Shown: positions 1 through 64,000 of the stretch, piece by piece | Numbering within the stretch: the first letter of the stretch is position 1 | Layout of the letters: each line of letters begins with the position of its first letter | NCBI GenBank assembly: GCA_963717145.1 | Contig: OY970325.1 | Location: 4,096,001-4,160,000 of the forward strand | Length of the DNA: 64,000 bases | Origin: an uncultured Armatimonadetes bacterium | GTDB lineage: Bacteria; Armatimonadota; UBA5829; DTJY01 | Reading direction: 5' to 3' | Notes under the pieces: model-generated | The model's input: only the letters and a program-made list of their open reading frames with translations | Told to the model about the DNA's origin: nothing | Database searches by the model: none | Position numbers and translations under genes: made by a program

Positions 1-47
1 GCGTCAACGGAGTGGGCGTGTCCGCGCTGGTCGATTTCAAGATCTAG
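1..47 (+). CDS. 3' end of a gene, probably paralogous to the next ORF
   Basis: Frame from position 3 reads VNGVGVSALVDFKI*, resembling the C-terminus of 64..807 (VPQTSVTALVDIKL*). Confidence 0.7.
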   Translation, partial: VNGVGVSALVDFKI

Positions 48-63
48 CAGAGGAGGAGGGATT

Positions 64-807
64 GTGATGATCAATCACCGATTACGGATTACCAATCGGA
101 AAAGATTCGCCATCGCGCTGACGATCGTGGTCGGCGCGGTCGGCATGCTGGTCTACGGCATCTCCCAGGGAGACAGCAGACTCATAACTCCGGTCTATGC
201 CGCGGCCAATGCAACTGCCCAGGAGACCACCATAGGCGGCCGGCAGGTGGGTGAGGTTATGGTGGACGGCAAGGCGGTGCTTCGGATCCGTTCGGCTGCC
301 GGCGGGCTTTCGGCGTTCAAGCGGAGTCAGGTCGTGGCAGACAGGCTCAATCAGCTCATGGGCGACTCGATTCAGCCCGAGGACATCACCACGGGGATCG
401 TGAACGGCCAGGAAGTCGTGCTTGCGGGCGGACAGATACTGGTTACAGCCGATACGACTCATGCCAAGCTGAACGGGACGACCCCGAGTATACTCGCCAA
501 TCAGTGGGCAACCAACCTGCGCACGTCATTCAGCGGAGGGGCAATGGCTGTTACCGCCGCCGAACCGACGTCTGAGAAGATCGTTCCGATCATCAGCCTG
601 GGACAGGGTACCAAGATCGGCGGCGCGCAGGTCACCGGCCCGAGAAGCCGCGTGAGAGAAGTGGTGGCCGTTGCACAGGTCGAAGGGACTTTCTCGAGCG
701 TAGCGAGGGTGAGGATTCTCGTTCCGGTCTCGACCGAAAACATCGTCCAGAAGATCACACGCGTCCCGCAGACGAGCGTGACGGCGCTGGTGGACATCAA
801 GCTCTAG
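64..807 (+). CDS. Hypothetical exported or membrane-anchored protein
   Basis: Strong RBS GGAGGAGG upstream; basic then hydrophobic N-terminus; 247 aa. Confidence 0.8.
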   Translation: MMINHRLRITNRKRFAIALTIVVGAVGMLVYGISQGDSRLITPVYAAANATAQETTIGGRQVGEVMVDGKAVLRIRSAAGGLSAFKRSQVVADRLNQLMGDSIQPEDITTGIVNGQEVVLAGGQILVTADTTHAKLNGTTPSILANQWATNLRTSFSGGAMAVTAAEPTSEKIVPIISLGQGTKIGGAQVTGPRSRVREVVAVAQVEGTFSSVARVRILVPVSTENIVQKITRVPQTSVTALVDIKL

Positions 808-815
808 CAGACCGA

Positions 816-883
816 GGTGTTGGGTGTTGGGTGTTAGTCGTCGGGTCCGGATCCCCAACACCCAACACCTACAACCCAACACC
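816..883. repeat. Heptamer tandem repeat (GGTGTTG)n with inverted copies, between convergent genes
   Basis: ggtgttgggtgttgggtgtt ... aacacccaacacc...aacccaacacc. Confidence 0.8.
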
Positions 884-887
884 GTCC

Positions 888-1982
888 TTACGGCTTTCCC
901 TTGAGCAACCCGGCGAAGTAATCCCACACCGGGGGCTTCGTGCCGTCCGGGCGGATCAGCCAGAACCCCCGGCAGTCGGCGTTCGTCGGCCGGCCCTCAT
1001 ACTCGTGTGAGGGCTCGTTGCAGTACAACTCCCAGTAGACGACCCAGCGCGCACCCCAATCGAGGGCGACCTCCGTGGCGCTCTTGATGAACGCCAACTG
1101 CTTCTCGGGCCCGCCGACGTTGTTCTCCGGAGCGCCGTATTCGCCGACGTAGACGTTGTCGCTGCCGTAGAGCTTGCTGTCCGGCATCTGCTTCTTCAGA
1201 TAGTCGAGCGCCTTCCGAAACTTCTCCGGATCCCGCTGAGTGTCCCACGCGGAATACGAGGCGAGATCGCAGTGCGTCTTCGGGAGGACGTTGTTCGCCA
1301 CCGTTGTCTTGCCCTCCATCGCGAGCCCCATGAGGTTGACCTCGGCGGCGTGAGCGACCGTGACCCCGTGCATGCCGACCTCGCGCCGGGCCTTGTCGAC
1401 GCCATCCTGGCGGGCGTTCAGCCAGTCGATCATACCCTGGACGGCCTCAGGGTCGGGCTCCTTCTCGACCTTGACGTCCTTGAGCACCCAGTCGCCCTCC
1501 CAGTTCTGCAGGATGAAGGTCTTGCCCGTGCCCTTATAGGTCGTCAGCAGGTACTTGGTCAGTTCGTAGAACTGCTGTTTCTCGTCAGACGCCATCTCGG
1601 GAGTCATGCCGCCTTTCTTGAACTCATGCCATTCGTGTCCCGGTGCAAATGCCTCCAGGATGTACGTCGTGAACGGTTTGTCGAAGACCTTGCGGAAGTA
1701 CGGAGTCTTCGCGACATCCACGAGCCGCTCGATCTTCGGCCAGTCGGAGTTGAAGGGGTACGACTTCGCGGGCGAAGGGGTAAACCAGAGCTTGATGACC
1801 CGCGTCCCGAGTGCGAGCAGCTTGTCCGCGCCCTCGTTGAGGAAATCCTTGTCGGTGAGGTTGTACTTCCCTGCGACGTGCGCGCTCCCGACGATGTCGC
1901 GCAGGTTCCTATCCTGTGAATCAGCGCCCAATGCCCCGCCTCCTATCGTGATGATCAGCAGTGCCAGAAATGCTGGTTTCAT
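888..1982 (-). CDS. Secreted hypothetical protein, glycoside hydrolase-like TIM barrel
   Basis: Signal peptide MKPAFLALL...; NWE and VYVGEYG resemble clan GH-A catalytic glutamate motifs; start moved to ATG 1982. Confidence 0.6.
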   Translation of the reverse strand: MKPAFLALLIITIGGGALGADSQDRNLRDIVGSAHVAGKYNLTDKDFLNEGADKLLALGTRVIKLWFTPSPAKSYPFNSDWPKIERLVDVAKTPYFRKVFDKPFTTYILEAFAPGHEWHEFKKGGMTPEMASDEKQQFYELTKYLLTTYKGTGKTFILQNWEGDWVLKDVKVEKEPDPEAVQGMIDWLNARQDGVDKARREVGMHGVTVAHAAEVNLMGLAMEGKTTVANNVLPKTHCDLASYSAWDTQRDPEKFRKALDYLKKQMPDSKLYGSDNVYVGEYGAPENNVGGPEKQLAFIKSATEVALDWGARWVVYWELYCNEPSHEYEGRPTNADCRGFWLIRPDGTKPPVWDYFAGLLKGKP

Positions 1983-2025
1983 GCCATCAGTATAGGATGT
2001 GGTCGGGACGAGGTCAAGCGGAACC

Positions 2026-2102
2026 TTCGGAGTGCGGTGGCTTGACACCGCCTTGACGGTTTGACGTGGCCCTAGAGCGGTGTCAAGCCACCGCACTCCG
2101 AA
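2026..2102. repeat. REP-like palindrome (GGAGTGCGG family) overlapping the 3' end of 2072..3610
   Basis: ttcggagtgcggtggcttgacaccgc ... gcggtgtcaagccaccgcactccgaa; a related hairpin lies at about 22968-23009. Confidence 0.85.
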
Positions 2103-3610
2103 GCGAGAAAGTCCGAGTCGAGGGTGTAGACGCCTGTGACGGAGACGATGCTGTCGAGCTGTACCGCGCCGGCCCAGCGGACGGGGACGCCGGTCTCACC
2201 ATCCGAGAGCCGGAAGCCGCCTGGGAGGATCTCGGTCACACGGCCCCACGTCTTCGTCCGGAGGCCGATCATCCTGTTCACTCTCGTGAGCGTCGAGCCG
2301 AGCGGCTCAGGGATGTGCCTCCCCGCGGCATGGAGTGTGCTTGCTGAGGCCGAAAGGATCTTCGCGCCGCCTGGATTCGTGCTCACAGTACCGGTCACGC
2401 TCGCCAGGAGATCGCCGACGTTGTATCCGTTCAGCCCCTGGACCGCGATCGCCGCCGAGCGGTCGGGCGATTGCAGATAGGTCGTGACGCCGTCGCTGCA
2501 GCTAACGACCAGCCGGTTGATCCTGGCCGCGGTTCCATCCGGCAGGAGCTTCGCGATCCCGATCCGATTGAGGTTGTACGGCGAATCGAGCGGATAGCAT
2601 CCGACCCCGGCGCACGGCGAATCGAACCGCAGCCGGAACTCATCGCGGTCGGGCATAAGGAAACGCGGATCGGCGGAGAAGTTGCCCCAGGCCGGCGCCG
2701 CCGGTTTGATCATTCCACCGAGATCGCCGCCCACGTTCCCATACAGGTCGCAGTGGCTGTATGTCAGTGCGGAGGACGTACTCCCGCCGAAGAGACCTCC
2801 TCCGACCGGCGCGGAGTTGAACGCTATGATGCAGTAGTTCAGGATCATCGGCGAGCCGTAGTAGTCATAGCCGCCGCCGCCACTGACCTCGGCGCTGTTG
2901 TAGGCGATCGTGCAGTTCTCGAAATCAGGGCCGGCATGATAGGGTCCGAATACGCCGCCGCCGCTCCCTGTGGCATGATTGCGGACGATGAGGCAGTTTC
3001 GAACGACGGGATAGGAGTGGTACTCGACGTATATGCCCCCGCCGCTCACGGCCTTGTTGTGGATCATCTCGCAGTTGATGATGTCGCCGTAGGAGTACTT
3101 GCCCATGTAGATTCCGCCGCCCCGATTGGTCGCGCGGCAGTTCTCGAACCGGCAGTTGATGATGGTCGCGGTGGTCGTGATCTGGCAGCGAATGCCCCCG
3201 CCGTCGTCCGCCTTGCCGTTCCTGATGGTGATACCTTCGATGGTCACGGAGACTTGTGTTGGGACGTCGATACCTCGTCCCGCACCGCCCGGATCGATGA
3301 TCGTCGGGAACGCCCCGCCCAGACGCTGGCTCAGCGAGGTCTCGTAGCCGAGGAACCCGCCGTACAGCTTGCTGTACTGGGTCATGGTGACCGATTCCCG
3401 GTAGGTCCCGGCTGCGATCCAGTAATCCGAGCCGGTGCCTGTCGCGCTGATGGCCTGCCCGATTCCTGTGTACGCGGTCGCCCACGAGGTCCCATTATGT
3501 ATGGGACCAGGCGCATCGGCATCGACGTAGACGACCGTCGCCCCATGAGCGGCTGAGATGCCCAACAGGCAGAGGAGAAGTGCTATGGTTATCCGTTTGG
3601 ACATGGACAT
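2072..3610 (-). CDS. Secreted right-handed parallel beta-helix protein with a C-terminal beta-rich (OB-like) region
   Basis: Signal peptide; YVDADA..GTSWATAY start; repeated N.A..GGGI motifs. Confidence 0.8.
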   Translation of the reverse strand: MSMSKRITIALLLCLLGISAAHGATVVYVDADAPGPIHNGTSWATAYTGIGQAISATGTGSDYWIAAGTYRESVTMTQYSKLYGGFLGYETSLSQRLGGAFPTIIDPGGAGRGIDVPTQVSVTIEGITIRNGKADDGGGIRCQITTTATIINCRFENCRATNRGGGIYMGKYSYGDIINCEMIHNKAVSGGGIYVEYHSYPVVRNCLIVRNHATGSGGGVFGPYHAGPDFENCTIAYNSAEVSGGGGYDYYGSPMILNYCIIAFNSAPVGGGLFGGSTSSALTYSHCDLYGNVGGDLGGMIKPAAPAWGNFSADPRFLMPDRDEFRLRFDSPCAGVGCYPLDSPYNLNRIGIAKLLPDGTAARINRLVVSCSDGVTTYLQSPDRSAAIAVQGLNGYNVGDLLASVTGTVSTNPGGAKILSASASTLHAAGRHIPEPLGSTLTRVNRMIGLRTKTWGRVTEILPGGFRLSDGETGVPVRWAGAVQLDSIVSVTGVYTLDSDFLASECGGLTPL

Positions 3611-3709
3611 GCTTTCTAAGCAAGCGGTTGACGTGTTTCCGCCAACATAGTATATCCAAAATTGCGAATATCTAACCATCGGGGGCCGGGAATGGGATGT
3701 CAGCCGATC

Positions 3710-4291
3710 CTATTGCTGCTTGCCCTCAATGGAGGCAAGGAGAATCGCGGCGGCCAAGCCCATGCGTCGGTCGAGTGTCTTGTTCCAGTCCGGCGAGAAG
3801 TCCAGGCCGATCTTCGTGACGAACGGGTTGAAGTGGTGCTTGAACTTGAAGACCTCGGTGCCGCCGACGGTCCCATGGAACGACTGGGGAATGAGATTGG
3901 TGGCGAACCGCCTGAGGAGTGCGAGCGCCCAGCTATCCTCCTCGATGATGCCGATCTCGTTGTCCTCGACATCCATGATGACCCACTCGTCCTTCAACAG
4001 CGACTTCACGCCTCTCCGCTTCAACGCGCCGATCTTTTGGTCCGAGGCGGAATCGATGACGTCGTAGGCCGACGAGAAGTCGATGATGTTCCTGGCCTTG
4101 ATGCGGAACAGCTCGGACGACTTGCTCTCGTCGGGATGGATGGTGATGTCTTCCTTCAGCTTGAAGGCCTTCATGCTCGCGAAAAGCGCCAGGCTGCCCG
4201 TGGAATCGTATATCCGGAACGATCCGCCGAATAACTTGAGGACCTGTTTGCGCAGTAGATAAGTGGAATGCTCGAACGGATTTGTGCCCAA
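3710..4291 (-). CDS. LURP-one/scramblase-like (tubby C-terminal fold) protein
   Basis: LLRKQVLKLFGGSFRIYD...AFKLKEDI...IKARNIIDFS pattern; RBS GGAGG. Confidence 0.7.
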   Translation of the reverse strand: MGTNPFEHSTYLLRKQVLKLFGGSFRIYDSTGSLALFASMKAFKLKEDITIHPDESKSSELFRIKARNIIDFSSAYDVIDSASDQKIGALKRRGVKSLLKDEWVIMDVEDNEIGIIEEDSWALALLRRFATNLIPQSFHGTVGGTEVFKFKHHFNPFVTKIGLDFSPDWNKTLDRRMGLAAAILLASIEGKQQ

Positions 4292-4357
4292 AGTCTACCT
4301 CCTCCAAAGGCTGGTTCATGCTAGTTCTTCCACTTTCACCTCGGATATCCTGCATAT

Positions 4358-4390
4358 GAAAAGGCGGTGGCTCTGATCGAACCACCGCCG
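4358..4390 (-). terminator. Intrinsic terminator after the PEP-CTERM gene
   Basis: ggcggtgg..ccaccgcc stem followed by a U-tract on the minus strand. Confidence 0.65.
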
Positions 4391-4425
4391 ATATCTGGGT
4401 CTTTTGTGTTTGAACGAACGGCTTG

Positions 4426-5082
4426 CTAGCCGTTTCTACGTCTCAGCACGAATCCCGCGAGTCCGGTGATGCCGGACACCAGGGCGAGCAAGCTGCTCGG
4501 CTCGGGGACGACTTCGATGTAGGAAGTCGAGCCGGCCGGGCCTTCGACCGCTCCAACGTTTCCACCGTTCATGTTCCATACTACGTTGAAGATCAGGCCG
4601 ACGTTATTCCAGCCTGCATCGATGCCGGACTGGAGATATGAAGTCACGTCGTGTCTCTGCCAGCCTTCGCCGACGCCATTGAGAAAGGCTATCTCGGATC
4701 CGCCGGCTTGGCTGAATCCTGCTGCTACCGCCGAGCCGGGATCTCCGCCATAGAACTGGAGCGAGGTCCCGTTGATCCCGTAGGAATAGAAGTTGAAAGA
4801 AGCGCTGTTCGGACTTAGTGTCTTGCCTGCCAGGGAGGAGATGTTGACGATCACCATTCCTCTCCCTGATTCTCTGTTCTCGCCGTTATGCCAGAACGAG
4901 ACGTTGGTACCGCCGGTGTCCGCCCAGGAGCCATACCACCCGTACCAACTGCGGCCGGCATACCCGTCACCCTCGCCGGTTGGATAGAGCCTCAGCGGCA
5001 CCGGGCTGGCGAATGCCGAGGTGGCGCAGAGCACAAGAGCCATTGCGATCAGGATGATAGCAAACTTCCGAGTTTTCTTCAT
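4426..5082 (-). CDS. PEP-CTERM sorting-domain protein
   Basis: Signal peptide from ATG 5082; C-terminal VPEPSSLLAL...LRRR. Confidence 0.92.
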   Translation of the reverse strand: MKKTRKFAIILIAMALVLCATSAFASPVPLRLYPTGEGDGYAGRSWYGWYGSWADTGGTNVSFWHNGENRESGRGMVIVNISSLAGKTLSPNSASFNFYSYGINGTSLQFYGGDPGSAVAAGFSQAGGSEIAFLNGVGEGWQRHDVTSYLQSGIDAGWNNVGLIFNVVWNMNGGNVGAVEGPAGSTSYIEVVPEPSSLLALVSGITGLAGFVLRRRNG

Positions 5083-5143
5083 GTACAGACCATCCTTTCC
5101 ATGTTTGGAGGACGCAAGACACGAGGCGTCCGAAAACAAACCC

Positions 5144-5160
5144 TGCAATATCCATGCCAA
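5144..5160 (-). promoter_or_regulatory. Sigma54 -24/-12 promoter of the PEP-CTERM gene
   Basis: Minus strand TTGGCATGGATATTGCA, about 60 nt upstream of the ATG. Confidence 0.75.
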
Positions 5161-5283
5161 ACAAGCGATTAATTGAAGATCTGGTAATTCACACAGGTAG
5201 GCATGAGCTGTGCCATATCGGGGTACATACGGTGTGCCGGTCGCCATTTCGCATACCTATCGCATGTTCTGAGGCTTACTGAG

Positions 5284-6096
5284 TTGACCGATTTCTTGAT
5301 GGGACTTAATCCGGTCGTGCAGGCGCTGCTTGCGACGACATTCACATGGGGAGTCACCGCCATTGGCGCGACCGGCGTCTTTTTCATGAAGGAGATCAAC
5401 CATCGGCTGCTCGATGCCATGCTCGGGTTCGCGGCCGGGGTGATGATCGCCGCCAGCTACTGGTCGCTGCTTGCCCCATCGATCGCCCTCTCAGACGAAC
5501 TCGGATTCATAAAGTGGGTGCCGCCCGCTATCGGATTCCTCGCAGGTGGAGGTTTCCTCGCGCTCCTGGACAGGCTGTTGCCGCACGTCCATCCCGAGGA
5601 TCCGGAGGAGCCGGCGGAGGGCCTGAGATCCACGTGGAGACGCAGCCTGCTCCTGATCCTCGCTGTCACCATCCACAATATCCCGGAGGGCATGGCGGTC
5701 GGGGTCGCATTTGGGGCGGCGGCCGCGGGTCTCGGGGGAGCGACCATCGGTGGGGCGATCGCTCTGGCGATCGGCATCGGCCTGCAGAACTTCCCTGAGG
5801 GCCTGATCATCTCTATGCCGCTTCGGAGGGAGGGGTTCTCCCGCCTCAAGAGCTTCTGGTACGGCCAGCTCTCCGCCATCGTCGAGCCGATGGCGGGTGT
5901 GATCGGCGCCGTAGGGGTGCTCTACGCTCGATGGATGCTTCCATTTGCGCTGGCGTTCGCTGCCGGAGCGATGATCTTCGTGGTGGTCGAGGAGTTGATC
6001 CCCGAGGCACAGTCGAGCCACAATGCCGACGTCGCCTCCATCGGAACGATGGTGGGCTTCACGGTGATGATGGTCCTCGATGTAGCGTTTGCCTAA
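5284..6096 (+). CDS. ZIP (ZupT/GufA) family metal transporter
   Basis: HNIPEG and QNFPEG motifs, multiple TM helices; start uncertain (TTG 5284 or ATG 5299). Confidence 0.9.
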   Translation: MTDFLMGLNPVVQALLATTFTWGVTAIGATGVFFMKEINHRLLDAMLGFAAGVMIAASYWSLLAPSIALSDELGFIKWVPPAIGFLAGGGFLALLDRLLPHVHPEDPEEPAEGLRSTWRRSLLLILAVTIHNIPEGMAVGVAFGAAAAGLGGATIGGAIALAIGIGLQNFPEGLIISMPLRREGFSRLKSFWYGQLSAIVEPMAGVIGAVGVLYARWMLPFALAFAAGAMIFVVVEELIPEAQSSHNADVASIGTMVGFTVMMVLDVAFA

Positions 6097-6098
6097 GA

Positions 6099-6321
6099 CG
6101 GTGCATTCGAGTTGAGTGGGCGGCGATCCGACCGTCTCTCGTTATGGTTTCGGGGCCTCCAGAGACGCGGAGGCCGTCCGCAGACGGACGCAGAGAGAAA
6201 CCTACTCGAGACTAGACGGGGCTGGGGACTGGGGAGTCCGGCAGACCACCCAACCGTTCTCCTCGAGTAGCCACTCTGGTGGCATAACGAGAGGCTGCAC
6301 CCACTCTGCGGAAATGCACCC
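6099..6321. mobile_element. MITE with ISKra4-like termini (copy 1)
   Basis: Ends GGTGCATTCGAGTTGAGTGGG / CCCACTCTGCGGAAATGCACCC; inverted homolog at 36899-37074; no clean target duplication. Confidence 0.8.
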
Positions 6322-6331
6322 CCTACGTCCA

Positions 6332-6360
6332 TTGACGCATCGAGGCCCTTCGCGTACAAT
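6332..6360 (+). promoter_or_regulatory. Sigma70-type promoter
   Basis: TTGACG-N17-TACAAT, 19 nt before ATG 6380. Confidence 0.65.
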
Positions 6361-6379
6361 GCCGCTGGAGGACCCACCG

Positions 6380-7828
6380 ATGCGTTTTCTATTCTTCGCA
6401 CTGCTTGCTCTCATCACCATGATCCCCGCGAGCCTGTATGCCGAGGACCTGATCGCCGGGAATCCGCCGTTCCGACGGCTCTTCCTCGATGCGATGGTGA
6501 CCGAGGAGTCTCAGGGCCTCACGCGCGTATTCCACTCCGCCGAGAAGCACCCCGGCAATCCCGTCATGCGTACCACCGAGGCGTGGGAAGGCTGGGGGCC
6601 GTATCTCTACGGCACAGTGCTGCGGGACGAGGGGCGGCTCAAGATGTGGTACTCCTGCATCGGCTCAGACAGCGGGTATACGTGCTACGCCGAGTCCACG
6701 GATGGCATCACCTGGACCAAGCCGAAACTCGGGATCGTCGACTTCAAGGGATCGACCGCGAACAACATCGTCGGCACAATGGGCCTCCCGAGCGTGATGA
6801 AGCTCGGAGACAAGCGATGGGCGATGTACTCCTGGGGCGGCGACTCGGGTGCGCAGGTCATGTTTTCCGAAGACGGTCTGCGCTGGACTCAGGGCAAGAC
6901 GAAGCTCTTCCCGACCTCCGACGTCGTCAACTTCTTCTACGACCCGTATCGGGAGCGCCATGTCTCGACCTACAAGGTCGCGAACCGCCGGCACAGGGCG
7001 ACCGGCCTCGCGGTCTCCAGCGATGGATTGGAGTGGAGCAAGCCGGTCGAGGGGCCGGTCTTCGGCGCGGATGACCTCGACCCGGACGCCTCCCAGGTCT
7101 ACGGCATGCCGGTGTTCCCGTACCAGGGCATGTATGTCGGCCTGCCCTGGATCTATCACGCGCGATGGATGAAGTATGGCGACTATGACTCGCCGAAGAA
7201 GATGTACGAGGCACAGGAAGGGAGTCCGTGCACCGTAGATGTCCAGATGACGTGGGGCTGGAACCTCATCCAGTGGAATCGAACGCCCGACCGGAAGCCG
7301 TTCATCGCCCTCGGGCCGGACGGAAGCTGGGACGACGGCATGATCTACACCGCCCGCGCGCCGGTCGTCATGGGCGACAAGCTCGGGTTCTACTACGGCG
7401 GATTCGATCAGGTCCACGATGACTACAAGGATGTCCACGGCGCGATCGGGCTGGCGACCCTCCGGCTCGATGGATTCTGCTCCATGCGCGCCGGGGTCAA
7501 GGAGGGATGGCTGATCAGCCGGCGGGAGGTCTTCCGTACCCCCAGAGTCACGATCAACGCGAAGACCGCCCCGACCGGCTTCGTCGCGGCCGAGCTGCTC
7601 GATCGGAACAACAACGTCATCCCCGGCTTTTCACGAGCCGACTGCATCCCATTCACGGGCGACTCGGTCCGAGGCACGATCGAATGGAAGACAGAATCGT
7701 TCCCGAAGAAGCTGATCGACGCCGACAAGAAGGTCCGCTTCTTCGTCAAGAACGCCGATCTCTATTCCTACCTCCCGGCGGACATCGACATGGCGAAGGA
7801 CGACGGTCGAATCTGGATGGACAAGTGA
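6380..7828 (+). CDS. Secreted five-bladed beta-propeller glycoside hydrolase-like protein (GH32/43/130-like)
   Basis: Signal peptide; K.PGNPV, Asp-box S.DG..W repeats, LATLRLDGF C-terminal motif. Confidence 0.75.
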   Translation: MRFLFFALLALITMIPASLYAEDLIAGNPPFRRLFLDAMVTEESQGLTRVFHSAEKHPGNPVMRTTEAWEGWGPYLYGTVLRDEGRLKMWYSCIGSDSGYTCYAESTDGITWTKPKLGIVDFKGSTANNIVGTMGLPSVMKLGDKRWAMYSWGGDSGAQVMFSEDGLRWTQGKTKLFPTSDVVNFFYDPYRERHVSTYKVANRRHRATGLAVSSDGLEWSKPVEGPVFGADDLDPDASQVYGMPVFPYQGMYVGLPWIYHARWMKYGDYDSPKKMYEAQEGSPCTVDVQMTWGWNLIQWNRTPDRKPFIALGPDGSWDDGMIYTARAPVVMGDKLGFYYGGFDQVHDDYKDVHGAIGLATLRLDGFCSMRAGVKEGWLISRREVFRTPRVTINAKTAPTGFVAAELLDRNNNVIPGFSRADCIPFTGDSVRGTIEWKTESFPKKLIDADKKVRFFVKNADLYSYLPADIDMAKDDGRIWMDK

Positions 7829-7841
7829 GCGGACACAACGT

Positions 7842-7891
7842 GTAGCCTAGGGCTTTATGCCCGTCGAGGATGCCCACAAGGGGTAGGCTAC
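7842..7891. repeat. GTAG-type REP-like palindrome
   Basis: gtagccta...taggctac. Confidence 0.6.
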
Positions 7892-7915
7892 GAGTATCGC
7901 CGAGGAAGGTGAAAG

Positions 7916-9496
7916 ATGACGGAACCGGTAAGCAGAAGAGGATTCCTGAAAGGTTCGCTCGCGGGAAGTGCAATCGTGGGCATGGGCGGCATATCCGCAT
8001 TCGGCGCACCGATTGAAAATGGAGGCACGAGCATGGCATCTAGGTATGACAGCCAGACACCAAAGGGCGAGATCTCGCACAGGTTGCTCTTCTTCGAGGC
8101 GCCGAACGAGGCATACGGCATCCACCATGCCTATGCGCCGGTGACGAAGGTCGAGTGCCGCGTGGACGACGGCGGGCTCGGCTGGTCGTGCATCGACTTC
8201 GGCGATCCGATCGAGATCGGCGGCACGTACCGATGTTATGGGACCGTGCGGACTCCCGACGAGAAGTTCATGGGCATCGCCCTGTGGGAATCCAATGATG
8301 CGCTCGAGTGGACGCCGGTCACCCTCGGCCAGGTCAAGCGGGACGGCAAGGAAACGAACCTCATCGAGTTCGAGAACCTGCCCGGCGACCAGACCGCGGT
8401 GTCGCTCCCGAACGTCATCCGGCTGAACGATGGCCGCATGCGGATGTACTTCTGGAAGCACCGCGACGGTCATCTGCGCTACCTGATCGCCGAGAGCGAA
8501 GACGGCCGCCGCTGGCGGGTCCTCGATGTCGACAAGCCGGCGCTGTTCCATCCCCATGACGGCGGCCTGTGGAAGCTTGCGGAGGGCCTCTCAAGACACG
8601 AAGCGCCTGAGATCAAGCTCACGCCGGAGGAATTCCTGAGACGCAAGCGGCTCTGGAGCAACGACTCGACGCATATCCACTACAATCCGCAGCTCGACCG
8701 CTTCGAATGCTACTCGGTCTGGCTCCATCCCGCGATCCCCGACCGGCGGGTCGATGTCGACAACGCACCCGGCATCCACCGCCTCATCCATCGCCGATTC
8801 AGCGCGGACGGCCTCGAATGGAGCGACGCCGAATTGATCATCATGCCGGACGACGGAGATCCGTGGGACCTGCAGTTCTACTTCCTGAGCGTCCATCGCC
8901 AGGCGGACTGGATGATCGGTCGGGTGGGATACTACCGCGTGGCCGATGGGATGCAGACGACGGACACCGACCTCTGCTTCTCCCGCGACGGCCGAAACTG
9001 GGAGCGTCCCGTGCGCGGTGGGTGGATTCCCCGCTCGAATGAGGGCCTCGATACGATGGGCATCTACGCAGCCGGCGCATTGGTCGATCGCGGCGACCGA
9101 TGGCTCACCCTCTACAGCGGGACACCCGTGCCGCACAACAACGGCAGGTATCGATCGGGCGTGATGGGAGCCACGTTTGCGAAGAACCGATTCGTCGGAC
9201 TGGAAGCCGATCGCACGCGGGGCGGGTTCATGACGGAGCCGTTCTTCCCGGCGGGAGAGACAATCCGCCTGGACGCGGACATCCGGGGCTCTCTGAGGGC
9301 TGAGTTGTGTGATGCGTTCGGCCGCAAGCTCGAAGGGTTCCATCTCATGGATTCGACGCCGATCCAGGGCGACTCCGAGGCCCACATCCTCCGATGGAAG
9401 GAAGCATCGACCGCCGACCACCGCTTCGAGTGCTTGCGCCTCCGGTTCGAGTACACCGACGGCGTCGTCTACGGCGTGGACTTCTCGGCGGGATGA
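7916..9496 (+). CDS. Tat-exported beta-propeller hydrolase-like protein, related to the upstream gene
   Basis: SRRGFLK twin-arginine motif; S.DG..W repeats; similar C-terminal AEL.D...GF...D..P..GDS. Confidence 0.75.
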   Translation: MTEPVSRRGFLKGSLAGSAIVGMGGISAFGAPIENGGTSMASRYDSQTPKGEISHRLLFFEAPNEAYGIHHAYAPVTKVECRVDDGGLGWSCIDFGDPIEIGGTYRCYGTVRTPDEKFMGIALWESNDALEWTPVTLGQVKRDGKETNLIEFENLPGDQTAVSLPNVIRLNDGRMRMYFWKHRDGHLRYLIAESEDGRRWRVLDVDKPALFHPHDGGLWKLAEGLSRHEAPEIKLTPEEFLRRKRLWSNDSTHIHYNPQLDRFECYSVWLHPAIPDRRVDVDNAPGIHRLIHRRFSADGLEWSDAELIIMPDDGDPWDLQFYFLSVHRQADWMIGRVGYYRVADGMQTTDTDLCFSRDGRNWERPVRGGWIPRSNEGLDTMGIYAAGALVDRGDRWLTLYSGTPVPHNNGRYRSGVMGATFAKNRFVGLEADRTRGGFMTEPFFPAGETIRLDADIRGSLRAELCDAFGRKLEGFHLMDSTPIQGDSEAHILRWKEASTADHRFECLRLRFEYTDGVVYGVDFSAG

Positions 9497-9933
9497 GCGC
9501 CGCCCCTGGGCATCCGATGGAGGCCATGGCAGTCGGTGCACACGGCGTTGGAGAGAATCAGCCGCCCGTGGGGTCGGCGTTTGCCCTTCCATTCGGCCAG
9601 GAACTTGGCGACGGCATCCGGCTTCTTGTGCGCCACATGGCACTTCTTGCAGAACGGCTCCACCTCCGCTCGCCCAAAGAGGACATCCGGCTTGGCGGCG
9701 GCTTCCTCGTCATTCATGTGCTCGTAGGAGACGCCGTGACAATGCGCGCACGTCGTGCCCCGCTTGAGGTGGGTTGCGGCGATCTGCTCGCTCTCGAAGT
9801 TGATGTGGCAGACCAGGCACCCGCTGTTGTCCTTCGGCATCTTCGGCGCGCCACTGTTAACCACAGCCGCGAGGATCGGCACTGAGACTCCCAGCGCGAT
9901 CAGTAGCATACCGGCCAGCTTGCTTCGATTCAT
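9469..9933 (-). CDS. Tetraheme c-type cytochrome (c3-like)
   Basis: Signal peptide; CLVCH, CAHCH, CKKCH, CTDCH. Confidence 0.85.
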   Translation of the reverse strand: MNRSKLAGMLLIALGVSVPILAAVVNSGAPKMPKDNSGCLVCHINFESEQIAATHLKRGTTCAHCHGVSYEHMNDEEAAAKPDVLFGRAEVEPFCKKCHVAHKKPDAVAKFLAEWKGKRRPHGRLILSNAVCTDCHGLHRMPRGGAHPAEKSTP

Positions 9934-10988
9934 ACCAACTCCCATTCCCTCAGCCAATGGTAATCCGGCGGCAACTCCGCGAGCATTTCCTTCGCGGCTT
10001 CATCGAGCCGGGCCGTCTCCTTGAGATCGAGTTCACGGCGCTCCCGTATGGCGCGGACCGCGTTGTCCACCTGGTGAATGCTGATCAGGCCCGGCATCGG
10101 GGCGGTGATCGCGTCGTTGCTGAGGATGTATCGAAGTGCCAGCCGAGCCAGCTCATCATCACCCGCCGTGCTCGCACCTCCCGCACCCGCGCCGTCCTTG
10201 AAGAGCGATCCGCTGGAGAACGGCTTGATGCCCAGGATTCCGACCTTGTGCTTCCTGGCGGCATCGAAGAGACTGTCGGTCGGCTTCTCCCTGCTGGCGG
10301 CGGTGTACGGCGTGAGGACGACGCTGAACCGGCGGTACCGCTCGATCACGTGCTTGAGCCATTCCCTGCTGTGGGATGAGACGCCGAGGAACCGCGCCTT
10401 GCCCTGGACGTGCGCCCTGTTGAACGCCTCGACCATCTCCGCAATCTCGCGATCGGTGTTCTCTCCCTGCATGGCGGCGCTGATCCTCCACACATCCACG
10501 TATTCGAGCCCGGACTCCTTGAGCCCCTGGTCGAGCCCCTGGAGGAGCTTGTCTGCCGTGCGCCATTCCTCGAAGCGGGGTTCGCGCTCGTACCAGGAGT
10601 AGCCGAAGTACATCTTGTCCCGCCGTCCCTTGAGCGCCTTCGCGTAGGTGAGGATCTCGCCGCCCGAGCATGCGTCCACATAGTTGATGCCGACGTCGAT
10701 GCAGCGGCTGACTATGTCGTATCGGTTCTTGTCCAGTTCCTCGATGCCCGAGTTGTCGCGGTCCCAGCCCGAGCCGGCGATCAGGCGCTTCCAGTGGCCT
10801 CCGAGCGCGATCGCGGAGATCATCAGCCCGGTCCTACCGAGGGGCCGATACTCCATGTTCTCATTGTAGTTGAGCGGCTTGGGCTTCTCGGCAGCCCCGT
10901 ATGCCGTGCTGACTCCGGCCGCCACTCCTGCTGCGGTGAGAGTCGCATTGCGGATGAATTCGCGACGTGTGATGCGCTTGCCGTTCAT
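9930..10988 (-). CDS. Tat-exported aldo/keto reductase
   Basis: TRREFIR signal; MEYRPLGRTGLMISAIALGG, GINYVD, GVSSH. Confidence 0.88.
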   Translation of the reverse strand: MNGKRITRREFIRNATLTAAGVAAGVSTAYGAAEKPKPLNYNENMEYRPLGRTGLMISAIALGGHWKRLIAGSGWDRDNSGIEELDKNRYDIVSRCIDVGINYVDACSGGEILTYAKALKGRRDKMYFGYSWYEREPRFEEWRTADKLLQGLDQGLKESGLEYVDVWRISAAMQGENTDREIAEMVEAFNRAHVQGKARFLGVSSHSREWLKHVIERYRRFSVVLTPYTAASREKPTDSLFDAARKHKVGILGIKPFSSGSLFKDGAGAGGASTAGDDELARLALRYILSNDAITAPMPGLISIHQVDNAVRAIRERRELDLKETARLDEAAKEMLAELPPDYHWLREWELV

Positions 10989-11056
10989 AGACCACACCTT
11001 CCTGTCCTCGGTGACCTACTTCTATCTACCACGAGACTGCGCCAGAGTCCTGCAGG

Positions 11057-11818
11057 TCAGCCCTCGAACCGCCCGAAATGGACGCGAGTGTCGTACTCGA
11101 ACCGCACTTGGCCGTCGGTCTGGTATCGCTCGAAGATGCGCCTCAACTCAGACATCATCGGCTCGTGTCCGGGCTGACCCGACTCAGGCGCGTAGGACGA
11201 GGAGAGCAGCCGTCCCTTGAGCCCCTCGAAATCGAATGCCTGCTCATATTCGACGGTTCGGACCCGGAAGGTGCTCGGAGAGAAGAACTCCCCGATGACT
11301 CCAGCGTCGATGTCCCGATGGTCGGCCACCTTGTACTCCGGGGAGTGGGCCTCGAGCATCCGCTGGTAGGCGTCGAGGAACGGGAGACCTTTCCGGTGCT
11401 CGTTCCACATCAGGACGACCCATCCGCCGGGCTTGAGGATGCGGCGGAACTCCTGCTTCGTCCTCGCGCGGTCGAACCAGTGGAACGCCTGGCCCGCGAC
11501 CACCATCTCGACGGAGGCGTCGGGGAGCGTGGTGTCCTCCGCCGTGCCATCTATGCTGGTGAAGTCGGGATAGCCCGCGAGAAGGGACTCGGCGGCCTCG
11601 CGCATCGGCCCGTTCGGCTCGACGCCGAACGTCGGGTTGCCGTTTGCCAGGAACAGCTCGGTCGAGAATCCGGTCCCGGACCCGATGTCGGCGATCGTCC
11701 ACTCGGGCAGCAGCCCGCATTCCTCCCTCAGGATCTCGACGACCGCCTGCGGGTACCGTGGGCGATACTTCACGTAGTTCTCGACGCGGCTTGAGAATCG
11801 TTCGGTTGATTCCAGCAT
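11057..11818 (-). CDS. Class I SAM-dependent methyltransferase
   Basis: IADIGSGTG, AGQAFHWFD. Confidence 0.9.
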   Translation of the reverse strand: MLESTERFSSRVENYVKYRPRYPQAVVEILREECGLLPEWTIADIGSGTGFSTELFLANGNPTFGVEPNGPMREAAESLLAGYPDFTSIDGTAEDTTLPDASVEMVVAGQAFHWFDRARTKQEFRRILKPGGWVVLMWNEHRKGLPFLDAYQRMLEAHSPEYKVADHRDIDAGVIGEFFSPSTFRVRTVEYEQAFDFEGLKGRLLSSSYAPESGQPGHEPMMSELRRIFERYQTDGQVRFEYDTRVHFGRFEG

Positions 11819-11821
11819 CCG

Positions 11822-12229
11822 TTACTCCAGCCCATCCTGCGAGCGGGAGGCGGCTTCCTGCTTCATCCTGCGGGCGATGCTACGTCCACCGAGTATGTAG
11901 CAAACGACCCCAGCCGCCAGGAGTAGGGGAAAGATCGACCACCAGGGCAGCAGGTCAAGGATGGTGGGCAACACGGCCAGGCCCAGCGCCCATCCGGAAT
12001 TCCGCAAGACCGGGGCATAAGCGGCTTCGTCGGCAGGCGACTCCCGCCTCTTCAGAATCGTGAGTCCTGTGAAGATCATGAAGAACCCGATGCAGCGAAC
12101 GGCTGTCTCCTGCCACGATGGCAGATGGTCCAGCCAATCGTCAAACCGTATGCCGATCACGAGCGGCATCATCCACAGCATGTGGGGCCATATATCGTGC
12201 CAGGTGATCTTGAAACCATTCCGTGACAT
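11822..12229 (-). CDS. Hypothetical membrane protein
   Basis: Four hydrophobic segments; RBS GGAGG before ATG 12229. Confidence 0.65.
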   Translation of the reverse strand: MSRNGFKITWHDIWPHMLWMMPLVIGIRFDDWLDHLPSWQETAVRCIGFFMIFTGLTILKRRESPADEAAYAPVLRNSGWALGLAVLPTILDLLPWWSIFPLLLAAGVVCYILGGRSIARRMKQEAASRSQDGLE

Positions 12230-12274
12230 ATCGCTACCTCCAGAACGCGCAACTCCGGCAGGAGGCCTCGCCAT

Positions 12275-12646
12275 CTATGGTGAAGCCGAACTCCTGCGAC
12301 GGAACGGGTTCACCATGATCATCATGGCAAGGGTCACAACAGGGAATGAGAGCCAAGCCCATATCGGCCACACGCTCCTATGGTGGATCACGACGTACCA
12401 CGTACCTGCGAGGATCAACATAGGAATGATCGCCCAGGGGCTCTCTTCCGTGCCTCCCTTGCGCACAAAGGCCAGACTGAACCCCATAGCAACGATCACC
12501 ACGCCAGACAGCACGGCTGCCTGGTAGTACCAAAGCACCTCATCCAGTCTCTCGGACAGTTCTCTTGGAGCTGCCAGGGCAAAGAGAGATACGATGGTGT
12601 AGAGCAGAAAACTCGCGACACTACGTGCTTTCTCAGGCAGCTTCAT
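12275..12646 (-). CDS. Hypothetical membrane protein
   Basis: Four hydrophobic segments; RBS GGGAGG before ATG 12646. Confidence 0.65.
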   Translation of the reverse strand: MKLPEKARSVASFLLYTIVSLFALAAPRELSERLDEVLWYYQAAVLSGVVIVAMGFSLAFVRKGGTEESPWAIIPMLILAGTWYVVIHHRSVWPIWAWLSFPVVTLAMMIMVNPFRRRSSASP

Positions 12647-12736
12647 GCTCAGCCTCCCTCGTCCGGGTCCGGGCGCTCGGACTATATGGACATAATAGCC
12701 CACATTGCATCGATGCACAAGGGTTCATGCGATGCG

Positions 12737-14169
12737 GGGTGGAATTCCTCAGAGTGGGTAGAGCACGGCTCAGGCGGCACGTGCTGCGTGCTCGATCCGA
12801 GCCAGTTCGCCGCTTAGGAGGGCAGTTCTCACCGCGAGCACTGCATCTGCGCCGTCCTTCGTCCATCGCATCCCGGCTTGCTTTAACCTCTGGCCTACTA
12901 TCACCTTGCACGCCGCTTCCACCGGACCGCTGCCTATCATCATCCCCTTGGCCCTGTATGCCGGGTAGTTCATGTACTTGCGGTACTTTCTGAAGTAGCC
13001 TGTCTCGATCCGAAGCGCTTCCCTCTCAGAATCGTTTCGTGCTCTGCGCCGCTTCATGGCTCTAAGCAGACTCCCCGGCCCCTTCTCTTTAAGCTTCCGG
13101 CAGTGTTCGTTTGCCCAGCGCTTCCCTTTGGGATTCCCCTCTCCGTAGAGTGTCCGCGCCAAGCCGTATATGTGCTCACAGGCATGCCAGTAGTCGATGA
13201 TCTTGATGCTCTCCGGCAGATGATTCCTGACCTCTCTCCATATCCAGTCTGCGCCGTCGGCGATCACTATACGCTCTTTTGCCCCGTCATAGCCGGCTTG
13301 CAGTGCTCTGGTGTATACCCGTCTCCCGAACTCGTCGCTCGTCTCTTGCGCCGCTATGTAGCGCGAGTTGGTGACGGTATCCGTGTCTTTGCCTGCAGCC
13401 GGAACGCCTTCGTATACCACCATGGTCTTGATGTCATGCCACTGGCCATCGGTGTGCGCTTTGGCCGCGTCTATGCCAATGTAGAGCCTCTGTGGCGTCG
13501 CCTCGCAGGAGACCTCTTCACCTGTGTCTACCACAGAGATGATCGCTTCCTGCTCCTCTCGGCGGAGGCATTCCCCAACATCCCGGACTATCTCTTCTTC
13601 GCTGCTCTCTTCGATCGCAATACCCGTGGTTCGCTCGATCAGCCTTGCGGCTGCTTCATATGGAAGCGCGGCGCAGATCGAGGCGGTGAGTTCCTTCACT
13701 CTGGCGGTCCATACTCTCTCGGACAGCCCCTGCTCGCGGTCCCATGGAATGTAGCCCCGCCTGCAATGGTCGCAACGGTAGTATGACCTCTCGACCTCTA
13801 TGTCTCCGTGCAAAGTCCGAATGAAGCGTTTCCGGTATCCCTTGAACCTGGCCAGTCTGCCGCATTCGCATTCTATCCCAACACCCTTGTAGGTGGGCTT
13901 TCCGCTCATCTTGGCGGCAACCTCACTCATCATTGCGCCGGCAATCTGACGCGCCAGGATCTGAATACGCTCCTCGGCTGACCCTAAGTCCGTGCAATCG
14001 ATGTAGCTGCGCGCAAAGTCGCGAGCGGCCTGAAGGAGGGAGTCTGTGTGCAAAAGTGTAAGCATTCTCTGGGAGTCTCCTTTCGGAATGTTTGTCCTTC
14101 AACAAACCGTTACCGACTATTACAGGAGACTCCTTCCTTACTTGCTACCCACTCAACGCGAATGCACCC
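12737..14169 (-). mobile_element. ISKra4-family (p-MULE) insertion sequence
   Basis: Imperfect IRs GGGTGGAATTCCTCAGAGTGGGTAG / GGGTGCATTCGCGTTGAGTGGGTAG; 9-bp target duplication TGCGATGCG at 12728-12736 and 14170-14178. Confidence 0.9.
12770..14065 (-). CDS. ISKra4/UPF0236 transposase
   Basis: IADGADWI, IIDYWHACEHI, IGSGPVEAACK...RLK..GMRW. Confidence 0.93.
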   Translation of the reverse strand: MLTLLHTDSLLQAARDFARSYIDCTDLGSAEERIQILARQIAGAMMSEVAAKMSGKPTYKGVGIECECGRLARFKGYRKRFIRTLHGDIEVERSYYRCDHCRRGYIPWDREQGLSERVWTARVKELTASICAALPYEAAARLIERTTGIAIEESSEEEIVRDVGECLRREEQEAIISVVDTGEEVSCEATPQRLYIGIDAAKAHTDGQWHDIKTMVVYEGVPAAGKDTDTVTNSRYIAAQETSDEFGRRVYTRALQAGYDGAKERIVIADGADWIWREVRNHLPESIKIIDYWHACEHIYGLARTLYGEGNPKGKRWANEHCRKLKEKGPGSLLRAMKRRRARNDSEREALRIETGYFRKYRKYMNYPAYRAKGMMIGSGPVEAACKVIVGQRLKQAGMRWTKDGADAVLAVRTALLSGELARIEHAARAA

Positions 14170-14227
14170 TGCGATGCGTTTGCGGCGGAAGGGGCTGACA
14201 AAGCACATTCTATGGTACAATGTCATC

Positions 14228-14350
14228 GAGAATGGCCTGGTTCCCGAACTGTCACCGTGAGGTGCGCGTGTCCGCCGTTGGCGGAATAGGGGCCGGGCCG
14301 AACCTTTCCGGGGGGCCGGCTTCAGGCATGAGGCCGGCCTTATTCATTTT
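14228..14350 (+). ncRNA. Candidate stand-alone structured RNA (three-way junction plus terminator)
   Basis: Extended -10 TGGTACAAT (14213-14221); stem 14234-14244/14289-14299 enclosing hairpins 14253-14264 and 14271-14285; terminator 14314-14350. Confidence 0.5.
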
Positions 14351-14361
14351 CTACCCGGTTT

Positions 14362-14391
14362 TTGACCGCCTGGCTGGTGCAATGCTATAAT
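14362..14391 (+). promoter_or_regulatory. Sigma70-type promoter of the Gfo/Idh/MocA gene
   Basis: TTGACC-N18-TATAAT with extended TG. Confidence 0.65.
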
Positions 14392-14442
14392 CCCCCCGGA
14401 CCGCCCGCTGGTTGAAACTGCGGATCCGGGTAAGAGAACGCT

Positions 14443-15459
14443 ATGGACAAGCTGAGAATCGCCATGATCGGAGCGGGTGACTGCGCATCGGCCGCGCACA
14501 TGCCGTCGTTCGCCGGGAACCCGAAGGTGGAGGTCGTCGCAATCGCGGACCCGGATGCCCAAGCCGCGCAGTCCCTCGCCGAGAGATTCTCTATCGACAG
14601 GGCGGTGGGTGACTACCACGAGTTGCTCCAGGACGGATCGATCTCGGCCGTTGACATCTGCGCGCCGCACGACCTGCATCACCCGATCACGATGGACGCC
14701 CTGAACGCCGGGAAGCATGTCATCCTCGACAAGCCGATCGCCATGAACCTCGAGGAGGCCGACGCCATGATCTCGGCGGCTCGGGATGCCGGGCTGAAGC
14801 TGCTCGTCGTGCTGAACCAGCGGTTCCTCCCGGCGCATCGGAAGATCAGGGAGATGATCGAGGGCGGCCACATGGGGAAGCCGTTCCTCATGAACGCGAT
14901 CCTCGCCGGCGACGTGCTCGCGCGCATGAACGATCCGCACGATTGGAAGGGCGCATCGGACCGATCGGGCGGCGCGTTCTTCGACACCGGCACTCATATC
15001 GTCGACTTGATGCACTACTGGTTCGGGCCGCCGACCGCCGTGAGCGCGACCCTCAGGCGGTTGGTCGTGACCCCGGACAACAAGGGCGACGACAACGCGG
15101 CCGTGACGTTCGAATATGACGGTATGATCGCGAACGTGATCGTCTCGTACACGATGAACAACGAGCCGTGGAGCGAAAAGAAGTTCATCTACGGCACGGG
15201 CGGCGACATCGCGATGATCAGCGAGGCCGTCGTGCCGATGTTCTACGTCCACGACAACGTGCCGGAGATGGTCGATGTCGAGCATCGAGACGACTGGTGG
15301 AGCTGGTCGATCGACCTCGCGCTCGGGCATTTCGTGGACTGCATACTGGAGGGCGCCGAGCCGCTCGTCACCGCCGAGGACGCCCGCGCCGCCCTGAAGT
15401 CGATCCTGGCGGCATATCGGAGCGCCGGAGAAGGACGACGGGAGATGGTTAATGGCTGA
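14443..15459 (+). CDS. Gfo/Idh/MocA family oxidoreductase
   Basis: IAMIGAG, GKHVILDKP, GGAFFDTGTH. Confidence 0.93.
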   Translation: MDKLRIAMIGAGDCASAAHMPSFAGNPKVEVVAIADPDAQAAQSLAERFSIDRAVGDYHELLQDGSISAVDICAPHDLHHPITMDALNAGKHVILDKPIAMNLEEADAMISAARDAGLKLLVVLNQRFLPAHRKIREMIEGGHMGKPFLMNAILAGDVLARMNDPHDWKGASDRSGGAFFDTGTHIVDLMHYWFGPPTAVSATLRRLVVTPDNKGDDNAAVTFEYDGMIANVIVSYTMNNEPWSEKKFIYGTGGDIAMISEAVVPMFYVHDNVPEMVDVEHRDDWWSWSIDLALGHFVDCILEGAEPLVTAEDARAALKSILAAYRSAGEGRREMVNG

Positions 15460-15523
15460 TGGTTAATGGTTAATGGCAGACGGACCTGCATCCCCCATCA
15501 ACCATTCCCCATTAACCATCAAC
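15444..15523. repeat. GATGGTT/AACCATC heptamer array, interrupted by IS481 and continuing at 16596-16619
   Basis: Same family at about 22064-22130, 27110-27135, 28163-28220, 47097-47201 and 49002-49030. Confidence 0.85.
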
Positions 15524-16595
15524 TGTCAAGTCCCACCACGTTGTGAACGGTAGTTCAGTAAGTCGGTAGGCTCTTTGATAAACAGATCTGGTCTTTGCGC
15601 GTACCAGTCGCAGACCTTCTCATAGGGTGTCTTGCCACCGATCGCGCTGTGCTGTCTCCTTAGATTGTAGATGGTCAGCCACTGGTGGAGTCCATCTATC
15701 AACTCCGGATATCCAGGATATCTGTGCATCTTGTACGTGCCCTCCTGGATCAGTCCGTTCATGCGTTCCACCAGACCGTTGGTCTTTGGTGTATACGGCC
15801 GGGTGAGCCTGTGTTCAATACCACAGGCTGAGCATACTTCATCAAAGAAGTGAGGTCTCTTCGCCGGACTGCCCCAACGGCTCCAATTGGCCAGAGTGAA
15901 CTCTCTACCGTTGTCTGTCAGGATCTTGTGGATCATGAACGGATAGAACCACATGCACAGTCCAAGGAAGCCCACTGCGGATTCCTTGGTTAGGTTGTCG
16001 TACACCTGGAGGAAGGCTAGCCTTGTTGCTCTGTCTACCGCAACGAAGCAATACTTCCTCTTGCCCCCGATCTTGGGCAGGTAGAAACAGTCTATGTGAA
16101 GGTATCCAGGCAGATACTCTTTGAACTTGCCTGGACTTTCTCTCTTTTCTTTTTGGTACTGGGGGAGTCTGCTCACCCCTTTTCTGCTCAGTAAGCGATG
16201 TATACTGGCGCGTTCTGCATTCGGCAGAACTGTGACTACTGCACGCACCAGTGCATCGAGTGCTAGACCTTTGTCCCGGAGCGAGAGGATGATCTCCTCC
16301 TCTTCGGGGCTGAATGCATAATGGATCTTCCTGGGCCGACTGCTGCGGTCTTGCTGGTCACCCCGGGCCTTCCATTTGCAGACTGTTGCCGGCGATACAT
16401 GGCAGATATCTGCGAGCTTTCTGCAGCTCTTGGGACTCTGCCTGAAAAACCGCCGTTGCTTCATATTGCTGGTTGCGTTAGAATGGATCTGCATGCGAGT
16501 GGTCTCCTTTTTTGGTTTGGCGATCATCAAAGAGACTACCGCATGCACCTCCTTCTTTTCAACCCACGGTGTTCATAATGTCATGAGACTGGACA
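15524..16595 (-). mobile_element. IS481-family element
   Basis: TGT...ACA ends; IRs tgtcaagtcccaccacgttgtgaac / tgtccagtctcatgacattatgaac; 6-bp target duplication ATCAAC (15518-15523, 16596-16601). Confidence 0.92.
15526..16494 (-). CDS. IS481 transposase
   Basis: PGYLHID, ILTDNGREF, TRPYTPKTNGLVERMN. Confidence 0.93.
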   Translation of the reverse strand: MQIHSNATSNMKQRRFFRQSPKSCRKLADICHVSPATVCKWKARGDQQDRSSRPRKIHYAFSPEEEEIILSLRDKGLALDALVRAVVTVLPNAERASIHRLLSRKGVSRLPQYQKEKRESPGKFKEYLPGYLHIDCFYLPKIGGKRKYCFVAVDRATRLAFLQVYDNLTKESAVGFLGLCMWFYPFMIHKILTDNGREFTLANWSRWGSPAKRPHFFDEVCSACGIEHRLTRPYTPKTNGLVERMNGLIQEGTYKMHRYPGYPELIDGLHQWLTIYNLRRQHSAIGGKTPYEKVCDWYAQRPDLFIKEPTDLLNYRSQRGGT

Positions 16596-16634
16596 ATCAA
16601 CCATCGACCATTAACCATTCTGCAAGGAGACACC

Positions 16635-17270
16635 ATGGACTATCTATCCGCAATCGCCGATGACATCCGCGCTGAGCTGGATGCAAAGAACGCCGCGCGC
16701 GACAAGGCGCTGGTCACATCCCGTGAAGCGATCCGATTCTGCGCCAATTCGATCCGCGCCGTACACCGGGCCGAGTGGGATGAGGCCGCCGAACGGCTCA
16801 ACGAGGCGAAGGTGCGCGTGCTGGCAACCGCCGAGGAGCTGAAGGATTTCCCCGACCTGTACTACGCGGGCTACGTTCAGGACGCCCAGAAGGAGTACAC
16901 CGAGGCATCGACCGTCAACGCGATCATGCACAATCAGCCGGTCCCGAGCCACAAGGACATCGGCGTGGAGTCAGCGCCGTACATGAACGGCCTGGCTGAG
17001 GCGGCGAGCGAGCTGAGGCGTGACGTGCTCGACCTGATCCGGGGCGGCAACATCGGACGCGCCGAGGAGATCCTGAAAGCGATGGACGACCTCTACTACA
17101 TGCTGGTGACGTTCGACTACCCGGACGGGATCACCGGCGGTCTGAGGCGCACTCTCGATCAGGCGCGCGCGGTCCTCGAGCGCACCCGCGGCGACCTCAC
17201 GGTCACGATCCGCCAGCGGGAACTCGAACTCGCGCTCAACAAGGCGATCGAGGTCTTCGAGAAGGGCTAG
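16635..17270 (+). CDS. Translin/TRAX-family protein
   Basis: SREAIR..A..I..VHR, AQKEYTEA, Y..GLAEAASELRR, GLRRTLD.AR..LERTR. Confidence 0.82.
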   Translation: MDYLSAIADDIRAELDAKNAARDKALVTSREAIRFCANSIRAVHRAEWDEAAERLNEAKVRVLATAEELKDFPDLYYAGYVQDAQKEYTEASTVNAIMHNQPVPSHKDIGVESAPYMNGLAEAASELRRDVLDLIRGGNIGRAEEILKAMDDLYYMLVTFDYPDGITGGLRRTLDQARAVLERTRGDLTVTIRQRELELALNKAIEVFEKG

Positions 17271-17294
17271 TGGGCAGTGGGGTTGTCGGAGAAG

Positions 17295-18401
17295 CTATGC
17301 CCTATCATTGCGGATGAACTCGCGATAATGAGCCGCCAGCCAGTAAGCGCGTCCACGCCTGGACGGGTCGGCAATGAGCAGCCATCCGTCGTTGACCCAC
17401 TGCTGCATCAGGACTCTCGCCATCCGGTCCGAGAGCCCTAGAGCTGACGCCACATCGGAGGCTCTGATCACTTCCCGGTCGGCAAACAGCGCCACGACGA
17501 TCCGCGCCCGGTGGTCCAGTCGCCGAAGTTCCTCCGGCTCCGTGGATATGCCTTGACCGGCATACCGCAGGGCTTCCTCCTTCGCAGCCGCGAATACCAT
17601 CGAGAGCGTACTTACGAAGTAGTCCAGCCAGCCTGTGAGATCGGCTTCCGAGCGGCCCATGTAGTAGTTGTGATGCTCGCCGACATCGAGCGCCGAGTAG
17701 TACGCACCCAGATCACGCGCATGGTACTCCTCGAGGCTGAACAACCCGTTCAGGCCGTAGCCTCCCCTGTGGAGTATCAGTGTAGCCAGCAGGCGGGAGG
17801 TTCGCCCGTTGCCGTCGTAATACGGGTGAATGGTAACGAACTGATAGTGAGCCAATCCAGCCAGGATCACGGCCGGCGTCTGCTCCTTCTCGGCTCTGTT
17901 GATCCACTCGGCGAGCTGACTCATCAGGGCAGGCACGTCGTCGGCTTCGGGCGGCATGTAGACGAGTCGCCCGGAGACGGAATCCCGGATGGCATTCTGG
18001 CCGTCTCGGTATGGAAGTGGTTTCGACCGAGGGCCGTTCGTCACGATTGCATGAATCCGCCTGATCGTGTCTTCCGTCACTGGCTTCCCTCTGGCGGCCC
18101 AGTCCTCAACTCGGACGAGCGCATTCCAGTAGTTCCGCACCTCGGCGACGTCTCGCTCCCGTCCTTGGAAGTCCCGACGCCTCTGGGATACTACCTGCTC
18201 AGCCTCCTGGAGGGTGAGTCTGTTGCCCTCGATCATGGTCGAGTAGTGAGTTGACCGCAGCCTTGCCCGTCTCGACAGGTCGGCTGCCACGACCGGTGGC
18301 AGGGGCGTGGACTCGACCACGACACGCGCAGCCTCGACATCCATAAGATTCCGAGCGATTGTCGATGTGATCGTGTACCTGGGTTGCCAGATGGGTCTCA
18401 T
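17295..18401 (-). CDS. Fic-family protein with C-terminal HTH
   Basis: HPYYDGNGRTSR catalytic motif; STMIEGN. Confidence 0.92.
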   Translation of the reverse strand: MRPIWQPRYTITSTIARNLMDVEAARVVVESTPLPPVVAADLSRRARLRSTHYSTMIEGNRLTLQEAEQVVSQRRRDFQGRERDVAEVRNYWNALVRVEDWAARGKPVTEDTIRRIHAIVTNGPRSKPLPYRDGQNAIRDSVSGRLVYMPPEADDVPALMSQLAEWINRAEKEQTPAVILAGLAHYQFVTIHPYYDGNGRTSRLLATLILHRGGYGLNGLFSLEEYHARDLGAYYSALDVGEHHNYYMGRSEADLTGWLDYFVSTLSMVFAAAKEEALRYAGQGISTEPEELRRLDHRARIVVALFADREVIRASDVASALGLSDRMARVLMQQWVNDGWLLIADPSRRGRAYWLAAHYREFIRNDRA

Positions 18402-18534
18402 GGGAACGACTCCATTGCCGATAACGTCACCACGCATTGCCGATAAACTGCCGATAAATCATACCACATTCCGCAACAGATTCCCATTTCCGATGCGTCA
18501 GCGGTCTCGATCGACCGGCTCTACTACGTTCCCG

Positions 18535-19221
18535 TTACTCGCCCGGCAGGCTGCGGCCCATGCTTGTCAGTGCGGTCTTGCAGACTCGTTTGACCTGTTC
18601 TGAGTCGTACTTCGTCGCATGGACGGAGTGGTATTCACGTCGAACGTGCAGTTTCCCGTACTGGGCCGTGCAGTACTGCTCGTAAGAGACGAGTTCGTAC
18701 GCGTGGGCGTAGTCGTCTGCCGCCTCATCCGTGCGGTCCAGTTTGCGGAGGGCTTTCGCTCGGTAGTAGAACAAGAGCACGGCATCCCGGTCGTGACGCT
18801 GCAGTTGGTAGAGTGCTTCAGAGGTCGGAGCTTTGGGGCCTTCGTCTGTTTTCCACGGAACGCGTCCGATAGCGATGTCCGGATTCTCCCAGGGATAGCC
18901 GCGGATGTTGATTCCCTTGCCGGTTCCAATCCACGGATCGGTGGCCACCTCGAGTGGATGATTCACCGCTATGCTGTCGAAGCAATCCACGCCCTCCAAA
19001 GCATCGAGCATTTCACCGCACTGCGACACTGCGGACTCATACTTGCCGGCGCTGATGTCGGCCGTTATCGTCGAAATGGTGGCGGGCTTGGACGGCTCTG
19101 GTGCAGGCTTGTTCACCTGGCTGGATGTTGATGAAGGCGTTCCGACCGGTTTTGAACAGCCGACAAATACAAGCGAGAACACGACCAACACAACCCATAA
19201 GCACGATCTGATCATGTGCAA
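18535..19221 (-). CDS. Putative lipoprotein with a TPR-like region
   Basis: Lipobox FVGC; YYRAKALRKLDRTDEAADDY. Confidence 0.6.
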   Translation of the reverse strand: MHMIRSCLWVVLVVFSLVFVGCSKPVGTPSSTSSQVNKPAPEPSKPATISTITADISAGKYESAVSQCGEMLDALEGVDCFDSIAVNHPLEVATDPWIGTGKGINIRGYPWENPDIAIGRVPWKTDEGPKAPTSEALYQLQRHDRDAVLLFYYRAKALRKLDRTDEAADDYAHAYELVSYEQYCTAQYGKLHVRREYHSVHATKYDSEQVKRVCKTALTSMGRSLPGE

Positions 19222-19226
19222 CCTTC

Positions 19227-20069
19227 CTATCCTTTCACATGGCTATGGAGTCCGGGGAGGAAGAAGGTGACCCCTATGTAGGTGATCAGCACGCAGAGGA
19301 ATCCGATCGCGAGCAGGCGGTTCGACCACTTCCCGCGCCAGCCCTGGACCATACGCACGTGCAGGTATGCCGCATAGACGAGCCACGTGATCAGCGACGC
19401 GGTCTCCTTCGGGTCCCATTCCCAATACTTCCCCCACGCCGTCTGTGCCCAGAGCGCGCCCGTGATGATCCCCAGCGTGAGCATCGGGAACCCGAACGCG
19501 ACCATCTTGTACGCCAGGCCGTCGAGCGAGTCGAGCGAGGGCAGATGCCGCTGCAAGACGGTGATCCGCTTGGCCTTCAGCATCTTCTCCTGGAGCATGT
19601 ACCCGAGCGCCGCGCCGAACGCCAGCGCGAAACTCGCGTATGCCGCCAGACTGCTGATGATGTGGATCGCGGCCCAGCGGTTTCCGAGCATCTGGCCGAG
19701 CAAGGCGTCGCCGGCGTTCAACTCCGGTGAGAGCGACAGGGAGACATAGAACCCGAGCGCGATCAACGCGAGCATGCTGGCGAAGACGCTCAGCGCGGTG
19801 TTCTCGGACCTGCGTTGCGCGGTGAGATAGATCGCGGTCAGTACCCACGCGACAAAGGTGAGCGATTCGACCATCGTCCCGAACGGCAGCCGATGCTGTT
19901 CGATCCCGTGTGCGACGATCGCCAGGGTGAGCAGACCGAGCCCCCCGATCCCTACCACAGTCGCCGCGCGCTTGACCCGGCCCGCCTTAGACGTGACACT
20001 CCCGACGTGCAGCACCACCGAGACCGCATACACTACGAGCGTGATCAGGAACAGCACGTGGCTATACAT
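19227..20069 (-). CDS. ccsA: Cytochrome c biogenesis protein CcsA/ResC (copy 2)
   Basis: WAQTAWGKYWEWDPKET WWD motif; C-terminal GLHSH. Confidence 0.92.
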   Translation of the reverse strand: MYSHVLFLITLVVYAVSVVLHVGSVTSKAGRVKRAATVVGIGGLGLLTLAIVAHGIEQHRLPFGTMVESLTFVAWVLTAIYLTAQRRSENTALSVFASMLALIALGFYVSLSLSPELNAGDALLGQMLGNRWAAIHIISSLAAYASFALAFGAALGYMLQEKMLKAKRITVLQRHLPSLDSLDGLAYKMVAFGFPMLTLGIITGALWAQTAWGKYWEWDPKETASLITWLVYAAYLHVRMVQGWRGKWSNRLLAIGFLCVLITYIGVTFFLPGLHSHVKG

Positions 20070-21450
20070 CGCGGTCGGCCTCCTTTTCGGTCGGGCATAT
20101 TCCGAACGCGTCGCAGATCGTGTCGAGCCGGGTGGAGACATCGTCCCCCGCGTACTCCTTGATCCGGATCATCGGCTGGTGGCAAATCTTGTTCACGATC
20201 GAGCGAGTCGTCTGGTTGACGGCCTCGATCTCCTCCTCGGACAGGTTCGGCAGCCGGGCGCGGAGTCTCTCCAACTCCGACTGCCTGATCTCCTCGAACT
20301 TGTCTCTGAGCGCGGTGATGACCGGCACGGCGTCCAACGTGCGGAACCAATCCATGAACTTCTCGACCTCCTCGCGGACGATCACCTCCACCTTCGCGAT
20401 CTCGGCATCCCGCTCCTCCGCGTCGGCGGCGACCACCGCCTGCAGGTCGTCGATGTTGTACAGGAAAACGTCGTCCAGTTCACCGACCTCGGGTTCGACA
20501 TCCCTGGGCACTGCGAGGTCGATGATGAAGACCGGCCGGCCCCGACGGACCCGCATCGCCTGCGAGACCATATCCCGCGTGACGATCGGCTTCCCGGCGG
20601 CGGTCGAGGTGATGACGATGTCCGATCTCTGCATGGCCGACTGTATCTCATCGAACTTGAGAGGCCTTCCGCCGAACCGCTCGGCGAGATCGACCGCCCG
20701 CTCGTATGTCCGATTCGCGACGAGCACGGAGGTCACTCCCGCTGATGAGAGATGAGTCGCAGTCAGTTCGCCCATCTTTCCCGCGCCAACGATCAGGACC
20801 GTGCGGCCTTTGAGCGGGTCGAAGATCGAGCGCGCGAGTTGGACCGCCGCGTATCCTACGGAGAACGCGCCTCGACCGATCTCAGTCTCGGTGCGGGAGC
20901 GCTTCCCGACGGTGATCGCCTGCTGGAATAGCGCATTGAGCACCGGGCCGGTCGCTCCCGCCTCGGATGCCGCCGCATAAGCCGATTTCACCTGCCCGAG
21001 AACCTGCGCCTCCCCGAGGATCATGGAGTCGATCCCCGAAGCGACGCGAAAGAGGTGCTCGATCGCCTTGTGGCCGGAAAGGGAGTAGAGATGCGGCTCG
21101 AACGACTCGCGGGCGAGGCCACTGCGCTCGGCGATGGCCTCGATGATGTCGTCGGCTGCCCTCACCCCCGACCCCTCTCCCGGAGGGCGAGGGGAGACTC
21201 CACCCTCTACCTTCGGTTGTTCCCCCTCGCCCTCCGGGAGAGGGGTCGGGGGTGAGGGTCGACTCTGTAAGGTCGTCCAGGCGTAGATCTCGGTCCGATT
21301 GCAGGTCGAGAGGACTACGGCCTCCCTCAACCCTTCGTTCCTCAGTAGAGCATCGAGGAACGCCTTCGGGTCGCTCTCGGGCATGCAGAGTCGCTCGCGG
21401 ATCTCGACCGGAGCGGTCACGTGGTTCAGGCCTATGACTACCAGATGCAC
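20062..21450 (-). CDS. hemA: Glutamyl-tRNA reductase with an in-frame REP insertion
   Basis: LSTCNRTEIY, SMILGEAQVLGQVK, GAGKMG, DLAVPRD. Confidence 0.95.
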   Translation of the reverse strand: MHLVVIGLNHVTAPVEIRERLCMPESDPKAFLDALLRNEGLREAVVLSTCNRTEIYAWTTLQSRPSPPTPLPEGEGEQPKVEGGVSPRPPGEGSGVRAADDIIEAIAERSGLARESFEPHLYSLSGHKAIEHLFRVASGIDSMILGEAQVLGQVKSAYAAASEAGATGPVLNALFQQAITVGKRSRTETEIGRGAFSVGYAAVQLARSIFDPLKGRTVLIVGAGKMGELTATHLSSAGVTSVLVANRTYERAVDLAERFGGRPLKFDEIQSAMQRSDIVITSTAAGKPIVTRDMVSQAMRVRRGRPVFIIDLAVPRDVEPEVGELDDVFLYNIDDLQAVVAADAEERDAEIAKVEVIVREEVEKFMDWFRTLDAVPVITALRDKFEEIRQSELERLRARLPNLSEEEIEAVNQTTRSIVNKICHQPMIRIKEYAGDDVSTRLDTICDAFGICPTEKEADRDV

Positions 21451-22065
21451 TTGTGAGCTGTCTCCAGTGCCTCGTCATGCCGCCCCTCCGCCAGAAGGCG
21501 CAGCGCATTCGAGTCGAGGATTCGGTTGTATGCGCTCGCTCGCTCGTCCATCGTGGCGTACTTCGCCTTGATCTCGCTTCTGAGAGAGCCGAGCAGGTCG
21601 GCGAGCATTCCGTACTCCGGGCCGTAGCGCGCCTCTATCTCCTCGCGGATCCGGCGAGCCATCGCCGGGCTCTTCCCGGAGGTCGAGACGCTGATGACGA
21701 GGTCGCCGCGCATGACCGACGCCGGCACGAAGAAACTGCACAGCTCGGGGTCGTCGACAACGTTGACAAGTATGCGCCGATCCCGGGCGTCGGAGGATAC
21801 CTGCTTGTTTGTTCCCCGATCGTCGGTCGCGCCAATCACCAGGAACGCGCCGTCCAGATGCTCGGGGCGGTATTCCGAATCGACGTGCTCGATCCGGCCT
21901 TTGGATGCCCACTCGGCGAGCTTGGAGGTGATCTCAGGCGATATGACGCGGACGGAGGCGCCGAATTCGAGGAGCGATTCGACCTTCCGCTCCGCGACGG
22001 GTCTACCCGCCGATAACCGCGCAGGTCTGACCGCTCAGACTGAGGTTGATTGGATAATGGGACAT
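21438..22065 (-). pseudogene. Precorrin-2 dehydrogenase/sirohydrochlorin ferrochelatase (SirC/CysG-B/Met8p), frameshifted
   Basis: ATG 22065 gives MSHYPINLSLSGQTCAVIGG* (TAG 22003-22005); a shifted frame continues PVAERKVESLL...VNVVDDPELCSF...STSGKSP. Confidence 0.8.
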
Positions 22066-22133
22066 GGTTGATGGTCGATGGCTGATGGTTGATGGGGATT
22101 CGGGACGTTAACCATCAGCCATCAACCATTCCC

Positions 22134-22955
22134 TCATTTCGCGTAAGCGTGCAGGCCGCCGAGAAGGTTCACGCCGTACAGGGTGAAGAGCACTGCCGCG
22201 AATCCGACGATCGTCATGATCGCCGACTTCCGGCCTCGCCAGCCGTGTGTAGATCGCATGTGCAGGAACGACGCGTAGATCAGCCACGTGATGAGCGCCC
22301 AGGTCTCCTTCGGGTCCCAACTCCAGTACGTGCCCCATGCCTTCTGCGCCCAGATCGCGCCAGTGATCAGCAGAAGCGTCTGCATCAGGAATCCGAAGCT
22401 GATCAGCCGATATATCGTCTGATCGAGGACCGCCGCCGATGGAATCCTGGTGGCCCAGAAGGAAGCCTGGCCCTCGTTCTTCTCGCGGATGAGATACATG
22501 ATCGCCGCACCGACGGCGATGGCGAAGGCCGAATACGCCAGGATCGCCGTTGCGATGTGCGGTACGCGCCACGCGCTCCGCAGCGCCGGCATCGTCGGGT
22601 TCACGTCGATCGGCAGTCGGATGGCCAGGAGAGAGATCCCTGCCACAAGCGGTACGGCGAACGAACCGTAGGCCCGGGTCTTCGTCAGGAATTCGAGGCC
22701 GAGGTAGACGATCACTGCACCCCATGCGTACGATAGCATGTATTCGTACAGGTTCAGGAACGGTGGTCGCTGGGCCGCCACGGTCCGCACGACAAGCGAC
22801 CCTGTGTGGAACGCTAGACCGATGAGCAGGAGCGCGAGCCCGGCTTGGCCGATCGCGCGCCTCTTGTCGAAAAGGTGGACGACGTAGAATACGGCTGCGG
22901 CCAGGTAGATCCAGAATGCTATCGTAAAGAGCGTCGAGCCCAGTGTGACTGTCAT
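22134..22955 (-). CDS. ccsA: Cytochrome c biogenesis protein CcsA/ResC (copy 1)
   Basis: WAQKAWGTYWSWDPKETW; GLHAY. Confidence 0.93.
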   Translation of the reverse strand: MTVTLGSTLFTIAFWIYLAAAVFYVVHLFDKRRAIGQAGLALLLIGLAFHTGSLVVRTVAAQRPPFLNLYEYMLSYAWGAVIVYLGLEFLTKTRAYGSFAVPLVAGISLLAIRLPIDVNPTMPALRSAWRVPHIATAILAYSAFAIAVGAAIMYLIREKNEGQASFWATRIPSAAVLDQTIYRLISFGFLMQTLLLITGAIWAQKAWGTYWSWDPKETWALITWLIYASFLHMRSTHGWRGRKSAIMTIVGFAAVLFTLYGVNLLGGLHAYAK

Positions 22956-23021
22956 ATCATCTCCCATATGGAGTGCGGAAGCGGAGTCCTCATCAGCCTC
23001 CGCACTCCACGGCAATCCGTC

Positions 23022-23966
23022 TTACTTAGTCGCCTTCTTGAAGTTGTGCTGGCCTTCGGGCATATGGCACGACGCGCAGGTCGCATCGGCAGCCGCCTGA
23101 GGGGCATGTGTCTTCATGTCGGTGACCTTCCCGGCATGGCATCCGAGGCAGAGGTCGTTCACCGGCTTCTTCAACTGGGACTTGCCGCTCGCCACGGTGT
23201 GCGGATCGTGGCAGGTTTCGCAGTTGACGCCCACCTGTGCGTGTTTGCTGGTGATGAACTCCGAATACTGCTGGTTGTTCCCCGGCATGGTCGGCTTGGC
23301 ATCCACGAGGAACTTGGTCAGGTCGTCCCCCGGCATGAATCCTACGGGATGCGCGAACTTGCCGCTCGGGTCCTTGCCCGAGGAGTGACACTGGCCGCAG
23401 ACCATAGCCTGCTTCGCCTTGTCGAGCTTGGCCGGGTTCACGATGGAAGTCTTGTTTGCCATGTGGTCGCTGCCCGGACCGTGGCACGACTCACACTGCA
23501 CTCCCTCCGCGAGGAACTTCTTCGTGGCGGGATCGAAACCGGTCGTGTGGCATGAGATGCACAGAGTGGTGCCGTCACACTCGGTCGTTGGCTTCCACTG
23601 CTTCTCCTTCACGTACCACATGGCGGGCAGGACCTTGAAGTTGGCGTCGAGGTAGGCCTGCTTGTTGCGGCCCTTGCCGAGCACCCACGCCACCTTGTCC
23701 TTCGTGAAGGCGGAATTCGAGGCGAAATCGCCGACGATAGCGCCCTCCGCGGAGGCCTTCTGCATGGCCTTCGGATGGGAGGTCTTATCGAAAAGCGGGA
23801 CGAAGGCCTTGCCCTTCTCCAGATTCTGGTGGCACATCTTGCACATCGCATAGCCCTTGTACGCTGCCTTGTGGACATCCCAGGCATCCTGGGCCAGCGC
23901 CGTCAGACCGAAGATGGCAAGAACGACGATCGCAACGGACGAGAACACGAAAACTCTTCTGCGCAT
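23022..23966 (-). CDS. Heptaheme c-type cytochrome
   Basis: Signal peptide; seven CxxCH motifs (CKMCH, CISCH, CESCH, CGQCH, CETCH, CLGCH, CASCH). Confidence 0.92.
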   Translation of the reverse strand: MRRRVFVFSSVAIVVLAIFGLTALAQDAWDVHKAAYKGYAMCKMCHQNLEKGKAFVPLFDKTSHPKAMQKASAEGAIVGDFASNSAFTKDKVAWVLGKGRNKQAYLDANFKVLPAMWYVKEKQWKPTTECDGTTLCISCHTTGFDPATKKFLAEGVQCESCHGPGSDHMANKTSIVNPAKLDKAKQAMVCGQCHSSGKDPSGKFAHPVGFMPGDDLTKFLVDAKPTMPGNNQQYSEFITSKHAQVGVNCETCHDPHTVASGKSQLKKPVNDLCLGCHAGKVTDMKTHAPQAAADATCASCHMPEGQHNFKKATK

Positions 23967-23994
23967 ACACTTCGCTCCTTAAGTGACGATAAGT

Positions 23995-24142
23995 GGTGGG
24001 ATTATAGCATATCCGATGCTCCTCGTGCAAGAGCTTCTGCCCCGGTTCGCGCTCATTCGTGTGTAGTCGTGCCTGGATGACACGAGCGTGGGCCATTCGA
24101 ATGCCCTCGCAGGAAGCGTTTTCGGATCGCCATGCATCCCAC
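23995..24142 (-). ncRNA. Candidate rod-like structured RNA (6S-like?) whose 3' arm overlaps the cytochrome promoter
   Basis: Nested pairing GTGGGAT/ATCCCAC, GCAT/ATGC, ATCCGA/TCGGAT, TGCGAGGGC/GCTCTTGCA, with G-U pairs only on the minus strand. Confidence 0.45.
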
Positions 24143-24449
24143 AATAGCTTATACTACCCGAAAGGCCGAATTGTTACCACACGTCTGTCGAGTGGCACGG
24201 CCCTCAATGCTGGTGAGCCGTGCCGGGGCGGAAATCGCAAACAATTTCACAATAGTTTGCAGTTGCCAAGGCATTGGGTACAGGTACCTCGATTATTAAG
24301 AAAAAAATCCCCAAAGAAGCCTTTCTTGCCCTCCGCCTTGCAGGAGTTTATGGAAACTCTGGCAAACTGTTACATATAGGAGGGCGTTCGCCCCGGATGG
24401 CTCTGGAGCCATCGAATGAACTACATCCAAAGGAGGATGGGCATCCACA

Positions 24450-25835
24450 ATGTACAACACGATGCAACGAATTTCCACCCTGTTGCTCATCGGGCTGATC
24501 GCGCTGTCAGCCGCGACTGCAGGAGTGAAGCCGAATGGCCTGATCTCCGACAATGCGGTGCTCCAGCGAGGGATATCCGTGCCGATCTGGGGTACCGCGG
24601 ACCAGGGCGAGAAGGTGACTGTCAGGTTCCAGGGCCAGACCGTTTCGACGACGGCTTACGGTGGCCTGTGGATCGTCCGACTGAAACCACTGAAGGCAGG
24701 TGGCCCGTTCACCATGCAGATCAACGACCTGGAGTTGAAGAACATCCTCGTCGGCGAGGTCTGGATCTGCAGCGGGCAATCGAACATGGCGTTTGCGCTC
24801 TCCAAGAGCGAGAACGGCGAATCCGCCACCGCGTCCTCGAAGGATCCGATGCTCCGAATCCTTACCGTTCCGAAGACCGACAAGACAGGCGAATTCGCCG
24901 TCTCGTGGCGAGAGTGCGGGCCGGAGACCATCGGCAGCTTCTCGGCGGTCGGCTACTTCTTCGGCCGGGATCTGCGAAAGGACTTGAAGGTACCGATCGG
25001 CCTGATCGACTCCTCCGTCGGTGGCACTCCCGCCGAGGCGTGGACGAGCCGTCTGGCCATTCGGGCCAATCCCGATCTCAAGGGAATGCTCACGAACTCG
25101 GCTCGCACCGGGAAGGGACGACCGGGCGCGCTCCACGCTGCAATGATTGCGCCTCTGCAGCCCTACGCCATTCGAGGCGTCATCTGGTATCAGGGCGAGG
25201 CCAATGCCGCTCGAGCGCAGGAGTACCGCACCCTGTTCCCTTCGATGATCGCCGACTGGCGCAGTGCCTGGGGGCAGGGCGACTTCCCGTTCCTGTTCGT
25301 CCAGCTTGCTCCGTATGCGACCAATCTCCCCGAGGGCACATGGGCTGAGCTTCGCGAGGCCCAGCTTGTGACCTCCAAGACAGTGCCGAACACCGCGATG
25401 GCGGTCATCACCGATCTTGGCGAGGAGAATGATATCCATCCCAAGAAGAAAGAGCCGGTGGGCGGGCGACTGGCTCTTGCGGCCCGTGCTCTCGCTTACG
25501 GTGAGCGGATCGAGTACTCAGGCCCGATCTACAGCAAGGCTGTGATCGTCGACGACAAGATGATCCTGTGCTTCGATCACGTCAACGGCGGACTGGTGGC
25601 CAAAGGTGAGACGCTGGCCGGCTTCACCATCGCCGGCAAGGATGGGAGCTACTATCCGGCCAAGGCGGAGATCAGGCGGGACAAATGCGTCCTCGTTTCG
25701 AGTCCGGAGGTGCCGAAACCGACCTCCGTCAGATACGGATGGTCGAACTGGATGGCTGTGAACCTGTTCAACAAGGCCGGACTCCCGGCCAGCCCGTTCT
25801 GCAGTTGCGACTTCCCCATGAAGATGGTGGACTAG
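24450..25835 (+). CDS. Sialate O-acetylesterase (SASA family)
   Basis: GEVWICSGQSNM, IWYQGEAN, DIHP. Confidence 0.93.
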   Translation: MYNTMQRISTLLLIGLIALSAATAGVKPNGLISDNAVLQRGISVPIWGTADQGEKVTVRFQGQTVSTTAYGGLWIVRLKPLKAGGPFTMQINDLELKNILVGEVWICSGQSNMAFALSKSENGESATASSKDPMLRILTVPKTDKTGEFAVSWRECGPETIGSFSAVGYFFGRDLRKDLKVPIGLIDSSVGGTPAEAWTSRLAIRANPDLKGMLTNSARTGKGRPGALHAAMIAPLQPYAIRGVIWYQGEANAARAQEYRTLFPSMIADWRSAWGQGDFPFLFVQLAPYATNLPEGTWAELREAQLVTSKTVPNTAMAVITDLGEENDIHPKKKEPVGGRLALAARALAYGERIEYSGPIYSKAVIVDDKMILCFDHVNGGLVAKGETLAGFTIAGKDGSYYPAKAEIRRDKCVLVSSPEVPKPTSVRYGWSNWMAVNLFNKAGLPASPFCSCDFPMKMVD

Positions 25836-25929
25836 CCGCGTGATCGGTGTATCACTGCGAGGCCGGCCGGGTTCTCCGGCTGGCCTCAACATCATATGCA
25901 GGACTCTCCTCCTCTTCCGCAGAACTCAT

Positions 25930-26586
25930 ATGCAAATACCGGGGGAGGATATATATACCTTGCAGCTATCATCCAAGCGTTCTGTTTCTGTCTACGTCAT
26001 CCTGTTCCTCGTCGCCGCGATCGCCGTCTCTCGCCCGGTTCACGCGCAGAAAGCGCCGCCGGATCCGTCATTCGCCGCCGCCCAGCTCGAACTCCTGCGC
26101 GCGCAGATCGAGACCGAGAAGACGCGCATGGAGTATTACCGCACACAGACCGAGGCCAACGGCGAGAAGCAAGCCGTGCCGCTGGTGAAGAAGTTCCTGA
26201 ACGATCCGGCCGACGCGGTCGGGGCGTTCGGCGCGGTGATAGGGTTCTTCCTCGCATTCTTCGTGCTCCTGGGCAATCGGGACGCGACCCGCATGCACAT
26301 GAGGGATATGGAGTTCTACGAAACGCTCAGGCGGTTCGGTGACGGCAGTCCCGCGATGCGGGCCGGCGCGTCCGGCATACTGGCGGTGATGGGTGGAGTC
26401 CGGAATCGCCGGTCGCGTCCGTACCTCGATACGGCGGTCGACCAGCTCATCGCGGGCCACCGCCTCGAGGAGAACGACGCGGTCCGTGACGCGATGACGG
26501 CCGCCCTCAAGCATCTCATCCTCACCGATCCGATCCGAGTCCGCACCAAACTCTCCGCCGCCGGCATCAAGCTCCCGGAAGGCTGA
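25930..26586 (+). CDS. Hypothetical membrane protein
   Basis: Two hydrophobic segments and a helical C-terminus; start uncertain. Confidence 0.6.
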   Translation: MQIPGEDIYTLQLSSKRSVSVYVILFLVAAIAVSRPVHAQKAPPDPSFAAAQLELLRAQIETEKTRMEYYRTQTEANGEKQAVPLVKKFLNDPADAVGAFGAVIGFFLAFFVLLGNRDATRMHMRDMEFYETLRRFGDGSPAMRAGASGILAVMGGVRNRRSRPYLDTAVDQLIAGHRLEENDAVRDAMTAALKHLILTDPIRVRTKLSAAGIKLPEG

Positions 26587-27197
26587 GTGGGAAACACGAA
26601 TGACACGAACGGACGAATAGGCTCAGCTTGCCTGTATATAAGGGACACGCACCTACTTCCAACTCAGCGTCGGAACCGTCGCCGGTTGGGCGAACAGGCC
26701 GAGCCTACGCCATGCCTCCCAGTCCTGGAAGCGCTGACCGGTCGCATCCTCCCTATTCGCGAACACCTCGCGTGAGCGTTAGTGATGACGCGGCGAGCGT
26801 ATCCGTCGCGGAGTCTTGGGCAGTTGAAGGGAGTTGCTCGTGGAGATGAAGCACGGGAGGAGGTAAGCGTGCCACGGATTCAGGTTCGCGCGGGCGTTCG
26901 GTGCGGTGTATGAGTTCGTGGAGGGGGCTGAGTGTGATAATAGCGGGTCAGACTGTTGACCATTCTGTAAATACCGTGCCTGTCCCAGTTTCCCAGTTTC
27001 CTCCGCTTGGCGTTCTTGGCGACTTGGCGGTTCCAACTCCATGCGTCGCAGAAACCCCCTCGGCCCAGAGGCCGGTCCCCCTTCGTAAGGGGGACATCAT
27101 GTGCTCCCCCCATCAACCATGAACCATCAACCATTGCCCAACTCCGATGTGGTATACTGTTCACTGATTACCGTTCACCGTTCACCGGAGGTAACCC

Positions 27198-28178
27198 ATG
27201 ACACGCATACGCCCGCGACGGCTGCGGGTCTCCGAGGCCATGAGGCGCATGGTCTGCGAGACCGAGCTGTCCGTCAACGATTTGATCTACCCGATGTTCG
27301 TCATGCCCGGCGAAGGATCCCGTGTGGAGATCCCATCGATGCCGGGGTGCTTTCGCATGTCGGTCGACGAGCTGTGCAAGGAAGCCGCCGAGGTCCAGGC
27401 GCTCGGCATCCCGGGGATATTGCTATTCGGGCTGCCGGAGTCGAAAGACGAGATCGGCTCGGGCGCATATGACCCCGAGGGGATCGTCCAGCAGGCGGTC
27501 CGTGCGATCAAGTCGTCCGTGAAAGACCTGCTCGTCATCACCGACGTGTGCATGTGCGAATACACGTCCCACGGCCACTGCGGGATCATCTCCGGCGAGA
27601 AGGTCCTGAACGACCGCACGGTCATGCTGCTCGCGAAGACCGCCCTCTCCCATGCGCAGGCGGGCGCGGATATCGTCGCCCCGTCCGACATGATGGACCT
27701 CCGCATCGGGGCGATCCGGGATGCGCTCGATGAGCATGGCTTCGAGGACACGGCGATCATGGCATACTCGGCGAAGTATTCGTCTGCGTTCTACGGCCCG
27801 TTCCGCGAGGCGGCGGAGTGCGCGCCTCAGTTCGGCGACCGGAAGGCATACCAGATGGACCCGGCGAATTCGCGCGAGGCCCTCAAGGAGGTCGCGCTCG
27901 ACATCGAGGAGGGCGCTGACATCGTGATGGTGAAGCCGGCGCTCGCGTACATGGACATCATCCGCCAGGTGAAGGACTCGACCGACATCCCCGTGGCGGC
28001 GTTCAACGTCTCTGGCGAGTACTCGATGGTGAAGGCGGCGGCGCAGAACGGCTGGATCGACGAACAGAAGGTCGTCTCGGAGATACTGACATCCCTCAAG
28101 CGCGCGGGCGCGGACATCATCCTGACCTACCACGCGATGGATGTGGCGGAGGGGATGGGGCGAATGGTTGATGGTTGA
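27198..28178 (+). CDS. hemB: Porphobilinogen synthase
   Basis: [36 protein letters not shown]. Confidence 0.97.
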
Positions 28179-28232
28179 TGGGGAATGGCTGATGGGGGAA
28201 CGGTTCATGGTTGATGGCTGACGGGGACCGGA

Positions 28233-28341
28233 ACCCGCTAGTCCTGAGTGCGCCTCTGGGCGTGTATCGAAGGACGGCCTACGGAGTGCCACAAGGCCGT
28301 CCTTCGATACACGCCCAGAGGCGCACTCAGGACTAGCGGGT
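28233..28341. repeat. Long palindrome (CTAGTCCTGAGT family); short copy at 58146-58189
   Basis: acccgctagtcctgagtgcgcctctgggcgtgtatcgaagga ... exact inverse. Confidence 0.85.
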
Positions 28342-28376
28342 CCTGTTGTGCAGGGCTCAACCCACGAAGTTCCCAC

Positions 28377-28417
28377 AAAGAAAGAAGGCCGGCGATCACT
28401 CGATCGCCGGCCTTTCG
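28377..28417. terminator. Bidirectional intrinsic terminator
   Basis: aaggccggcgatc-actc-gatcgccggcctt; longer U-tract on the minus strand. Confidence 0.8.
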
Positions 28418-28745
28418 GCTAGGTACGAAGTTGGCTCAATGAAAGCATCTCGCGGTTGTCTCGCCGCTGACGAATGCTAACCCCAGACAGTCCACCGCCA
28501 GCGCCCGCAAGGCCTGGGGAACTGCGCACCGATCGGTCTGGTAAGCGCATGATCCGCCGAATCTCTCTGTGGCGGATCAGCGTGGGCAAGGGAGTCGCCC
28601 GTCGCCGATCTTCCGGCATATGTTCCAATCGCTGGTCGCGGTGAAATCAATGAGAAGGGATACAGAAGCGGTACGCTGGTCAAAGAGGATCTAAGGCACA
28701 GCCACGCATCTCTTTCTCCTACTTCGACGGTCTGGCGCCGTCTTC
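28377..28745 (-). ncRNA. Candidate ~365-nt structured RNA with a 9-codon 5' ORF (28680-28709, MRGCALDPL)
   Basis: Own promoter and terminator; no credible long ORF; many hairpins with minus-strand G-U pairs; 5' CGAAGT pairs with 3' ACTTCG. Confidence 0.55.
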
Positions 28746-28751
28746 TATAAC

Positions 28752-28780
28752 AATATAATGCGGATACCGAATTCCGTCAA
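28752..28780 (-). promoter_or_regulatory. Sigma70-type promoter driving the 28377-28745 transcript
   Basis: TTGACG-N17-TATATT on the minus strand. Confidence 0.65.
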
Positions 28781-28933
28781 CCGGCAAAAATACCTGTTTT
28801 GCGAAAAAGATGCGGGACGCGTCGGAAGATGTCCCCCTTACGAAGGGGGACCGGCCTCTGGGCCGAGGGGGTATGTCTGCATGCAAACCTCCCCCGGCCT
28901 GCTGGCCGGCCCCTCCTTCGTAAGGAGGGGCGC

Positions 28934-29737
28934 TTACAGGATCGGGGTCTGCGAAGGGATTCTGTCGCGGAAGAGAGTGATCGCCTCAAAGCCCGCCGAC
29001 CGGATCACGTCCAGTCCCCGCTCCAGACCGAAGCCCAGGTGCTCCCCGAGATGCGCGTCTGAGCCGATGGTGAGCAACTCCCCGCCGAACTCGCGGTACA
29101 GCTTGAGGGTCTCCAGCGCGGGGAACGGCTCCCCGCACGGCTGACGATATCCCGAGGTGTTCACCTCCAGCGCGATTCCCCGCTCGATCATCGTCCGCAG
29201 GATTGCCTCGATCTGCTCGCGGTACGGCTCGATGCTGAACGGGCCGAGGTACTTCACCCCGAATCGCTTGACGAGGTCGAAGTGCGCCAGGACGTCGAAG
29301 TTGGCGCACTCGGCCGCCTGCAGGACCTCATCGAAGTACCTGCGATAGAGGGCGACCCAATCGGTCGTACCGGTCTGAAAGTCGACCGAGACGACCGCAT
29401 CGCCGACCCAGTGGATGCCGGCGGTGAGGAAATCGAACTTCTCGTCGCCGAGGACCCGCTCGATCTCGCGGGGATAGAGGTGCGGCTCACCGAGTTCCGC
29501 GCCCTTGAGAATGCGGAGACGGTCGCCGAAATGCTCCCGGCAGTCATCGACATCGCGGGCGAAGTCGGCCGCATCGAAGAGGCCATAGCACTGGTCGTCC
29601 GGATTGCTGTCGAGGTGGTCGGTGAACGCGATCTCAGTCAGGCCGCGCTCGATGGCGAGGCGGCACATCTCCTCGACGGAGACGTGTCCGTCGCCGGAAT
29701 GGGTCGAATGAACGTGGTAGTCGATCAGGTGTGTCAC
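28934..29737 (-). CDS. PHP-domain histidinol-phosphate phosphatase (HisK/HisJ family)
   Basis: DYHVHSTHS, FTDH, LAHFD, IGSDAH. Confidence 0.88.
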   Translation of the reverse strand: MTHLIDYHVHSTHSGDGHVSVEEMCRLAIERGLTEIAFTDHLDSNPDDQCYGLFDAADFARDVDDCREHFGDRLRILKGAELGEPHLYPREIERVLGDEKFDFLTAGIHWVGDAVVSVDFQTGTTDWVALYRRYFDEVLQAAECANFDVLAHFDLVKRFGVKYLGPFSIEPYREQIEAILRTMIERGIALEVNTSGYRQPCGEPFPALETLKLYREFGGELLTIGSDAHLGEHLGFGLERGLDVIRSAGFEAITLFRDRIPSQTPIL

Positions 29738-29778
29738 CCCCTAATGTTATCCGGCCCGGGCATACTCTCCTTGGGCAC

Positions 29779-29848
29779 AAGAAAAATGGCCCGCAGGGTG
29801 TTCGCCTGCGAGCCAAGTAAGTAAGGAGAAAAAGATGTCTTTTTCAAC
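29779..29848 (-). ncRNA. Sigma54-dependent sRNA candidate B
   Basis: Starts about 12 nt after the -12 box; seed ACATCTTTTTCTCCTTACTTAC, then terminator TGGCTCGCAGG..CCTGCGGGCCA-TTTTT. Confidence 0.7.
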
Positions 29849-29858
29849 TGGGGATATC

Positions 29859-29874
29859 TGCAAGAATCGTGCCA
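29859..29874 (-). promoter_or_regulatory. Sigma54 promoter
   Basis: TGGCACGATTCTTGCA, consensus -24/-12. Confidence 0.85.
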
Positions 29875-29975
29875 ATCCCGGCAATAATGCCTGCCATGTA
29901 GCATATTTCACGAACTTATCACATTCAGCACATGCGGCGTTCACGAACAAACGCCTATCAGGCGGTTTGGAGGGC

Positions 29976-30044
29976 AAAAAAAGAGAAGCCTGCGAGATTT
30001 TCCCGCAGGCTCGTAAGGAAGGAGAAATAGATGTTGTTTCCAGG
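29976..30044 (-). ncRNA. Sigma54-dependent sRNA candidate A
   Basis: Seed ACATCTATTTCTCCTTCCTTAC, then terminator AGCCTGCGGGA-AAA-TCTCGCAGGCT and U-tract. Confidence 0.7.
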
Positions 30045-30054
30045 TAGTATTACC

Positions 30055-30070
30055 TGCAAGAATCGTGCCA
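30055..30070 (-). promoter_or_regulatory. Sigma54 promoter
   Basis: TGGCACGATTCTTGCA, identical to 29859-29874. Confidence 0.85.
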
Positions 30071-30163
30071 ATTCGTGCAACAAGTCGGGGAAAGGTCAAA
30101 AAGAGTTGGAGGCAGGGGGCAATCATTGAGGCACACGTGATCGATGATGCGTTGGCAGTGCAC

Positions 30164-31036
30164 TCAAGAATCCGAGGTTCCGGCAACTGCAGAGCTCGTC
30201 ATAGTACCGGTTGATATGACGTATGGCTGGTATACATGCGTCGTCCCATCTAGAGCCAGAAAGCATCCTCTGCTGCAGACAAGAAGCGCTCGAGTGTGGA
30301 AGTATATACATCCACTTTCTGCGAAATTCTCGGCGGTCAGATATCGATTGTGCATCACTCTGTTTCGGAGAGTCCGAAGTTCGTTCAGTTTGTAATAAGC
30401 GCCCTTTCGAATAAAGACATTCCGGAACACATCTGCCCAGCAAGTCGCCTCATCTATGATCTTGGGCAAGTCTGAGAAGTCAGCGTAGAATATGTCGTGC
30501 ATCCTCTCAAAATCATGTTCAAGATCGTTCTCCTCATCAGACTTCCGATTGCCACACCTGCGCTGGATGGCAAGTAGATCTGGCTCAGCGCTGACCGTCC
30601 ACCAGTCCATGCCGTAGCATCTTGCCATAGATGCGGCGATGCGACGCCGAAGTTTGTTCTCCAGATCATGCAGGTCTGCATATGTCTTGATGGTCCGTTG
30701 GCGGCCTATCCCATCGTAGCTCAACATCCACCATGTGAAATAGGCAGACGCGGCGTATTCAATGCGAGTCTTGGCCTCTTGCATCTCCGTCTCTCCAGCT
30801 TCCTCGCCACCCTCCAGCATGATCTGGAACACGTTTGGCGATCCTCCGCTCCATCTAATCCTAACGAACACACCTTGTGCCAACCCGGATACCTCGCTCT
30901 GAGCTTGGAGGCCTGGCTGTAACTCGAAGTCTGTCAGTTCCATTAGCTCCACCATATCGGTACTGGCCTGAGCATCTGGTGAGTTATTGAGAGCGAGGTA
31001 CTCCACTTGGTTACTTGCGAGAGCAGGTGTGGTCAT
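30164..31036 (-). CDS. Protein with a C-terminal Swt1-like HEPN domain
   Basis: LENKLRRRI...G.DWW...YADFSDL..II...W..VF...LRNRVMH (Rx4H). Confidence 0.7.
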   Translation of the reverse strand: MTTPALASNQVEYLALNNSPDAQASTDMVELMELTDFELQPGLQAQSEVSGLAQGVFVRIRWSGGSPNVFQIMLEGGEEAGETEMQEAKTRIEYAASAYFTWWMLSYDGIGRQRTIKTYADLHDLENKLRRRIAASMARCYGMDWWTVSAEPDLLAIQRRCGNRKSDEENDLEHDFERMHDIFYADFSDLPKIIDEATCWADVFRNVFIRKGAYYKLNELRTLRNRVMHNRYLTAENFAESGCIYFHTRALLVCSRGCFLALDGTTHVYQPYVISTGTMTSSAVAGTSDS

Positions 31037-32962
31037 CTATCCGTCCTCCAGCACGACATCCTCAACGAGCGCCTGTATCTGACAACAAGTGTCCTGCGCT
31101 TGCTGCTCCAGTTCCCGCACGTGGTTCCGCAGATCCGCTATGCGCTGCACTAATCCCGATTGAGTTCCTAGAGGTGGAATGGGGACGCGTATCGACCGCA
31201 GACTGCTGTAGTCCAGTGCTGGCCTCGTAGAGCCCGTTGCAATCCGTTCCATCTGGGTACGGCAGAGGGCGCTGTTGAGTGCGGCTTCCAAGTATCCTGG
31301 CAGTGCCTGGTCAGGCCTGACTCTGAGTCGAACAATGTGCTGGTTGATATTTGCTTCCCGGAGTTCGGGAGGTACCACGGCCGCGGTGCCTATCCGGCCC
31401 GTAATCGTAAGAAGGACGTCGCCAGGGGTTAGCATCGATCGCGCCAAAGTGCCCGTATGAGTTCGCCTATCAATATATAACACATCAGCTAGATCGATCA
31501 TGCCTTCCTGTATGTTCTGAATGCGTAGGAGAGGCACACCTGCCTCAGCGTTCACATACGCCTCTCCCTTTGCTGCGGGAGTTGCACCCCCTGATATGCT
31601 CTCTACAATCTCGCCAAGCGTACGCACCGGGTACTTGCTTTGGCCCAGTCTAACGTCTATGGAGATGCTGAAAGATGGCTTATGGAAAAATGGATCCATC
31701 CGCAGCGTAAGTCTGCCTTCGTCTGCCATATAGCAAATAGGTTCAGCTTCATTAGATGCGGGTAGCCCTTGCGCGGAAGCAGAGAATAGAGTGGCCACCA
31801 CAGGAAGGGAATCCTCGTCCACTCTTCCGGTCGCGTCGTAGCCCACATGGGAAGGCAAGGCCATGAATGTCATCCCCATGCTATCATCATGCGGCTGTCT
31901 ACGTTGTAGTACCACCAAGCTGGCCTTTACACCTATGCCTGCTGGGGCAAAAGTGTGGGAAGGTAGTGAGATGACTGCCAGGACATGGCACCTGTCTTGT
32001 ATGAACTGTCTCACATACTGCAGTGAAACTGTTGTCAATACAGAGTCGGGCAACACCAAGGCAAGCCGACCAGGTCTGCCGCCGGCCTTAAGAAGCTCGA
32101 TACATCGCTCCAAGAACAGGAGTTCGCTCTTCTGAGCACGTCGGATGGATCCCCTGGACCCCAGATCGAATTGCTCGAGTGTTTCCGGCTCAGAGACGAT
32201 ACCCCCAAATGGGGGATTTGTGGCAACTACGTCGCATGAAGCGGGTGTCAGCCGCGACACGGCGGTGAGGGTCGGCCAAGCGGATAGGGCATTTGCGCAA
32301 AAAACGTTGGAGTGCCCGTCTCCATGTAGCACCATGGTTACCATCGCCAAGTGCGCCAATCGCTCGTTTAGCTCGACTCCCACCAGGTGCTGGGAAGCAT
32401 ACTGAGCTACATTCAGATCTGGGTTGCGCTGGGATACGTAATTCAAGCCGTAGAGAAGGAAACCGCCACTGCCACACGCAGGGTCCGCGAGGACATCATC
32501 GGGTCCAGGGTTCAATATCGTGATGGCCAGTTGAACTATTGGCCTTGGCGTAAGGTACTGACCGAGCTCAGCCTTAAAAACATCTCCAAGGAAGGCTTCA
32601 AAAGCTCTTCCGGGCGAGTCCAAATCCGATTCCACCAAAGACAAGTCCTGGAGTTGTTCGACTACGTTAGATACGATCTGCTCGGATACTGCCAGAGGTT
32701 TGTTGAACACTCCAGGATATGCATTGCAGGCTTGGTCATACACCTCCAGGACTCGAACGGCTGTGTCGTGAGCCGTCTCGCCGTTTTGCCTCCTGAACTC
32801 CCCTTTCCCCTGCACCTCATCGTATACCTTGGCAAAAAGCAATTTGGAGAACTCATCAAACGCTGTGACAGGATCACGCCGTCCACTCTCCCAGAGCATC
32901 TTGTGTGAGTTCGCGAATCGCTCCTTGAGTTGTGCCAGTGCAACCTTGTGCGGTCGGTTCAT
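31037..32962 (-). CDS. N6-adenine DNA methyltransferase fused to one target-recognition (HsdS-like) domain
   Basis: GQYLTPR, DPACGSGGFL, NPPFG; C-terminal GGATP...GDVL....GRIG...NQHI...IPPL..Q; start uncertain. Confidence 0.9.
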   Translation of the reverse strand: MNRPHKVALAQLKERFANSHKMLWESGRRDPVTAFDEFSKLLFAKVYDEVQGKGEFRRQNGETAHDTAVRVLEVYDQACNAYPGVFNKPLAVSEQIVSNVVEQLQDLSLVESDLDSPGRAFEAFLGDVFKAELGQYLTPRPIVQLAITILNPGPDDVLADPACGSGGFLLYGLNYVSQRNPDLNVAQYASQHLVGVELNERLAHLAMVTMVLHGDGHSNVFCANALSAWPTLTAVSRLTPASCDVVATNPPFGGIVSEPETLEQFDLGSRGSIRRAQKSELLFLERCIELLKAGGRPGRLALVLPDSVLTTVSLQYVRQFIQDRCHVLAVISLPSHTFAPAGIGVKASLVVLQRRQPHDDSMGMTFMALPSHVGYDATGRVDEDSLPVVATLFSASAQGLPASNEAEPICYMADEGRLTLRMDPFFHKPSFSISIDVRLGQSKYPVRTLGEIVESISGGATPAAKGEAYVNAEAGVPLLRIQNIQEGMIDLADVLYIDRRTHTGTLARSMLTPGDVLLTITGRIGTAAVVPPELREANINQHIVRLRVRPDQALPGYLEAALNSALCRTQMERIATGSTRPALDYSSLRSIRVPIPPLGTQSGLVQRIADLRNHVRELEQQAQDTCCQIQALVEDVVLEDG

Positions 32963-33071
32963 CTTGTCCGCTGCGCTTTCTGTGCTAGTCTTGCCATCAT
33001 GAGAACAGAGCCGTTCATCACATGCGTTCGGCAACCATACGCAATCTTCCTTCCGAATCCGTTTTCAAACC

Positions 33072-33102
33072 AAAGCCGATCCGGGGATGTCGGATCGGCT
33101 TT
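33072..33102. terminator. Terminator hairpin after topA
   Basis: aaagccgatcc-ggggatgtc-ggatcggcttt. Confidence 0.7.
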
Positions 33103-33135
33103 GGTTCCACATATCTGTACATGGCAGTTGTAGTG

Positions 33136-35601
33136 CTAGACCCCCACCCTGACATTCGACTCGGAGAGGGATTCGGCGGCCTCGGGCGATTCCTTGTAGT
33201 CGCAGCCCTCTTTCGTGCACTTCACACCCTGTGGTTTGCCGCGATACTGCTTCTCGACAAGCATCCCGCCGCAGGTCGGGCATTTCCTGTCGAGCGGCTT
33301 GCCGGGCAGGATGAGCTTGCAGTCGGGATACCGGTCGCACCCGTAGAACGGGCCCATCCGCGAGAACTTCTGGACGATGTGCCCCGTGCAGCCCTCGTTC
33401 GGACAGGGGGTTCCCTCTCCTTCGCCCTCCTTCGGGATGTTGATGATCGTCTTGCACTTCGGGTAGCCCGAGCAGCCGAGGAATTCGCCGTACTTGCCCT
33501 GACGCTTCAGGAGCGGCTTCCCGCACTTCGGGCACATCTGATCGGTCACCTCGGGAGCGGCAACCGCGCCGCGTGAAACGAACTCGCACTCTTCGTTGCT
33601 GCACCGGTACTTCGAGCTTCCCGGCGACTCCTCTACGATCTCTCCGCCGCAGCCCGGGACGGGGCATGCCTCGCCGAGCTTCTTGTTGACGATGGTCTTG
33701 CACTTCGGGTAGCCGGAGCAGCTCAGGAATGCGCCGTACCTGCTCTCACGGATGACGAGCGGCTTCCCGCAGTTCGGGCACACTTCCTCGGTCTCGATCG
33801 CGGACTTCTTGATCCGCTCCATGTTCTCTTTGGCCTCGGCAAGCTCGTGCTCGAACGGACCCCAGAACCCGCGTATCACGTTGACCCAGTCGAGTTCGCC
33901 TTCCTCGATCTCGTCCAGCTTGTCCTCGATCCCGGCCGTGAAAGTGACGTCCATGATGTCGGGGAAATGCTTGACCAGCAGGTCCGTGACCGTGCATCCG
34001 AGGTCGGTCGGCTTGAACTTCCGCTCGGCCAGGGTGACGTATTCGCGGTCCTGGATCGTCGAGATGATGCTCGCGTAGGTGCTCGGGCGGCCGATCCCCT
34101 TCTCTTCCAGCGCCTTGACCAGCGTGGCCTCGGTGTATCGTGGCGGCGGCTCGGTGAAGTGCTGCTTCGGGATCAGTTCGAGCAGTCGGAGCAGCTCATC
34201 CTTCGTGAGCTTCGGGAGGAGTTGGTTCTCATCGTCCTCCTCCTTCCCGCTGCCGTTGTCCTTGCCCTCGGTGTAAAGCACTGTGAACCCGGCGAACTTG
34301 ACGGTCGAGCCGGTTGCCCGGAAAACATATTCTGTCGCGGAAACATCAACGGTGACGACATCGAGCACCGCAGATTCCATCTGGCTTGCCAGGAACCGCT
34401 GCCAGATCAGCTTGTAGAGGCGGAACTGGTCCTTGTTCAGGATGCTCTCGAGGTGCTCCGGCCTTCGCAGAACGGATGTCGGACGGATCGCCTCATGCGC
34501 GTCCTGTGCCGACTTGCGCGACTTGTACACTCGGGGCGCGGGTGGGAGATACTGCGGGCCGTATGCTTCGAGGATGTATTCGCGCGCCTCTTCGACCGCC
34601 TCCTGCGCGATGCGCGTCGAGTCGGTTCGCATATATGTGATAAGGCCGACGTGGCCCTCTTCGCCGAGTTCGATGCCCTCATAGAGCATCTGTGCGACTG
34701 ACATCGTCTTCTTGTTCGAGAATCCGAGTTTGCGCGAAGCCTCCTGCTGGAGCGTGCTGGTGATGAACGGCGGCGCGGGATTACGCTTCTGCTCGCGCTC
34801 TCTGACGTCGGCGACTGCCCAGGTCGCTCCCTCGAGGTCGGAGAGGATGCGACTCGACTCTTCCTCGCTTCCGACCTTGATCTTCTCGCCTTTCTTCTCG
34901 ACCAGCTTGGCGTTGAACGACTTCTCCTCAGCCAGTTTGGTGAGTGTTGCAGTGAGCGACCAATACTCCTCGGGCACGAACGCGAGGATCTCGCGCTCCC
35001 GGTCGCTGATCAGTCGGACTGCGACGCTCTGCACGCGTCCGGCGCTCAGGTTCTTCTTTACCTTGCTCCAGAGCAGTGGGCTGAGCTTGTAGCCGACGAG
35101 TCTGTCGAGGACACGTCGCGCCTGCTGTGCATCCACGAGCTTGTCGTTGACGTCATGGGGATGGCGGAGCGCCTCCTGGACGGCATTGCGCGTGATCTCG
35201 TTGAAGCTGATGCGCCTGGCATCCTTGAGTTTCAGCGTCTGCTCGAGGTGCCATGCGATGGCCTCTCCCTCACGGTCAGGGTCTGTCGCGAGGTACACAT
35301 GTTCGACTCCCGCTGCGGCGTCTCTGAGGCGCTTGATGACATCTTTCCGATCCGGGATCGCCGTGTATGACGGCTTGAAGTCGTGCTCGACATCTACGCC
35401 GAGTTCCCGCTTCGGGAGATCGCGAACGTGGCCCATCGACGCCTCGATCTGGAAATCCTTCCCCAGAAAGTTCTTAAGCGTCCTGGTCTTGGCCGGTGAC
35501 TCAACTATGATCAGGGATTTTCCCACTACTTGGTTCCTCTGCTCCTTGTGTTCCTCGCCCTTTGGCTCCTGCGACTCATTATCGGAGAGGCGCGTCTGCA
35601 T
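33136..35601 (-). CDS. topA: DNA topoisomerase I with five C-terminal Cys4 zinc ribbons (true start probably near 35530)
   Basis: IVESPAK, ATDPDREGEAI, SAGRVQS, ITYMRTDS. Confidence 0.97.
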   Translation of the reverse strand: MQTRLSDNESQEPKGEEHKEQRNQVVGKSLIIVESPAKTRTLKNFLGKDFQIEASMGHVRDLPKRELGVDVEHDFKPSYTAIPDRKDVIKRLRDAAAGVEHVYLATDPDREGEAIAWHLEQTLKLKDARRISFNEITRNAVQEALRHPHDVNDKLVDAQQARRVLDRLVGYKLSPLLWSKVKKNLSAGRVQSVAVRLISDREREILAFVPEEYWSLTATLTKLAEEKSFNAKLVEKKGEKIKVGSEEESSRILSDLEGATWAVADVREREQKRNPAPPFITSTLQQEASRKLGFSNKKTMSVAQMLYEGIELGEEGHVGLITYMRTDSTRIAQEAVEEAREYILEAYGPQYLPPAPRVYKSRKSAQDAHEAIRPTSVLRRPEHLESILNKDQFRLYKLIWQRFLASQMESAVLDVVTVDVSATEYVFRATGSTVKFAGFTVLYTEGKDNGSGKEEDDENQLLPKLTKDELLRLLELIPKQHFTEPPPRYTEATLVKALEEKGIGRPSTYASIISTIQDREYVTLAERKFKPTDLGCTVTDLLVKHFPDIMDVTFTAGIEDKLDEIEEGELDWVNVIRGFWGPFEHELAEAKENMERIKKSAIETEEVCPNCGKPLVIRESRYGAFLSCSGYPKCKTIVNKKLGEACPVPGCGGEIVEESPGSSKYRCSNEECEFVSRGAVAAPEVTDQMCPKCGKPLLKRQGKYGEFLGCSGYPKCKTIINIPKEGEGEGTPCPNEGCTGHIVQKFSRMGPFYGCDRYPDCKLILPGKPLDRKCPTCGGMLVEKQYRGKPQGVKCTKEGCDYKESPEAAESLSESNVRVGV

Positions 35602-35719
35602 CTCTAGACTGCGAAATACCCCAGCGGGTTCCGCGCAAAACGAAGCCTGCCGTCGGGTGCCGGCAGGCGCGAGACATCATTTAACCATATCGAGAGCTAT
35701 TCCGCAAGCCTCAGGGGGA

Positions 35720-36223
35720 TCACGTATGCCGCCACGGACCAGGGAACGGCCCGGGGAACGGACCCGGCCACGGGCCTTTGAACTGCTGACCGAACGGCAT
35801 CCAGATCAGCGGGATGAAGCCGGCGATGAGAGCAACGGCTCCCGCGATTATGACCCACATGCCGCGATTGTCGCCCCTCGAGTACGCCATCGCTCCGAGG
35901 ACTATCGCCGCGATCGAGAGAAGCCACGAACAGCAGCAACAGCACCCGAATAGCCCCAGGCCGGCGCACACGAAACCTACGATCACCAGGGTATCGGTAT
36001 CCTGGCGGTTCCTCGGAGGCGCATAAACCGGTGAAGACGGCGGTGTCGGCGGGACCGGGGATACGGGTTGTACCGGCGGCACAGGGGGAACAGGCTGCGG
36101 TGACTGCGATTCCTGCTCCGTTTCCGTCACAAGCGGCTCCCCGCACTGCCAGCAGTTCGCGCTGGATGGGAAGCTTGCTGCTCCACATTTCGAGCACGCG
36201 ATTCTGTTCGGATTCTCGTTCAC
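35720..36223 (-). CDS. Zinc-ribbon, Pro-rich, two-TM protein (DUF4190-like)
   Basis: CSKC..CWQC, Pro-rich linker, TM segments with a GCCCCC run. Confidence 0.7.
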   Translation of the reverse strand: MNENPNRIACSKCGAASFPSSANCWQCGEPLVTETEQESQSPQPVPPVPPVQPVSPVPPTPPSSPVYAPPRNRQDTDTLVIVGFVCAGLGLFGCCCCCSWLLSIAAIVLGAMAYSRGDNRGMWVIIAGAVALIAGFIPLIWMPFGQQFKGPWPGPFPGPFPGPWRHT

Positions 36224-36336
36224 GATTGTCCTCCCGAACCGGCCGGTGTGGACTGCCCGCCGGGTTAATCCGATACTCCACTACCCAGTTATTCTACCTT
36301 CGCTCCGATAGTCCTACCTGCGAAGTCCCCAATGCC

Positions 36337-36491
36337 GTAGGGGCGATCCTTCTACGGTCGCCCGTCGATGTGGCGACTGCCGGCCCCAACGCCGTAGGGG
36401 CGATCCTTCTACGGTCGCCCGCCGATGTAGTGGCCGCGCCTCCGTGCCGGCCATCCGCCGGACCTGGCCGGCACGGAGGCGCGGCCACTAC
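36337..36491. repeat. Cluster of GTAG-REP-like repeats
   Basis: Two gtaggggcgatccttctacggtcgccc units and one gtagtggccgcgcctccgtgccggcc...ggccactac palindrome (homolog at 53238-53307). Confidence 0.85.
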
Positions 36492-36871
36492 ATCACAATC
36501 CGAAGCACTCCGAAAACGAACAGCAGACCGAATGCCGACAAGGTCAGCGCCAACACACGCCGTCTCGCCCAGTCGAGCACGGCGGTACGACGCCCCGTCA
36601 GCGCCTCGTACACGCCGACGACCCACCAGAGTGCGAACGCGGCCGCAAACACGACCGCCAACGGATGGAACTCCATCGCCCGCCGGAGATCGAGATGCGC
36701 CAACGCGATGGTTGCCCGCGTCATCCCGCATGTGAGGCATGGATAGCCGGTCACATGATAAAAGACGCACGTCGCGGGCAGATGGTTGACCGGCAGGAAC
36801 CGAAAGGCCATCACGATGATGGGAAGTGAGGCTACTATGGCAAGCTTTCTCATCCGATTGGATTGTAGCAA
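36488..36871 (-). CDS. DUF2752-family membrane protein
   Basis: CVFYHVTGYPCLTCGMTRA...FHPL. Confidence 0.85.
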   Translation of the reverse strand: MLQSNRMRKLAIVASLPIIVMAFRFLPVNHLPATCVFYHVTGYPCLTCGMTRATIALAHLDLRRAMEFHPLAVVFAAAFALWWVVGVYEALTGRRTAVLDWARRRVLALTLSAFGLLFVFGVLRIVM

Positions 36872-36898
36872 ACGGCCGTCGCCTTGTCCAATCGGGCA

Positions 36899-37074
36899 GG
36901 GTGCATTTCCGCAGAGTGAGTCAGCCTCTCGTTATGCCACCAGAGTGGCTACTCGAGGAGAACGGTTGGGTGGCTTGCCAAGCTTCCCAGGCCCCAAACC
37001 CGTCTAGTCTCGAGTAGGTTTCTCTGGAAACCATAACGAGAGACGGTCGCCACCCACTCAACTCGAATGCACCC
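36899..37074. mobile_element. MITE with ISKra4-like termini (copy 2)
   Basis: GGGTGCATT...AATGCACCC ends; 9-bp target duplication AATCGGGCA (36890-36898, 37075-37083). Confidence 0.9.
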
Positions 37075-37159
37075 AATCGGGCAGGAGAGTGTCTACTCGT
37101 CATGGTGTGCGAGACATCCGTCGCCGAATATGCTAAACTCTAGGCGGAGGGACCATCGT

Positions 37160-39832
37160 ATGCCGGACCGCACAACTCACGCTCCGTTCCGATACCGCAG
37201 CCTGGACGAACTCCGGGCCGCGATCGACCAGCTTGGCCTCGATATTGCCGTCGACGAGGACACGTCGATCCTGGCGCGGCCCCTCCAGGTCGCAGGACGG
37301 ACGATCCCCAACTCGATGGCGATCCAGCCGATGGAGGGCTGTGATGCCCAGCCCGACGGTTCGCCGGACGAGCTGACCGTCCGCCGGTACAAACGGTTCG
37401 GCGCGGGCGGAGCGGGCCTCCTGTGGTTCGAGGCCACGGCGGTCGTCCCCGAGGGCCGAGCGAATCCCCGTCAGCTTTGGATCCGCCCGGAGACGAAGGA
37501 CGCCTTCGCCCGCATGCTCGATGACTCCCGAAAGGCGGCAGCCGAGTCGATGGGGGCGAGTCATCGGCCGTTCGCCGTGCTTCAGCTCACTCATTCAGGC
37601 CGATACAGCAGGCCCGGGAAGTCGCCGTCGCCGATCATCGCCCAGCACGATCCGCTCCTCGATCCGACCAGAGGCACTCCGCCCGATCAGCCGGTGATCA
37701 CGGACGACGAACTCGATGCCCTGCAGGATCGGTACGTCGAGGCTGCCCGTCTGGCGTTCGAGGCGGGATTCGATGCCGTCGATGTGAAGGCATGCCACCG
37801 GTATCTGATCAACGAATTGCTGGCATCGCACACGAGAGAGGGCCGCTACGGAGGGAGCTACGAGAATCGGACGCGCTTCCTCAAGAACGTCATCGGCCGC
37901 ATATTCGATGAACTCGGGCGCGATAAGATCGTCACCACCCGCCTGGGAATCCACGACGCGCATCCCCATCCCTACGGCTGGGGCATGGACCCCGATGAGC
38001 CGAAGCGCCTCATCCGCGAGCTTCAACAGATGGGCGTGCGGCTGATCGACATCACGATGGGCAACCCGTACTTCAACCCGCACGTGAATCGCCCATACGA
38101 CACGCCGAGTATCGGCTTAGACCTACCTCACGAGAACCCGCTCGCCGGCGAGGAGCGGCTGATCACACTCACTCGCCAAGTACGAGAGGGGCTGTCGGAC
38201 ATGGCCGTCATCGGCAGCGGGTACAGTTGGCTGCGAAACCTCTGGCCGTATGTCGCGGCGGCGGAGATCAGGCGCGGGAGCGTGCAGATGGTCGGCCTCG
38301 GACGCCAGGCGTTCGCGTTCCCCGGTTTCGCGAAAGAGATCATCGAGACCGGCAAGCTCGACATCCGGCACACTTGCATCACGTGCTCCTCATGCACGCA
38401 GATCATGCGCGACGGAGGGACCGCCGGATGCGTGCCGTTCGATCGCGAGGTCTACGGGCCGATCTACCGCGAGGGACGGCATAACAGCCTCGACTATATC
38501 CTGGCGCAGGCGTCCCGGTGCCGCGATTGCTTCGACCCTCAGTGCAAGGACGGTTGCCCGGCGGGAGTCGATATCCCCGGCTTCGTCCGCGCGCTTGCGG
38601 ATGGTGATATCAGGGGCTCGTACGAGATCCTCCGCGACCGGAATGCACTCCCGGAGACGTGCGGGTGCGTCTGCCCGTCGGAGGTCCAATGTGAAGGGCA
38701 CTGTGTGGAGAACGTCTTCTCGCAGAGCCCGGTGCCGGTCCGCGAACTGCAGCTCTACGTGAGCCGAATCGCCCGCGAGAACGGCTGGGCTTCGCTGGTG
38801 GTGTCTGACGCTGTAGGGGCGTGCCTTGTGCCGCCCGGTTCACCGTCGCAGGCGGCACAAGGCACGCCCCTACAGCGTCATGGACGGATCGCGGTGATCG
38901 GCGCGGGACCCGCCGGCCTCGCATGTGCCTCCGAGCTTCTTAGGCTCGGGCATTCGGTCGATCTCTTCGATCTCGGTGAGACAATTGGCGGAACGGCGGG
39001 CGGATCCATTCCATCCAAGCGGCTCGGGAATGACATCCTTGGCGACGAGGTGCAGGCGACGTTGGGCGACCGGCTGACATTCCATCCGGGTGAGGGCCTC
39101 ACCGCCGATCGAGACCTCGACTCGTTCGCGCGGGAGTACGACGCCGTCTTCCTCGGCATGGGGCTCGGCAAGTCGCCCACTCTGCTCAAGACCAGCCCTC
39201 ACCCCCAGCCCCTCTCCCACAGGGCGAGGGGAGTACAGGACGCAATCGCCTTCCTCTGGGCGTGCAAGAACGGGGAGGCGGTCGTGCCGGAGCGAGTGGC
39301 GGTGCTCGGCGGCGGAAACACCGCGATGGATGCCGCGACTCAGGCGGTCGAATGCGGCGCGAAGGATGTCTACCTCGTCTACCGGCGCTCGTTCGCCGAG
39401 ATGCCCGCTTGGCCCGCCGAACGGGACGAGGCGCTGAACCTCGGCGTCCACTTCCTACTGCTGACTCAGCCGCTGGGGTATGAGTTCGACGATGAGGGTC
39501 GGCTCAAGGGAGTCCGAATCGCGCGGACTGTGCTCGGCGAGCCGGATGCGTCAGGCAGGCGACGACCGGCCCTAGTGCCTGACAGCGAGTCGCTGCTTGA
39601 AGTCGATCTCGTGCTGGAGGCGCTCGGCCAGGGCGTACCCGAAGGCTTCGAGCGTGTGATCCCCGGCGTGGAGCTTTCAGGCGGCCTCATCAAGGTCGAC
39701 GAGTCAGGACGCACGTCACGTCCCAAAGTCTACGCGGGTGGCGATATCGTGAACGGCGGCACGACCGTCGTCCAGGCCGTCGCCGACGGCATGCGCGCAG
39801 CCCGCGACATACACTCATCGCTGCACTCTTGA
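37160..39832 (+). CDS. NADH:flavin oxidoreductase (OYE barrel) fused to a GltD/DPD-type Fe-S and FAD/NAD(P) module
   Basis: QPMEGCD, QLTHSGR, KACHRYL, YGGSYENR; CRDC..C...CP, CGCVCP...CEGHC, GAGPAG, GGGNTAMD, AGGD. Confidence 0.9.
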   Translation: MPDRTTHAPFRYRSLDELRAAIDQLGLDIAVDEDTSILARPLQVAGRTIPNSMAIQPMEGCDAQPDGSPDELTVRRYKRFGAGGAGLLWFEATAVVPEGRANPRQLWIRPETKDAFARMLDDSRKAAAESMGASHRPFAVLQLTHSGRYSRPGKSPSPIIAQHDPLLDPTRGTPPDQPVITDDELDALQDRYVEAARLAFEAGFDAVDVKACHRYLINELLASHTREGRYGGSYENRTRFLKNVIGRIFDELGRDKIVTTRLGIHDAHPHPYGWGMDPDEPKRLIRELQQMGVRLIDITMGNPYFNPHVNRPYDTPSIGLDLPHENPLAGEERLITLTRQVREGLSDMAVIGSGYSWLRNLWPYVAAAEIRRGSVQMVGLGRQAFAFPGFAKEIIETGKLDIRHTCITCSSCTQIMRDGGTAGCVPFDREVYGPIYREGRHNSLDYILAQASRCRDCFDPQCKDGCPAGVDIPGFVRALADGDIRGSYEILRDRNALPETCGCVCPSEVQCEGHCVENVFSQSPVPVRELQLYVSRIARENGWASLVVSDAVGACLVPPGSPSQAAQGTPLQRHGRIAVIGAGPAGLACASELLRLGHSVDLFDLGETIGGTAGGSIPSKRLGNDILGDEVQATLGDRLTFHPGEGLTADRDLDSFAREYDAVFLGMGLGKSPTLLKTSPHPQPLSHRARGVQDAIAFLWACKNGEAVVPERVAVLGGGNTAMDAATQAVECGAKDVYLVYRRSFAEMPAWPAERDEALNLGVHFLLLTQPLGYEFDDEGRLKGVRIARTVLGEPDASGRRRPALVPDSESLLEVDLVLEALGQGVPEGFERVIPGVELSGGLIKVDESGRTSRPKVYAGGDIVNGGTTVVQAVADGMRAARDIHSSLHS

Positions 39833-39856
39833 TATCCCATCGCCGATCACCGATCG

Positions 39857-40585
39857 CTACCCGATCTCGGCGCGAGCGTCCTTGCGGAGTGGGTTCGTCC
39901 GCGCGGCAAGCGAGAAGAGGAACGGGTAGTCCTTCCGCAGATGGATCATGTACTCCAGCCACTGGGTGAGCAGCGCGGTATATGCGCGCTCGGCGTCGAC
40001 CATGAGATGCATCAGATCACCCTCGGACGGCACCCCGATCTCCTCGCGGAGCCGCAGTTCGTCGCCCAGATGGAAGACCGCCCACAGCAGATCCGTGAAC
40101 GCCTCGTGCTCGAGGAGCATCGGATTCTCTAGAAGCCGGAGCATGAACTCGCGCTTCTCCGTCATGTACGCTTGGAGACCCCTGAGATGCGCCTGGTCCG
40201 GGGTGACAGCGAACGTTCGATCATTGCTCCATGTGATGGCGTCCCGTATGTGTTGCTCCGTCCAATCGGGCGCGACGGCGGCGTTCTGCGCGATCTCGTC
40301 CTGATCCGCTGCCATTTCCGCCATCAGCTTCAGTAGCCCCTGGCCGACCTCGCTGTAGAACGCGCCGATCACCATGTTCAGCTTGCGCCGGCGCTCGCCC
40401 ATCTCCCGTGCGGAGAGCATCTGGCTGATGATGATAGTGACGAGCAGCACCTCCAGCGGCATCAGGGCGAGATCAAGCAGCAGGTAAAACCCGATGCCGT
40501 GCGCATCGCGAAAGATGGCGTAGTGGACGGCATATCCAATCGCCGACGCGAGGATCAGCAGTAAGGCTATGGTGCGAGTTCGCAT
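39857..40585 (-). CDS. Hypothetical membrane protein
   Basis: Two N-terminal TMs; KLNMVIGAFYSEVG...LLENP.LLEHE.FTDLLWAVFH. Confidence 0.75.
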   Translation of the reverse strand: MRTRTIALLLILASAIGYAVHYAIFRDAHGIGFYLLLDLALMPLEVLLVTIIISQMLSAREMGERRRKLNMVIGAFYSEVGQGLLKLMAEMAADQDEIAQNAAVAPDWTEQHIRDAITWSNDRTFAVTPDQAHLRGLQAYMTEKREFMLRLLENPMLLEHEAFTDLLWAVFHLGDELRLREEIGVPSEGDLMHLMVDAERAYTALLTQWLEYMIHLRKDYPFLFSLAARTNPLRKDARAEIG

Positions 40586-40673
40586 GGTAGTATTGGTGAA
40601 CAGTGAACAGTAAACGGTGAACGGTGAGAATCCGGACTGTTCACTGTTTACCGTTCACCGTTCACTTGATTCC

Positions 40674-41939
40674 CTACTCCGGCAACTTGGATCCCTTGGT
40701 TTCAGGGACGAACCAGATCAGGACCAGGCCGATCACATAGACAAAAGCCATCGTAGTGCCCGCGCGCTCGAACGAGCCGCCGAAGACCTTACTGAGTTGC
40801 CCGAATCCCATGAGGATCGCCGCCGCCGCTACGACTCGCCCGATGTTGAACGAGATACCCTCGCCGGTCGAGCGAATGCGCGTCGGGAACAGCTCGGGCA
40901 GATAGAGTGGCAGCCACCCGAAGAAGCTGGTCGTGAAGACTCCCGCGATCGCGGCCAGAACGAGCAGTCGCAGGCTGTATCCATCGGTGAACTGGAAGAC
41001 GAGGATCGCCGAGGCAAGGCTGGTGAGGCAGAAGATCGCGTAAGACCACCTGCGCCCAAACCAGTCGGCCGCCGGGCCGCCGAGGAATGACCCGGCGATC
41101 TGCCCGAATGCCATCCACATCGCTGCGACCGCCCCCGCCGCCAGTTTCTCCTTGATTGCATCCGGAGGGAACATGTTCTGCACCCAGGTCGGGATAAGCT
41201 GGAAGACGCCCCAAGTACCGATCACAGCAACCGATGACAGCAGACAGGCCATGATCATATTCCGCCGAAGAGCGGGTTCGAGAAGCTGCTTCAGGTCGGG
41301 CCGCTCACCCCGCTCACGCGCCTGTACCCACTTCGCGGGCTCCTTGATACAGCATCGGATCGGGAAGGAGAGGAGGGCCGGAACGAGCCCGATGCAAAAG
41401 ATGAGACGCCAGCCGAGGTGATTGAAATTGAGATTGACGAGCGAGCTGATGAGAAATCCGACGTTTGCCGAGCTGCCGAGGAGTCCTGCCAGGAGCGGGC
41501 GTTTCGCATTCGGCCAAGTCTCCATCACCAGTGCGACCCCGAGTCCCCACTCGCCGCCAAGACCCATCGCGCCGATGAACCGGCAGATGCCGAACTGCCA
41601 GGCGGTCTGGGATAGCGCGCTCAGTCCCGTGAAGACCGAGTACAGAATGACGGTGATGATCATCGTCTTCACGCGGCCGATTTTGTCACCGAGTCGCCCG
41701 AAGATGAACCCGCCGGCCGATGCTCCGAGCAGGAAGAGGGCGAACATGTATCCCGCATACTGGGTGATCATCCCCTTGTCAGTGGTGTGCAGGAGATCTC
41801 TCAGCGCCGGCTGTGCCAGTACGGAGTAGAGACCCATCTCCATGCCATCGAACATCCATCCCAGCCACGCCACAATCAGGATCAGCCAGAGAGTGCCGGT
41901 ACTGGTCCGCTCAGCCTTGTCAACCGCCATATCGCTCAT
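40674..41939 (-). CDS. MFS transporter
   Basis: GRLGDKIGR, GLGGEW, PELFPTRIRSTG. Confidence 0.93.
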   Translation of the reverse strand: MSDMAVDKAERTSTGTLWLILIVAWLGWMFDGMEMGLYSVLAQPALRDLLHTTDKGMITQYAGYMFALFLLGASAGGFIFGRLGDKIGRVKTMIITVILYSVFTGLSALSQTAWQFGICRFIGAMGLGGEWGLGVALVMETWPNAKRPLLAGLLGSSANVGFLISSLVNLNFNHLGWRLIFCIGLVPALLSFPIRCCIKEPAKWVQARERGERPDLKQLLEPALRRNMIMACLLSSVAVIGTWGVFQLIPTWVQNMFPPDAIKEKLAAGAVAAMWMAFGQIAGSFLGGPAADWFGRRWSYAIFCLTSLASAILVFQFTDGYSLRLLVLAAIAGVFTTSFFGWLPLYLPELFPTRIRSTGEGISFNIGRVVAAAAILMGFGQLSKVFGGSFERAGTTMAFVYVIGLVLIWFVPETKGSKLPE

Positions 41940-41982
41940 TTGGTCCTCGCTCCATGGTTAAGTGTGGTAGTAAGCCGGCCCT

Positions 41983-42011
41983 ATGGTATCGCGTCCGGCT
42001 CATGGTGTCAA
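41983..42011 (-). promoter_or_regulatory. Sigma70-type promoter of the MFS gene, abutting the IS insertion site
   Basis: TTGACA-N17-TACCAT. Confidence 0.6.
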
Positions 42012-42016
42012 CATGG

Positions 42017-43378
42017 CGAATTGCTTCACGAACGATGTTACCGAAACGGAAACGTTGCCTCAGATAAGAATGTTACCGAAACTGAGGCATGGAGAAGATG
42101 ACAACTGCATCCGTAAGAGAAGTCGTGAGGCGCAAACGCAAAGAATATGGCAAAGCCACCAAATCGGAGAAGAAGCTGGTATTGAGTGAAGTCCAGGGAT
42201 TGACCGGTTACCACAGGAAGTCGCTGGTGAGGCTGTTCGCGAAAGGAGTTCCACCAGCGAGGAGTCCAGTGAGACGCGCAAGGAAGTCGAAATACGAGCC
42301 GATAGCCCACAAGCTGAAGACACTCTGGGCTGCGAGTTTCTACGCGTGCGGTAAGCGTCTGCAGCCGTTTCTGACTGAGTTTCTACCCATACTGGAGTCA
42401 TTCGGGGAGATAACGGTTACACCAGAAGAAGAGAGGCTGCTTAACTCGATCAGCGCGTCGAGCATCGACAGGTTGATGAAGAAGGAGCGGTCTGCCCTAT
42501 CGCTAACAGGGAGGACCTTAACAAAGCCGGGGACACTGCTTCGGTCTCAGATCCCGGTGAGGACGTTTGCCGACTGGGATGAAGCTGAGCCTGGGTTCTT
42601 CGAGATGGACTTGGTGGGTCATTGCGGAGGTGACGGGAGCGGAGAGTTCCTGTATACTTTGACTATGACTGATGTAGCGACCGGATGGGTAGCGCTTGAT
42701 GGAATGAAAGGCCGAGGGGAGCACGGAACCGTGCTTGCGGTGCAGTCCGCGTCCAAGAGCGCACCGTTTGCAGTCAGAGGCATAGATACCGACAACGGCG
42801 GCGAGTTCATCAACCATCACATGAACAAGTACTGTCGAGCGCACAGGATCACGTTTACGCGCAGTCGGCCTTACAAGAAGAACGATCAATGTCATGTAGA
42901 GCAGAAGAACTGGAGCGTAGTCCGGCAGTTTATAGGTTACCGGCGATTCGAGACGGACGAGCAGCTTGCGGTACTAAAGGCGATATATCCGCTGATCGTG
43001 GCGTATCACAACTTCTGTCAGCCCATGATGCGTCTTAAAGAAAAGGAGCGGATTGGGAGTAAAGTGATCAAACGCTATGAGCCTGCGATGACGCCGTACC
43101 GCAAGCTGATAAGTGTTGAAGGATGGCTTGACGATGAAGCAAAGGATCGCCTCGATAAAGAACGTAGAGCGACGAACCCGGTGGAGCTACTAAGACGCAT
43201 CCACAGGCTATCATCAAAGCTTGACAGGATGCCGAACAAAGACAGATCGAAAGCGAGCAAGGCGCGGCCCTGAGCGGCGATCAAGAGCCGATCTGACATA
43301 CTTGAACACACTACTTGGTAACATTATCAATGACGCAACGAATGGCGTTTCGGTAACAAAGTTAAATGAGGCAACACG
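42017..43378 (+). mobile_element. rve-type IS (ISNCY-like) with duplicated terminal repeat units
   Basis: Each end carries two TTGC.TCA...TGTTACC units; flanking CATGG duplication (42012-42016, 43379-43383). Confidence 0.8.
42089..43273 (+). CDS. DDE transposase (integrase core)
   Basis: PGFFEMDLVGH, IDTDNGGEF, RSRPYKKNDQCHVEQKN. Confidence 0.92.
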   Translation: MEKMTTASVREVVRRKRKEYGKATKSEKKLVLSEVQGLTGYHRKSLVRLFAKGVPPARSPVRRARKSKYEPIAHKLKTLWAASFYACGKRLQPFLTEFLPILESFGEITVTPEEERLLNSISASSIDRLMKKERSALSLTGRTLTKPGTLLRSQIPVRTFADWDEAEPGFFEMDLVGHCGGDGSGEFLYTLTMTDVATGWVALDGMKGRGEHGTVLAVQSASKSAPFAVRGIDTDNGGEFINHHMNKYCRAHRITFTRSRPYKKNDQCHVEQKNWSVVRQFIGYRRFETDEQLAVLKAIYPLIVAYHNFCQPMMRLKEKERIGSKVIKRYEPAMTPYRKLISVEGWLDDEAKDRLDKERRATNPVELLRRIHRLSSKLDRMPNKDRSKASKARP

Positions 43379-43400
43379 CATGGCGATCAGACGACAGAGC

Positions 43401-43464
43401 CTGTAGGGGCGTGCCTTGTGCCGCCTCGTAGTGGCGTCGGGCGGCACAAGGCACGCCCCTACAG
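43401..43464. repeat. GTAG-REP palindrome with arms identical to the in-frame copy at 38806-38880
   Basis: ctgtaggggcgtgccttgtgccgcc...ggcggcacaaggcacgcccctacag. Confidence 0.9.
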
Positions 43465-43477
43465 ACATGGTCCGCCC

Positions 43478-44197
43478 TCATTCCACGAGCAAGAGCGCCA
43501 CCGGAATCGCGACTCCAAGTAGAAGGTAGAGGAACGATGGCTTGTCCTGCTCCTCGTGCAAGCGTGGGAGGATGTTGGCGGTCGCAACGTAGATGAACGA
43601 ACCGGCGGCGATCCCGAGCAGGACCGCCAGGGTGATCTCCGAGACGCCCCTGGTCCAGAACCAGGCGCCGAACGCGCCGATGGGAGTCGCCACTGCCACC
43701 AACGTGGACAGGAGCAGCGTCAAACCGCGTCGGTACCCGGCTGCGCTGAACATCGAGACCGATGTTACGCCCTCCGGTACTTCATGGGCGATGACGGCGA
43801 TCGCCGCGGTGAGTCCGAGTGCGGAGGATACTCGCAGTCCGGCGGCTATCGCCACCCCATCGACCAGGCTATGGACTGTCAGGGCCACGAACGCCATCGT
43901 GCCTATGACGCCGACTTTGCATGTCGAATGATTCGTACACGACCTCGAATGGATGAACTGCTCGATCGCGATGAACACGAGGAAACTGCCGAGCATCGCC
44001 CATCCGGCGGGGATAGCCGCTCGCTCGATCGAACCGGGCATGAGGTGCAGGAACGCCGTGCCGATGAGCACGCCCGAGCCGAAGCCCATCAGCCGGGTGA
44101 TCGTCCGTCGAGGCATCTGGCCCCGCGCGAGAACGGCGAGCGCCCCGATGAGCGTCGCAATCCCCGCCCCCAGGCTGTAGATGGTGAGTTGGACCAA
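43478..44197 (-). CDS. ZIP family metal transporter
   Basis: HSLVDG, HEVPEG, AAGSFIYVA. Confidence 0.88.
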   Translation of the reverse strand: MVQLTIYSLGAGIATLIGALAVLARGQMPRRTITRLMGFGSGVLIGTAFLHLMPGSIERAAIPAGWAMLGSFLVFIAIEQFIHSRSCTNHSTCKVGVIGTMAFVALTVHSLVDGVAIAAGLRVSSALGLTAAIAVIAHEVPEGVTSVSMFSAAGYRRGLTLLLSTLVAVATPIGAFGAWFWTRGVSEITLAVLLGIAAGSFIYVATANILPRLHEEQDKPSFLYLLLGVAIPVALLLVE

Positions 44198-44224
44198 GCG
44201 CGCCTCTCAGTTCGGCCACGGGAG

Positions 44225-45268
44225 TTATGTGACCGTGATCCTTCCCGGGAGGTCTTCGGTGATCTCACCGATGACCGCTGCGATCGGGACGCCCGCCTGG
44301 ATGAGCGCCATGACGAGCGCGTCGGCCTTCTCGGGCGCGACGGCCATCAGCAGTCCGCCGGACGTCTGAGGGTCGCAAAGGATGAGCTGGGAGACCTCGT
44401 CGATCCCCGGGCCGAACGTCACGTCGGCGGCGATGAACTCCCTGTTCCGATATGCGCCTCCGGGGATCATGTCCTGCTCGGCCAGCGCGCGGACGTCCGA
44501 GAGAAGCGGGATCTTCGACAGCCTGATCGCTGCCCCCAGCTTGCTCGCGGTACACATCTCCCAGAGGTGGCCGAGCAGCCCGAAGCCGGTGACGTCGGTG
44601 CAGGCGTCCACCCCGATGTCGGACATGACGAGCGAGGCGTCGCGGTTGAGCGTCTTCATCAGTTCGATCGCTTCCCGGACCGTCGGCGCTGAGGCGACGC
44701 CCGGCTTGATCGCTCCGGTGACGATCCCAATCCCCAGAGGCTTGGTGAGAATGAGCTTGTCGCCCTTGACCGCGCCGGCATTCCTGACTATTGCGTCCGG
44801 ATGAGTGAACCCGATGACGGCCATGCCGTACTTCGGCTCGGGGTCATCGATCGTGTGGCCGCCAACGATGCTGACCTTCGCCTTCTGAGCCTGCTCAGCG
44901 CCGCCCTGCAGGATCTCGTCGAGCACGTAGACCGGCAATGTGTGCACGGGAAAGCCGACGATGTTGAGCGCGATCGCGGGCTGAACTCCCATCGCGTAAC
45001 AGTCGCTCATGGCATTCGTGGCGGCGATGGCGCCGAAGTCGCGCGGGTCGTCCACGATAGGCGTGAAGTAGTCTACCGTGAACGCGATGGCGAGGTCGTC
45101 CCGGATCTTGTAGACCGCGGCGTCATCGGCGGTGTTCATGCCGACGAGCACCTTCGGATCGACTATCGGGGGTAGGTGACGCAGAACCTGCGCCAGGTCC
45201 TTAGGACCGACTTTACACCCTCACCCACCGCCGGTTGTGTATGCCGTCAGCCTGATCTTCTCGGTCAT
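44225..45268 (-). CDS. selD: Selenophosphate synthetase, selenocysteine form
   Basis: MTEKIRLTAYTTGGG-U(TGA 45221-45223)-GCK in frame with DDAAVY, VDYFTP, DVTGFGLLGH, DPQTSGGLL. Confidence 0.93.
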
Positions 45269-45283
45269 TCGCGTCTGCCCTTC

Positions 45284-45530
45284 CTACTCATACTCATACT
45301 CATACTCGTACTCAAACCGCCGTGGGTTCGGGCGGATTTGCAGTCCGGCCCGTATTGGCAATCCGGGGATCTGTGATTCCAAGGCACCCGGGATGGCATC
45401 ACAGATGCCGGTTTGCCCTCGGGTGCTGGATTTCAAATCCGCACCAACGTGGGTGAAACAGCCGGGCGAAGCATTGGCGTCTGTCTTGCCAGGTCGGTGC
45501 AGTCCGACGGGCCAATGCTTCTCCCCTACA
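45284..45530. repeat. Hexamer (TACTCR)n array plus REP-like palindromes
   Basis: Hexamer family also at about 49777-49860, 53309-53324 and 56099-56130; gggcgaagcattggc..ccaatgcttc also at about 56028-56095. Confidence 0.75.
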
Positions 45531-45542
45531 CGTCTTCGCAGT

Positions 45543-46601
45543 TCATCCCCGGGCCTTCGGCTCATAGACGCAATATGGCTCGGGGGCGAGGTAGTCGCCC
45601 GTTATGCCGTATGCCCGGGCGCGGCATCCCATGCAGACGCGCTTGTACTCGCAGATCCCGCACTTGCCCTCCAGGTTGTTCTCGTCCCGAAGGTCCTGGA
45701 AAACCTTCGCATTCTCCCAGATGTCCTTGAAGTTATCCCGCCGAACGTTGCCCGCCGAAACCGGAAGGTATCCGCAAGGATATACCTCTCCGACGTGCGA
45801 GACGAAGCAGACCGCCGAGCCCGCGAGACATCCCTTCGTCATCGCCTCGAAGCCGTGAGTCTCCGGCGTGATGCGGATGCCCTCCTCCTTCGCGCGCTGA
45901 CGCATGACCCGGAAGTAGTGCGGCGCGCAGGTCGCCTTCAGGGCGATCCCGGCGTCCTTCGAGCGGTCGTAGAACCAGTTCAGCACGCGTTCGTATTCGT
46001 CCGGACGGATCATCTCCTCGTCGGCGATCTCCTTCCCGCATCCCGTCGGCACGAGGAGGAACATGTGAAGCGCGACCGCTCCCCGCTCCTTCGCGAGTTC
46101 GAGGATGGCGGGGATTTCGTCGATATTGTGCCGGGTGACCGTCGTGTTGATCTGGAACGGAATGCCCTCGGCTTTGATAAGCTCTATGCCCTCCCAGGCG
46201 CAGTCGAATGCGCCGGGAAGTCGCCGGAACGAGTCGTGCGACTCAGAGGCTGCTCCGTCGATGCTCACGCTGACCCGCTGGACGCCGGACTCGCGGATCT
46301 TCCTCGCGATCTCGGGCGTTACGAGCGTGCCGTTGGTGGCGAGTGCGACCTTCAGCCCGGCCTCGTTGGCATAGGAGGCGATCTCGAATATGTCCGGCCG
46401 CACGAGCGGTTCTCCACCGCTCAGGACGAGCACCGGCTTGGCGACCGACGCGATCTGGTCGATGAGCGTCTTCGACTCCTCGAGCGTCAGGTCGTCGGGC
46501 GGTCGCTCCTCGACGGGACACGCGCGGCAATGGATGCACTTCAGGTTGCACGCCGTAGTTGTCTCCCAGAACACGAGCCTGGGTATGAATTCGTGATGCA
46601 C
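45543..46601 (-). CDS. ahbD: Radical SAM/SPASM heme synthase (AhbD/NirJ family)
   Basis: WETTTACNLKCIHCRA, KATCAPHY, GCLAG...CGIC...CMGCRARA; AhbC not fully excluded. Confidence 0.78.
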   Translation of the reverse strand: MHHEFIPRLVFWETTTACNLKCIHCRACPVEERPPDDLTLEESKTLIDQIASVAKPVLVLSGGEPLVRPDIFEIASYANEAGLKVALATNGTLVTPEIARKIRESGVQRVSVSIDGAASESHDSFRRLPGAFDCAWEGIELIKAEGIPFQINTTVTRHNIDEIPAILELAKERGAVALHMFLLVPTGCGKEIADEEMIRPDEYERVLNWFYDRSKDAGIALKATCAPHYFRVMRQRAKEEGIRITPETHGFEAMTKGCLAGSAVCFVSHVGEVYPCGYLPVSAGNVRRDNFKDIWENAKVFQDLRDENNLEGKCGICEYKRVCMGCRARAYGITGDYLAPEPYCVYEPKARG

Positions 46602-46684
46602 TTGATACTCCTTCAGAACGGACTTGATGACAGCCGATTATACCATTGCGACGGCGGAGAGTCCATCCATGTTACAATACGCGT

Positions 46685-47113
46685 ATGGCAAACCTGTCAA
46701 CCCGACGGCCAGTACCCGCCGTGGCGGCTGTGATAATCGAGGACGGAAAGCTGCTTCTTATCAGGCGTGGTGTGGAGCCGTCGAAGGGCAAGTGGTCGGT
46801 GCCCGGCGGGAGCGTCGAGTGGGGCGAGTCGCTCATGGATGCGGTCAAGCGCGAGGTCCGCGAGGAGACCGGCCTCGAGATCGAGGTCGGCAAGGTCGCG
46901 GGCGCCCTCGATCTCCGCACCGAGGGCGCTGACGGCGTCTCCTACCACTATGTCATCATCGACTACTTCGCGCGTCCGACCGGCGGCGAACTCGGTCCCG
47001 GCGACGATGCGTCCGACGCCCGCTGGGTTTCCCTCGACGAGTTGGATTCCTACGATCTTACCGCGCATCTCCGCGAACGGCTGGGGGAGATGGGCGTGAT
47101 GGCTGATGGTTGA
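46685..47113 (+). CDS. NUDIX hydrolase
   Basis: GGSVEWGESLMDAVKREVREETGL Nudix box. Confidence 0.92.
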   Translation: MANLSTRRPVPAVAAVIIEDGKLLLIRRGVEPSKGKWSVPGGSVEWGESLMDAVKREVREETGLEIEVGKVAGALDLRTEGADGVSYHYVIIDYFARPTGGELGPGDDASDARWVSLDELDSYDLTAHLRERLGEMGVMADG

Positions 47114-47272
47114 TGGTTCATGGGGAATGGCTGATCCTGAACCGCCAATACTCCCACACTCCCATACTCCCTCCCCCATTCCCCCATAAACCATCAACCA
47201 TTCCCGAATGACCCTCCCGCAATCTGGGTACAATCTTCCGTAAGCTCATCATGCTTGTGGGAGGACTCAGCG

Positions 47273-48499
47273 ATGTGGCAGGAGTCGTATAAGTACATCA
47301 TTGTCGGCGGCGGACAGGCCGGTGGGTTGGCGGTCGAGGGCATCAGGGAGCACGACCAGGACGGCTCGATCCTCATGATCGCCTCGGAGCAGTGGCTCCC
47401 TCATGAACGCCCCCCGCTCTCGAAGAAGCTCTGGACGGGCAAACAGACGATCAACGATGTCTTCTTCCAGGACACCGAGTTCTACAACCGGAACGGCGTC
47501 GATCTGGGCCTCGGCGAGAAGGTCATCAAGGTCGATCCCGCCGCGCGGACCGTGACGACCGAGCACGGTCATCAGCACCACTACGAGAAGCTCCTTCTCG
47601 CCACCGGTGGAACTCCACGCAGGCTCGACATCCCCGGCTGTGACCTCTCAGGGATCTACTACTATCGCCGCCTGGAGGACTTCATCCGCCTGAGGAGGGA
47701 CACGCTCGAGAACACCACGGCGGTCGTCATTGGCGGCGGGTTTATCGGCTCCGAGGTGGCGGCGGCGCTCAGCCTGTTGAAGGCTAACGTGACGATGGTC
47801 TTCCCCGAGCCGTATCTCGTCCACCGGATCTTTCCCGAGGGCTATGGTCGAGCCATGCAGGAGATGTACATCCGGCGCGAGATCGACGTGCTCACAGGTG
47901 ATCTTCCGGTATCGGTGGAGAGAAGTCGCGGTAAGTACATTACGACAACGCAGAATGGCAAACGGCTGGAATCGGACATCCTGCTCGTCGGCGTGGGGAT
48001 CCTGCCGGACGTGAGTCTGGCGGAGTCGGCGGGCATGGATGTGACCAACGGAATTGTGGTGGACGAGTACTGCCGGTCGTCGAACCCCGACATCTACGCA
48101 GCGGGCGACAATGCGTTCTTCCCATACTTGGCGCTCGGCGAGCATATGCGCGTCGAGCACTGGGACCATGCGCTCAATCAGGGCAGGTACGCCGGCATGA
48201 ACATGGCGGGTGCTGATGTGAAGTACGACTACATGCCCTACTTCTGGTCGGACCTGTTCGAATTCGGCTACGAGGCGGTCGGGGAGATCAGTTCGAAGCT
48301 CGATGTCATCGCCGACTGGGAGATAGTGAACGACACGGGCGCGCTGTATTACCTCCGCGATGGAAGGGTCCGCGGCGTGATGACATGCAATATCTACGAC
48401 CGCATGGACGACGCGCGCGACCTGATCCGAAGCGGCGCGCAGTTCACGCCCGACGAGCTTCGAGGGCGCATACGATCGAAGCAGCATCAGGCGGCATAA
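47273..48499 (+). CDS. FAD-dependent NAD(P)H oxidoreductase (ferredoxin reductase-like)
   Basis: GGGQAG, ERPPLSK, GGGFIG, IYAAGD, PYFWSD. Confidence 0.9.
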   Translation: MWQESYKYIIVGGGQAGGLAVEGIREHDQDGSILMIASEQWLPHERPPLSKKLWTGKQTINDVFFQDTEFYNRNGVDLGLGEKVIKVDPAARTVTTEHGHQHHYEKLLLATGGTPRRLDIPGCDLSGIYYYRRLEDFIRLRRDTLENTTAVVIGGGFIGSEVAAALSLLKANVTMVFPEPYLVHRIFPEGYGRAMQEMYIRREIDVLTGDLPVSVERSRGKYITTTQNGKRLESDILLVGVGILPDVSLAESAGMDVTNGIVVDEYCRSSNPDIYAAGDNAFFPYLALGEHMRVEHWDHALNQGRYAGMNMAGADVKYDYMPYFWSDLFEFGYEAVGEISSKLDVIADWEIVNDTGALYYLRDGRVRGVMTCNIYDRMDDARDLIRSGAQFTPDELRGRIRSKQHQAA

Positions 48500-48517
48500 T
48501 CAGAAAAGGAGAGTACC

Positions 48518-48901
48518 ATGTCATTTCCGATGCGCGAACAGGTAGAGAACATCAAACCAATGGATACCGAGCAGCTTCTCTCGAGGGAGGATGCGGAGTA
48601 CCAGGCGCAGTACGTACCTCAGTGGAAACTGAACGAGAACTCGATCGAGCGGACGTTGACGCTCAAGGACTTCCTTGACGCGATCGATTTCGTGAACCGG
48701 GTCGCTGAAGTTGCGGAGGCTCAGCGCCACCATCCCGACATCCACGTCTCCTACAATAAGGTCCGGCTGGAGAACTCGACGCACAAGGTCGGCGGCCTGA
48801 CGCTGAACGACTTCATCCTGGCGTTGGCGCTTGACCAGGTGGTGGGAGTCGAGAGCCGAAATGCGTCTGTTGTGGAGCTTGGTAACACTGTCGAAGCATA
48901 G
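48518..48901 (+). CDS. Pterin-4a-carbinolamine dehydratase
   Basis: AEAQRHHPDI...STHKVGGLT..DF.LA. Confidence 0.9.
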   Translation: MSFPMREQVENIKPMDTEQLLSREDAEYQAQYVPQWKLNENSIERTLTLKDFLDAIDFVNRVAEVAEAQRHHPDIHVSYNKVRLENSTHKVGGLTLNDFILALALDQVVGVESRNASVVELGNTVEA

Positions 48902-48957
48902 ACGGCGATGAGCTCCGGTAGCGCCGCCGGGCTCTGCTGCCGAAGCATCAAGAGGTT

Positions 48958-48992
48958 CGATCCCCCTGACGACTCCCGTCGTCAGGGGGATC
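48958..48992. repeat. GACGACTCCCGTCGTC palindrome family; also at about 55641-55714 and 59669-59728
   Basis: gatccccctgacgactcccgtcgtcagggggatc. Confidence 0.8.
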
Positions 48993-49009
48993 GGAACGGG
49001 GGATGGTTG

Positions 49010-49771
49010 ATGGCTGATGGGGGATGGTTGAAAGGCAAAGCAGTCCTGATTACCGGGGCGGCCAGGCGGATCGGGCGGGCGACGGCGCTCGCGTTTGCCG
49101 ATGAAGGAGCGAACGTCGTCGTTCATTACCGGAGTTCTGCGGACGAGGCGAAGGGTCTTGTCTCAGAGCTTGCCGCGATGGGAGTTCAGTCCTGGATGGT
49201 CCAGGCGGATCTGTCCAAACTGGATGAAACCGAATCGCTCATCGGGCGCGTGTTGGACCTGGCCGGGTCGCTCGATGTGGTGGTGAACAACGCGTCGATC
49301 TTTCCCAACAGTACCCTGGAGACCCTGACCTTCGATGGCCTGATGGATGACATGCGGGTGAACGCCTGGTCTCCGTTCGTGCTGAGCCGGGAGTTCGCGC
49401 GCCTGGTCGGCATGGGCAGGATCGTCAACCTGATCGACTCCCGAGTGAAGGACTACGACTGGACGCACGTGGGCTACATCCTGAGCAAACATGTGCTGTG
49501 GGCGCTGACGAAGATGATGGCGCTCCAGTATGCGCCCGACATCACCGTGAATGGGGTCGCGCCGGGGTTGATCCTTCCGCCGCCGGGGAAGGACGAGAAC
49601 TACCTGGAGAGACTGAAGGATACGGTGCCGCTCCGGGAGGTCGGCGATCCCCGGCACGTGGCGGAGGCGATCGTATACCTTGCGAAGAGCGAGTACGTGA
49701 CCGGCGAGATGATCTTCGTCGACGGCGGCCGGCATCTCAAGCAGTATCTCGATCCGACCAAGCGTCCCTGA
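49010..49771 (+). CDS. SDR pteridine/dihydromonapterin reductase (FolM/PTR1-like)
   Basis: TGAARRIG, NNAS, YILSK; located in a pterin gene cluster; start approximate. Confidence 0.8.
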   Translation: MADGGWLKGKAVLITGAARRIGRATALAFADEGANVVVHYRSSADEAKGLVSELAAMGVQSWMVQADLSKLDETESLIGRVLDLAGSLDVVVNNASIFPNSTLETLTFDGLMDDMRVNAWSPFVLSREFARLVGMGRIVNLIDSRVKDYDWTHVGYILSKHVLWALTKMMALQYAPDITVNGVAPGLILPPPGKDENYLERLKDTVPLREVGDPRHVAEAIVYLAKSEYVTGEMIFVDGGRHLKQYLDPTKRP

Positions 49772-49872
49772 ATCGCTCGTACTCGTACTCCTAATCGTAA
49801 TCGTACTCCAGAGGTTAGCGAGGTAGGATTCGAGTACGATTACGATTACGAGTAGGAGTAGGAACGAGCGGA

Positions 49873-50226
49873 ATGGACAGAATACTCATCTCCGATATCC
49901 TCGTCCGGTGCATCATCGGCGTTCGGAAAGAAGAGCGCCGGGAGAAGCAGGACGTCACGATCAATATCATCCTGAGCACCGACCTGCGCAAGGCGGGCGA
50001 GTCGGACAGTCTCGAAGACTCGATCGACTACAGCGCGCTCAAGAAGCGGGTCGTCGCCATGACGGAGGAGTCGCGGTTCCACCTCATCGAGGCGCTTGCG
50101 GAACGGATCGCCCGGATATGCCTCGAACATCCACGGGTTGTCGAGGCGCAGGTGAGGGTCGAGAAGCCGACCGCCCTCCGATACGCCCGAAGCGTCGGAG
50201 TCGAGATCAGCCGGGGACGGGAGTAG
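49873..50226 (+). CDS. folB: Dihydroneopterin aldolase
   Basis: IGV..EER..KQ, SIDY, LIEALAE, KP.A. Confidence 0.93.
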   Translation: MDRILISDILVRCIIGVRKEERREKQDVTINIILSTDLRKAGESDSLEDSIDYSALKKRVVAMTEESRFHLIEALAERIARICLEHPRVVEAQVRVEKPTALRYARSVGVEISRGRE

Positions 50227-50592
50227 GAGTATGGGAGTGTGGGAGTAGGGGGAGTATGGGAGTGTGGGGGTGCCGATGAACGCTGAGAGGGTCCAACAAC
50301 TGGTTAGGGAACTGCTGATCGAGATCGGGGAGGATCCGGACCGCGAGGGCCTGCTCAGGACTCCCGAGCGCGTCGCGGCGTCGTGGGAGTATCTGACCGC
50401 GGGCTATCGGACGGATGCGAACAAGCTGGTCAACGGCGCGATCTTCACCCAGGAGATCGAGAACATGGTGATCGCGCGGGACATCGACTTCTACAGCATG
50501 TGCGAGCACCATCTCCTCCCGATGTTCGGTCGATGCCACATTGGCTACATCCCCAAGAATGGCAAGGTCATCGGGGTCAGCAAGCTGGCTAG

Positions 50593-52180
50593 CAGCCTGT
50601 CCATGAAATAACCTCTGGCGCAAGGTGCCAGGTATGTAGTAAAATACGGGTATGAGCAAGCCATACCTTCCTTATCAACCTGACCAGATATTGCTGTTGC
50701 CGCCCTTGATGTCGGAGTGGCTGCCCGAGGGACATCTCGCATACTTTGTGAGCGATGTCGTAGACAGTCTCGACCTTTCCGCGATATACGCCTCATACGA
50801 GAAAGAGGCCCGAGGAGCGCCGCCGTTCCATCCGGCAATGCTTACAAAGATCATATTCTACGGTTTGTGCCGGGGAGTGTATTCATCTCGAAAGCTCTCC
50901 CTGGCCACGTATGAAGATGTAGCCTTCCGGGTGCTTGCGGCAGGAAATCATCCCGACTTCCGCACGATAAGCGAGTTCAGGAAGAGGCATCTCAAGTCCC
51001 TTGCGGACCTGTTTGTGCAAGTGCTCAGGCTATGCGCAAGCGCCGGGCTTGTGTCGATGAAACACATAGCCATAGACGGAACAAAGCTGCTTGCCAACGC
51101 AAGCAAGCACTCCGCCATGAGCTACTCTCGGATGGTCGAGAAAGAAAAAGAGCTTCAGGCTGAGATCGAGGCGCTCCTTGCGAAGGGTCTTTCTGTGGAC
51201 GACCAGGAAGACGCGGAATATGGTCTTGACCGCCGAGGAGACGAACTCCCGGAGGAACTCGCAACCAGAGAGAAGCGGCTCGCCAAGATCAGGGAAGCAA
51301 AAGAAGCGCTGGAGCGCGAGGCCAAAGAGCGAGCATCAGCCGAAGAAGCGATGCGAGCCCAAGAGAAGGCGGAGCAGGAAGCATCCGGGAAGAAGCCTCG
51401 CGGCAGAGAGCCGGGGCCCGTAAAGACAGAGCCGGAAGGGAAGGCACAGCGGAACTTCACAGACCCGGAAAGCCGGATAATGAAGGACGCAAAGAAAGCC
51501 TTCGTGCAGGCATACAACGGACAAGCTGCGGTAGACGCAGATCATCAGATTGTAGTGGCGTGTGATCTCACGAACCAGGCAGCGGACTCACCGCATCTTA
51601 GTGACATGATCGAGGCAATCAAGGAGAACACCGGAAAGAAACCGGAAGAACTATCCGCCGATGCCGGATACTTCAGCAGCGACAACATAGAGATGGTCGA
51701 GCAGCAAGGGATCGACGCTTATATACCGCCTGACAGACAACGTCATGGCAAAGAGCCGACGGCGCCTTCCTGCCTTGATCCGGCAAAGCAATCCGCCGCA
51801 GATCGCCAGAGAGCAAAGCTCTTGACTCCTCTTGGCCGAAAGATCTACGGGAGGCGGAAGGAGACGGTAGAGCCGGTGTTCGGCCAGATCAAGAGCGCAC
51901 GGAACTTCCGAGGCTTCCTACTCCGAGGCCTTGCGAAAGCGAAGTCGGAGTGGACGCTTGCGTGTCTTGGGCACAACATGCTGAAGCTATACCGATACGG
52001 CGACCGGAAATCGATCTTCGATACGTAGATATATGACCTGGATCAGGCTGATTATCAAGGTACAAGGGGTCTTTACAGACCCTCGCCGGAAATCCGGCGA
52101 AAAACACTATCGAACAGCAGCCAGCGCGACCCCGCAGATGGGAAACTCACCCACATAGCGGGGAATTCTCAGACAGGCTG
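50593..52180 (+). mobile_element. IS1182-family element
   Basis: Ends CAGCCTGTC / GACAGGCTG; CTAG duplication (50589-50592, 52181-52184). Confidence 0.92.
50652..52028 (+). CDS. IS1182 transposase
   Basis: PDFRTISEFR, IDGTK, ADAGY, RKETVEPVFGQIK. Confidence 0.94.
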   Translation: MSKPYLPYQPDQILLLPPLMSEWLPEGHLAYFVSDVVDSLDLSAIYASYEKEARGAPPFHPAMLTKIIFYGLCRGVYSSRKLSLATYEDVAFRVLAAGNHPDFRTISEFRKRHLKSLADLFVQVLRLCASAGLVSMKHIAIDGTKLLANASKHSAMSYSRMVEKEKELQAEIEALLAKGLSVDDQEDAEYGLDRRGDELPEELATREKRLAKIREAKEALEREAKERASAEEAMRAQEKAEQEASGKKPRGREPGPVKTEPEGKAQRNFTDPESRIMKDAKKAFVQAYNGQAAVDADHQIVVACDLTNQAADSPHLSDMIEAIKENTGKKPEELSADAGYFSSDNIEMVEQQGIDAYIPPDRQRHGKEPTAPSCLDPAKQSAADRQRAKLLTPLGRKIYGRRKETVEPVFGQIKSARNFRGFLLRGLAKAKSEWTLACLGHNMLKLYRYGDRKSIFDT

Positions 52181-52450
52181 CTAGGATCGTGGATATGTTC
52201 GCCCGCCGCCTGCAGATCCAGGAGCGGATGACCGAGCAGATCGCCCGCACACTCATGGAGAGCCTCAAACCGGAGGGAGTCGGCGTCATCGTGGAAGCGC
52301 AGCATCTGTGCATGATGATGCGCGGGGTCGAGAAGCAGAACTCGCTGATGACGACCTCGACGATCCTCGGGAGCTTCCATCAGTCGGTCGCCACCCGGAC
52401 CGAGTTCCTCACGCTGATCGGACGCCATCGGTTCTGATACGGAGTGCGGA

Positions 52451-52544
52451 GACCCTCACCCCCGACCCCTCTCCCTCGGAAGGGCGAGGGGAGTTGGCGT
52501 CCCCCCCTCGCCCTTCTGAGGGAGAGGGGTCGGGGGTGAGGGTC
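52451..52544. repeat. CCCTCACCCCC-type palindrome, same family as the in-frame inserts in hemA and the OYE gene
   Basis: gaccctcacccccgacccctctccc...gggagaggggtcgggggtgagggtc. Confidence 0.88.
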
Positions 52545-52601
52545 TTCCGGCATTTTGTGTTGCATTCCCCGTCCTCTCCGCATATACTGATCCCATCAGA
52601 C

Positions 52602-53237
52602 ATGTTCACACGCAAGCGACTCCGAATCAAGATGATGATCCTGCTGGCCGCTCTCATTCTCGGCGCGCCGATCACCGCCAGGCTGGCGATGCACTCGGCG
52701 GCGCGCGGGCGCGTCTACTCCGATGCCGGCCGGGTCCCCAAGTGCAGGGTCGCCCTGGTACTCGGCGCGGGAGTCCACCCGGATGGCACGCTCTCCACAC
52801 TCCTTCAGGACCGGGTGGACGCCGGGATCGCGCTCTATGAGGCCGGGAAGATCGAGAAGTTGCTGATGTCCGGCGACAACAGCGTCGTCCACTATAACGA
52901 GCCTCAGCGGATGATGGAGTACGCAGTGAGTCAGGGAGTGCCGCAGGAGGATGTGGGGATGGATTTCGCGGGCCGGCGGACCTACGACTCGGTCTACCGC
53001 GCCAAGCATATCTTCGGCCTCGAGGAGATCATCATAGTGAGCCAGCGGTTCCATCTCGACCGAGCGGTTTTCCTCTGCGACAGACTCGGTGTCGCGGGAT
53101 GTGGTTTCGCCGCCGACAAGCCGCATCACGACAACCCGAAGGCGGCGGTTCGTGAGGTCCCGGCATGTCTGAGCGCACTCGCCGATGTCTACATCCTCAA
53201 TCCGACCCCGATCCTCGGCAGGAGAGAGAAGATATAA
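52602..53237 (+). CDS. SanA/YdcF (DUF218) protein
   Basis: LVLGAG, SGDN...YNEP..M, DFAG.RTYDS, SQRFHL.RA. Confidence 0.9.
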   Translation: MFTRKRLRIKMMILLAALILGAPITARLAMHSAARGRVYSDAGRVPKCRVALVLGAGVHPDGTLSTLLQDRVDAGIALYEAGKIEKLLMSGDNSVVHYNEPQRMMEYAVSQGVPQEDVGMDFAGRRTYDSVYRAKHIFGLEEIIIVSQRFHLDRAVFLCDRLGVAGCGFAADKPHHDNPKAAVREVPACLSALADVYILNPTPILGRREKI

Positions 53238-53339
53238 CCGTAGTGGCCGTGCCTCCGTGCCGGCCTGGAACCCCGAATGGCCGGCACGGAGGCACGGGCC
53301 ACTACGGTTCGAGTACGAGTACGATCGACCCCCACATCC

Positions 53340-53426
53340 CTACCGATAGTGCCGCAGGATCAGGAAGATGAGGACGCCCCAGATCAGCAGGGTGAAGATG
53401 ATTGTCCGAATCGTTCTCCAACTCAT
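53340..53426 (-). CDS. 28-aa single-TM small protein, absent from the ORF track
   Basis: MSWRTIRTIIFTLLIWGVLIFLILRHYR*, starting 3 nt after the ccdA stop. Confidence 0.55.
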   Translation of the reverse strand: MSWRTIRTIIFTLLIWGVLIFLILRHYR

Positions 53427-53429
53427 ATA

Positions 53430-54134
53430 TCACCCCGGGGACGCCTTGTAGACTAGATACAGACCAGCGATCAGCACGAGGACTCCGCATATCTTCTTGA
53501 AGATATCGGCGCCCTTCGAGCCCTCATTCCAATCCAGGTAGCGTTGGACGAGTTCCGTCGAAGTGCCCGCCGCCGTGATCACCGAGCAATGCCCAAGCCC
53601 ATACACCAGGAGCAGCAGGACCGCATAGGCCGGGTTCGTCGGGGCCACCCGGAACGTGACCGCGAGGATCGGGCCCATGAATGCAAATGTGCACGGTCCG
53701 AGGGCGATCCCGAACACCAGGCCGAGGATGAACGCCGCCAGAAACCCCTTGCGCTTCATCCCGATCCGACCCGGCCCGGACCAGGGCATCGGGATCACGC
53801 CGAGCAGGTGCAGGCCGACGAGGAAGAAGACGCCGGCGACGAGATAGTTGCCCCACGGGCCGACATCCCCCATCATCCGGCCCGCCTGAGCGGTTATTGC
53901 GCCGATCAGCCCGATCGTGACCAGGATTCCGGCGGCAAACAGGGAGGCGATGCCGAACGCCCGGCGGGTAGTGAGCTTCCCCTGGTCGCTGATGAATCCC
54001 ACGATCAGCGGAATGCTCGACAGGTGACACGGGCTCAGAACGATGCTCAAGATGCCCCACAAGAAGGCGGCCCCCAGCGCGATGGCCGGTGTGCCCTCGA
54101 CTGCATGGCCGAATGCGGTGAACAGCCTCTCCAT
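53430..54134 (-). CDS. ccdA: CcdA/DsbD-type membrane disulfide transfer protein
   Basis: LSPC and GPC motifs, about 6 TM helices. Confidence 0.88.
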   Translation of the reverse strand: MERLFTAFGHAVEGTPAIALGAAFLWGILSIVLSPCHLSSIPLIVGFISDQGKLTTRRAFGIASLFAAGILVTIGLIGAITAQAGRMMGDVGPWGNYLVAGVFFLVGLHLLGVIPMPWSGPGRIGMKRKGFLAAFILGLVFGIALGPCTFAFMGPILAVTFRVAPTNPAYAVLLLLVYGLGHCSVITAAGTSTELVQRYLDWNEGSKGADIFKKICGVLVLIAGLYLVYKASPG

Positions 54135-54135
54135 G

Positions 54136-55038
54136 TCACTTCACTATCTTGACGATCCCCGCCTCGATCGACGCCTTGTCCCAGCCGCCCACGTGCCGCA
54201 GAACCTCCTTGCCGCCCTTGTCATAGAAGACCAGCAGGGGAATGGCCTGCGCCCCATAATGGACGCCGAGGACCGGTGTCTTGTCCAGGTCGATGTCGAG
54301 TACCGCGACCTTGCCTGCATACTTCGTGGCGAGCGCCTTGATGATCGGCGCCATCGTCAGGCATGGCATGCAGTTGACCGAGCCGAACTTCGCCACACTC
54401 GGTTTGCCCGAACGGCGCGCCTTCTCGATCGGGTTCTTGACCCATTGCGCGTACTGCTGCTTCGCCCAGGCGTCGGATATCCGGATCGAATGCCGGCTGC
54501 CGAAAGTCGCTACGTGGCTGCTGATGGCCGCGTTTGCCTTCTCCTCGCGGAGATAGTTCTTGATGGCAGTCTGGACCTGCTCATACTTGGCGCCGCCGAA
54601 CATCGTGACGTTCGCGTCGAAGAACGCATGCGCGTCCGCGTCGCTTACATCAGCCCCTGAGAGGATGATGGCATCCACGTACTGCTGCACGAGTTGGTCC
54701 TCAGTTCCCTTGACACCGCTCTTAGCCGCCCAGTCCTTGGCCTCTTTGGTGACGAGTTTTCCGACAGCGATGTCCTCCAGAAGGACGAAGCCATACCGGG
54801 CAAACTCTTCCTTGGAGGGCGATTTCATCTCGGCCAGTCGGTCGGCCAGGTCCTTCGCGGTGATCTTCACCCCATCTGTCTCCAGGAGCGCTCCGGCGAC
54901 AGCGCCTGGGACGGCCTGACGCAGGTCGCCGGATGAGAGGCCGGGGTACTTCGATTCGATCGTGACCGTATTCGCGCCACGGACTGCTCCGAGTGCGGTG
55001 GCGAGAATGAATATGATCAACGGCAGGCGTGAAATCAT
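54136..55038 (-). CDS. Exported protein with a helical N-domain and C-terminal thioredoxin
   Basis: Signal peptide; CMPC; AIP cis-Pro motif. Confidence 0.82.
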   Translation of the reverse strand: MISRLPLIIFILATALGAVRGANTVTIESKYPGLSSGDLRQAVPGAVAGALLETDGVKITAKDLADRLAEMKSPSKEEFARYGFVLLEDIAVGKLVTKEAKDWAAKSGVKGTEDQLVQQYVDAIILSGADVSDADAHAFFDANVTMFGGAKYEQVQTAIKNYLREEKANAAISSHVATFGSRHSIRISDAWAKQQYAQWVKNPIEKARRSGKPSVAKFGSVNCMPCLTMAPIIKALATKYAGKVAVLDIDLDKTPVLGVHYGAQAIPLLVFYDKGGKEVLRHVGGWDKASIEAGIVKIVK

Positions 55039-55052
55039 GGTGCGTACTTCTC

Positions 55053-55607
55053 CTATAACTCGATGCCTTGTTTCTTGAAGGCGGCGACAATGTCTTCTTT
55101 CGCATAGAACCCGAAATGCCGGGCGAACTCCTTGCCGTCGGTTCCGTACAGGATCTGGGTGGGAATGGTGGAGATCCGATAGCGCTTCCCGGCGCCCGGA
55201 TCCTTATCCAGGCTGATCACCACGACCTCCAGCTTGCCCTTGTACTCGGCGCGCAGTTCATCCAGAATCGGCGCCATCAACTTGCAGGGGATGCAGTTGT
55301 CGCCACCGACATCCACGATCCGAGGCAGGCGTTTCGGCTTGGGTGCGACCTTCTCAGGCTGCGTGGCGGGCTCCTCGGTCTTGACCGATGCCTTTTCGGG
55401 CTCGGCTTTTGGGGTGGCCACAGCGGGCTTGGTCTCAGGGCGCACCGGCTCGGCCGGTTCGGGCTTCTCCGCGGGCGATGAGGCCGGCGCATCCTGCACC
55501 ACGGCATTATCAGCCGGGGGCTTATCACCGTCACCCCTAAGGCTGAAAGCCGTGATGACCGCGGCCGCCAGCAGGACTACTATGATCAGCTTCCACATCT
55601 TGGCCAT
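55053..55607 (-). CDS. Membrane-anchored thioredoxin
   Basis: CIPC, IPTQ. Confidence 0.88.
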   Translation of the reverse strand: MAKMWKLIIVVLLAAAVITAFSLRGDGDKPPADNAVVQDAPASSPAEKPEPAEPVRPETKPAVATPKAEPEKASVKTEEPATQPEKVAPKPKRLPRIVDVGGDNCIPCKLMAPILDELRAEYKGKLEVVVISLDKDPGAGKRYRISTIPTQILYGTDGKEFARHFGFYAKEDIVAAFKKQGIEL

Positions 55608-55714
55608 ATCTGTTTCCTTCCCTCGCTACTTCGTCTCAGGCCCGACGACGGGGGGCGTCGGGGGATCACGTGTGATGCTGTTGGGATACCCTGACGACTC
55701 CCATCGTCGGGGCG

Positions 55715-55945
55715 CTACTTGACGAGATCGGCGATCTCCTTCGGGCTGAGCAGCTTGCCCGTGGACTTGATCTCGCCGTCCACCATCAGCGCCGGAGTCG
55801 AGAGCACCCCGGCCTTCATGATCTCCATCAGGTCGGTCACCTTCTCGACCTCGGCGTCGATGCCGTACTCCTTGACGGCCCGTTCGACGTTCTCGGTGAG
55901 CGCTTTACATTTCTGGCAGCCGGCCCCGAGAATGCGGATTTTCAT
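55715..55945 (-). CDS. Small redox-active disulfide protein (MTH895/Thioredoxin_3)
   Basis: MKIRILGAGCQKC...STPALMVDG. Confidence 0.9.
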   Translation of the reverse strand: MKIRILGAGCQKCKALTENVERAVKEYGIDAEVEKVTDLMEIMKAGVLSTPALMVDGEIKSTGKLLSPKEIADLVK

Positions 55946-56132
55946 TATACCATTCCTTTCAGCGCAGGAGTGCCACTGATTTGACGCGAAAAGCGGATGA
56001 AATTGGCACAGCCACGAATCACTTATGTTAGGGGCGAAGCATTGGCCTATCGGATATCCAACTGCCCCGGGCCGATACGCCAATGCTTCGCCCGCCGTCG
56101 AGTACGATTACGAGTACGAGTAGGAGTACGAA

Positions 56133-57203
56133 CTAGAGCAACAGGTTGAACAGATACCCCACCAGCAGTATACCCACCGCTACCACACCAACGAACACGG
56201 CAATCAGTCGTGGCTTCAGCACTCGCCGCAGGATGATCGTCTCCGGGAGCGAGAGCCCGATGACCGACATCATGAACGCGAGCGATGTCCCGAGCGCCGC
56301 GCCCTTCTCCATCAGCGCCTGCACGACCGGCACGATCCCCGCCGCGTTCGAGTACATCGGGACACCGATGAGCACCGCCGCCGGGACGCTCCACCATACT
56401 CCTTTGCCCATGAATGAGGCGAGCATCCCCTCAGGCACGTAGCCGTGGATCCCCGCGCCGACCGCGATCCCTGCGACGACATACGGCCACACCTTGCCGA
56501 CGATCTCCCGCACGGCATCGAGCCCGTACCGGACCCGGCCGTCCCAGGTCAGGCTCGCTCCCTCCGACGCTTGCGCCATCTTCACGTCGAATACCCAATC
56601 CTCGATGAACCGCTCCATCCTCAGCCGGCCGATGACCCATCCGGCGACGATGGCGACCAGCAGCCCGGTGCCGACGTATAGAGCCGTGACCTTCCAGCCG
56701 AACATGCCGTAGAGCAGGACGATGGCGATCTCGTTTATCATCGGCGCGGCGATCAGGAACGAGAACGTCACACCGAGTGGCACACCGGCCTCGACGAACC
56801 CGATAAACAGCGGGCATGCCGAACACGAGCAGAACGGCGTCACGATGCCCAGACACGCGGCCATGATGTTGCCGACGAACTCCTTCTTCCCCGCCAGAAT
56901 GCCTCGGGTCCGCTCCGGGGTGAAGAACGATCTGAGCATCCCGATGCCGAAGACGACGAGCAGAAGGAGCATCAGGACCTTCGGCACGTCATATAAGAAG
57001 AACGCCACGCTGCTGCCGAGCCGGCTCTCGAGCGACAGGCCGAGCCACTTCGACGTGATGAAGTTGGCGGCGGGCTTGAGCCATCGGTACACCAGCACCC
57101 ACAGCACGAGTCCGACCGCCAGCATCACATACAGGCGGCCACCGGCTCCGGGCTTGTCCGGAGCAGTAGCGCTCTCACAGCAGCATTTGTCGTTGTTAGT
57201 CAT
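56133..57203 (-). CDS. ArsP/DUF318 permease
   Basis: TPFCSCS, SFLIAAP, GVPMY, GLSLPE. Confidence 0.9.
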   Translation of the reverse strand: MTNNDKCCCESATAPDKPGAGGRLYVMLAVGLVLWVLVYRWLKPAANFITSKWLGLSLESRLGSSVAFFLYDVPKVLMLLLLVVFGIGMLRSFFTPERTRGILAGKKEFVGNIMAACLGIVTPFCSCSACPLFIGFVEAGVPLGVTFSFLIAAPMINEIAIVLLYGMFGWKVTALYVGTGLLVAIVAGWVIGRLRMERFIEDWVFDVKMAQASEGASLTWDGRVRYGLDAVREIVGKVWPYVVAGIAVGAGIHGYVPEGMLASFMGKGVWWSVPAAVLIGVPMYSNAAGIVPVVQALMEKGAALGTSLAFMMSVIGLSLPETIILRRVLKPRLIAVFVGVVAVGILLVGYLFNLLL

Positions 57204-57248
57204 CGTGTAGAACTCATAATACCCATGGACCCATGGGGGCTATCGCCT

Positions 57249-58103
57249 TCAGCAACCTCCCCTGGGCTTGGTTGCGCGAACGAACGCACTGATGATCGAG
57301 CCGACCAGTGTGGCGACCCCCTCTGTCCCAAGCTCCCGGATCACGTCCTCGGGCACGATGCCATTGGCGTCCTCAGTGGAATAGGTCCGAGCGATCTCGA
57401 CAGACGGATAGGCAAACCCTGCGTCGAGGAGCTTGGCCTTGTAGTCATCGACATGAAGCGCGCCGGCGACGCATCCCGCCCAGAGCGCGAGATGTCTCTC
57501 CAATTCGGCGGAGAGCGGCCGTGTCAGCACGATATCGGCAACGGCGAACCGACCGCCCGGCTTGAGCACCCGGAACGCCTCCCGGAGCACCTGGTCCTTG
57601 TCGGTCGAGAGGTTGATCACGCAGTTACTGATGATCACATCCACCGAGCAGTCCGGGAGCGGGATGCTCTCGATCTCGCCTCTGAGGAACTCGACGTTCT
57701 CGACGCCGGCTTCCTTCTGGTTCTGACGTGCGAGCGCGAGCATCTCGTCGGTCATATCGAGGCCGTATGCCTTGCCGGTCGGTCCGACGCGCCGGGCCGA
57801 GAGCAGGACATCGATCCCGCCGCCGCTTCCGAGATCGAGCACGACCTCGCCCGGCTTCAATTCCGCGAGGGCGAGCGGATTCGCGCATCCCATCGAGGCG
57901 AGCAACGCCTCGACCGGGATGCCCTGGGTCTCGGCCTCGGTGTAGAGGTCGCGGGTGATCGCATCCTTGCACGGGGCACCGCCGCAACAACTGGTTTCCT
58001 TATGCTCGCCCGCGTTCACCGCGACCTGGCCGTACTTCTCCTTCACGTAATCCTTGATGGTGTTCCCACCACCCGACGAACCGCAGCAACATTTCTCTGA
58101 CAT
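57249..58103 (-). CDS. arsM: Arsenite methyltransferase
   Basis: [31 protein letters not shown]. Confidence 0.92.
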
Positions 58104-58206
58104 TGTTGTCCTCCTTATGTGACCACTTCGCTAATCAAGCACCGTCTAGTCCTGAGTATGCCGGTGAATGACGGCATACTCAGGACTAGGCGGGTGTCCC
58201 TGCTCA

Positions 58207-58527
58207 TCACAGCTTGCATGCCGCCATCTTGTGTTCTGCATCCGCGCGGATGACCGCATCTATGCACCCGAGGAAATCGAGGATGCATGGGCAGCAGAGT
58301 CGGTAGTAAACCTGCAAGCCCTCTTTGCGGTCGGACACGATACCGGCATTCCTCAGCACCGCAAGATGTTTCGATACCGTGGACATATCCGATCCGACGA
58401 GCGCCTGCAGTTCGCAGACGCACAGCTCCCCGTCCGCGAGCGCCTCGACCATCGCGAGACGGCTTGGGTGCGACATCGCCTTTATCACCTGGGCCTTGGC
58501 CCTGTAATGTCCCTCGTCGTATGTCAT
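58207..58527 (-). CDS. arsR: ArsR/SmtB repressor
   Basis: ELCVCEL, STVSKHL. Confidence 0.92.
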
Positions 58528-59588
58528 CCCGCGGCCTCACAGATCGGCTCGAACCATCTCTTGCGGAACGCGAACGCCACGTTCACCAGGCCGATCATCA
58601 CCGGCACCTCGACGAGCGGGCCGATCACCGCCGCAAACGCCGCGCCCGAGTTGATGCCGAATACGGCGACCGCCACCGCAATCGCCAGCTCGAAGTTGTT
58701 GCTGGCGGCGGTGAACGAGAGGGTAGTCGTCTTGCCGTAATCAGCACCGACCTTCCGTCCCATGTAGAACGACACCAGGAACATGAGCACGAAGTAGATC
58801 AGCAGCGGGACGGCGATCCTGAGCACGTCGAACGGCTGACCGATGATCTTCTCGCCCTGGATGCTGAACATGACGATGATCGTGAACAGCAGCGCCACGA
58901 GCGTGATCGGGCTCACCCTCGGAACGAATTCGCGCTCGTACCACTCACGGCCTTTGAGTCGCAGGAGGATGAACCGCGTGAACATTCCGCCCAGGAACGG
59001 CACTCCCAGGTAGACGAAGACGCTCTTCGCGATCTGCCCGATGCTGACGTGGACTGCGATCCCTTTGAGGCCGAAGAGCGGCGGGAGCACCGTGATGAAA
59101 ACGTAGGCGAACACCGAGTAGAAGAGCACCTGGAAGATCGAGTTGAAGGCGACGAGCCCGGCGGCATACTCACGGTCGCCGTCCGCGAGGTCGTTCCAGA
59201 CGATCACCATCGCGATGCACCGCGCGAGGCCGATCATGATCAGGCCGACCATATACTCCGGGTAGCCGCGCAGGAAGACGATCGCCAGGAGGAACATGAG
59301 GATCGGACCGATCACCCAGTTCTGCACCAGGGAGAGCGCCAAGATCCTGAAGTCGCGAAATGCCTCGCCGAGCCGCTCATACTTCACCTTGGCGAACGGC
59401 GGATACATCATCAGAATAAGCCCGATCGCGATCGGGATGTTCGTCGTCCCGACCTGGAACCGGTTGATGAACGGGACCACCCCGCTTACCAGGTAGCCGA
59501 GCGAGACTCCGACCGCCATCGCCGCGAAAATCCACACCGTCAGATAGCGGTCGAGACATGATAGCTTCTTGCCGATACCATCGGCCAT
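58524..59588 (-). CDS. acr3: Acr3 arsenite efflux pump
   Basis: [36 protein letters not shown]. Confidence 0.95.
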
Positions 59589-59735
59589 TCGCGAACCTCC
59601 TCTGTAGGGAACGGCCGCTGTCCCGTTCCGCCTCACGTAGGGAACGGTCGCCGCCCTGTTCCGCCTCGACGACGGGAGTCGTCAAGGCATCGTGGCGTGA
59701 TCCCCTGACGACTCCCGTCGTCGGGGCGCACCGTA

Positions 59736-59773
59736 CTATTTGGCATTATAGCCAAATAGCCAAATGGTGTCAA
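59736..59773 (-). promoter_or_regulatory. ars operon promoter with an overlapping inverted-repeat operator
   Basis: Perfect TTGACA-N17-TATAAT; IR CTATTTGGC-N6-GCCAAATAG (59736-59759) spanning the -10. Confidence 0.85.
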
Positions 59774-59781
59774 GGGGTCGT

Positions 59782-59875
59782 GTAGGAGGGATTCTGCGGG
59801 ATGGTTTGTGCCCGCTAGTTCCGAATGAGGGGAGGTCGGGATTACCGGGCACAAACCATCCCGCATAATCCCTAC
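59782..59875. repeat. GTAG-REP-like palindrome
   Basis: gggattctgcgggatggtttgtgccc...gggcacaaaccatcccgcataatccctac. Confidence 0.75.
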
Positions 59876-60618
59876 AGCTCGGTCTTCTCTTTGGCGGCCC
59901 GCATGGCTTCTCTCTTCGCCTTGATCTCCGCCATCAAGTCGTGCATGCGGTCGAGTGCCGCTGCCTCTCCCTCGTTGCGCGGCGCGTACCACGGATGACG
60001 GACCCTCATGGTGAGGGATGAGCAGATCGGCTCGTCGGGGAATGCGCCGGGGTCGAACAACTCATAGTCGCGGAACCGTGTCGGCTGCTCCTGGTAGCAG
60101 GACCAGACGGCATCGCGCACCAGCATGGGATCGCCTTCGTCCAGCAGATCGATGATCCTGATCTGCCGTCGAAAGCGCTCGATGGCATCAATGGGGATGT
60201 TGTACAGATACGGTGTAAGAGCCTCCGAACCAATGATCCTCCGGTCGTCACCCACGCCGTTGAGAAGCAACGCATTCAGGGTTTGTCCGACGAGATGCCC
60301 CGGCGATTCAGGGCCGCAGATCACGAGGTAGCGGATGTTGGGATTGGCCACGATGTTGCAGATCACCTTCTCGATGCCGATATTCTCCGTCTGGAGCGTA
60401 CCGGCGAGCGCCGCGCCTGTCTCTATCCCAATTCGCACCAACTGCTCGATGCCGGGTGGTATGGCGTCGTCGGGCCACTTGAGGACCGCACACACGGCCA
60501 CAGGGGACAGGTCATTCCCGCGCAGGTAGCGCCCCTCTTCGGGTGGATACTCGGCGGGCGGCGTCACCTTGAAACCAGGGTTAGGCTTCCAGACCCGGGC
60601 GTCATCGTCATCCCGCAT
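59872..60618 (-). CDS. MtrA-like corrinoid-binding protein with no membrane anchor
   Basis: YPP..G.Y..G...SPVAV, G.L.TEN.GIEKVI.N.VANPNIR.L..CG.E..GH..GQ, Y.YNI...AIERFR.Q. Confidence 0.82.
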   Translation of the reverse strand: MRDDDDARVWKPNPGFKVTPPAEYPPEEGRYLRGNDLSPVAVCAVLKWPDDAIPPGIEQLVRIGIETGAALAGTLQTENIGIEKVICNIVANPNIRYLVICGPESPGHLVGQTLNALLLNGVGDDRRIIGSEALTPYLYNIPIDAIERFRRQIRIIDLLDEGDPMLVRDAVWSCYQEQPTRFRDYELFDPGAFPDEPICSSLTMRVRHPWYAPRNEGEAAALDRMHDLMAEIKAKREAMRAAKEKTEL

Positions 60619-61072
60619 TGCCGATCTCCTTCGCCTCGATGCTTCGGTGCAACACTATCGGCAGGCAGAGAAGAATGAACCCGACGTCCCTGGCGATCAG
60701 GCTCCAGCCGACTGTGTCGCCGGCGTGCGAAAGGGTGAAGCAGCCGCACTCGATGCTCAACCCGCGAGCCATGGCCGAAGCCGCGGCCGCGATGAACACG
60801 ATGTTCAGCCCGGCGAGCAGAATCCCGCCACTTCTCAGGAAGACGCCTGTGATCAACGACAGGCCGCACAGCACCTCAACCCAGGGCATCACGATGGCGA
60901 AAACGTTGACGGTCGGGACGGGGAGAAGGCGAAATCCTGCCACGCTGTCCGCGAAATCCGACGGCTTCAGGATCTTGCCAACCGCAGCATAGATGAAGAT
61001 CGCGGCCAGGGCCAGGCGGCATACGATTGCGACAGTCTTGTTGCGAAGGATCCAGTCCAGCGTCCTGTGCAT
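60608..61072 (-). CDS. DoxX/MauE-family membrane protein
   Basis: RLAL..IF.YAA.GKI, PW.E...G, ARGLSIECGCF. Confidence 0.85.
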   Translation of the reverse strand: MHRTLDWILRNKTVAIVCRLALAAIFIYAAVGKILKPSDFADSVAGFRLLPVPTVNVFAIVMPWVEVLCGLSLITGVFLRSGGILLAGLNIVFIAAAASAMARGLSIECGCFTLSHAGDTVGWSLIARDVGFILLCLPIVLHRSIEAKEIGNAG

Positions 61073-61758
61073 CAGTCGCCTGCCTTCATTCCGGATGAAG
61101 TCGGGTATCCGGCGTCCGTCCATCCGGGCAGGCCTTCGAGCATGATCACCACGCGGGTGTGCCCGAGCGCGACGAGTGCATCCGCCAGTTTGATCGCGGA
61201 CGAGCACTGCACATCGCTGCAATAGGTTACCAGCAGCCGATCTTTCGGAATCTTGCCGAGGACTTTCTCGTAGTCCTCCTCGACCGACTCGTACCCGAGC
61301 CATAGCGCACCGGCTATGTGTTCTGCCTCATAGTCCTCGACTGCTCGTGCGTCCAGGAAGATCGCGCTCTTGTTGTCGTAGCAGGCTTTCGCGTCACTGA
61401 GGTTCGTGAAGAGCGCCTGGATCTTCTGCGCCGCAGGCTTGGGCTTCGTCGCTCCGGGGATCGGTGCGACTTCAGTCTTCGGCTTCACAGGCTCGGACTC
61501 CTTGATCGGCTTCTCGGGCGACACGGTTGCCGGCGCCGACTCGATTGCGGTCGGCTTTGCGCTCGGCGCAGGAGTCGGCTTGCGTTGTGGCGACTGGGCC
61601 ATCAGCAGCTCCCTCTTGACCGTGAGCCTCGTCTCGGAAAGCGGCTTCCGGATGAGCGGCAGACCGTCAGAGCGCAAGGCATTCGAGGTGATGCCGAGAA
61701 CGATCGCGATGGCCAGGAGAATCCCGGCCTGAGCGATAACTCTACGAGCTGCCGGCAT
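61072..61758 (-). CDS. Membrane-anchored rhodanese-domain protein
   Basis: FLDAR...Y...HIAGA, TYCSDVQC, GL.GW..AGYP. Confidence 0.85.
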   Translation of the reverse strand: MPAARRVIAQAGILLAIAIVLGITSNALRSDGLPLIRKPLSETRLTVKRELLMAQSPQRKPTPAPSAKPTAIESAPATVSPEKPIKESEPVKPKTEVAPIPGATKPKPAAQKIQALFTNLSDAKACYDNKSAIFLDARAVEDYEAEHIAGALWLGYESVEEDYEKVLGKIPKDRLLVTYCSDVQCSSAIKLADALVALGHTRVVIMLEGLPGWTDAGYPTSSGMKAGD

Positions 61759-63133
61759 CCTTCGTGGCCTCCTTTACGATGTTTCCATATACAGGTAGAC
61801 TGATTGACTGGCCTTCGGGGAGGTCAGTGACGATCTTCAATTGTTCCATCACCCTGTCCTCGACTTTGCCGGCAGTCACCACCAGGCTGAGTTTGTAGCT
61901 GCCCTTGCCGTCCTTGAGCGGCTTGAAGCTGGTGATGCGCGCGTACTTCCCCGGCTCAGTCTTGACGATCTTGAATGGCTTGGGAGTCAGCGGCGTGAGA
62001 GTGATCGTCGTTTCGTACTTCCCGCCAGGCTTGAGAGTTCCGAAACTGACGGTGTCGGGACTGAGCTTGGCAATCGGCTGAATCTCGGCTTGCACGGTGA
62101 GCATTATCTTCTCGTGCGCGGGATCATTCGTCTTGACCAGGACGCGCTTCTGTACCTTGCCTTCGTAACCCGAAGAGTCGAACGCGATCTCCACCTTCTC
62201 TGAAGCGCCGGGAGCAATCGGGGGAATCGAGGCCCTGACGACCCTGGTGCACGTGCATATCGCCGTGGTCTTCGTTATCTCCAACGGCGACTTCCCTGTG
62301 TTCTTGTAAGCGAATACCGCCGTGCCCTTCTGTCCTGTGGCAATCTTGCCGAAATCGAATACGGTCTTCTCGAACTCGATGGTCGGCGCCATCGACGGGT
62401 CTACGGCGACGGGAGGCGGTTGTGCCCCATTTCCGGCCCCGGACATCACGTTTCCGTACAGGTAGTGGGCTATGGACGGGTTACCGGGAAGGTCGGTAAC
62501 GATGCTCAGTTGTCCGAATATCCTCTCGGGGGCCTCACCTGCGGTTACCTGGACCTTCACGGAGTACTTTCCATCCGCTCTGGGCGTCTTGTCGAATGCC
62601 TTCACGGTCACCTGCTTGGTGCCGCCGTCTACGCTTAGTATCTTGAACTTCTGTTTTACCAACGGAGTGATCAGAATCTCTGTCTCGGTAGTCGAATGAG
62701 GCTTAAGGTTGCCGAGTGTGGTCTGGGGAGGGGTCAAGTCGGCGATAGGCAGCACCTCGCCTACTATCGACAGTGTTGTCGTCGGATGGTCCGGATCGTT
62801 GGTTGCGACGGAGATCGTCTTGCCGATCGGCCCTCTGAAGCCGGAGGAGCTGAACACTGCCTCGATTGACGCGGACTTGCCAGGGAGCACTTTGACCTGA
62901 GTGGCTTTGGCATCGGTGCAGCCGCAGGACGCGCGCAACTTTTTGATCTCCAGTTCGGCATCGCCCGTGTTCTTGAACGGGAAGACCGCCTTGACCTTCT
63001 CCCCTTCGAGGGGCGTGCCGATGTCGAAGCTGGTCTTCTCAAACTCGATCGTCGCTGCTGCCATAGACGGCATGCTTGTGAGCAGATAGAGGCCTAACAG
63101 CAGGCCGATCATAGTAAGATAACGTAGTCTCAT
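61742..63133 (-). CDS. Exported protein with two DUF1573 (Ig-like, CxC) units
   Basis: FKNTG..L.I....SCGCT...PG...I.....S and a second unit with CTCT. Confidence 0.8.
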   Translation of the reverse strand: MRLRYLTMIGLLLGLYLLTSMPSMAAATIEFEKTSFDIGTPLEGEKVKAVFPFKNTGDAELEIKKLRASCGCTDAKATQVKVLPGKSASIEAVFSSSGFRGPIGKTISVATNDPDHPTTTLSIVGEVLPIADLTPPQTTLGNLKPHSTTETEILITPLVKQKFKILSVDGGTKQVTVKAFDKTPRADGKYSVKVQVTAGEAPERIFGQLSIVTDLPGNPSIAHYLYGNVMSGAGNGAQPPPVAVDPSMAPTIEFEKTVFDFGKIATGQKGTAVFAYKNTGKSPLEITKTTAICTCTRVVRASIPPIAPGASEKVEIAFDSSGYEGKVQKRVLVKTNDPAHEKIMLTVQAEIQPIAKLSPDTVSFGTLKPGGKYETTITLTPLTPKPFKIVKTEPGKYARITSFKPLKDGKGSYKLSLVVTAGKVEDRVMEQLKIVTDLPEGQSISLPVYGNIVKEATKDAGSS

Positions 63134-63161
63134 GTGACTCCTCCCGGGTATTACTTAGCTG

Positions 63162-63860
63162 TCAGACCTCTTGTCCCATCCGCACCGCTGATCCTGCAAC
63201 GGTCCTGCCTTCTACAAGCTCGACCACACGACCGGCGCGGGCTGCCATGCGTGGATCATGAGTGACCATTACTATGGTTATACCCTCATCGATCAGATTC
63301 TGCAACATATCGGTTACACTGTCAGCGGTTGCTGGGTCGAGGTTGCCGGTCGGCTCATCGGCGAGGATGATTGACGGGCTGTTGGCCAGCGTCCTTGCCA
63401 GCGCCACCCGCTGCTGCTGGCCGACGCTCAGTTCCGACGGCTTGTGGTGAAGACGGTTTCCCAGGCCCACCTTGTGCAAAACGGATTCAGCGATGCCCTG
63501 TTGTTCATCTCGCGTCTTGCCGGCGATCATGAGCGGCACCTGCGTGTTCTCGAGGGCCGTCAGGTACGGTATCAGGTTGAAGGTCTGGAACAGGAAACCG
63601 ATCTGCGACCTCCGGAGTTCGATGCGCTCGGCTGGCCGGAGATCGTAGATCGAAACGCCGTTGATCAAGACCTTGCCGGATGTGGGGCGGATCAGTCCGC
63701 CAAGGCTGAGCAGCAGAGTCGTCTTGCCACTTCCGCTCGGGCCGACCAGTGCCACGTACTCGCCCGGCTCGATACTGAGATCGACGCCGGCGAGACCGGC
63801 GACTTCCTTGCTTCCCCGTCCGTAGTTCTTAGAGAGCGATTCGGCGGCTAGAATGGTCAT
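63162..63860 (-). CDS. ABC ATPase (LolD/MacB-type)
   Basis: [26 protein letters not shown]. Confidence 0.93.
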
Positions 63861-63861
63861 G

Positions 63862-64000
63862 CTATCCCTCCATCAGGATCGTCGCCGGATCGAGGCCGGC
63901 CGCGCTCCGTGCCGGTATCGCGGTGGCGAGGACGCTCAGGGCCACTGAGATGAGCAGCGCCCAGGCGAGCAGCGACGGCATCGGGAGCACGGGGATCTGC
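63862..64000 (-). CDS. 3' end of a FtsX/MacB-type ABC permease (truncated by the window edge)
   Basis: ...LATAIPARSAAGLDPATILMEG*. Confidence 0.85.
   Translation of the reverse strand, partial: QIPVLPMPSLLAWALLISVALSVLATAIPARSAAGLDPATILMEG

Follow-up and report, generated by a model that had tools for sequence, protein, structure and literature searches.

A probable stand-alone small RNA gene of narrow distribution in one family of uncultured Armatimonadota

Introduction

Some bacterial small RNAs are dual-function molecules that also carry a conserved and functional peptide, as represented by RNAIII/hld, SgrS/SgrT, and SR1/SR1P. The 5' ends of Gram-positive mRNAs may in turn be equipped with stabilisers, such as the STAB-SD of cryIIIA and the 5' hairpins of the ermC and aprE leaders. 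A further group consists of orphan structured non-coding RNAs, e.g., the raiA motif RNA, which are widespread, with hundreds of examples, and show strong covariation. A literature search on Armatimonadetes combined with noncoding or structured RNA gave, among the papers listed, none on RNAs of that phylum.

Here, we analyse a locus of an uncultured Armatimonadetes bacterium (GenBank assembly GCA_963717145.1, contig OY970325.1, positions 4,096,001 to 4,160,000), for which an earlier note, made from the sequence of this 64,000-nucleotide stretch (the window, to which coordinates refer unless stated otherwise), had proposed a structured orphan RNA with its own promoter and terminator. The analysis argues for a genuine, self-contained, and independently transcribed RNA gene of an undescribed family found in three genera of one bacterial family, a reading to which, together with the mode of action proposed in the Discussion, we assign a probability of roughly 0.6; that the locus encodes a functional stand-alone RNA is very likely. 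As far as the literature search shows, this would be a first regulatory RNA candidate in the lineage, and its borders are well defined: promoter, regulator site, 5' module, core domain, and terminator could each be assigned a position. Otherwise, it would be of an ordinary kind, namely a lineage-specific bacterial small RNA, and its narrow range limits its wider weight.

Results

Locus and transcription unit

The RNA gene lies on the minus strand between hemB and a gene for a PHP-domain (phosphatase-type) protein and constitutes a single, separate unit, which is delimited by the following elements:

27198-28178, plus strand, hemB (ALAD), convergent neighbour of the RNA gene
28375..28414, minus strand, intrinsic terminator (stem-loop 28414-28385 with a 13-bp stem and a 4-nt loop, then a U-tract)
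28752..28780, minus strand, sigma-70-type promoter (-35 TTGACG at 28780-28775, N17, -10 TATATT at 28757-28752)
28781..28797, minus strand, operator-like 17-bp imperfect palindrome ACAGGTATTTTTGCCGG, abutting the -35 hexamer and found at the same place in four of four promoters
28934-29737, minus strand, PHP-domain gene, upstream of the RNA gene and co-directional with it

Four distinct sequences were compared, those of the window (genome G000), of the metagenome contig L017, and of the genomes G001 and G006 from two other genera of the same family; two of the four are close, L017 being a 96%-identical relative of the window. The promoter TTGACG-N17-TATATT proposed in the earlier note is indeed present on the minus strand at 28780-28752, as the one such site in a scan of 27900-29200, compared with a mean of 0.4 in shuffled sequence (n = 50), and both of its hexamers are kept in G001, L017, and G006. 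Judging from the promoter spacing, transcription should start near 28745, which gives a predicted, hairpin-rich transcript of ~368 nt (28745 to ~28378), shortened to ~275 nt in one genus. The strong terminator claimed earlier was likewise recovered by a terminator scan at 28414-28385, with nine G-C pairs in its 13-bp stem and the tail CTTTCTTTGT containing the U-tract, and two of its pairs show compensatory changes among the four sequences. The gene thus has its own promoter and an intrinsic terminator outside any mRNA, as is expected of an sRNA gene, and both are kept in the homologues. BLAST finds it in one copy in G000.

Since both strands fold equally well, with -147.6 kcal/mol for the minus strand (z = -2.57; equalled by 0 of 100 shuffles) and -148.3 kcal/mol for the plus strand (z = -2.71), a choice of strand from fold energy was rejected. 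The minus strand is indicated by the promoter and the U-tract, by an invariant G-U pair in CCCCAGGC/GUCUGGGG, and by C-to-U changes that preserve pairs (as G-U) on this strand only, namely in the hairpin GCCG/CGGC of G001 and at 28551 and 28526 in the metatranscriptome run X7. The earlier view that G-U pairs favour the minus strand is borne out by the invariant pair and by these changes, while the fold energy is undecided.

The upstream palindrome

The palindrome next to the -35 hexamer belongs to a motif class of the approximate form AAAAC-YGGTA-WWWTT-RCCRG-GT, which was located by regular expression at 23 places in the genome, none of them inside crude gene calls. An IUPAC search, in which palindromic sites may count on both strands, gave 22 matches in G000, 11 in G001, 8 in G006, 7 in G004, and 0 in G008, with 0 matches of the reversed control in all five genomes; the motif is therefore present in three of the four other family genomes searched. 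Among the 20 genes flanking palindrome sites that were scanned are those for a Fur-family regulator, a Rex-like regulator, a glycosyltransferase, several large secreted or cell-wall proteins, and an ISKra4-type (UPF0236) transposase.

The palindrome looks like the operator of some regulator. A Fur box and a sigma-54 promoter were rejected for this motif because its spacing and sequence are unlike the respective consensus. The palindrome does have the form CTG-N10-CAG of a LexA box, but the 20 scanned flanking genes include no repair genes, and an element of rRNA promoters was dismissed because the site near the rRNA operon sits at the downstream end of that operon. Transcription of the RNA gene would be controlled by a regulator that binds the -35 palindrome, and the genome carries some twenty sites of this kind. 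The palindrome would thereby link the RNA to a regulon of about twenty promoters common within the family, and identification of the regulator would reveal when the cell produces the RNA.

Comparison with known RNA families and repeats

Searching Rfam 15 at the gathering score, a check proposed in the earlier note, returned no family in the RNA region, the sole hit in the window being DUF3800-IX at 14234-14303; riboswitch families were equally without a match in the RNA region. A permissive scan of 28150-29000 (E up to 10) gave only terminator-centred hits inside the RNA, with 15-21 bits compared with cut-offs of 41-111, and below-threshold hits of microRNA-precursor models that fall on two perfect palindromes flanking it. 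The observation that the RNA resembles tmRNA or RNase P RNA in size while missing their hallmarks agrees with the finding of both RNAs elsewhere in the genome. The copies were located in G000 at 169206-169558 for tmRNA (RF00023; 156.5 bits), 3580208-3580619 for RNase P RNA (RF00010; 271.2 bits), 3075589-3075774 for 6S RNA (RF00013; 78.7 bits), and 1237014-1237114 for SRP RNA (RF00169; 65.5 bits), each scoring above its own Rfam cut-off. All four identities were rejected for the locus, as Rfam gives no hit to them in the RNA region, ARAGORN predicts 0 tmRNA or tRNA genes in the window, and the predicted fold, considered with respect to 6S RNA, is multibranched. A dispersed repeat or mobile element was also dismissed, given the one copy in G000 and the absence of the motif pattern from viral contigs; neither a known Rfam family nor a dispersed repeat, the findings that the earlier note had named as speaking against its proposal, was thus encountered. 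A riboswitch or leader-peptide attenuator does not fit the locus either, since the next gene is convergent in four of four loci, so that there is no regulated same-strand gene downstream.

Structure and conservation

The predicted transcript can be divided into the following features, listed from its 5' end:

28726..28742, minus strand, 5'-terminal hairpin GACGG-CGCCAGA-CCGUC, 100% of cells paired
28707..28722, minus strand, Shine-Dalgarno-like GUAGGAGAAAGAG followed by AUG (AAGGAG, with the AUG 6-8 nt on), kept in four of four sequences
28680..28709, minus strand, 9-codon ORF MRGCALDPL with stop codon UGA, AGGAG six bases upstream of its AUG
28640..28663, minus strand, pyrimidine-rich tract GUAUCCCUUCUCAUUGAUUUCACC, recognisable by eye in four of four sequences
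28523..28620, minus strand, middle domain, comprising the next four helices and the palindrome ACCGAUCGGU
28617-28604, minus strand, hairpin GCCG/CGGC, 100% paired (3-sequence alignment)
28600-28584, minus strand, hairpin GGGCGA/UUGCCC, 56% paired (3-sequence alignment)
28579-28550, minus strand, hairpin UGAUCCGCC/GGCGGAUCA, 77% paired (3-sequence alignment)
28549-28523, minus strand, helix UGCGC/GCGCA, 93% paired (3-sequence alignment)
28481..28519, minus strand, hairpin P1 CCCCAGGC/GUCUGGGG (CCAGGC/GUCUGG), 100% paired and invariant (3-sequence alignment), containing the invariant G-U pair
28478-28444, minus strand, hairpin AGCAU/AUGCU, 67% paired (3-sequence alignment)
28444..28480, minus strand, UUAGC and then hairpin P2 with the inner stem UC-GCGG/CCGC-GA, inner part 100% and outer part 69% paired
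28415..28443, minus strand, probably unpaired stretch CUUUCAUUGAGCCAACUUCGUACCUAGCCG, in which UUGAGCC and CCUAGCCG are invariant

Common to all four sequences are the -35 palindrome, the promoter, the 5' hairpin, AAGGAG-AUG, the pyrimidine tract, P1, P2, the 3' motifs, and the terminator. All six hairpins named in the earlier note are present in the sequence, with uneven conservation (56-100% of cells paired), while the pairing of the 5' and 3' ends claimed along with them is not supported; it appears in the single-sequence fold only and partly uses the U-tail. In the 5' hairpin, one A-U pair is changed to G-C in G001, and G006 has GGCGG...CCGCC. The register given for the hairpins GGGCGA/UUGCCC and AGCAU/AUGCU is restricted to the window and the relative closest to it, and UGAUCCGCC/GGCGGAUCA is shortened in L017 and replaced in G001 by the GNRA-capped GGCAGA-GCGA-UCUGCC; the entire middle domain (~130 nt) is missing from G006. 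Six of the eight pairs of P1 are invariant in the four sequences and GGGGUYAGC follows this hairpin, the inner stem of P2 contains one compensatory pair, and the conserved 3' stretch has the consensus YUUGAGCCRAC-N-CCUAGCCG.

In the 3' domain (four sequences), 93.5% of cells are paired compared with 30-49% with slid partners, and in the whole RNA (three sequences) 87.8% compared with 34-44%, these counts being tilted in favour of structure by a model read from the window itself and by the relatedness of the sequences, only four of which are distinct. Pairs changed on both sides number three in the 3' domain, two of them in the terminator (17 of 500 shuffles reach three), and five in the whole RNA (1 of 500 shuffles reaches five). 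Of the checks proposed earlier, the collection of homologues yielded four distinct sequences, and covariation among them is thin, with three to five both-side changes. P1 says nothing for or against pairing because it never varies. RNAalifold moreover proposes an alternative partner for its GUCUGG strand in the window, L017, and G001, namely CCAGAC/CCGGAC located 40-50 nt upstream, and no variation separates the two partners; G006 has two possible partners by eye, UCAGGC and CCAGGC.

The start site and reading frames

The 9-codon ORF with a good ribosome-binding site noted earlier is present at 28709-28680, with AGGAG six bases before its AUG. The corresponding ORFs of the four sequences have 9, 9, 8, and 19 codons and all end with UGA, and their peptides are unrelated between the genera; the ORF of G006 reads over sequence that lies past the stop codon in the others. 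Between L017 and the window, the nine codons differ by two replacements and one silent change, and the one difference of run X7 within the ORF (28686) is synonymous. A dual-function sRNA with a conserved peptide was rejected on these grounds, the Shine-Dalgarno sequence and AUG being kept and the length and sequence of the peptide not.

With regard to longer frames, no ORF of at least 15 amino acids is common between the genera, the frames of long ORFs change already between the window and L017, and the alignment gaps are mostly of 1, 2, or 5 nt and not multiples of three. The TTG ORF at 28477-28683 to which attention had been drawn is present in the window, but its frame is lost even in the closest relative. 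A search for an internal partner of the Shine-Dalgarno sequence yielded none that is conserved, the best partners varying between the sequences (the region of G006 was mis-set in this search).

Distribution and genomic context

Orthologues were found in the two other genera of the family (G001 and G006) and on two metagenome contigs (L017 and L018), so that the carriers amount to a few related soil bacteria. BLAST matched in two of 41 relatives (G000 and G001), a covariance model (R1) in three of 53 genomes of the class, adding G006, and a strict motif pattern in three of 401 genomes of the phylum. Another 42 genomes of the class and 348 more of the phylum yielded no match; the RNA is thus confined to three of the 11 genus-level representatives of one family among the genomes searched. 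The exact-motif scans, which are based on the motifs UUGAGCC and CCUAGCCG, returned one record from the genome contig collection, of the same sequence as G001, three from the metagenome contig collection, i.e., L017 (full length), L018 (partial), and L019 (identical to G001), and none from the viral contig collection. As the gene is kept as a unit in two other genera, matches no Rfam family, and is present in a single copy, the earlier reading as a stand-alone RNA gene is supported.

A second model (R2) built from the four sequences matched nine of the 11 family genomes at an E threshold of 1, of which three are true members, the hits in G004 having been judged by coordinates alone. Five extra loci (L034, L035, L037, L038, and L039; 13.7-27.3 bits) were rejected because all are without GUCUGGGGUYAGC, UUGAGCC, and CCUAGCC, and three of these five inspected loci score mainly through the terminator. 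The gene hemB is present in eight of the 11 family genomes; the stretch downstream of it was read in G004, G005, G009, and G010 and contains tRNA, HAD-type, or membrane genes and no homologue of the RNA, and R1 run without filters over six synteny loci reached a maximum of 11.3 bits.

In three of the four loci, those of the window, L017, and G001, the RNA gene and hemB are convergent, and G001 shares the PHP/hemB context of the window. The convergent position in G006 is taken by another gene, which has no Pfam match, and hemB is found 6 kb away in the other orientation; the block between hemB and the RNA holds genes for a terminase, a GmrSD/HNH protein, and an EcoRI-type methylase, and the RNA is inverted. 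A HEPN-methylase island starts just past the PHP gene in the window. The neighbourhood of the RNA is thus a landing place for foreign DNA, of which the RNA itself is not part, since G001 carries it without such an island beside the promoter. No partner gene consistently adjoins the RNA across the loci.

Hints of expression

Four sequencing runs were mapped onto 28000-29200 as contigs, which give neither ends nor strand, and the RNA libraries may hold DNA. The metatranscriptome X7 contains two whole contigs on the RNA, at 28425-28602 and 28577-28735 (178 and 159 nt), with six differences each and ~96-97% identity to the window, and shows no depth over 28205-28409 or 28738-29200; its hemB pieces are 86-90% identical, so they come from other organisms. 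In the metatranscriptome X16, one contig lies on 28416-28496 and 28573-28627, with 73 other letters in place of 28497-28572, and the metatranscriptome X17 has nothing on the RNA. The terminator hairpin (28385-28414) is without cover in X7 and X16, a gap to which no weight is given, and a contig of the DNA run X1 spans the 3' border (28320-28689). These data hint, if weakly, at an abundant RNA in close relatives that does not extend past the predicted unit.

Discussion

The RNA most resembles a regulatory small RNA, probably one that acts in trans and is stabilised at its 5' end by a module for ribosome binding. Its working part would be the conserved 3' domain, consisting of P1, P2, the unpaired UUGAGCC...CCUAGCCG stretch, and the terminator; this domain is taken as the functional part because it is best conserved and retained in the short form of G006. 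Action by base-pairing in trans is proposed tentatively, as somewhat less likely than not, and the contact to targets would be made through the invariant stretch between P2 and the terminator. Hfq might assist the RNA: its gene is present in the genome (101 bits, cut-off 27), and the terminator of the RNA has a U-tract. With its 368 nt, the RNA is long for an sRNA that acts by base-pairing. When the conserved 31-nt stretch was paired with 3828 crude 5' regions, the duplex energies reached a minimum of -34.8, within the range of four shuffles (-33.2 to -37.1); seed complements are not enriched, and a short-word BLAST search of the genome with the RNA as query had a best E of 0.38 and revealed no extended complementarity.

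At the 5' end, the hairpin, AAGGAG-AUG, and a short ORF of free sequence may act together as a ribosome-binding module, which would protect the RNA and raise its level without making a functional peptide. With known stabilisers as models, this is the best explanation for the 5' end, at somewhat less than even odds; a conserved Shine-Dalgarno sequence and AUG would equally be expected of a gene whose peptide is really translated. The genome encodes an RNase J homologue. A bolder version, which we regard as very unlikely, would combine both ends in a translation-coupled riboregulator, in which a ribosome on the mini-ORF, whose length rather than sequence would matter, picks CCAGAC or CCCCAGGC as the partner of GUCUGG and thereby bares or hides UUGAGCC/CCUAGCCG. 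If this were true, a trans-acting RNA activity would report the translational state of the cell.

Because the target searches stay at background, a protein-binding mode is a serious rival to base-pairing, although as a whole it appears unlikely. The RNA would then work by binding a protein or by forming a structured particle, in the manner of a ribozyme, an RNP scaffold, or an RNA that sequesters its partner, and P1, GGGGUYAGC, UUGAGCC, and CCUAGCCG would represent protein or tertiary contacts. It is consistent with this that in P1 and the three motifs the sequence itself is conserved and not just the pairing, that no target signal was found, and that CsrB, 6S, and RNase P RNAs span a size range into which the RNA falls, whereas the dispensability of ~130 nt in the middle of the G006 RNA argues against an intricate global fold. 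Moreover, the window RNA contains about five GGA motifs, the motif carried by CsrA-binding RNAs, which is about the level expected from composition; a 6S RNA is already encoded elsewhere in the genome, and a consistently adjoining partner gene is missing. Somewhat less probable is a small mRNA, of which the short ORF would encode the product and the remainder would form a long structured 3' UTR. The ideal spacing of AAGGAG to the AUG in all four sequences, the common UGA stop codons, and the synonymous difference at 28686 in X7 are in line with such an mRNA, but conservation of the RNA is strongest outside the ORF, the peptides of 9, 9, 8, and 19 codons are unrelated, the ORF of G006 covers what is untranslated sequence in the others, and two of the three changes in the nine codons of L017 are replacements.

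A cis-acting leader or switch is highly unlikely. In this case, the partner of GUCUGG, either the upstream CCAGAC or CCCCAGGC, would be selected by a ligand or by translation of the short ORF, and read-through of the terminator would produce an antisense RNA to the convergent gene. Two GUCUGG partners are indeed available in the window, L017, and G001, and by eye in G006, and each of the four loci has a convergent gene downstream, which is hemB in three of them; against this stand the lack of a same-strand gene that follows, a very strong terminator (13 bp, 9 G-C), the replacement of the convergent neighbour in G006 by a gene without a Pfam match, with hemB 6 kb away and in the other orientation, and the lack of a match to any riboswitch family. 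That the locus is the remnant of a decaying small-protein gene or functionless intergenic DNA, whose promoter and terminator survive by chance, is extremely unlikely. The distance from start to terminator would fit an ORF of ~110 amino acids and the middle part is variable, but blocks of 8-14 invariant bases are kept between genera whose hemB proteins are just 81-87% identical, and the compensatory changes in stems, the hints of expression, and the absence of a shared reading frame do not agree with decay of this kind.

The best reading of the locus is therefore a new, narrowly distributed family of stand-alone bacterial small RNAs, whose probable 5' ribosome-binding module is unusual yet explicable and whose promoter is probably regulated. 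With tmRNA and RNase P RNA, both encoded elsewhere in the genome, the RNA shares its size only (~350-400 nt). It is like the orphan non-coding RNAs represented by the raiA motif in being intergenic and self-contained, in being bounded by a promoter and a terminator, and in combining conserved stems with unpaired motifs that do not vary, but differs from them in its occurrence in three of 401 genomes of the phylum and in its thin covariation. RNAIII/hld, SgrS/SgrT, and SR1/SR1P likewise are stand-alone transcripts with their own promoter and terminator, in which a short ORF near the 5' end has a good ribosome-binding site and is accompanied by a longer structured non-coding part, at a length of several hundred nt; however, the peptide is unconserved in the RNA described here, which has no sequence or Rfam relation to any of them. 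With the stabilisers of Gram-positive mRNAs it has in common a hairpin at the 5' terminus and, not far from that terminus, a strong Shine-Dalgarno sequence, where the bound ribosome and not its product would matter, whereas in the RNA of this family an AUG and a short ORF follow the Shine-Dalgarno sequence, and the body protected by such a module would be a non-coding RNA instead of an mRNA.

A 17-bp palindrome class in the genome

The surroundings of the RNA gene harbor several kinds of repeated or palindromic sequence, listed here with other features of the window (window coordinates).

14234-14303, plus strand: DUF3800-IX RNA (Rfam RF02968), full length
28150-28225: degenerate ATGGTTGATGG-like repeats spanning the hemB stop codon
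28228-28345: long, nearly perfect palindrome on one side of the RNA gene
28781-28797: 17-bp palindrome
28830-28930: long, nearly perfect palindrome on the other side of the RNA gene
29740-33034: lower-GC stretch (0.46-0.56) encoding a Swt1-like HEPN protein and an N6-methylase/specificity-domain fusion

The 17-bp palindrome (consensus ACTGGTATTATTACCAG) belongs to a class found at 23 places in the source genome, G000 (e.g., at 121804, 1855884, 3714698, 3987098, and 4180848), usually preceded by AAAA, and none of the 23 sites lies inside a gene, as judged from crude gene calls. The class, with its multiple sites, is also conserved in G001 and G006, two family genomes with an RNA homologue, and in a further scanned genome, G004; it is absent from G008, and a reversed control gave zero. 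The palindrome is a candidate operator of some regulator. Two sites outside the window, G000:C1:1442064 and 2570949, are each followed by a near-consensus promoter (TTGACA/TTGACG ... TATACT), and the transcripts predicted there, which share a similar starting sequence (..GGGTAGATCGC..), may represent paralogous RNAs or leaders.

Repeats adjoining the RNA gene

The two long palindromes yielded only microRNA-precursor matches in Rfam, all below threshold, and similar GC-rich palindromes also adjoin the RNA copies of G006 and of the metagenome contig L017. In the soil DNA run X1, the summed depth rose to 2000-4700 over 28820-28942, in the manner of a high-copy repeat, whereas the RNA itself had a depth of about 9-20. 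At the hemB end, the ATGGTTGATGG-like repeats cross the stop codon, and the last residues of the encoded protein are therefore repeat-derived; at 28164-28204, the depth in the metatranscriptome run X17 spiked to 2149.

Other features of the window and related genomes

The DUF3800-IX RNA (58 bits versus a cut-off of 36.8) was the only Rfam family above its cut-off in a scan of the whole window. Outside the window, an RNase J homologue (G000:C1:1455312-1456945) was matched as two adjoining pieces of 271.5 and 349.4 bits with an overlap of a few bases; the gene may be frameshifted or split, or the break may come from a sequencing error. In G006, hemB and the RNA gene are separated by a block (G006:C4:3400-9100, locus L043) which codes on a single strand for a large terminase, an HTH protein, a GmrSD-N/HNH nuclease, and an EcoRI-type adenine methylase, and which resembles the remains of a prophage or a defence island.

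Follow-up and report, generated by a model that had tools for sequence, protein, structure and literature searches.

The locus lies in a stretch of 64,000 nucleotides (the window) of an Armatimonadota genome of 5.37 Mb and 60.6% G+C. Four units occupy it, all co-directional on the minus strand: two small RNA genes (sRNA A and sRNA B), a gene for a PHP-domain protein, and a further transcription unit, here called the orphan RNA, which sits between the PHP gene and hemB (ALAD, E 4e-154) and is convergent with the latter. The features are, in window positions:

30055..30070, minus strand: sigma-54-type promoter of sRNA A, TGGCACGATTCTTGCA, from the genome pattern scan (genome position 4126070); the 16-mer is the same as that at sRNA B
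29975..30044, minus strand: sRNA A, ~70 nt, with a putative start 12 nt after the GC of the -12 element
30033-30017, minus strand: seed of sRNA A, CAUCUAUUUCUCCUUCC, predicted mostly unpaired
30012-29986, minus strand: terminator of sRNA A, from the terminator scan
29859..29874, minus strand: sigma-54-type promoter of sRNA B, from the genome pattern scan (genome position 4125874)
29780..29848, minus strand: sRNA B, ~69 nt, placed by promoter, seed and terminator
29837-29819, minus strand: seed of sRNA B, CAUCUUUUUCUCCUUACUU, its CUUUUUC part paired with GAAAAAG in a predicted small hairpin at the 5' end
29815-29787, minus strand: terminator of sRNA B, from the terminator scan
29737-28934, minus strand: PHP-domain gene (PF02811, E 1e-24)
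28752..28800, minus strand: promoter of the orphan RNA, consisting of an upstream block, AAAACAGGTATTTTTGCCGGTTGAC (28800-28776), with -35 TTGACG and -10 TATATT (28757-28752); 10/12 matches to consensus
28375..28746, minus strand: orphan RNA, ~370 nt, non-coding except for a mini-ORF; placed by promoter, terminator and homologues in two other sequences (G001 and L063, below)
28726..28742, minus strand: 5' hairpin of the orphan RNA, GACGGCGCCAGACCGUC, with one compensatory pair in G001 (A-U to G-C)
28707..28724, minus strand: SD (GGAG), spacer and AUG, complementary to the sRNA seeds by sequence and by RNAduplex
28680..28709, minus strand: mini-ORF MRGCALDPL, nine codons plus stop (28682-28680), from the reading-frame check
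28385..28414, minus strand: intrinsic terminator of the orphan RNA, a 13-pair stem followed by a U-run, with one compensatory pair in G001

Minus-strand positions 28724-28707 read AAGUAGGAGAAAGAGAUG (plus strand, CATCTCTTTCTCCTACTT) and carry the SD and start of MRGCALDPL, as the initial annotation of this stretch had proposed. The sole sigma-70-like promoter in 28000-30400, TTGACG-17-TATATT on the minus strand at 28780-28752, places the transcript start near 28745, and together with the terminator at 28414-28385 it delimits an RNA of ~370 nt, which runs 5' to 3' through a hairpin, the SD and AUG, the nine-codon ORF and then ~290 nt without a shared frame. Judged from its sequence, the target site serves a tiny leader-like ORF as RBS and start codon, and this ORF lies at the 5' end of an independently transcribed RNA. 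The sRNAs lie ~1.1–1.3 kb from this site with the PHP gene in between, so that the layout first described, units about 1 kb apart around a PHP gene, holds.

The orphan RNA is real and narrowly distributed. By blastn it was found in a member of another genus of the same family (G001) and in no other of the 41 relatives (2/41 counted overall), and in two of 401 genomes of the phylum, a third match (G306) covering the terminator only. In metagenomes, a pattern scan turned up a further full homologue (L063) besides a 3' fragment (L064) and a copy of the G001 sequence (L065). The G001 orphan RNA sits between a PHP gene and hemB, and that of L063 is also convergent with hemB, on a contig that ends before any PHP gene could show. 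The upstream block, including the -35, is identical to that of G001 at 24 of 25 bases, the -10 is kept, and a similar block occurs in L063. A 3' block of 165 nt is conserved across the two genera (76% identity), as is the terminator, and all three homologues share AGGAGAAAG[A/G]GAUG including the spacer. The two compensatory pairs of G001, one each in the 5' hairpin and the terminator, accompany an alifold covariation term of +0.57, computed on three sequences, which are too few for covariation.

What the homologues keep of the mini-ORF is a strong start and a very short reading frame, not the peptide sequence, which is MHSCALDPL in the close relative L063 and an unrelated eight-codon MTYRRAAY in G001. 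No reading frame is open in all three homologues, and the indels among them are not in threes. The orphan RNA has no Rfam match, the only candidates (asX1, ctRNA_pGA1, SorY, suhB, ar35 and P17) having E>2 and all lying over the terminator, and no paralogous 5' UTR was found in this genome. A search with the promoter block returned similar blocks before secreted-protein genes in two further genomes (G032 and G036) and no further orphan RNAs.

Two metatranscriptome contigs, of 178 and 159 nt (six differences each), cover 28425-28602 and 28577-28735, and within the 1.8 kb compared such contigs cover the orphan unit only, spanning 310 nt. They come from one run, from a relative 96–97% identical, at a depth of ~3.7–3.9, and give neither strand, ends nor level; missing cover over the sRNAs, the PHP gene and hemB carries no information in one low-depth run. 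The contigs fit a discrete, stable orphan RNA, and the earlier reading of the site as part of a discrete minus-strand RNA is borne out by a promoter and terminator conserved in G001 and L063, with the contigs falling within 28425-28735.

The pattern TGGCA[CT]-N5-TTGC[AT] has 35 matches in the genome, five of which drive predicted sRNAs with the seed CAUCU(N)UUUCUCC. Sibling copies beyond A and B are two at genome positions 3764492 and 3764905 (C1 and C2) and a longer one at 4341232 (D), whose seed is placed in a hairpin loop. The sigma-54 motif lies 26 nt ahead of the inferred sRNA start, the seed begins ~21–22 nt past the 16-nt promoter motif in true siblings, and terminators were found 3' of A and B. 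These RNAs, of ~65–115 nt, carry a seed, (A)ACAUCU(N)UUUCUCCUU, that is predicted to be exposed (mostly unpaired in A, partly hairpinned in B) and that is the reverse complement of (AA)GGAGAAAAAGAUGUU, i.e. of a strong SD and AUG joined by an A/G-rich spacer.

The strict promoter-plus-seed pattern detects the family in 18 of the 53 genomes examined from this Armatimonadota class and has no matches there when read backwards; in a collection of 185,579 species it matches 16 stretches, each of them titled either Armatimonadota or uncultured bacterium. The alignment of 25 distinct loci (one of 26 was dropped for N) has as its conserved core the seed and a following UUCC, which lies beyond the searched pattern, and a terminator follows in most; the arrangement of promoter and short non-coding unit described for A and B recurs across these loci. 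Further members with divergent promoters, in four genomes (G005, G034, G026 and G044), surfaced as ‘antisense’ matches. sRNAs A and B are predicted to be two of five genome copies of a class-wide, sigma-54-dependent sRNA family. No Rfam family reaches its gathering score over either one (Rfam 15, searched over the window, with a permissive scan of 28100-30300), and the best matches are at chance level (ncr982, E 1.7; trpB, E 2.4; suhB, E 0.14). By Rfam, then, both the sRNA family and the orphan RNA are new RNAs, and we found no published account of either in the literature searched, including that on Armatimonadetes sRNAs.

The pairing that had drawn attention to the locus was reproduced by RNAduplex: sRNA B forms 18 pairs with the site, one of them G-U, and leaves a single U bulged (-24.0 kcal/mol), and sRNA A pairs less well (-22.2 kcal/mol), both as initially described. 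sRNA D matches the site perfectly over 13 nt. The pairing covers the SD and the AUG, with the complementarity confined to the RBS. The further claim that no other site in the window matches as far stands for B among its best 45 genome windows, where no other non-sRNA site of our window exceeds the target (the next, at window position ~4125, reaches -23.5); genome-wide, the site is not unique. By raw duplex energy, ranked with RNAduplex over genome windows passing a 7-mer prefilter, the site stands at about 34–36 of 6,847 for B and 31–32 of 9,262 for D, and it is absent from the best 45 for A.

Because raw energies are noisy, with G-rich coding sites with long interior loops outranking real RBSs, we added the ungapped pair run and a cofold ddG. 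The comparison list held 13,281 crude start sites (an SD followed by an ATG or GTG that opens an ORF of 80 codons or more), false internal starts included. Starts with an energy at least as good as that of the target number 280 (A), 15 (B), 2,545 (C1), 1,544 (C2) and 53 (D) in this list, and those with an ungapped run at least as long 3,303, 29, 1,455, 1,448 and 18, respectively. The cofold ddG at the site is -8.0 (A), -6.9 (B), -7.4 (C1) and -13.3 kcal/mol (D); 46, 9, 86 and 36 of 250 random starts pair as well by this measure, as do, with better values than the target, 21, 17, 22 and 15 of the top 24, these being gene starts with a run of at least 15 pairs.

Genome ranks and start-list counts thus agree that the match beats a typical RBS for B and D only, and it is unremarkable for siblings A, C1 and C2; set against the RBS background, the proposed pairing is no better for these three, while B and D partly escape it. 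For B the site falls in the top ~0.1–0.2% of SD-bearing starts by raw measures and in the top 3.6% with accessibility (9/250). The mean unpaired probability of the site, predicted from the full-length fold, is 0.28 vs 0.36 for the whole orphan RNA, which weakens the case for it as a special target.

The longest contiguous matches to the seed elsewhere in the genome are the starts of proteins with signal peptides. Ten top starts were picked by eye, and six of them pass TIGR02595 and five PF07589, both models of PEP-CTERM proteins. The genome holds 63 PEP-CTERM matches over the cut-off, 51 of them present in the start list, and a run of at least 15 pairs occurs at eight of these 51 ORFs vs 15 of 7,061 other ORFs (Fisher 2e-12, a value inflated by paralogues); the enrichment refers to one genome and a crude start list, in which paralogues are not independent. 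A sigma-54 motif stands upstream of 12 of the 63 PEP-CTERM ORFs, none of which has a run of at least 13, and all nine PEP-CTERM ORFs with a run of at least 14 are without the motif (p 0.013, again with paralogues that are not independent). The orphan RNA shares its 13-mer GGAGAAAGAGAUG with the gene starts at genome positions 163311, 98801, 1934929 and 4056971, and at the first three of these it is the RBS of a PEP-CTERM gene.

The enrichment was not replicated in other genomes of the class. The cross-genome set comprised 15 of 52 perfect 14-mer sites, fetched as loci and not coinciding with a strict-pattern sRNA. In about eight of the 15 the match is to the antisense strand of an sRNA gene copy whose promoter is divergent, and among the ~7 real sites one is a clear PEP-CTERM gene, with three more starting with a signal-peptide or membrane-like N-terminus. 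The PrsR equivalog (TIGR02915) is absent from our genome, where three NtrC-like matches score 377–407 bits against a cut-off of 502.6.

If the orphan RNA and the sRNAs formed a dedicated local circuit, as had been suggested, one would look for linkage, covariation and specificity, and none of the three is supported. Within 8 kb around the orphan RNA of G001 there is neither a sigma-54 motif nor a seed, and the sRNAs of that genome lie on other contigs (C35 and C76). Pairing with the resident seeds persists for the G001 target, GGAGAAAGGGAUG, but only through G-U; in the pairing with sibling D, target and sRNA have each changed, at different pairs, and each change turns a Watson-Crick pair into a wobble, so that this comparison gives no compensatory change between site and seeds. 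The distributions differ as well: both genomes with the orphan RNA also carry the sRNAs, and most sRNA genomes are without the orphan RNA. With the sRNAs matched in 18 of the 53 class genomes and the orphan RNA in two of the 401 phylum genomes, the seed is of a generic kind and predates the orphan RNA, and the co-occurrence and compensatory changes in relatives that the three-RNA circuit called for did not materialize. What conservation there is resides in the SD and AUG block (3/3 homologues) and does not extend to the linkage of sRNAs and orphan RNA.

We therefore favour, at a probability of roughly 0.55, a reading in which a class-wide anti-RBS seed meets a common type of strong RBS and the orphan RNA would be no more than one target among many. 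An NtrC-type activator would fire sigma-54 transcription of the sRNAs, which would then cover the SD and AUG of every mRNA with a AGGAGAAAnAGAUG-type site and block the initiation of translation. In this genome such sites would be concentrated on PEP-CTERM surface-protein genes without a sigma-54 promoter, a separate PEP-CTERM gene set having the same sigma-54 promoter as the sRNAs. The orphan RNA would pair because its RBS is of that common type, and its closeness to sRNAs A and B would be incidental rather than the sign of a dedicated circuit. Against a purely generic match count the raw and accessibility ranks of B and the 13-nt match of D. The conserved AGGAGAAAG[A/G]GAUG with its unconserved peptide also has the look expected of a binding site or decoy; the same look would be expected of a leader ORF that matters for being translated and not for its peptide.

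More broadly, an anti-RBS seed always finds a ‘target’ nearby, and genome-wide rank, accessibility and conservation are needed before a local circuit is called. If it is true that the sigma-54 sRNAs repress a subset of PEP-CTERM genes, a post-transcriptional arm would be added to a widespread and poorly understood system of surface-protein sorting, and the link would provide a testable model for the switching of surface-protein sets.

It is possible, if doubtful, that the orphan RNA is a dedicated target instead, the sRNAs blocking translation of the mini-ORF and the loss of ribosomes altering the fate of the RNA, by Rho or RNase access or by refolding of the 3' domain, such that the neighbouring sRNAs control its activity. 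The pairing does span the SD and AUG, in this genome all four units are read in one direction, from the minus strand, and retention of the SD, AUG and short ORF in all three homologues, without the peptide, is typical of leaders in which translation matters. Yet the sRNAs are unlinked to the orphan RNA in G001, the pairing is ordinary for three of the five siblings and, with accessibility, weaker than at most top gene starts, and the 3' domain has no Rfam match.

Less likely still is a sponge or decoy, in which a sigma-70-driven mimic of an RBS titrates the sigma-54 sRNAs and so sets a threshold for target repression. Such a role would suit an RNA that is transcribed on its own, from a strong promoter to a terminator, and that has no coding capacity conserved among its homologues. 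It would also suit the mimic block (AGGAGAAAG[A/G]GAUG), which is kept in 3/3 homologues while the peptide differs between genera and which recurs unchanged as the RBS of top-ranked PEP-CTERM genes. The sRNAs are present in both genomes holding the orphan RNA, and the contigs from the relative's metatranscriptome are confined to the orphan unit within 1.8 kb, although at a depth of ~3.7–3.9 they show neither strand nor level. On the other side, there is a single site, a second purine-rich stretch, ACAGAGAGAU, lying in a hairpin that is missing from L063; the single site is predicted to be mostly paired (0.28 unpaired) with a modest net binding energy; covariation is lacking; and the orphan RNA is missing from most sRNA genomes. 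We regard as similarly unlikely the fuller proposal that a dedicated RBS-mimic sponge with a sigma-70-type promoter soaks up the sigma-54 anti-RBS sRNAs, the two sigma factors together setting which PEP-CTERM proteins are displayed. If this fuller proposal proved true, no earlier RNA-level switch would be on record for the PEP-CTERM/exosortase system, nor any earlier riboregulatory circuit for Armatimonadota.

We consider it improbable that the orphan RNA is a decayed gene start, in which a PEP-CTERM or secreted-protein gene has been lost except for its 5' end, with promoter and RBS kept and no present function. Its RBS is indeed identical to that of PEP-CTERM genes, and a promoter block of the form AAAACAGGTA...TTGAC precedes secreted-protein genes in G032. 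A remnant sits badly, however, with a promoter, hairpin, 165-nt 3' block (76%) and terminator kept in the same place across two genera, with indels that are not in threes and no shared frame, with the lack of a paralogous 5' UTR in the genome, and with RNA contigs that cover the unit.

Two further readings are very unlikely. The first would make the locus a third sibling read on the plus strand, the complementarity being inverted homology: the plus strand does hold CATCTCTTTCTCC, identical to the seed of sibling D and followed by a 5-bp hairpin, but upstream there is no TGGCAC-N5-TTGC, only a mis-spaced GG/GC-like stretch that abuts the seed, no plus-strand terminator was found, what G001 and L063 conserve is the promoter, hairpin and terminator of the minus strand, and the RNA contigs span 310 nt vs the 65 nt of a sibling. 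The second, the type I toxin–antitoxin logic offered in the initial annotation, has in its favour a small ORF with a strong RBS near RNAs able to cover it; type I toxins are usually small, hydrophobic proteins of ~20–60 residues, whereas this ORF has nine codons (eight in G001), no hydrophobic stretch and a sequence unrelated between genera, the complementarity is confined to the RBS, and the RNAs belong to a class-wide multi-copy family with many equal or better matches rather than being a cognate antitoxin.

The generic anti-RBS family that we favour can be placed beside several known systems. The Qrr RNAs come from near-identical genes that are each equipped with a sigma-54 promoter and a terminator, and use a conserved single-stranded seed against several mRNAs. 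In Vibrio, Qrr1–5 are sibling sRNAs dependent on sigma-54 and LuxO (PMC3730234; bioRxiv 10.1101/2021.07.01.450815). Here too there are multi-copy sRNAs with their own sigma-54 promoter and terminator and a conserved seed; the phylum is another one, the seed is plainly anti-SD and anti-AUG, there is no match to Qrr (RF00378) or any Rfam family, and the candidate activators are three NtrC-like genes, none over the PrsR cut-off. The LhrC RNAs act on the SD regions of mRNAs, many of which encode envelope or surface proteins. LhrC1–5 of Listeria monocytogenes are CU-rich siblings (PMC5880928; PMC13350326). They resemble the present family in being multi-copy, with pyrimidine-rich motifs that act over the SD region, and are induced by a two-component system; they differ in their UCCC loop motifs and sigma-A promoters, whereas the present RNAs have a sigma-54 promoter and a single linear seed, which extends over the AUG as well, and the two families are not homologous.

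Among RNAs of the sponge or decoy type, the chb trap mRNA for ChiX is an example. RosA is a sponge RNA for RoxS and FsrA in Bacillus subtilis (PMC8216469), and another sponge RNA comes from Caulobacter (PMC12559287). The orphan RNA shares with RosA-type sponges that it is separately transcribed and holds a copy of an sRNA target site, and differs in that this site is single and predicted to be partly structured and in that the RNA is not conserved together with the sRNA family. For the PrsK/PrsR regulon of proteobacteria, sigma-54 motifs are reported ahead of 99 of 167 PEP-CTERM genes (Haft et al., 2006, PMC1569441). The motifs before 12 of 63 PEP-CTERM ORFs here recall that arrangement, which is proteobacterial and has a PrsR, whereas our genome has no PrsR equivalog (best 407 bits vs 502.6). 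The passages with ‘RNA’ in that paper concern no sRNAs (Haft et al., 2006, PMC1569441), and relative to the regulon as set out there an sRNA arm of PEP-CTERM control would be new.

Two minor observations may be added. A 10-nt match between the terminator of sRNA D and the invariant UUGAGCCAAC of the orphan RNA was considered and set aside, being close to what chance provides (a rough estimate of 0.04 expected per comparison); it lies in the terminator stem of D and is invariant also in G006, a genome in which blastn found no orphan RNA. The strong Rfam ‘miRNA’ matches in the scan of the whole window fall on a perfect palindrome at 28233-28341.

The occurrence of the sRNA family in 18 of the 53 genomes of the Armatimonadota class, obtained with the strict search for a sigma-54 promoter followed by the seed, is a lower bound, because additional members whose promoters fall outside that pattern were found in four relatives' genomes, G005 (locus L094), G034 (L096), G026 (L097) and G044 (L102). 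The genome under study (G000) also contains a second pair of sRNA-like units, which are sigma-54-driven and end in terminators:

genome 1523043, plus strand, sRNA-like unit
genome 3591340, minus strand, sRNA-like unit

Both carry a U/C-rich stretch, AAGAGUUUUCUUCUUC..., which differs from that of the sRNA family.

One family member, sRNA D, has a stretch complementary to the orphan RNA in its terminator:

genome 4341232-4341375, sRNA D, with GUUGGCUCAA in the terminator hairpin

This GUUGGCUCAA is perfectly complementary to the invariant UUGAGCCAAC of the orphan RNA (window 28433-28442). It is likewise invariant in the relative G006, a genome in which blastn detected no copy of the orphan RNA; the complementarity is probably due to chance.

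The promoter block of the orphan RNA, AAAACAGGTA..TTTTGCC.GTTGAC, occurs three times on a single contig (C151) of another relative, G032 (L058, L060 and L062), and at least two of these three copies lie upstream of genes with signal-peptide-like starts. The block may be an operator bound by one common regulator.

Several repeats surround hemB and the orphan RNA:

window 27054-27098 and 28828-28872, arms of a perfect 45-nt inverted repeat, separated by 1,729 nt
window 27107-27135 and 28163-28224, on either side of hemB and in inverted orientation, short repeats of the CCATCAACCAT type
window 28233-28341, perfect palindrome (arms of 48 nt, loop of 13 nt) between the orphan RNA terminator and the hemB stop

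The outermost arms enclose both hemB and the orphan RNA, and since a similar unit is present at other genome positions, such as near 1609726, they probably represent a dispersed repeat. A run resembling the CCATCAACCAT-type repeats is found 3' of the orphan RNA in both its full homologue (L063) and the 3' fragment (L064). The palindrome accounts for spurious miRNA matches.

Two further features of the window are:

window about 4435-5159, minus strand, PEP-CTERM gene that has a sigma-54 motif of its own
window 14234-14303, plus strand, DUF3800-IX RNA (Rfam, 58 bits, E = 5.5e-10)

The PEP-CTERM match lies at genome 4100435-4100509 and the sigma-54 motif at genome 4101159. In an Rfam scan of the whole window, DUF3800-IX was the sole family above its gathering score.

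Follow-up and report, generated by a model that had tools for sequence, protein, structure and literature searches.

The Qrr small RNAs of Vibrio act on the 5' regions of mRNAs with the assistance of Hfq, and they have in common a shared pairing region, a Rho-independent terminator and a multi-stem structure. LuxO, on which their sigma-54 promoters depend, is an activator of the NtrC type. Two further small RNAs (sRNAs) are of interest here, MmgR (RF00519, suhB/alpha-r8) of the alpha-rhizobia, which is under nitrogen/NtrC control, and Pxr of the myxobacteria, which is transcribed from a sigma-54 promoter. Five Qrr homologues are described as dependent on LuxO and sigma-54 (bioRxiv 10.1101/2021.07.01.450815; PMC3730234). 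Sigma-54 has also been connected with PEP-CTERM genes, which in Proteobacteria are described as mostly single-gene operons behind a -24/-12 sigma-54 motif (99 of 167; Haft et al. 2006, PMC1569441). As far as that account goes, the DNA motifs are reported from Proteobacteria only, an RNA component is not part of the description, and the regulation of PEP-CTERM genes outside Proteobacteria is left open by the discoverers (PMC1569441).

In this paper we describe two tandem units in a window of 64 kb (the whole stretch of DNA that was analysed) from a genome of the Armatimonadota, a little-studied phylum known mainly through metagenomes. We regard the two predicted genes as real members of a new family of sigma-54-dependent sibling sRNAs, of a known kind and spread over one Armatimonadota class, and the family probably blocks the translation of cell-surface proteins. 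It resembles Qrr1-5, where likewise a number of sibling sRNAs are encoded and every gene has a sigma-54 promoter to itself. The likeness is one of mechanism, not of homology. The seed in the window is an anti-Shine-Dalgarno (SD) and anti-AUG tract followed by a single hairpin, in a different phylum, and no match to Qrr (Rfam RF00378) was found in the window at the gathering score or at E values up to 10. MmgR is also short, and in it a terminator follows an anti-SD tract that is single-stranded and similar to UUUCCUCCCU, but its score below the gathering threshold makes this a resemblance in layout only. Flanking sequence and phylum differ as well. Pxr is described as encoded by duplicated genes, as governing a lifestyle transition and as having three stem-loops; the units in the window share the duplication but show no Rfam-level similarity to it. 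The insulators of Levy et al. are, in that description, CT-rich tracts with sigma-54 promoters that are proposed to pair with the ribosome-binding site (RBS) (bioRxiv 10.1101/086108). They are presented as cis motifs of 3-5 nt, whereas the tract described here is 22 nt long and conserved, is part of a separately terminated RNA, occurs in numerous copies and lies at a distance from any single gene.

Two predicted sRNA units in tandem

An earlier reading of this DNA, made from the letters alone (hereafter the sequence-only reading), had claimed two identical consensus sigma-54 promoters on the minus strand. We find these 16-nt promoters, TGGCACGATTCTTGCA, at 30070-30055 and repeated at 29874-29859. 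Both have GG at -24, GC at -12 and the canonical TGGCAC-N5-TTGC spacing, and nowhere else in the 64 kb is TGGCACGNNNNTTGCW matched exactly. A third site, with one mismatch to the sigma-54 pattern, lies at 5159-5144; with up to one mismatch permitted, shuffled windows gave a mean of 0.39 pattern matches. Behind each promoter there is a CU-rich conserved tract and an intrinsic terminator, which also agrees with the sequence-only reading. The features of the two units are as follows.

30055..30070, minus strand: sigma-54 promoter of unit A, TGGCAC-N5-TTGCA, with GG at -24 and GC at -12
29976..30044, minus strand: predicted sRNA A, about 69 nt, with the +1 inferred from promoter spacing and the 3' end within the T run
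30013..30034, minus strand: seed A, ACATCTATTTCTCCTTCCTTAC, a CU-rich 22-nt tract, predicted to be single-stranded, complement of SD, spacer and AUG
29976..30012, minus strand: intrinsic terminator of unit A, 12-bp stem (30012-29986), 3-nt loop, CTCTTTTTTT tail
29952..29964, minus strand: small extra hairpin with T-rich tail between units A and B, from the terminator scan
29859..29874, minus strand: sigma-54 promoter of unit B, same sequence as that of unit A
29779..29848, minus strand: predicted sRNA B, about 67-70 nt, from promoter, fold and terminator scan
29817..29838, minus strand: seed B, ACATCTTTTTCTCCTTACTTAC, a CU-rich 22-nt tract
29777..29815, minus strand: intrinsic terminator of unit B, 11-bp stem (29815-29787), 7-nt loop, TTTTTCTTGT tail

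The usual sigma-54 spacing would place the +1 at about 30044 and 29848, the positions that had been anticipated, so that the predicted RNAs are roughly 67-70 nt long. The gap between promoter and seed is about 20 nt in both units. The seed is exactly complementary to a ribosome-binding site together with the spacer and AUG that follow it. Pairing of the 5' GAAAAAG with a CUUUUUC inside the seed is possible in unit B alone. The terminator scan recovered the hairpins of both units, each GC-rich and then followed by a T run. The terminator stems differ in sequence yet still pair, as had been remarked before, and the folding energies are -21.5 kcal/mol (z -3.8) for unit A and -26.2 kcal/mol (z -5.9) for unit B. 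The hairpin between the units is possibly a back-up terminator. Multihaem cytochromes are among the gene products seen.

Conservation and taxonomic distribution

The suggestion that the family is undescribed stands, as Rfam gave nothing at the gathering score on the window, nor on 20 related loci. At E values up to 10 there were just sub-threshold look-alikes (ncr982, trpB, mmgR, NmsRb), because the CU tract plus terminator drive the scores. MmgR (RF00519) is the best sub-threshold match of unit B, at 21.8 bits where the gathering score is 41, and is not matched by unit A. The literature on Armatimonadota small RNAs, judged by title and abstract opening, had nothing on this sRNA family, and among the papers listed in a search none joins the three terms PEP-CTERM, sigma-54 and sRNA. 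More generally, we found no regulatory RNA described for Armatimonadota in Rfam 15 or the searched literature.

The covariance model R1 scores sRNA A at 62.9 bits (E 4e-10) and sRNA B at 60.4 bits (E 1.4e-9). It finds exactly four copies in the genome of the window and 2-4 copies per genome in 7 of 10 genomes of the family. Further copies of promoter, seed and terminator, which the sequence-only reading had led one to expect in this genome, lie at C1:3764492 and C1:3764905, and there is a divergent fifth copy at C1:4341232. A seed search of the genome with one mismatch returned the two window copies and three unrelated sites, the other copies needing a looser pattern of promoter and core.

Among the 401 genomes of our phylum sample, 37 contain the promoter and seed pattern, while the reversed control has two matches. 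These are 35 of the 53 genomes of the same Armatimonadota class and 2 of the 348 in the remaining phylum, and the two matches outside the class look like chance. The recurrence within the class is not accidental. The other 18 class genomes have no pattern match, and some of them have divergent copies. Within the family, 7 of 11 genomes have a match to the pattern Promoter-N(18-34)-TTCTCCTT, and none has a match to its control. Among the matches listed in a genome scan across all species, complete units occur in 19 titled rows, 15 of them under 'Armatimonadota' and 4 under 'uncultured bacterium'; a further 61 listed rows are lone matches within unrelated sequence. Conservation of the seed in relatives, on which the sequence-only reading had relied, thus holds across five families of one class.

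The 56 accepted units, whose consensus is AAACATCTTTTTCTCCTTCCTTA, are conserved beyond the searched pattern as well, and the distance from the promoter to the end of the seed is 35-39 nt in 50 of them. Units are arranged in tandem in 11 of 43 loci, and arrays of two to three units are common. Compensatory changes are seen in 6 of 9 terminator stem pairs when 17 short-type units are aligned, and in 5 of 9 when 20 long-type units are aligned. The seed is unpaired in the consensus structures of both types and remains fixed while the stems covary. The middle hairpin of the long type was left unaligned by MAFFT/RNAalifold, and its covariation, visible by eye, is excluded from this evidence. The class-wide conservation, the multiple copies and the easy recognition by sequence make the family a ready entry point for the RNA biology of Armatimonadota.

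Sigma-54, activators and Hfq

Both rpoN and hfq, which the sequence-only reading had named as genes to look for, are present in the genome. Two rpoN loci pass the TIGR02395 cut-off (321.5 and 291.6 bits), and hfq is found in one copy (C1:1354913-1355095, 89 bits) and in 51 of the 53 class genomes. The rpoN-less class genomes G001, G124 and G169 are also without the sRNA unit. The 16-mer promoter type TGGCACGNNTCTTGCA has 17 occurrences in the genome of the window, against 0 for the reversed control. In the family relatives it occurs 18, 17, 11, 8, 3, 1 and 1 times in seven genomes and is absent from three others. In its spacer the promoter follows the consensus that is general in this genome, and therefore ties the sRNAs to no particular activator.

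The genome has three strong PF00158 matches to enhancer-binding proteins, all with REC and AAA+ domains; their genes lie at C1:3047972-3049174, 7726-9342 and 242734-244134. One of these proteins, of 400 aa, stops right behind the AAA+ domain and is without a C-terminal HTH. In NCBIfam none of the three activators reaches any equivalog cut-off, and for the PrsR equivalog TIGR02915, which has its cut-off at 502.6, they score 401.2, 400.1 and 407.3 bits. In 54 upstream regions we found no conserved palindrome or k-mer that would mark an activator-binding site, only traces of neighbouring tandem units, and in this the sRNAs of the window differ from Qrr. That no upstream site is conserved is compatible with an activator that has no DNA-binding domain, though it is no proof of one. 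Such an activator, which may be the one acting, would explain why upstream sites are not conserved.

The PrsK/PrsR/PrsT regulon is similar to what we observe in that sigma-54 sites stand ahead of PEP-CTERM genes and an exosortase is present in the same genome. The differences are that the activators here lie below the PrsR cut-off and that sRNAs would be a second output. The upstream 'motif 1' of the PrsK/PrsR regulon was not found near the sRNA genes.

PEP-CTERM genes and predicted targets

The third promoter-like site in the window stands in front of a PEP-CTERM gene.

5144..5159, minus strand: sigma-54-type promoter TGGCATGGATATTGCA, 77 nt upstream of the PEP-CTERM gene, in the same inferred regulon
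4426..5082, minus strand: PEP-CTERM surface-protein gene, 218 aa, downstream of this promoter; Pfam PF07589 at 22.3 bits against a cut-off of 20.7

This arrangement recurs, as 12 of 35 promoter-like sites in the same genome precede 11 PEP-CTERM genes, and 8 of 20 sampled sigma-54-type sites in relatives do likewise. The PEP-CTERM motif is found in 49 ORFs of the genome, together with an exosortase gene at 187 bits. PF07589 is above its cut-off in seven of the eight proteins examined; the eighth, the G393 L216 protein, has an FGE-sulfatase domain only. The same promoter type appears to drive at least 11 PEP-CTERM surface-protein genes, which is new here. The sRNA family also ties the sigma-54 regulon of these bacteria to the PEP-CTERM/exosortase system, both of them poorly understood.

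Sites matching AAGGAGAAAAAGATG with up to two mismatches number 23 in the genome and lie mostly in the start regions of signal-peptide proteins. For the following comparisons, gene starts were set by crude ORF rules in place of a gene caller. On an anchored complementarity scale with a maximum of 21, 10 of 44 PEP-CTERM genes score 15 or more, as do 82 of 12,824 other candidate start regions (Fisher 4e-13); the PEP-CTERM paralogs are recent duplicates and the counts are not independent. Duplex energies of -18 kcal/mol or stronger are found for 10-11 of 44 PEP-CTERM starts and for 41-67 of 2,500 others. With ten shuffled seeds the differences in duplex energy between PEP-CTERM and other starts were smaller, with a slight PEP-CTERM bias still present, which argues that the enrichment is partly compositional. 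When the PEP-CTERM genes are divided by promoter, a score of at least 14 is reached by none of the 8 with a sigma-54 promoter and by 15 of the 36 remaining ones (p 0.02). The sigma-54 promoters on one PEP-CTERM set, with the strong enrichment of seed complements at the starts of others that do not have this promoter, suggest a surface-protein switch controlled by sigma-54.

Eight genes of other genomes have a perfect 15-nt seed complement at the gene start, and 4 of them encode PEP-CTERM proteins. The predicted targets in the genome of the window include the genes that start at C1:4376859, 98801, 163311, 4052283 and 1021586, while sigma-54-driven PEP-CTERM genes such as the one starting at 5082 of the window are predicted non-targets. 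When 29,798 candidate start sites were ranked by RNAduplex without restriction, the energies were distributed as for reversed seeds. The top of this ranking consisted of noise, namely spurious ORFs and G-U-rich pairings, and the ranking was replaced by the anchored score and seed-only energies. The target prediction is weak; any strong start region rich in purines will pair with a CU-rich seed.

Proposed mechanism and alternative explanations

We propose that units A and B are paralogs and encode trans-acting sRNAs of about 70 nt each, which sigma-54 RNA polymerase would transcribe only while an enhancer-binding protein is active. The RNA would have an unstructured CU-rich 5' seed and would end in a terminator hairpin and U tail, as is usual for Hfq-binding sRNAs. 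The units also have their own promoter, a Rho-independent terminator with U tail, no conserved ORF, a conserved single-stranded seed with a variable remainder, and computed complementary sites in mRNAs encoded elsewhere, as is characteristic of Hfq-type sRNAs. By pairing with the SD, the A-rich spacer and the AUG, the seed would cover the whole stretch of a target mRNA at which translation is initiated, so that ribosomes could no longer bind and the mRNA would probably decay faster. The likeliest targets would be mRNAs of PEP-CTERM (exosortase-sorted) surface proteins outside sigma-54 control, and the same promoter type would directly drive a different PEP-CTERM gene set. With sigma-54 driving both that set and the sRNAs, one signal might turn one surface set on and the other off.

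We infer transcription, sigma-54 dependence, Hfq use, repression and target identity from computational analysis of the DNA, and our confidence differs between them. That the units are real sigma-54-dependent sRNA genes seems highly likely. Action by masking of start regions is a reasonable expectation, held with moderate confidence, while PEP-CTERM mRNAs as the main targets are plausible but short of probable. The whole account, in which paralogous sigma-54 trans-acting sRNA genes mask start regions and non-sigma-54 PEP-CTERM mRNAs are the likeliest targets, is the one that we favour with some reserve. Its fullest form, a post-transcriptional arm of a sigma-54 surface-coat switch in this uncultured Armatimonadota class, in which two to five sibling sRNAs silence a second PEP-CTERM set, possibly with an antisense origin and an HTH-less activator, is more doubtful and is offered tentatively. 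If the predicted targets are true, we would have a clear case of a circuit with both transcriptional and post-transcriptional control by which surface-protein sets are swapped. If the basic reading alone is true, there is one further sigma-54-dependent sibling sRNA family, which is useful but unsurprising.

The alternative closest to this account accepts the sigma-54 RNAs and gives them another action, as general anti-SD RNAs, as regulators of targets other than PEP-CTERM, or as decoys by which a CU/U-binding protein, for instance Hfq, would be titrated. The CUCCUU core could pair with nearly any strong SD, several further sigma-54-driven CU-rich units of different sequence exist in the same genome, and both the global duplex energies, no different from reversed seeds, and the weak PEP-CTERM bias of shuffled seeds point in this direction. 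But conservation exceeds the SD complement, with CAU and a U run on one side and CCUUA (plus AAGUGUUGUGG in sister families) on the other, which argues for specific partners. The anchored enrichment at PEP-CTERM starts is moreover large and recurs in other genomes, and GGA-type CsrA sites are absent from the units in the window. We consider such other modes of action unlikely, though they deserve the most attention among the alternatives. An action in cis, as a sigma-54-driven leader or attenuator of a downstream gene or as a CT-rich 'insulator' that masks its RBS, is suggested by a PHP-domain gene on the same strand (29737-28934), which starts about 40 nt past the end of unit B. It would have a precedent in the short CT-rich anti-SD motifs reported as enriched in E. 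coli sigma-54 promoters, where they silence the downstream gene (bioRxiv 10.1101/086108). Those insulators are reported to work within 25 bp of the silenced SD (bioRxiv 10.1101/086108), whereas the seed here is separated from the PHP start by about 95 nt and one terminator. Unit A leads into unit B and not into a gene, tandem arrays of two to three units are frequent, the genes downstream of units vary among loci and genomes, and each unit is closed by a strong terminator. An effect in cis is therefore improbable.

It is also conceivable that the conserved tract is an RBS with start codon on the plus strand and that the units are genes for small proteins of 32 and 70 codons. The reverse complement of the seed reads AAGGAGAAA(A/T)AGATG, the plus-strand ORFs 30031-30129 and 29835-30047 start exactly there, and an ATG is found at the seed complement in 41 of 60 units examined. 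The description of the units as 'ORF-free' by the sequence-only reading needs to be qualified to this extent: these two ORFs exist, yet comparison judges them non-coding, and no credible ORF is left. Against coding function, the lengths of the 'ORFs' range from 3 to 113 codons among the 60 units (4 of which were later deemed chance matches), the start codon is absent in 9 of the 60, and the conserved promoter would be read in at least three different frames. In the plus-strand reading the window copies share no conservation past the promoter, and the hairpin with its T run works as a terminator for the minus strand only. The small-protein explanation is already contradicted by these observations, and we give it next to no credence. 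Slightly better, but still very improbable, is the explanation that the promoter-like sites are unused and the units are silent relics or untranscribed repeats. A search of sequencing runs for this DNA listed no RNA run, only DNA runs with small shares of it, but promoter, spacing, seed and covarying terminator have been kept across five families of the class, copies of the unit were duplicated independently, and the units are missing from the three class genomes where rpoN was not found.

Long-type RNAs and possible origin

The long-type RNAs of sister families carry the additional element AAGUGUUGUGG, which is the source of the most striking complementarity there and is not present in the short RNAs of the window. 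The complement of AAGUGUUGUGG lies directly 5' of the SD in genes for FGE-sulfatase surface proteins, both in the genome of the window (five paralogs) and in G393. The body of the long-type RNA resembles the reverse complement of an FGE-sulfatase/PEP-CTERM 5' UTR, from the start codon back via the SD to the CCACAACAC element. This resemblance suggests that the sRNA genes may have arisen when a PEP-CTERM/FGE-sulfatase gene had its 5' end captured in antisense orientation. If the predicted targets are true, the family might thus also be an example of an sRNA born from the 5' end of its own target.

Anatomy of the two units

The window holds two predicted sRNA genes in tandem, unit A (29976-30044, minus strand) and unit B (29779-29848, minus strand), and one PEP-CTERM gene with a promoter of the same class.

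Features of the two units and of the PEP-CTERM gene in the window
30070-30055, minus strand: sigma-54 promoter of unit A, 16-mer TGGCACGATTCTTGCA
30034-30013, minus strand: CU-rich tract of unit A, ACATCTATTTCTCCTTCCTTAC
29964-29952: small additional hairpin from the terminator scan
29874-29859, minus strand: sigma-54 promoter of unit B, 16-mer TGGCACGATTCTTGCA, a copy of that of unit A
29838-29817, minus strand: CU-rich tract of unit B, ACATCTTTTTCTCCTTACTTAC
5082-4426: PEP-CTERM gene, with its sigma-54 promoter at 5159-5144

The sigma-54 consensus TGGCACG-N4-TTGCW is matched exactly at just two places in the 64 kb, the promoters of A and B. The promoter of the PEP-CTERM gene is a third site with one mismatch, and a shuffled window gave a mean of 0.39 matches at one mismatch or fewer. 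A CU-rich tract starts about 20 nt 3' of each promoter, and after it come a GC-rich hairpin and a T run. Both terminators were detected by the terminator scan, which gave no sigma-70-type promoter for this region. Promoter and tract are similar in A and B, but the stems and the upstream DNA are dissimilar. Each RNA is predicted to fold into an open 5' region and a single strong hairpin, with folding energies of -21.5 kcal/mol (z -3.8) for A and -26.2 kcal/mol (z -5.9) for B. Standard sigma-54 spacing predicts starts at about 30044 and 29848 and products of about 67-70 nt. The sequence-only reading had described two identical promoters, each followed by a CU-rich tract and an intrinsic terminator, stems that differ yet still pair while promoter and seed are kept, and these same start positions. 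We therefore regard this description as accurate.

Some smaller features can be added. In unit B only, a 5' GAAAAAG can pair with CUUUUUC within the seed (29829-29845, minus strand; MFE structure), which would partly mask the seed. An inverted repeat, CAGGTA-N4-TACCTG (window 30041-30056), overlaps the -12 element as well as the predicted start and is common in the short-type units (the kind found here) of this bacterium's family. Genomes differ in both of its arms (examples are AGTA..TGCT and GGCA..TACC). The repeat may serve as a protein site or, given a start further upstream, form a 5' hairpin. The genes directly upstream of unit A (30164-33034, minus strand) encode an HEPN_Swt1 protein and an N6-methylase with a fused specificity domain.

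Conservation and alternative readings

The genome of this bacterium is a single contig (C1) of 5.37 Mb with 60.6 % G+C. We searched for the promoter followed after 18-34 nt by TTCTCCTT, with the reversed pattern as control. Two further tandem copies were found in this genome (C1:3764492 and 3764905), and the pattern occurs in 7 of the 11 genomes of the family, this one counted, the reversed pattern in none. Across the phylum 37 of 401 genomes match, compared with 2 for the reversed control, and 35 of the 37 fall in one class of 53 genomes. By family, the matches are this genome and 6 of 10 others in its own family f1, 5 of 6 in f2, 16 of 28 in f3, 6 of 6 in f4 and 1 of 2 in f5, although related genomes do not count as independent cases. 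The two matches outside the class are without seed flanks or terminator. Further copies of promoter and seed, and a seed conserved in relatives, are therefore found where the sequence-only reading had proposed to look for them. A one-genome-per-species scan of bacteria returned at least 119 stretches, with full units in 19 of the 80 titled matches listed. The titles of these 19 name Armatimonadota in 15 cases and 'uncultured bacterium' in 4, and the other 61 among those listed are isolated within unrelated sequence.

A stricter promoter filter left 60 units, of which 4 were judged to be chance matches and 56, in 43 loci, were kept. Beyond the letters demanded by the pattern their consensus is AAACATCTTTTTCTCCTTCCTTA; the distance from the promoter to the seed end is 35-39 nt in 50 of the 56, and 11 of the 43 loci have tandem units. 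The terminator stem shows compensatory changes at 6 of 9 pairs in 17 short-type units and at 5 of 9 in 20 units of the long type, found in the sister families, and the seed is unpaired in both consensus structures. The short-type covariance model finds exactly 4 copies in this genome and matches 7 of 10 family genomes, with 2-4 copies in each. A fifth copy at C1:4341232 (plus strand; locus L210), with the seed AACATCTCTTTCTCCAATCTTACC, is divergent and longer. The long-type units of f2 and f3 carry a nearly invariant extra AAGTGTTGTGG and a second hairpin, and those of f4 have a 3' extension of their own.

The C1:4341232 copy has an extra structured 3' part in common with two other Armatimonadota genomes, G006 and G002 (also loci L008 and L018). 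Within G002 (C35, about 40886-40980; L004/L137), a third unit between tandem units is known from seed and covariance model only, the stretch reading N.

Could the seed tract be the ribosome-binding site and start codon of small protein genes on the plus strand? Its reverse complement, AAGGAGAAA(A/T)AGATG, has exactly this textbook form, and in the window two plus-strand ORFs, one of 32 codons and one of 70, start precisely at the seed complements. Across the 60 units examined, however, frames, lengths and starts are not kept, and we reject this reading. The putative ORFs range from 3 to 113 codons, the start codon is absent in 9 of the 60 units, the conserved promoter is read in at least three different frames on the plus strand, and past the promoter the 'ORFs' show no conservation. 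As the plus-strand reading fails, the ATG complement is best seen as part of an antisense seed and not as a start codon in use. Action in cis, either as the leader of a PHP gene or in the manner of the CT-rich 'insulators' reported from E. coli sigma-54 promoters (bioRxiv 10.1101/086108), fits poorly with units that stand in tandem, precede variable genes and each have their own terminator.

The predicted sigma-54 regulon

rpoN is encoded twice in the genome (321.5 and 291.6 bits) and hfq once, so both of the cofactors that the first reading had wished to see checked are present. hfq is present in 51 of the 53 class genomes and rpoN in 151 of 201 sampled phylum genomes; since rpoN is this widespread, the RNA family is not merely an rpoN marker. 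Three sampled class genomes without rpoN (G001, G124 and G169) have no unit either, which, as they represent two independent lineages, lends modest support only. There are only three strong sigma-54 activators in this genome, all with a receiver and an AAA+ domain, and none reaches any NCBIfam equivalog cut-off. One of them, of 400 aa, ends directly after the AAA+ domain without an HTH. No conserved palindrome or word was found in 54 regions upstream of units, and our guess is that the HTH-less activator works from solution, which would fit this lack of a motif.

TGGCA[CT]-N5-TTGC[AT] occurs at 35 sites in this genome. Twelve lie directly upstream of 11 genes with a PEP-CTERM end (four ORFs of the regulon judged by eye), one more gene being doubtful, and eight drive ORF-less CU-rich units: five of this family, two of a second type and one of a third. 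Another four, clustered at C1:244080-269485, differ in the -12 flank (..AAATTGCT). They adjoin the second rpoN (C1:245048-246361) and the third activator (C1:242734-244134), and there may be two promoter flavours, one for each rpoN paralogue. The promoter spacer GATTC, with its close variants, is not peculiar to sRNA genes. The promoter type TGGCACGNNTCTTGCA is found at 17 sites here (control 0) and at 18, 17, 11, 8, 3, 1 and 1 sites in seven relatives; three more, G001, G005 and G010, have none and are without promoter type and sRNA alike.

About 49 ORFs of this genome have a PEP-CTERM-like end, and there is one exosortase. The Pfam PEP-CTERM motif scores above cut-off in 7 of 8 proteins tested, and the eighth (L216, from the f3 genome G393) has an FGE-sulfatase domain only. 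In relatives, a PEP-CTERM gene follows 8 of the 20 promoter sites sampled, five by the motif rule and three by eye. This regulon mirrors that of Proteobacteria, where a sigma-54 motif was reported at 99 of 167 PEP-CTERM genes (Haft et al., PMC1569441); its authors state that Proteobacteria alone showed these motifs.

The second-type CU-rich units, at C1:1523043 (plus strand) and C1:3591340 (minus strand), share the tract GAGTTTTCTTCTTCTTTACCTTTCGTGGCAA or a close variant, are without an Rfam match (L211, L212), and are possibly a second sibling sRNA family. The third-type unit, C1:2151822 (plus strand), reads ACTCTACTCCTTCCA.CCTTGCG and is conserved in a relative (L233, G002:C2:123565).

Candidate targets and proposed mechanism

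Sites matching AAGGAGAAAAAGATG with at most two mismatches number 23 in this genome, two being the units themselves; 17 of those remaining head ORFs of at least 95 codons, mostly for signal-peptide proteins. Gene starts were set by crude ORF rules of our own, which gave each ORF a single candidate start region, 12,868 in all. Every region was aligned at its AUG with the 21-nt seed and scored for ungapped complementarity. Ten of 44 PEP-CTERM genes and 82 of 12,824 others scored at least 15 (Fisher 4e-13), as did 10 of 43 and 50 of 5,438 among ORFs of at least 150 codons; paralogues within these counts are not independent of each other. Median seed-only duplex energies are -13.6/-13.35 kcal/mol for PEP-CTERM starts compared with -10.3/-9.5 for 2,500 other long ORFs, and duplexes of -18 kcal/mol or stronger are predicted for 10-11 of 44 and 41-67 of 2,500. 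Shuffled seeds, ten in all, likewise favour PEP-CTERM starts, with smaller gaps of 0.55-2.75 kcal/mol, so part of the effect is purine richness. PEP-CTERM genes with a sigma-54 promoter are poor matches to the seed, none of 8 reaching a score of 14 compared with 15 of 36 without one (p 0.02).

In other genomes we examined all 19 perfect complements of a 15-nt seed outside known units. Ten are more sRNA-like units with divergent promoters (one by rule, nine by eye), one is ambiguous and eight head genes, including four PEP-CTERM genes (two being orthologues within a single genus) and three for other secreted or membrane proteins. The extra long-type element AAGUGUUGUGG is complementary to CCACAACACTT. 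This genome has that sequence directly 5' of the SD of five PEP-CTERM/FGE-sulfatase genes that stand in tandem, and G393 has it at the same place in two FGE-sulfatase genes. The predicted long-type pairing in those genomes covers about 25-30 nt. The short RNAs of the window are without this element, and SD-to-AUG pairing alone therefore applies to them.

From the anatomy, conservation, cofactor genes and complementarity shown above we infer a two-armed system. On a signal to an activator, sigma-54 polymerase would start transcription at about 30 promoters. Some of them would directly make PEP-CTERM surface proteins. Others would be transcribed into small RNAs, probably held by Hfq at the U tail, whose free 5' seed would cover other mRNAs from the SD through the spacer to the AUG. 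This pairing would prefer a second set of PEP-CTERM mRNAs, the putative targets, and block their translation.

Relation to known RNAs

In a scan of the whole window, Rfam 15 has no family at gathering score over either unit. Under permissive settings the units give sub-threshold look-alikes only, the best being mmgR (21.8 bits, gathering 41), which has a similar layout. Rfam likewise has no match on the units at 20 loci with f2-, f3- or f4-type variants. Searches of the literature, supplements aside, found no such RNAs in Armatimonadota and, among the papers listed, none joining PEP-CTERM, sigma-54 and sRNA, in line with the earlier suggestion of an undescribed family. The closest in logic is Qrr of Vibrio, a set of several sibling RNAs that share a seed and are each preceded by a sigma-54 promoter; the present units match neither Qrr nor any other Rfam family. 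We therefore see a new family among a known sort of RNAs, in a phylum with none described in Rfam 15 or the searched literature. The proteobacterial Prs system has a similar link between sigma-54 promoters and PEP-CTERM genes, but this genome has no PrsR equivalog, and the passages on that system in PMC1569441 describe no RNA arm. The proposed link between an sRNA family and an exosortase system is testable and so far unreported.

The sole Rfam match in the window, an unrelated DUF3800-IX RNA (RF02968), lies at 14234-14303 on the plus strand (58 bits, gathering 36.8). In three f3 genomes a c-di-GMP-I riboswitch is found 100-160 nt from the sRNA gene (L036 1792-1885, L039 1213-1307, L044 1712-1802), followed in L039 and L044 by a FlgM-like ORF, judged from its protein sequence, and a parA-type gene.
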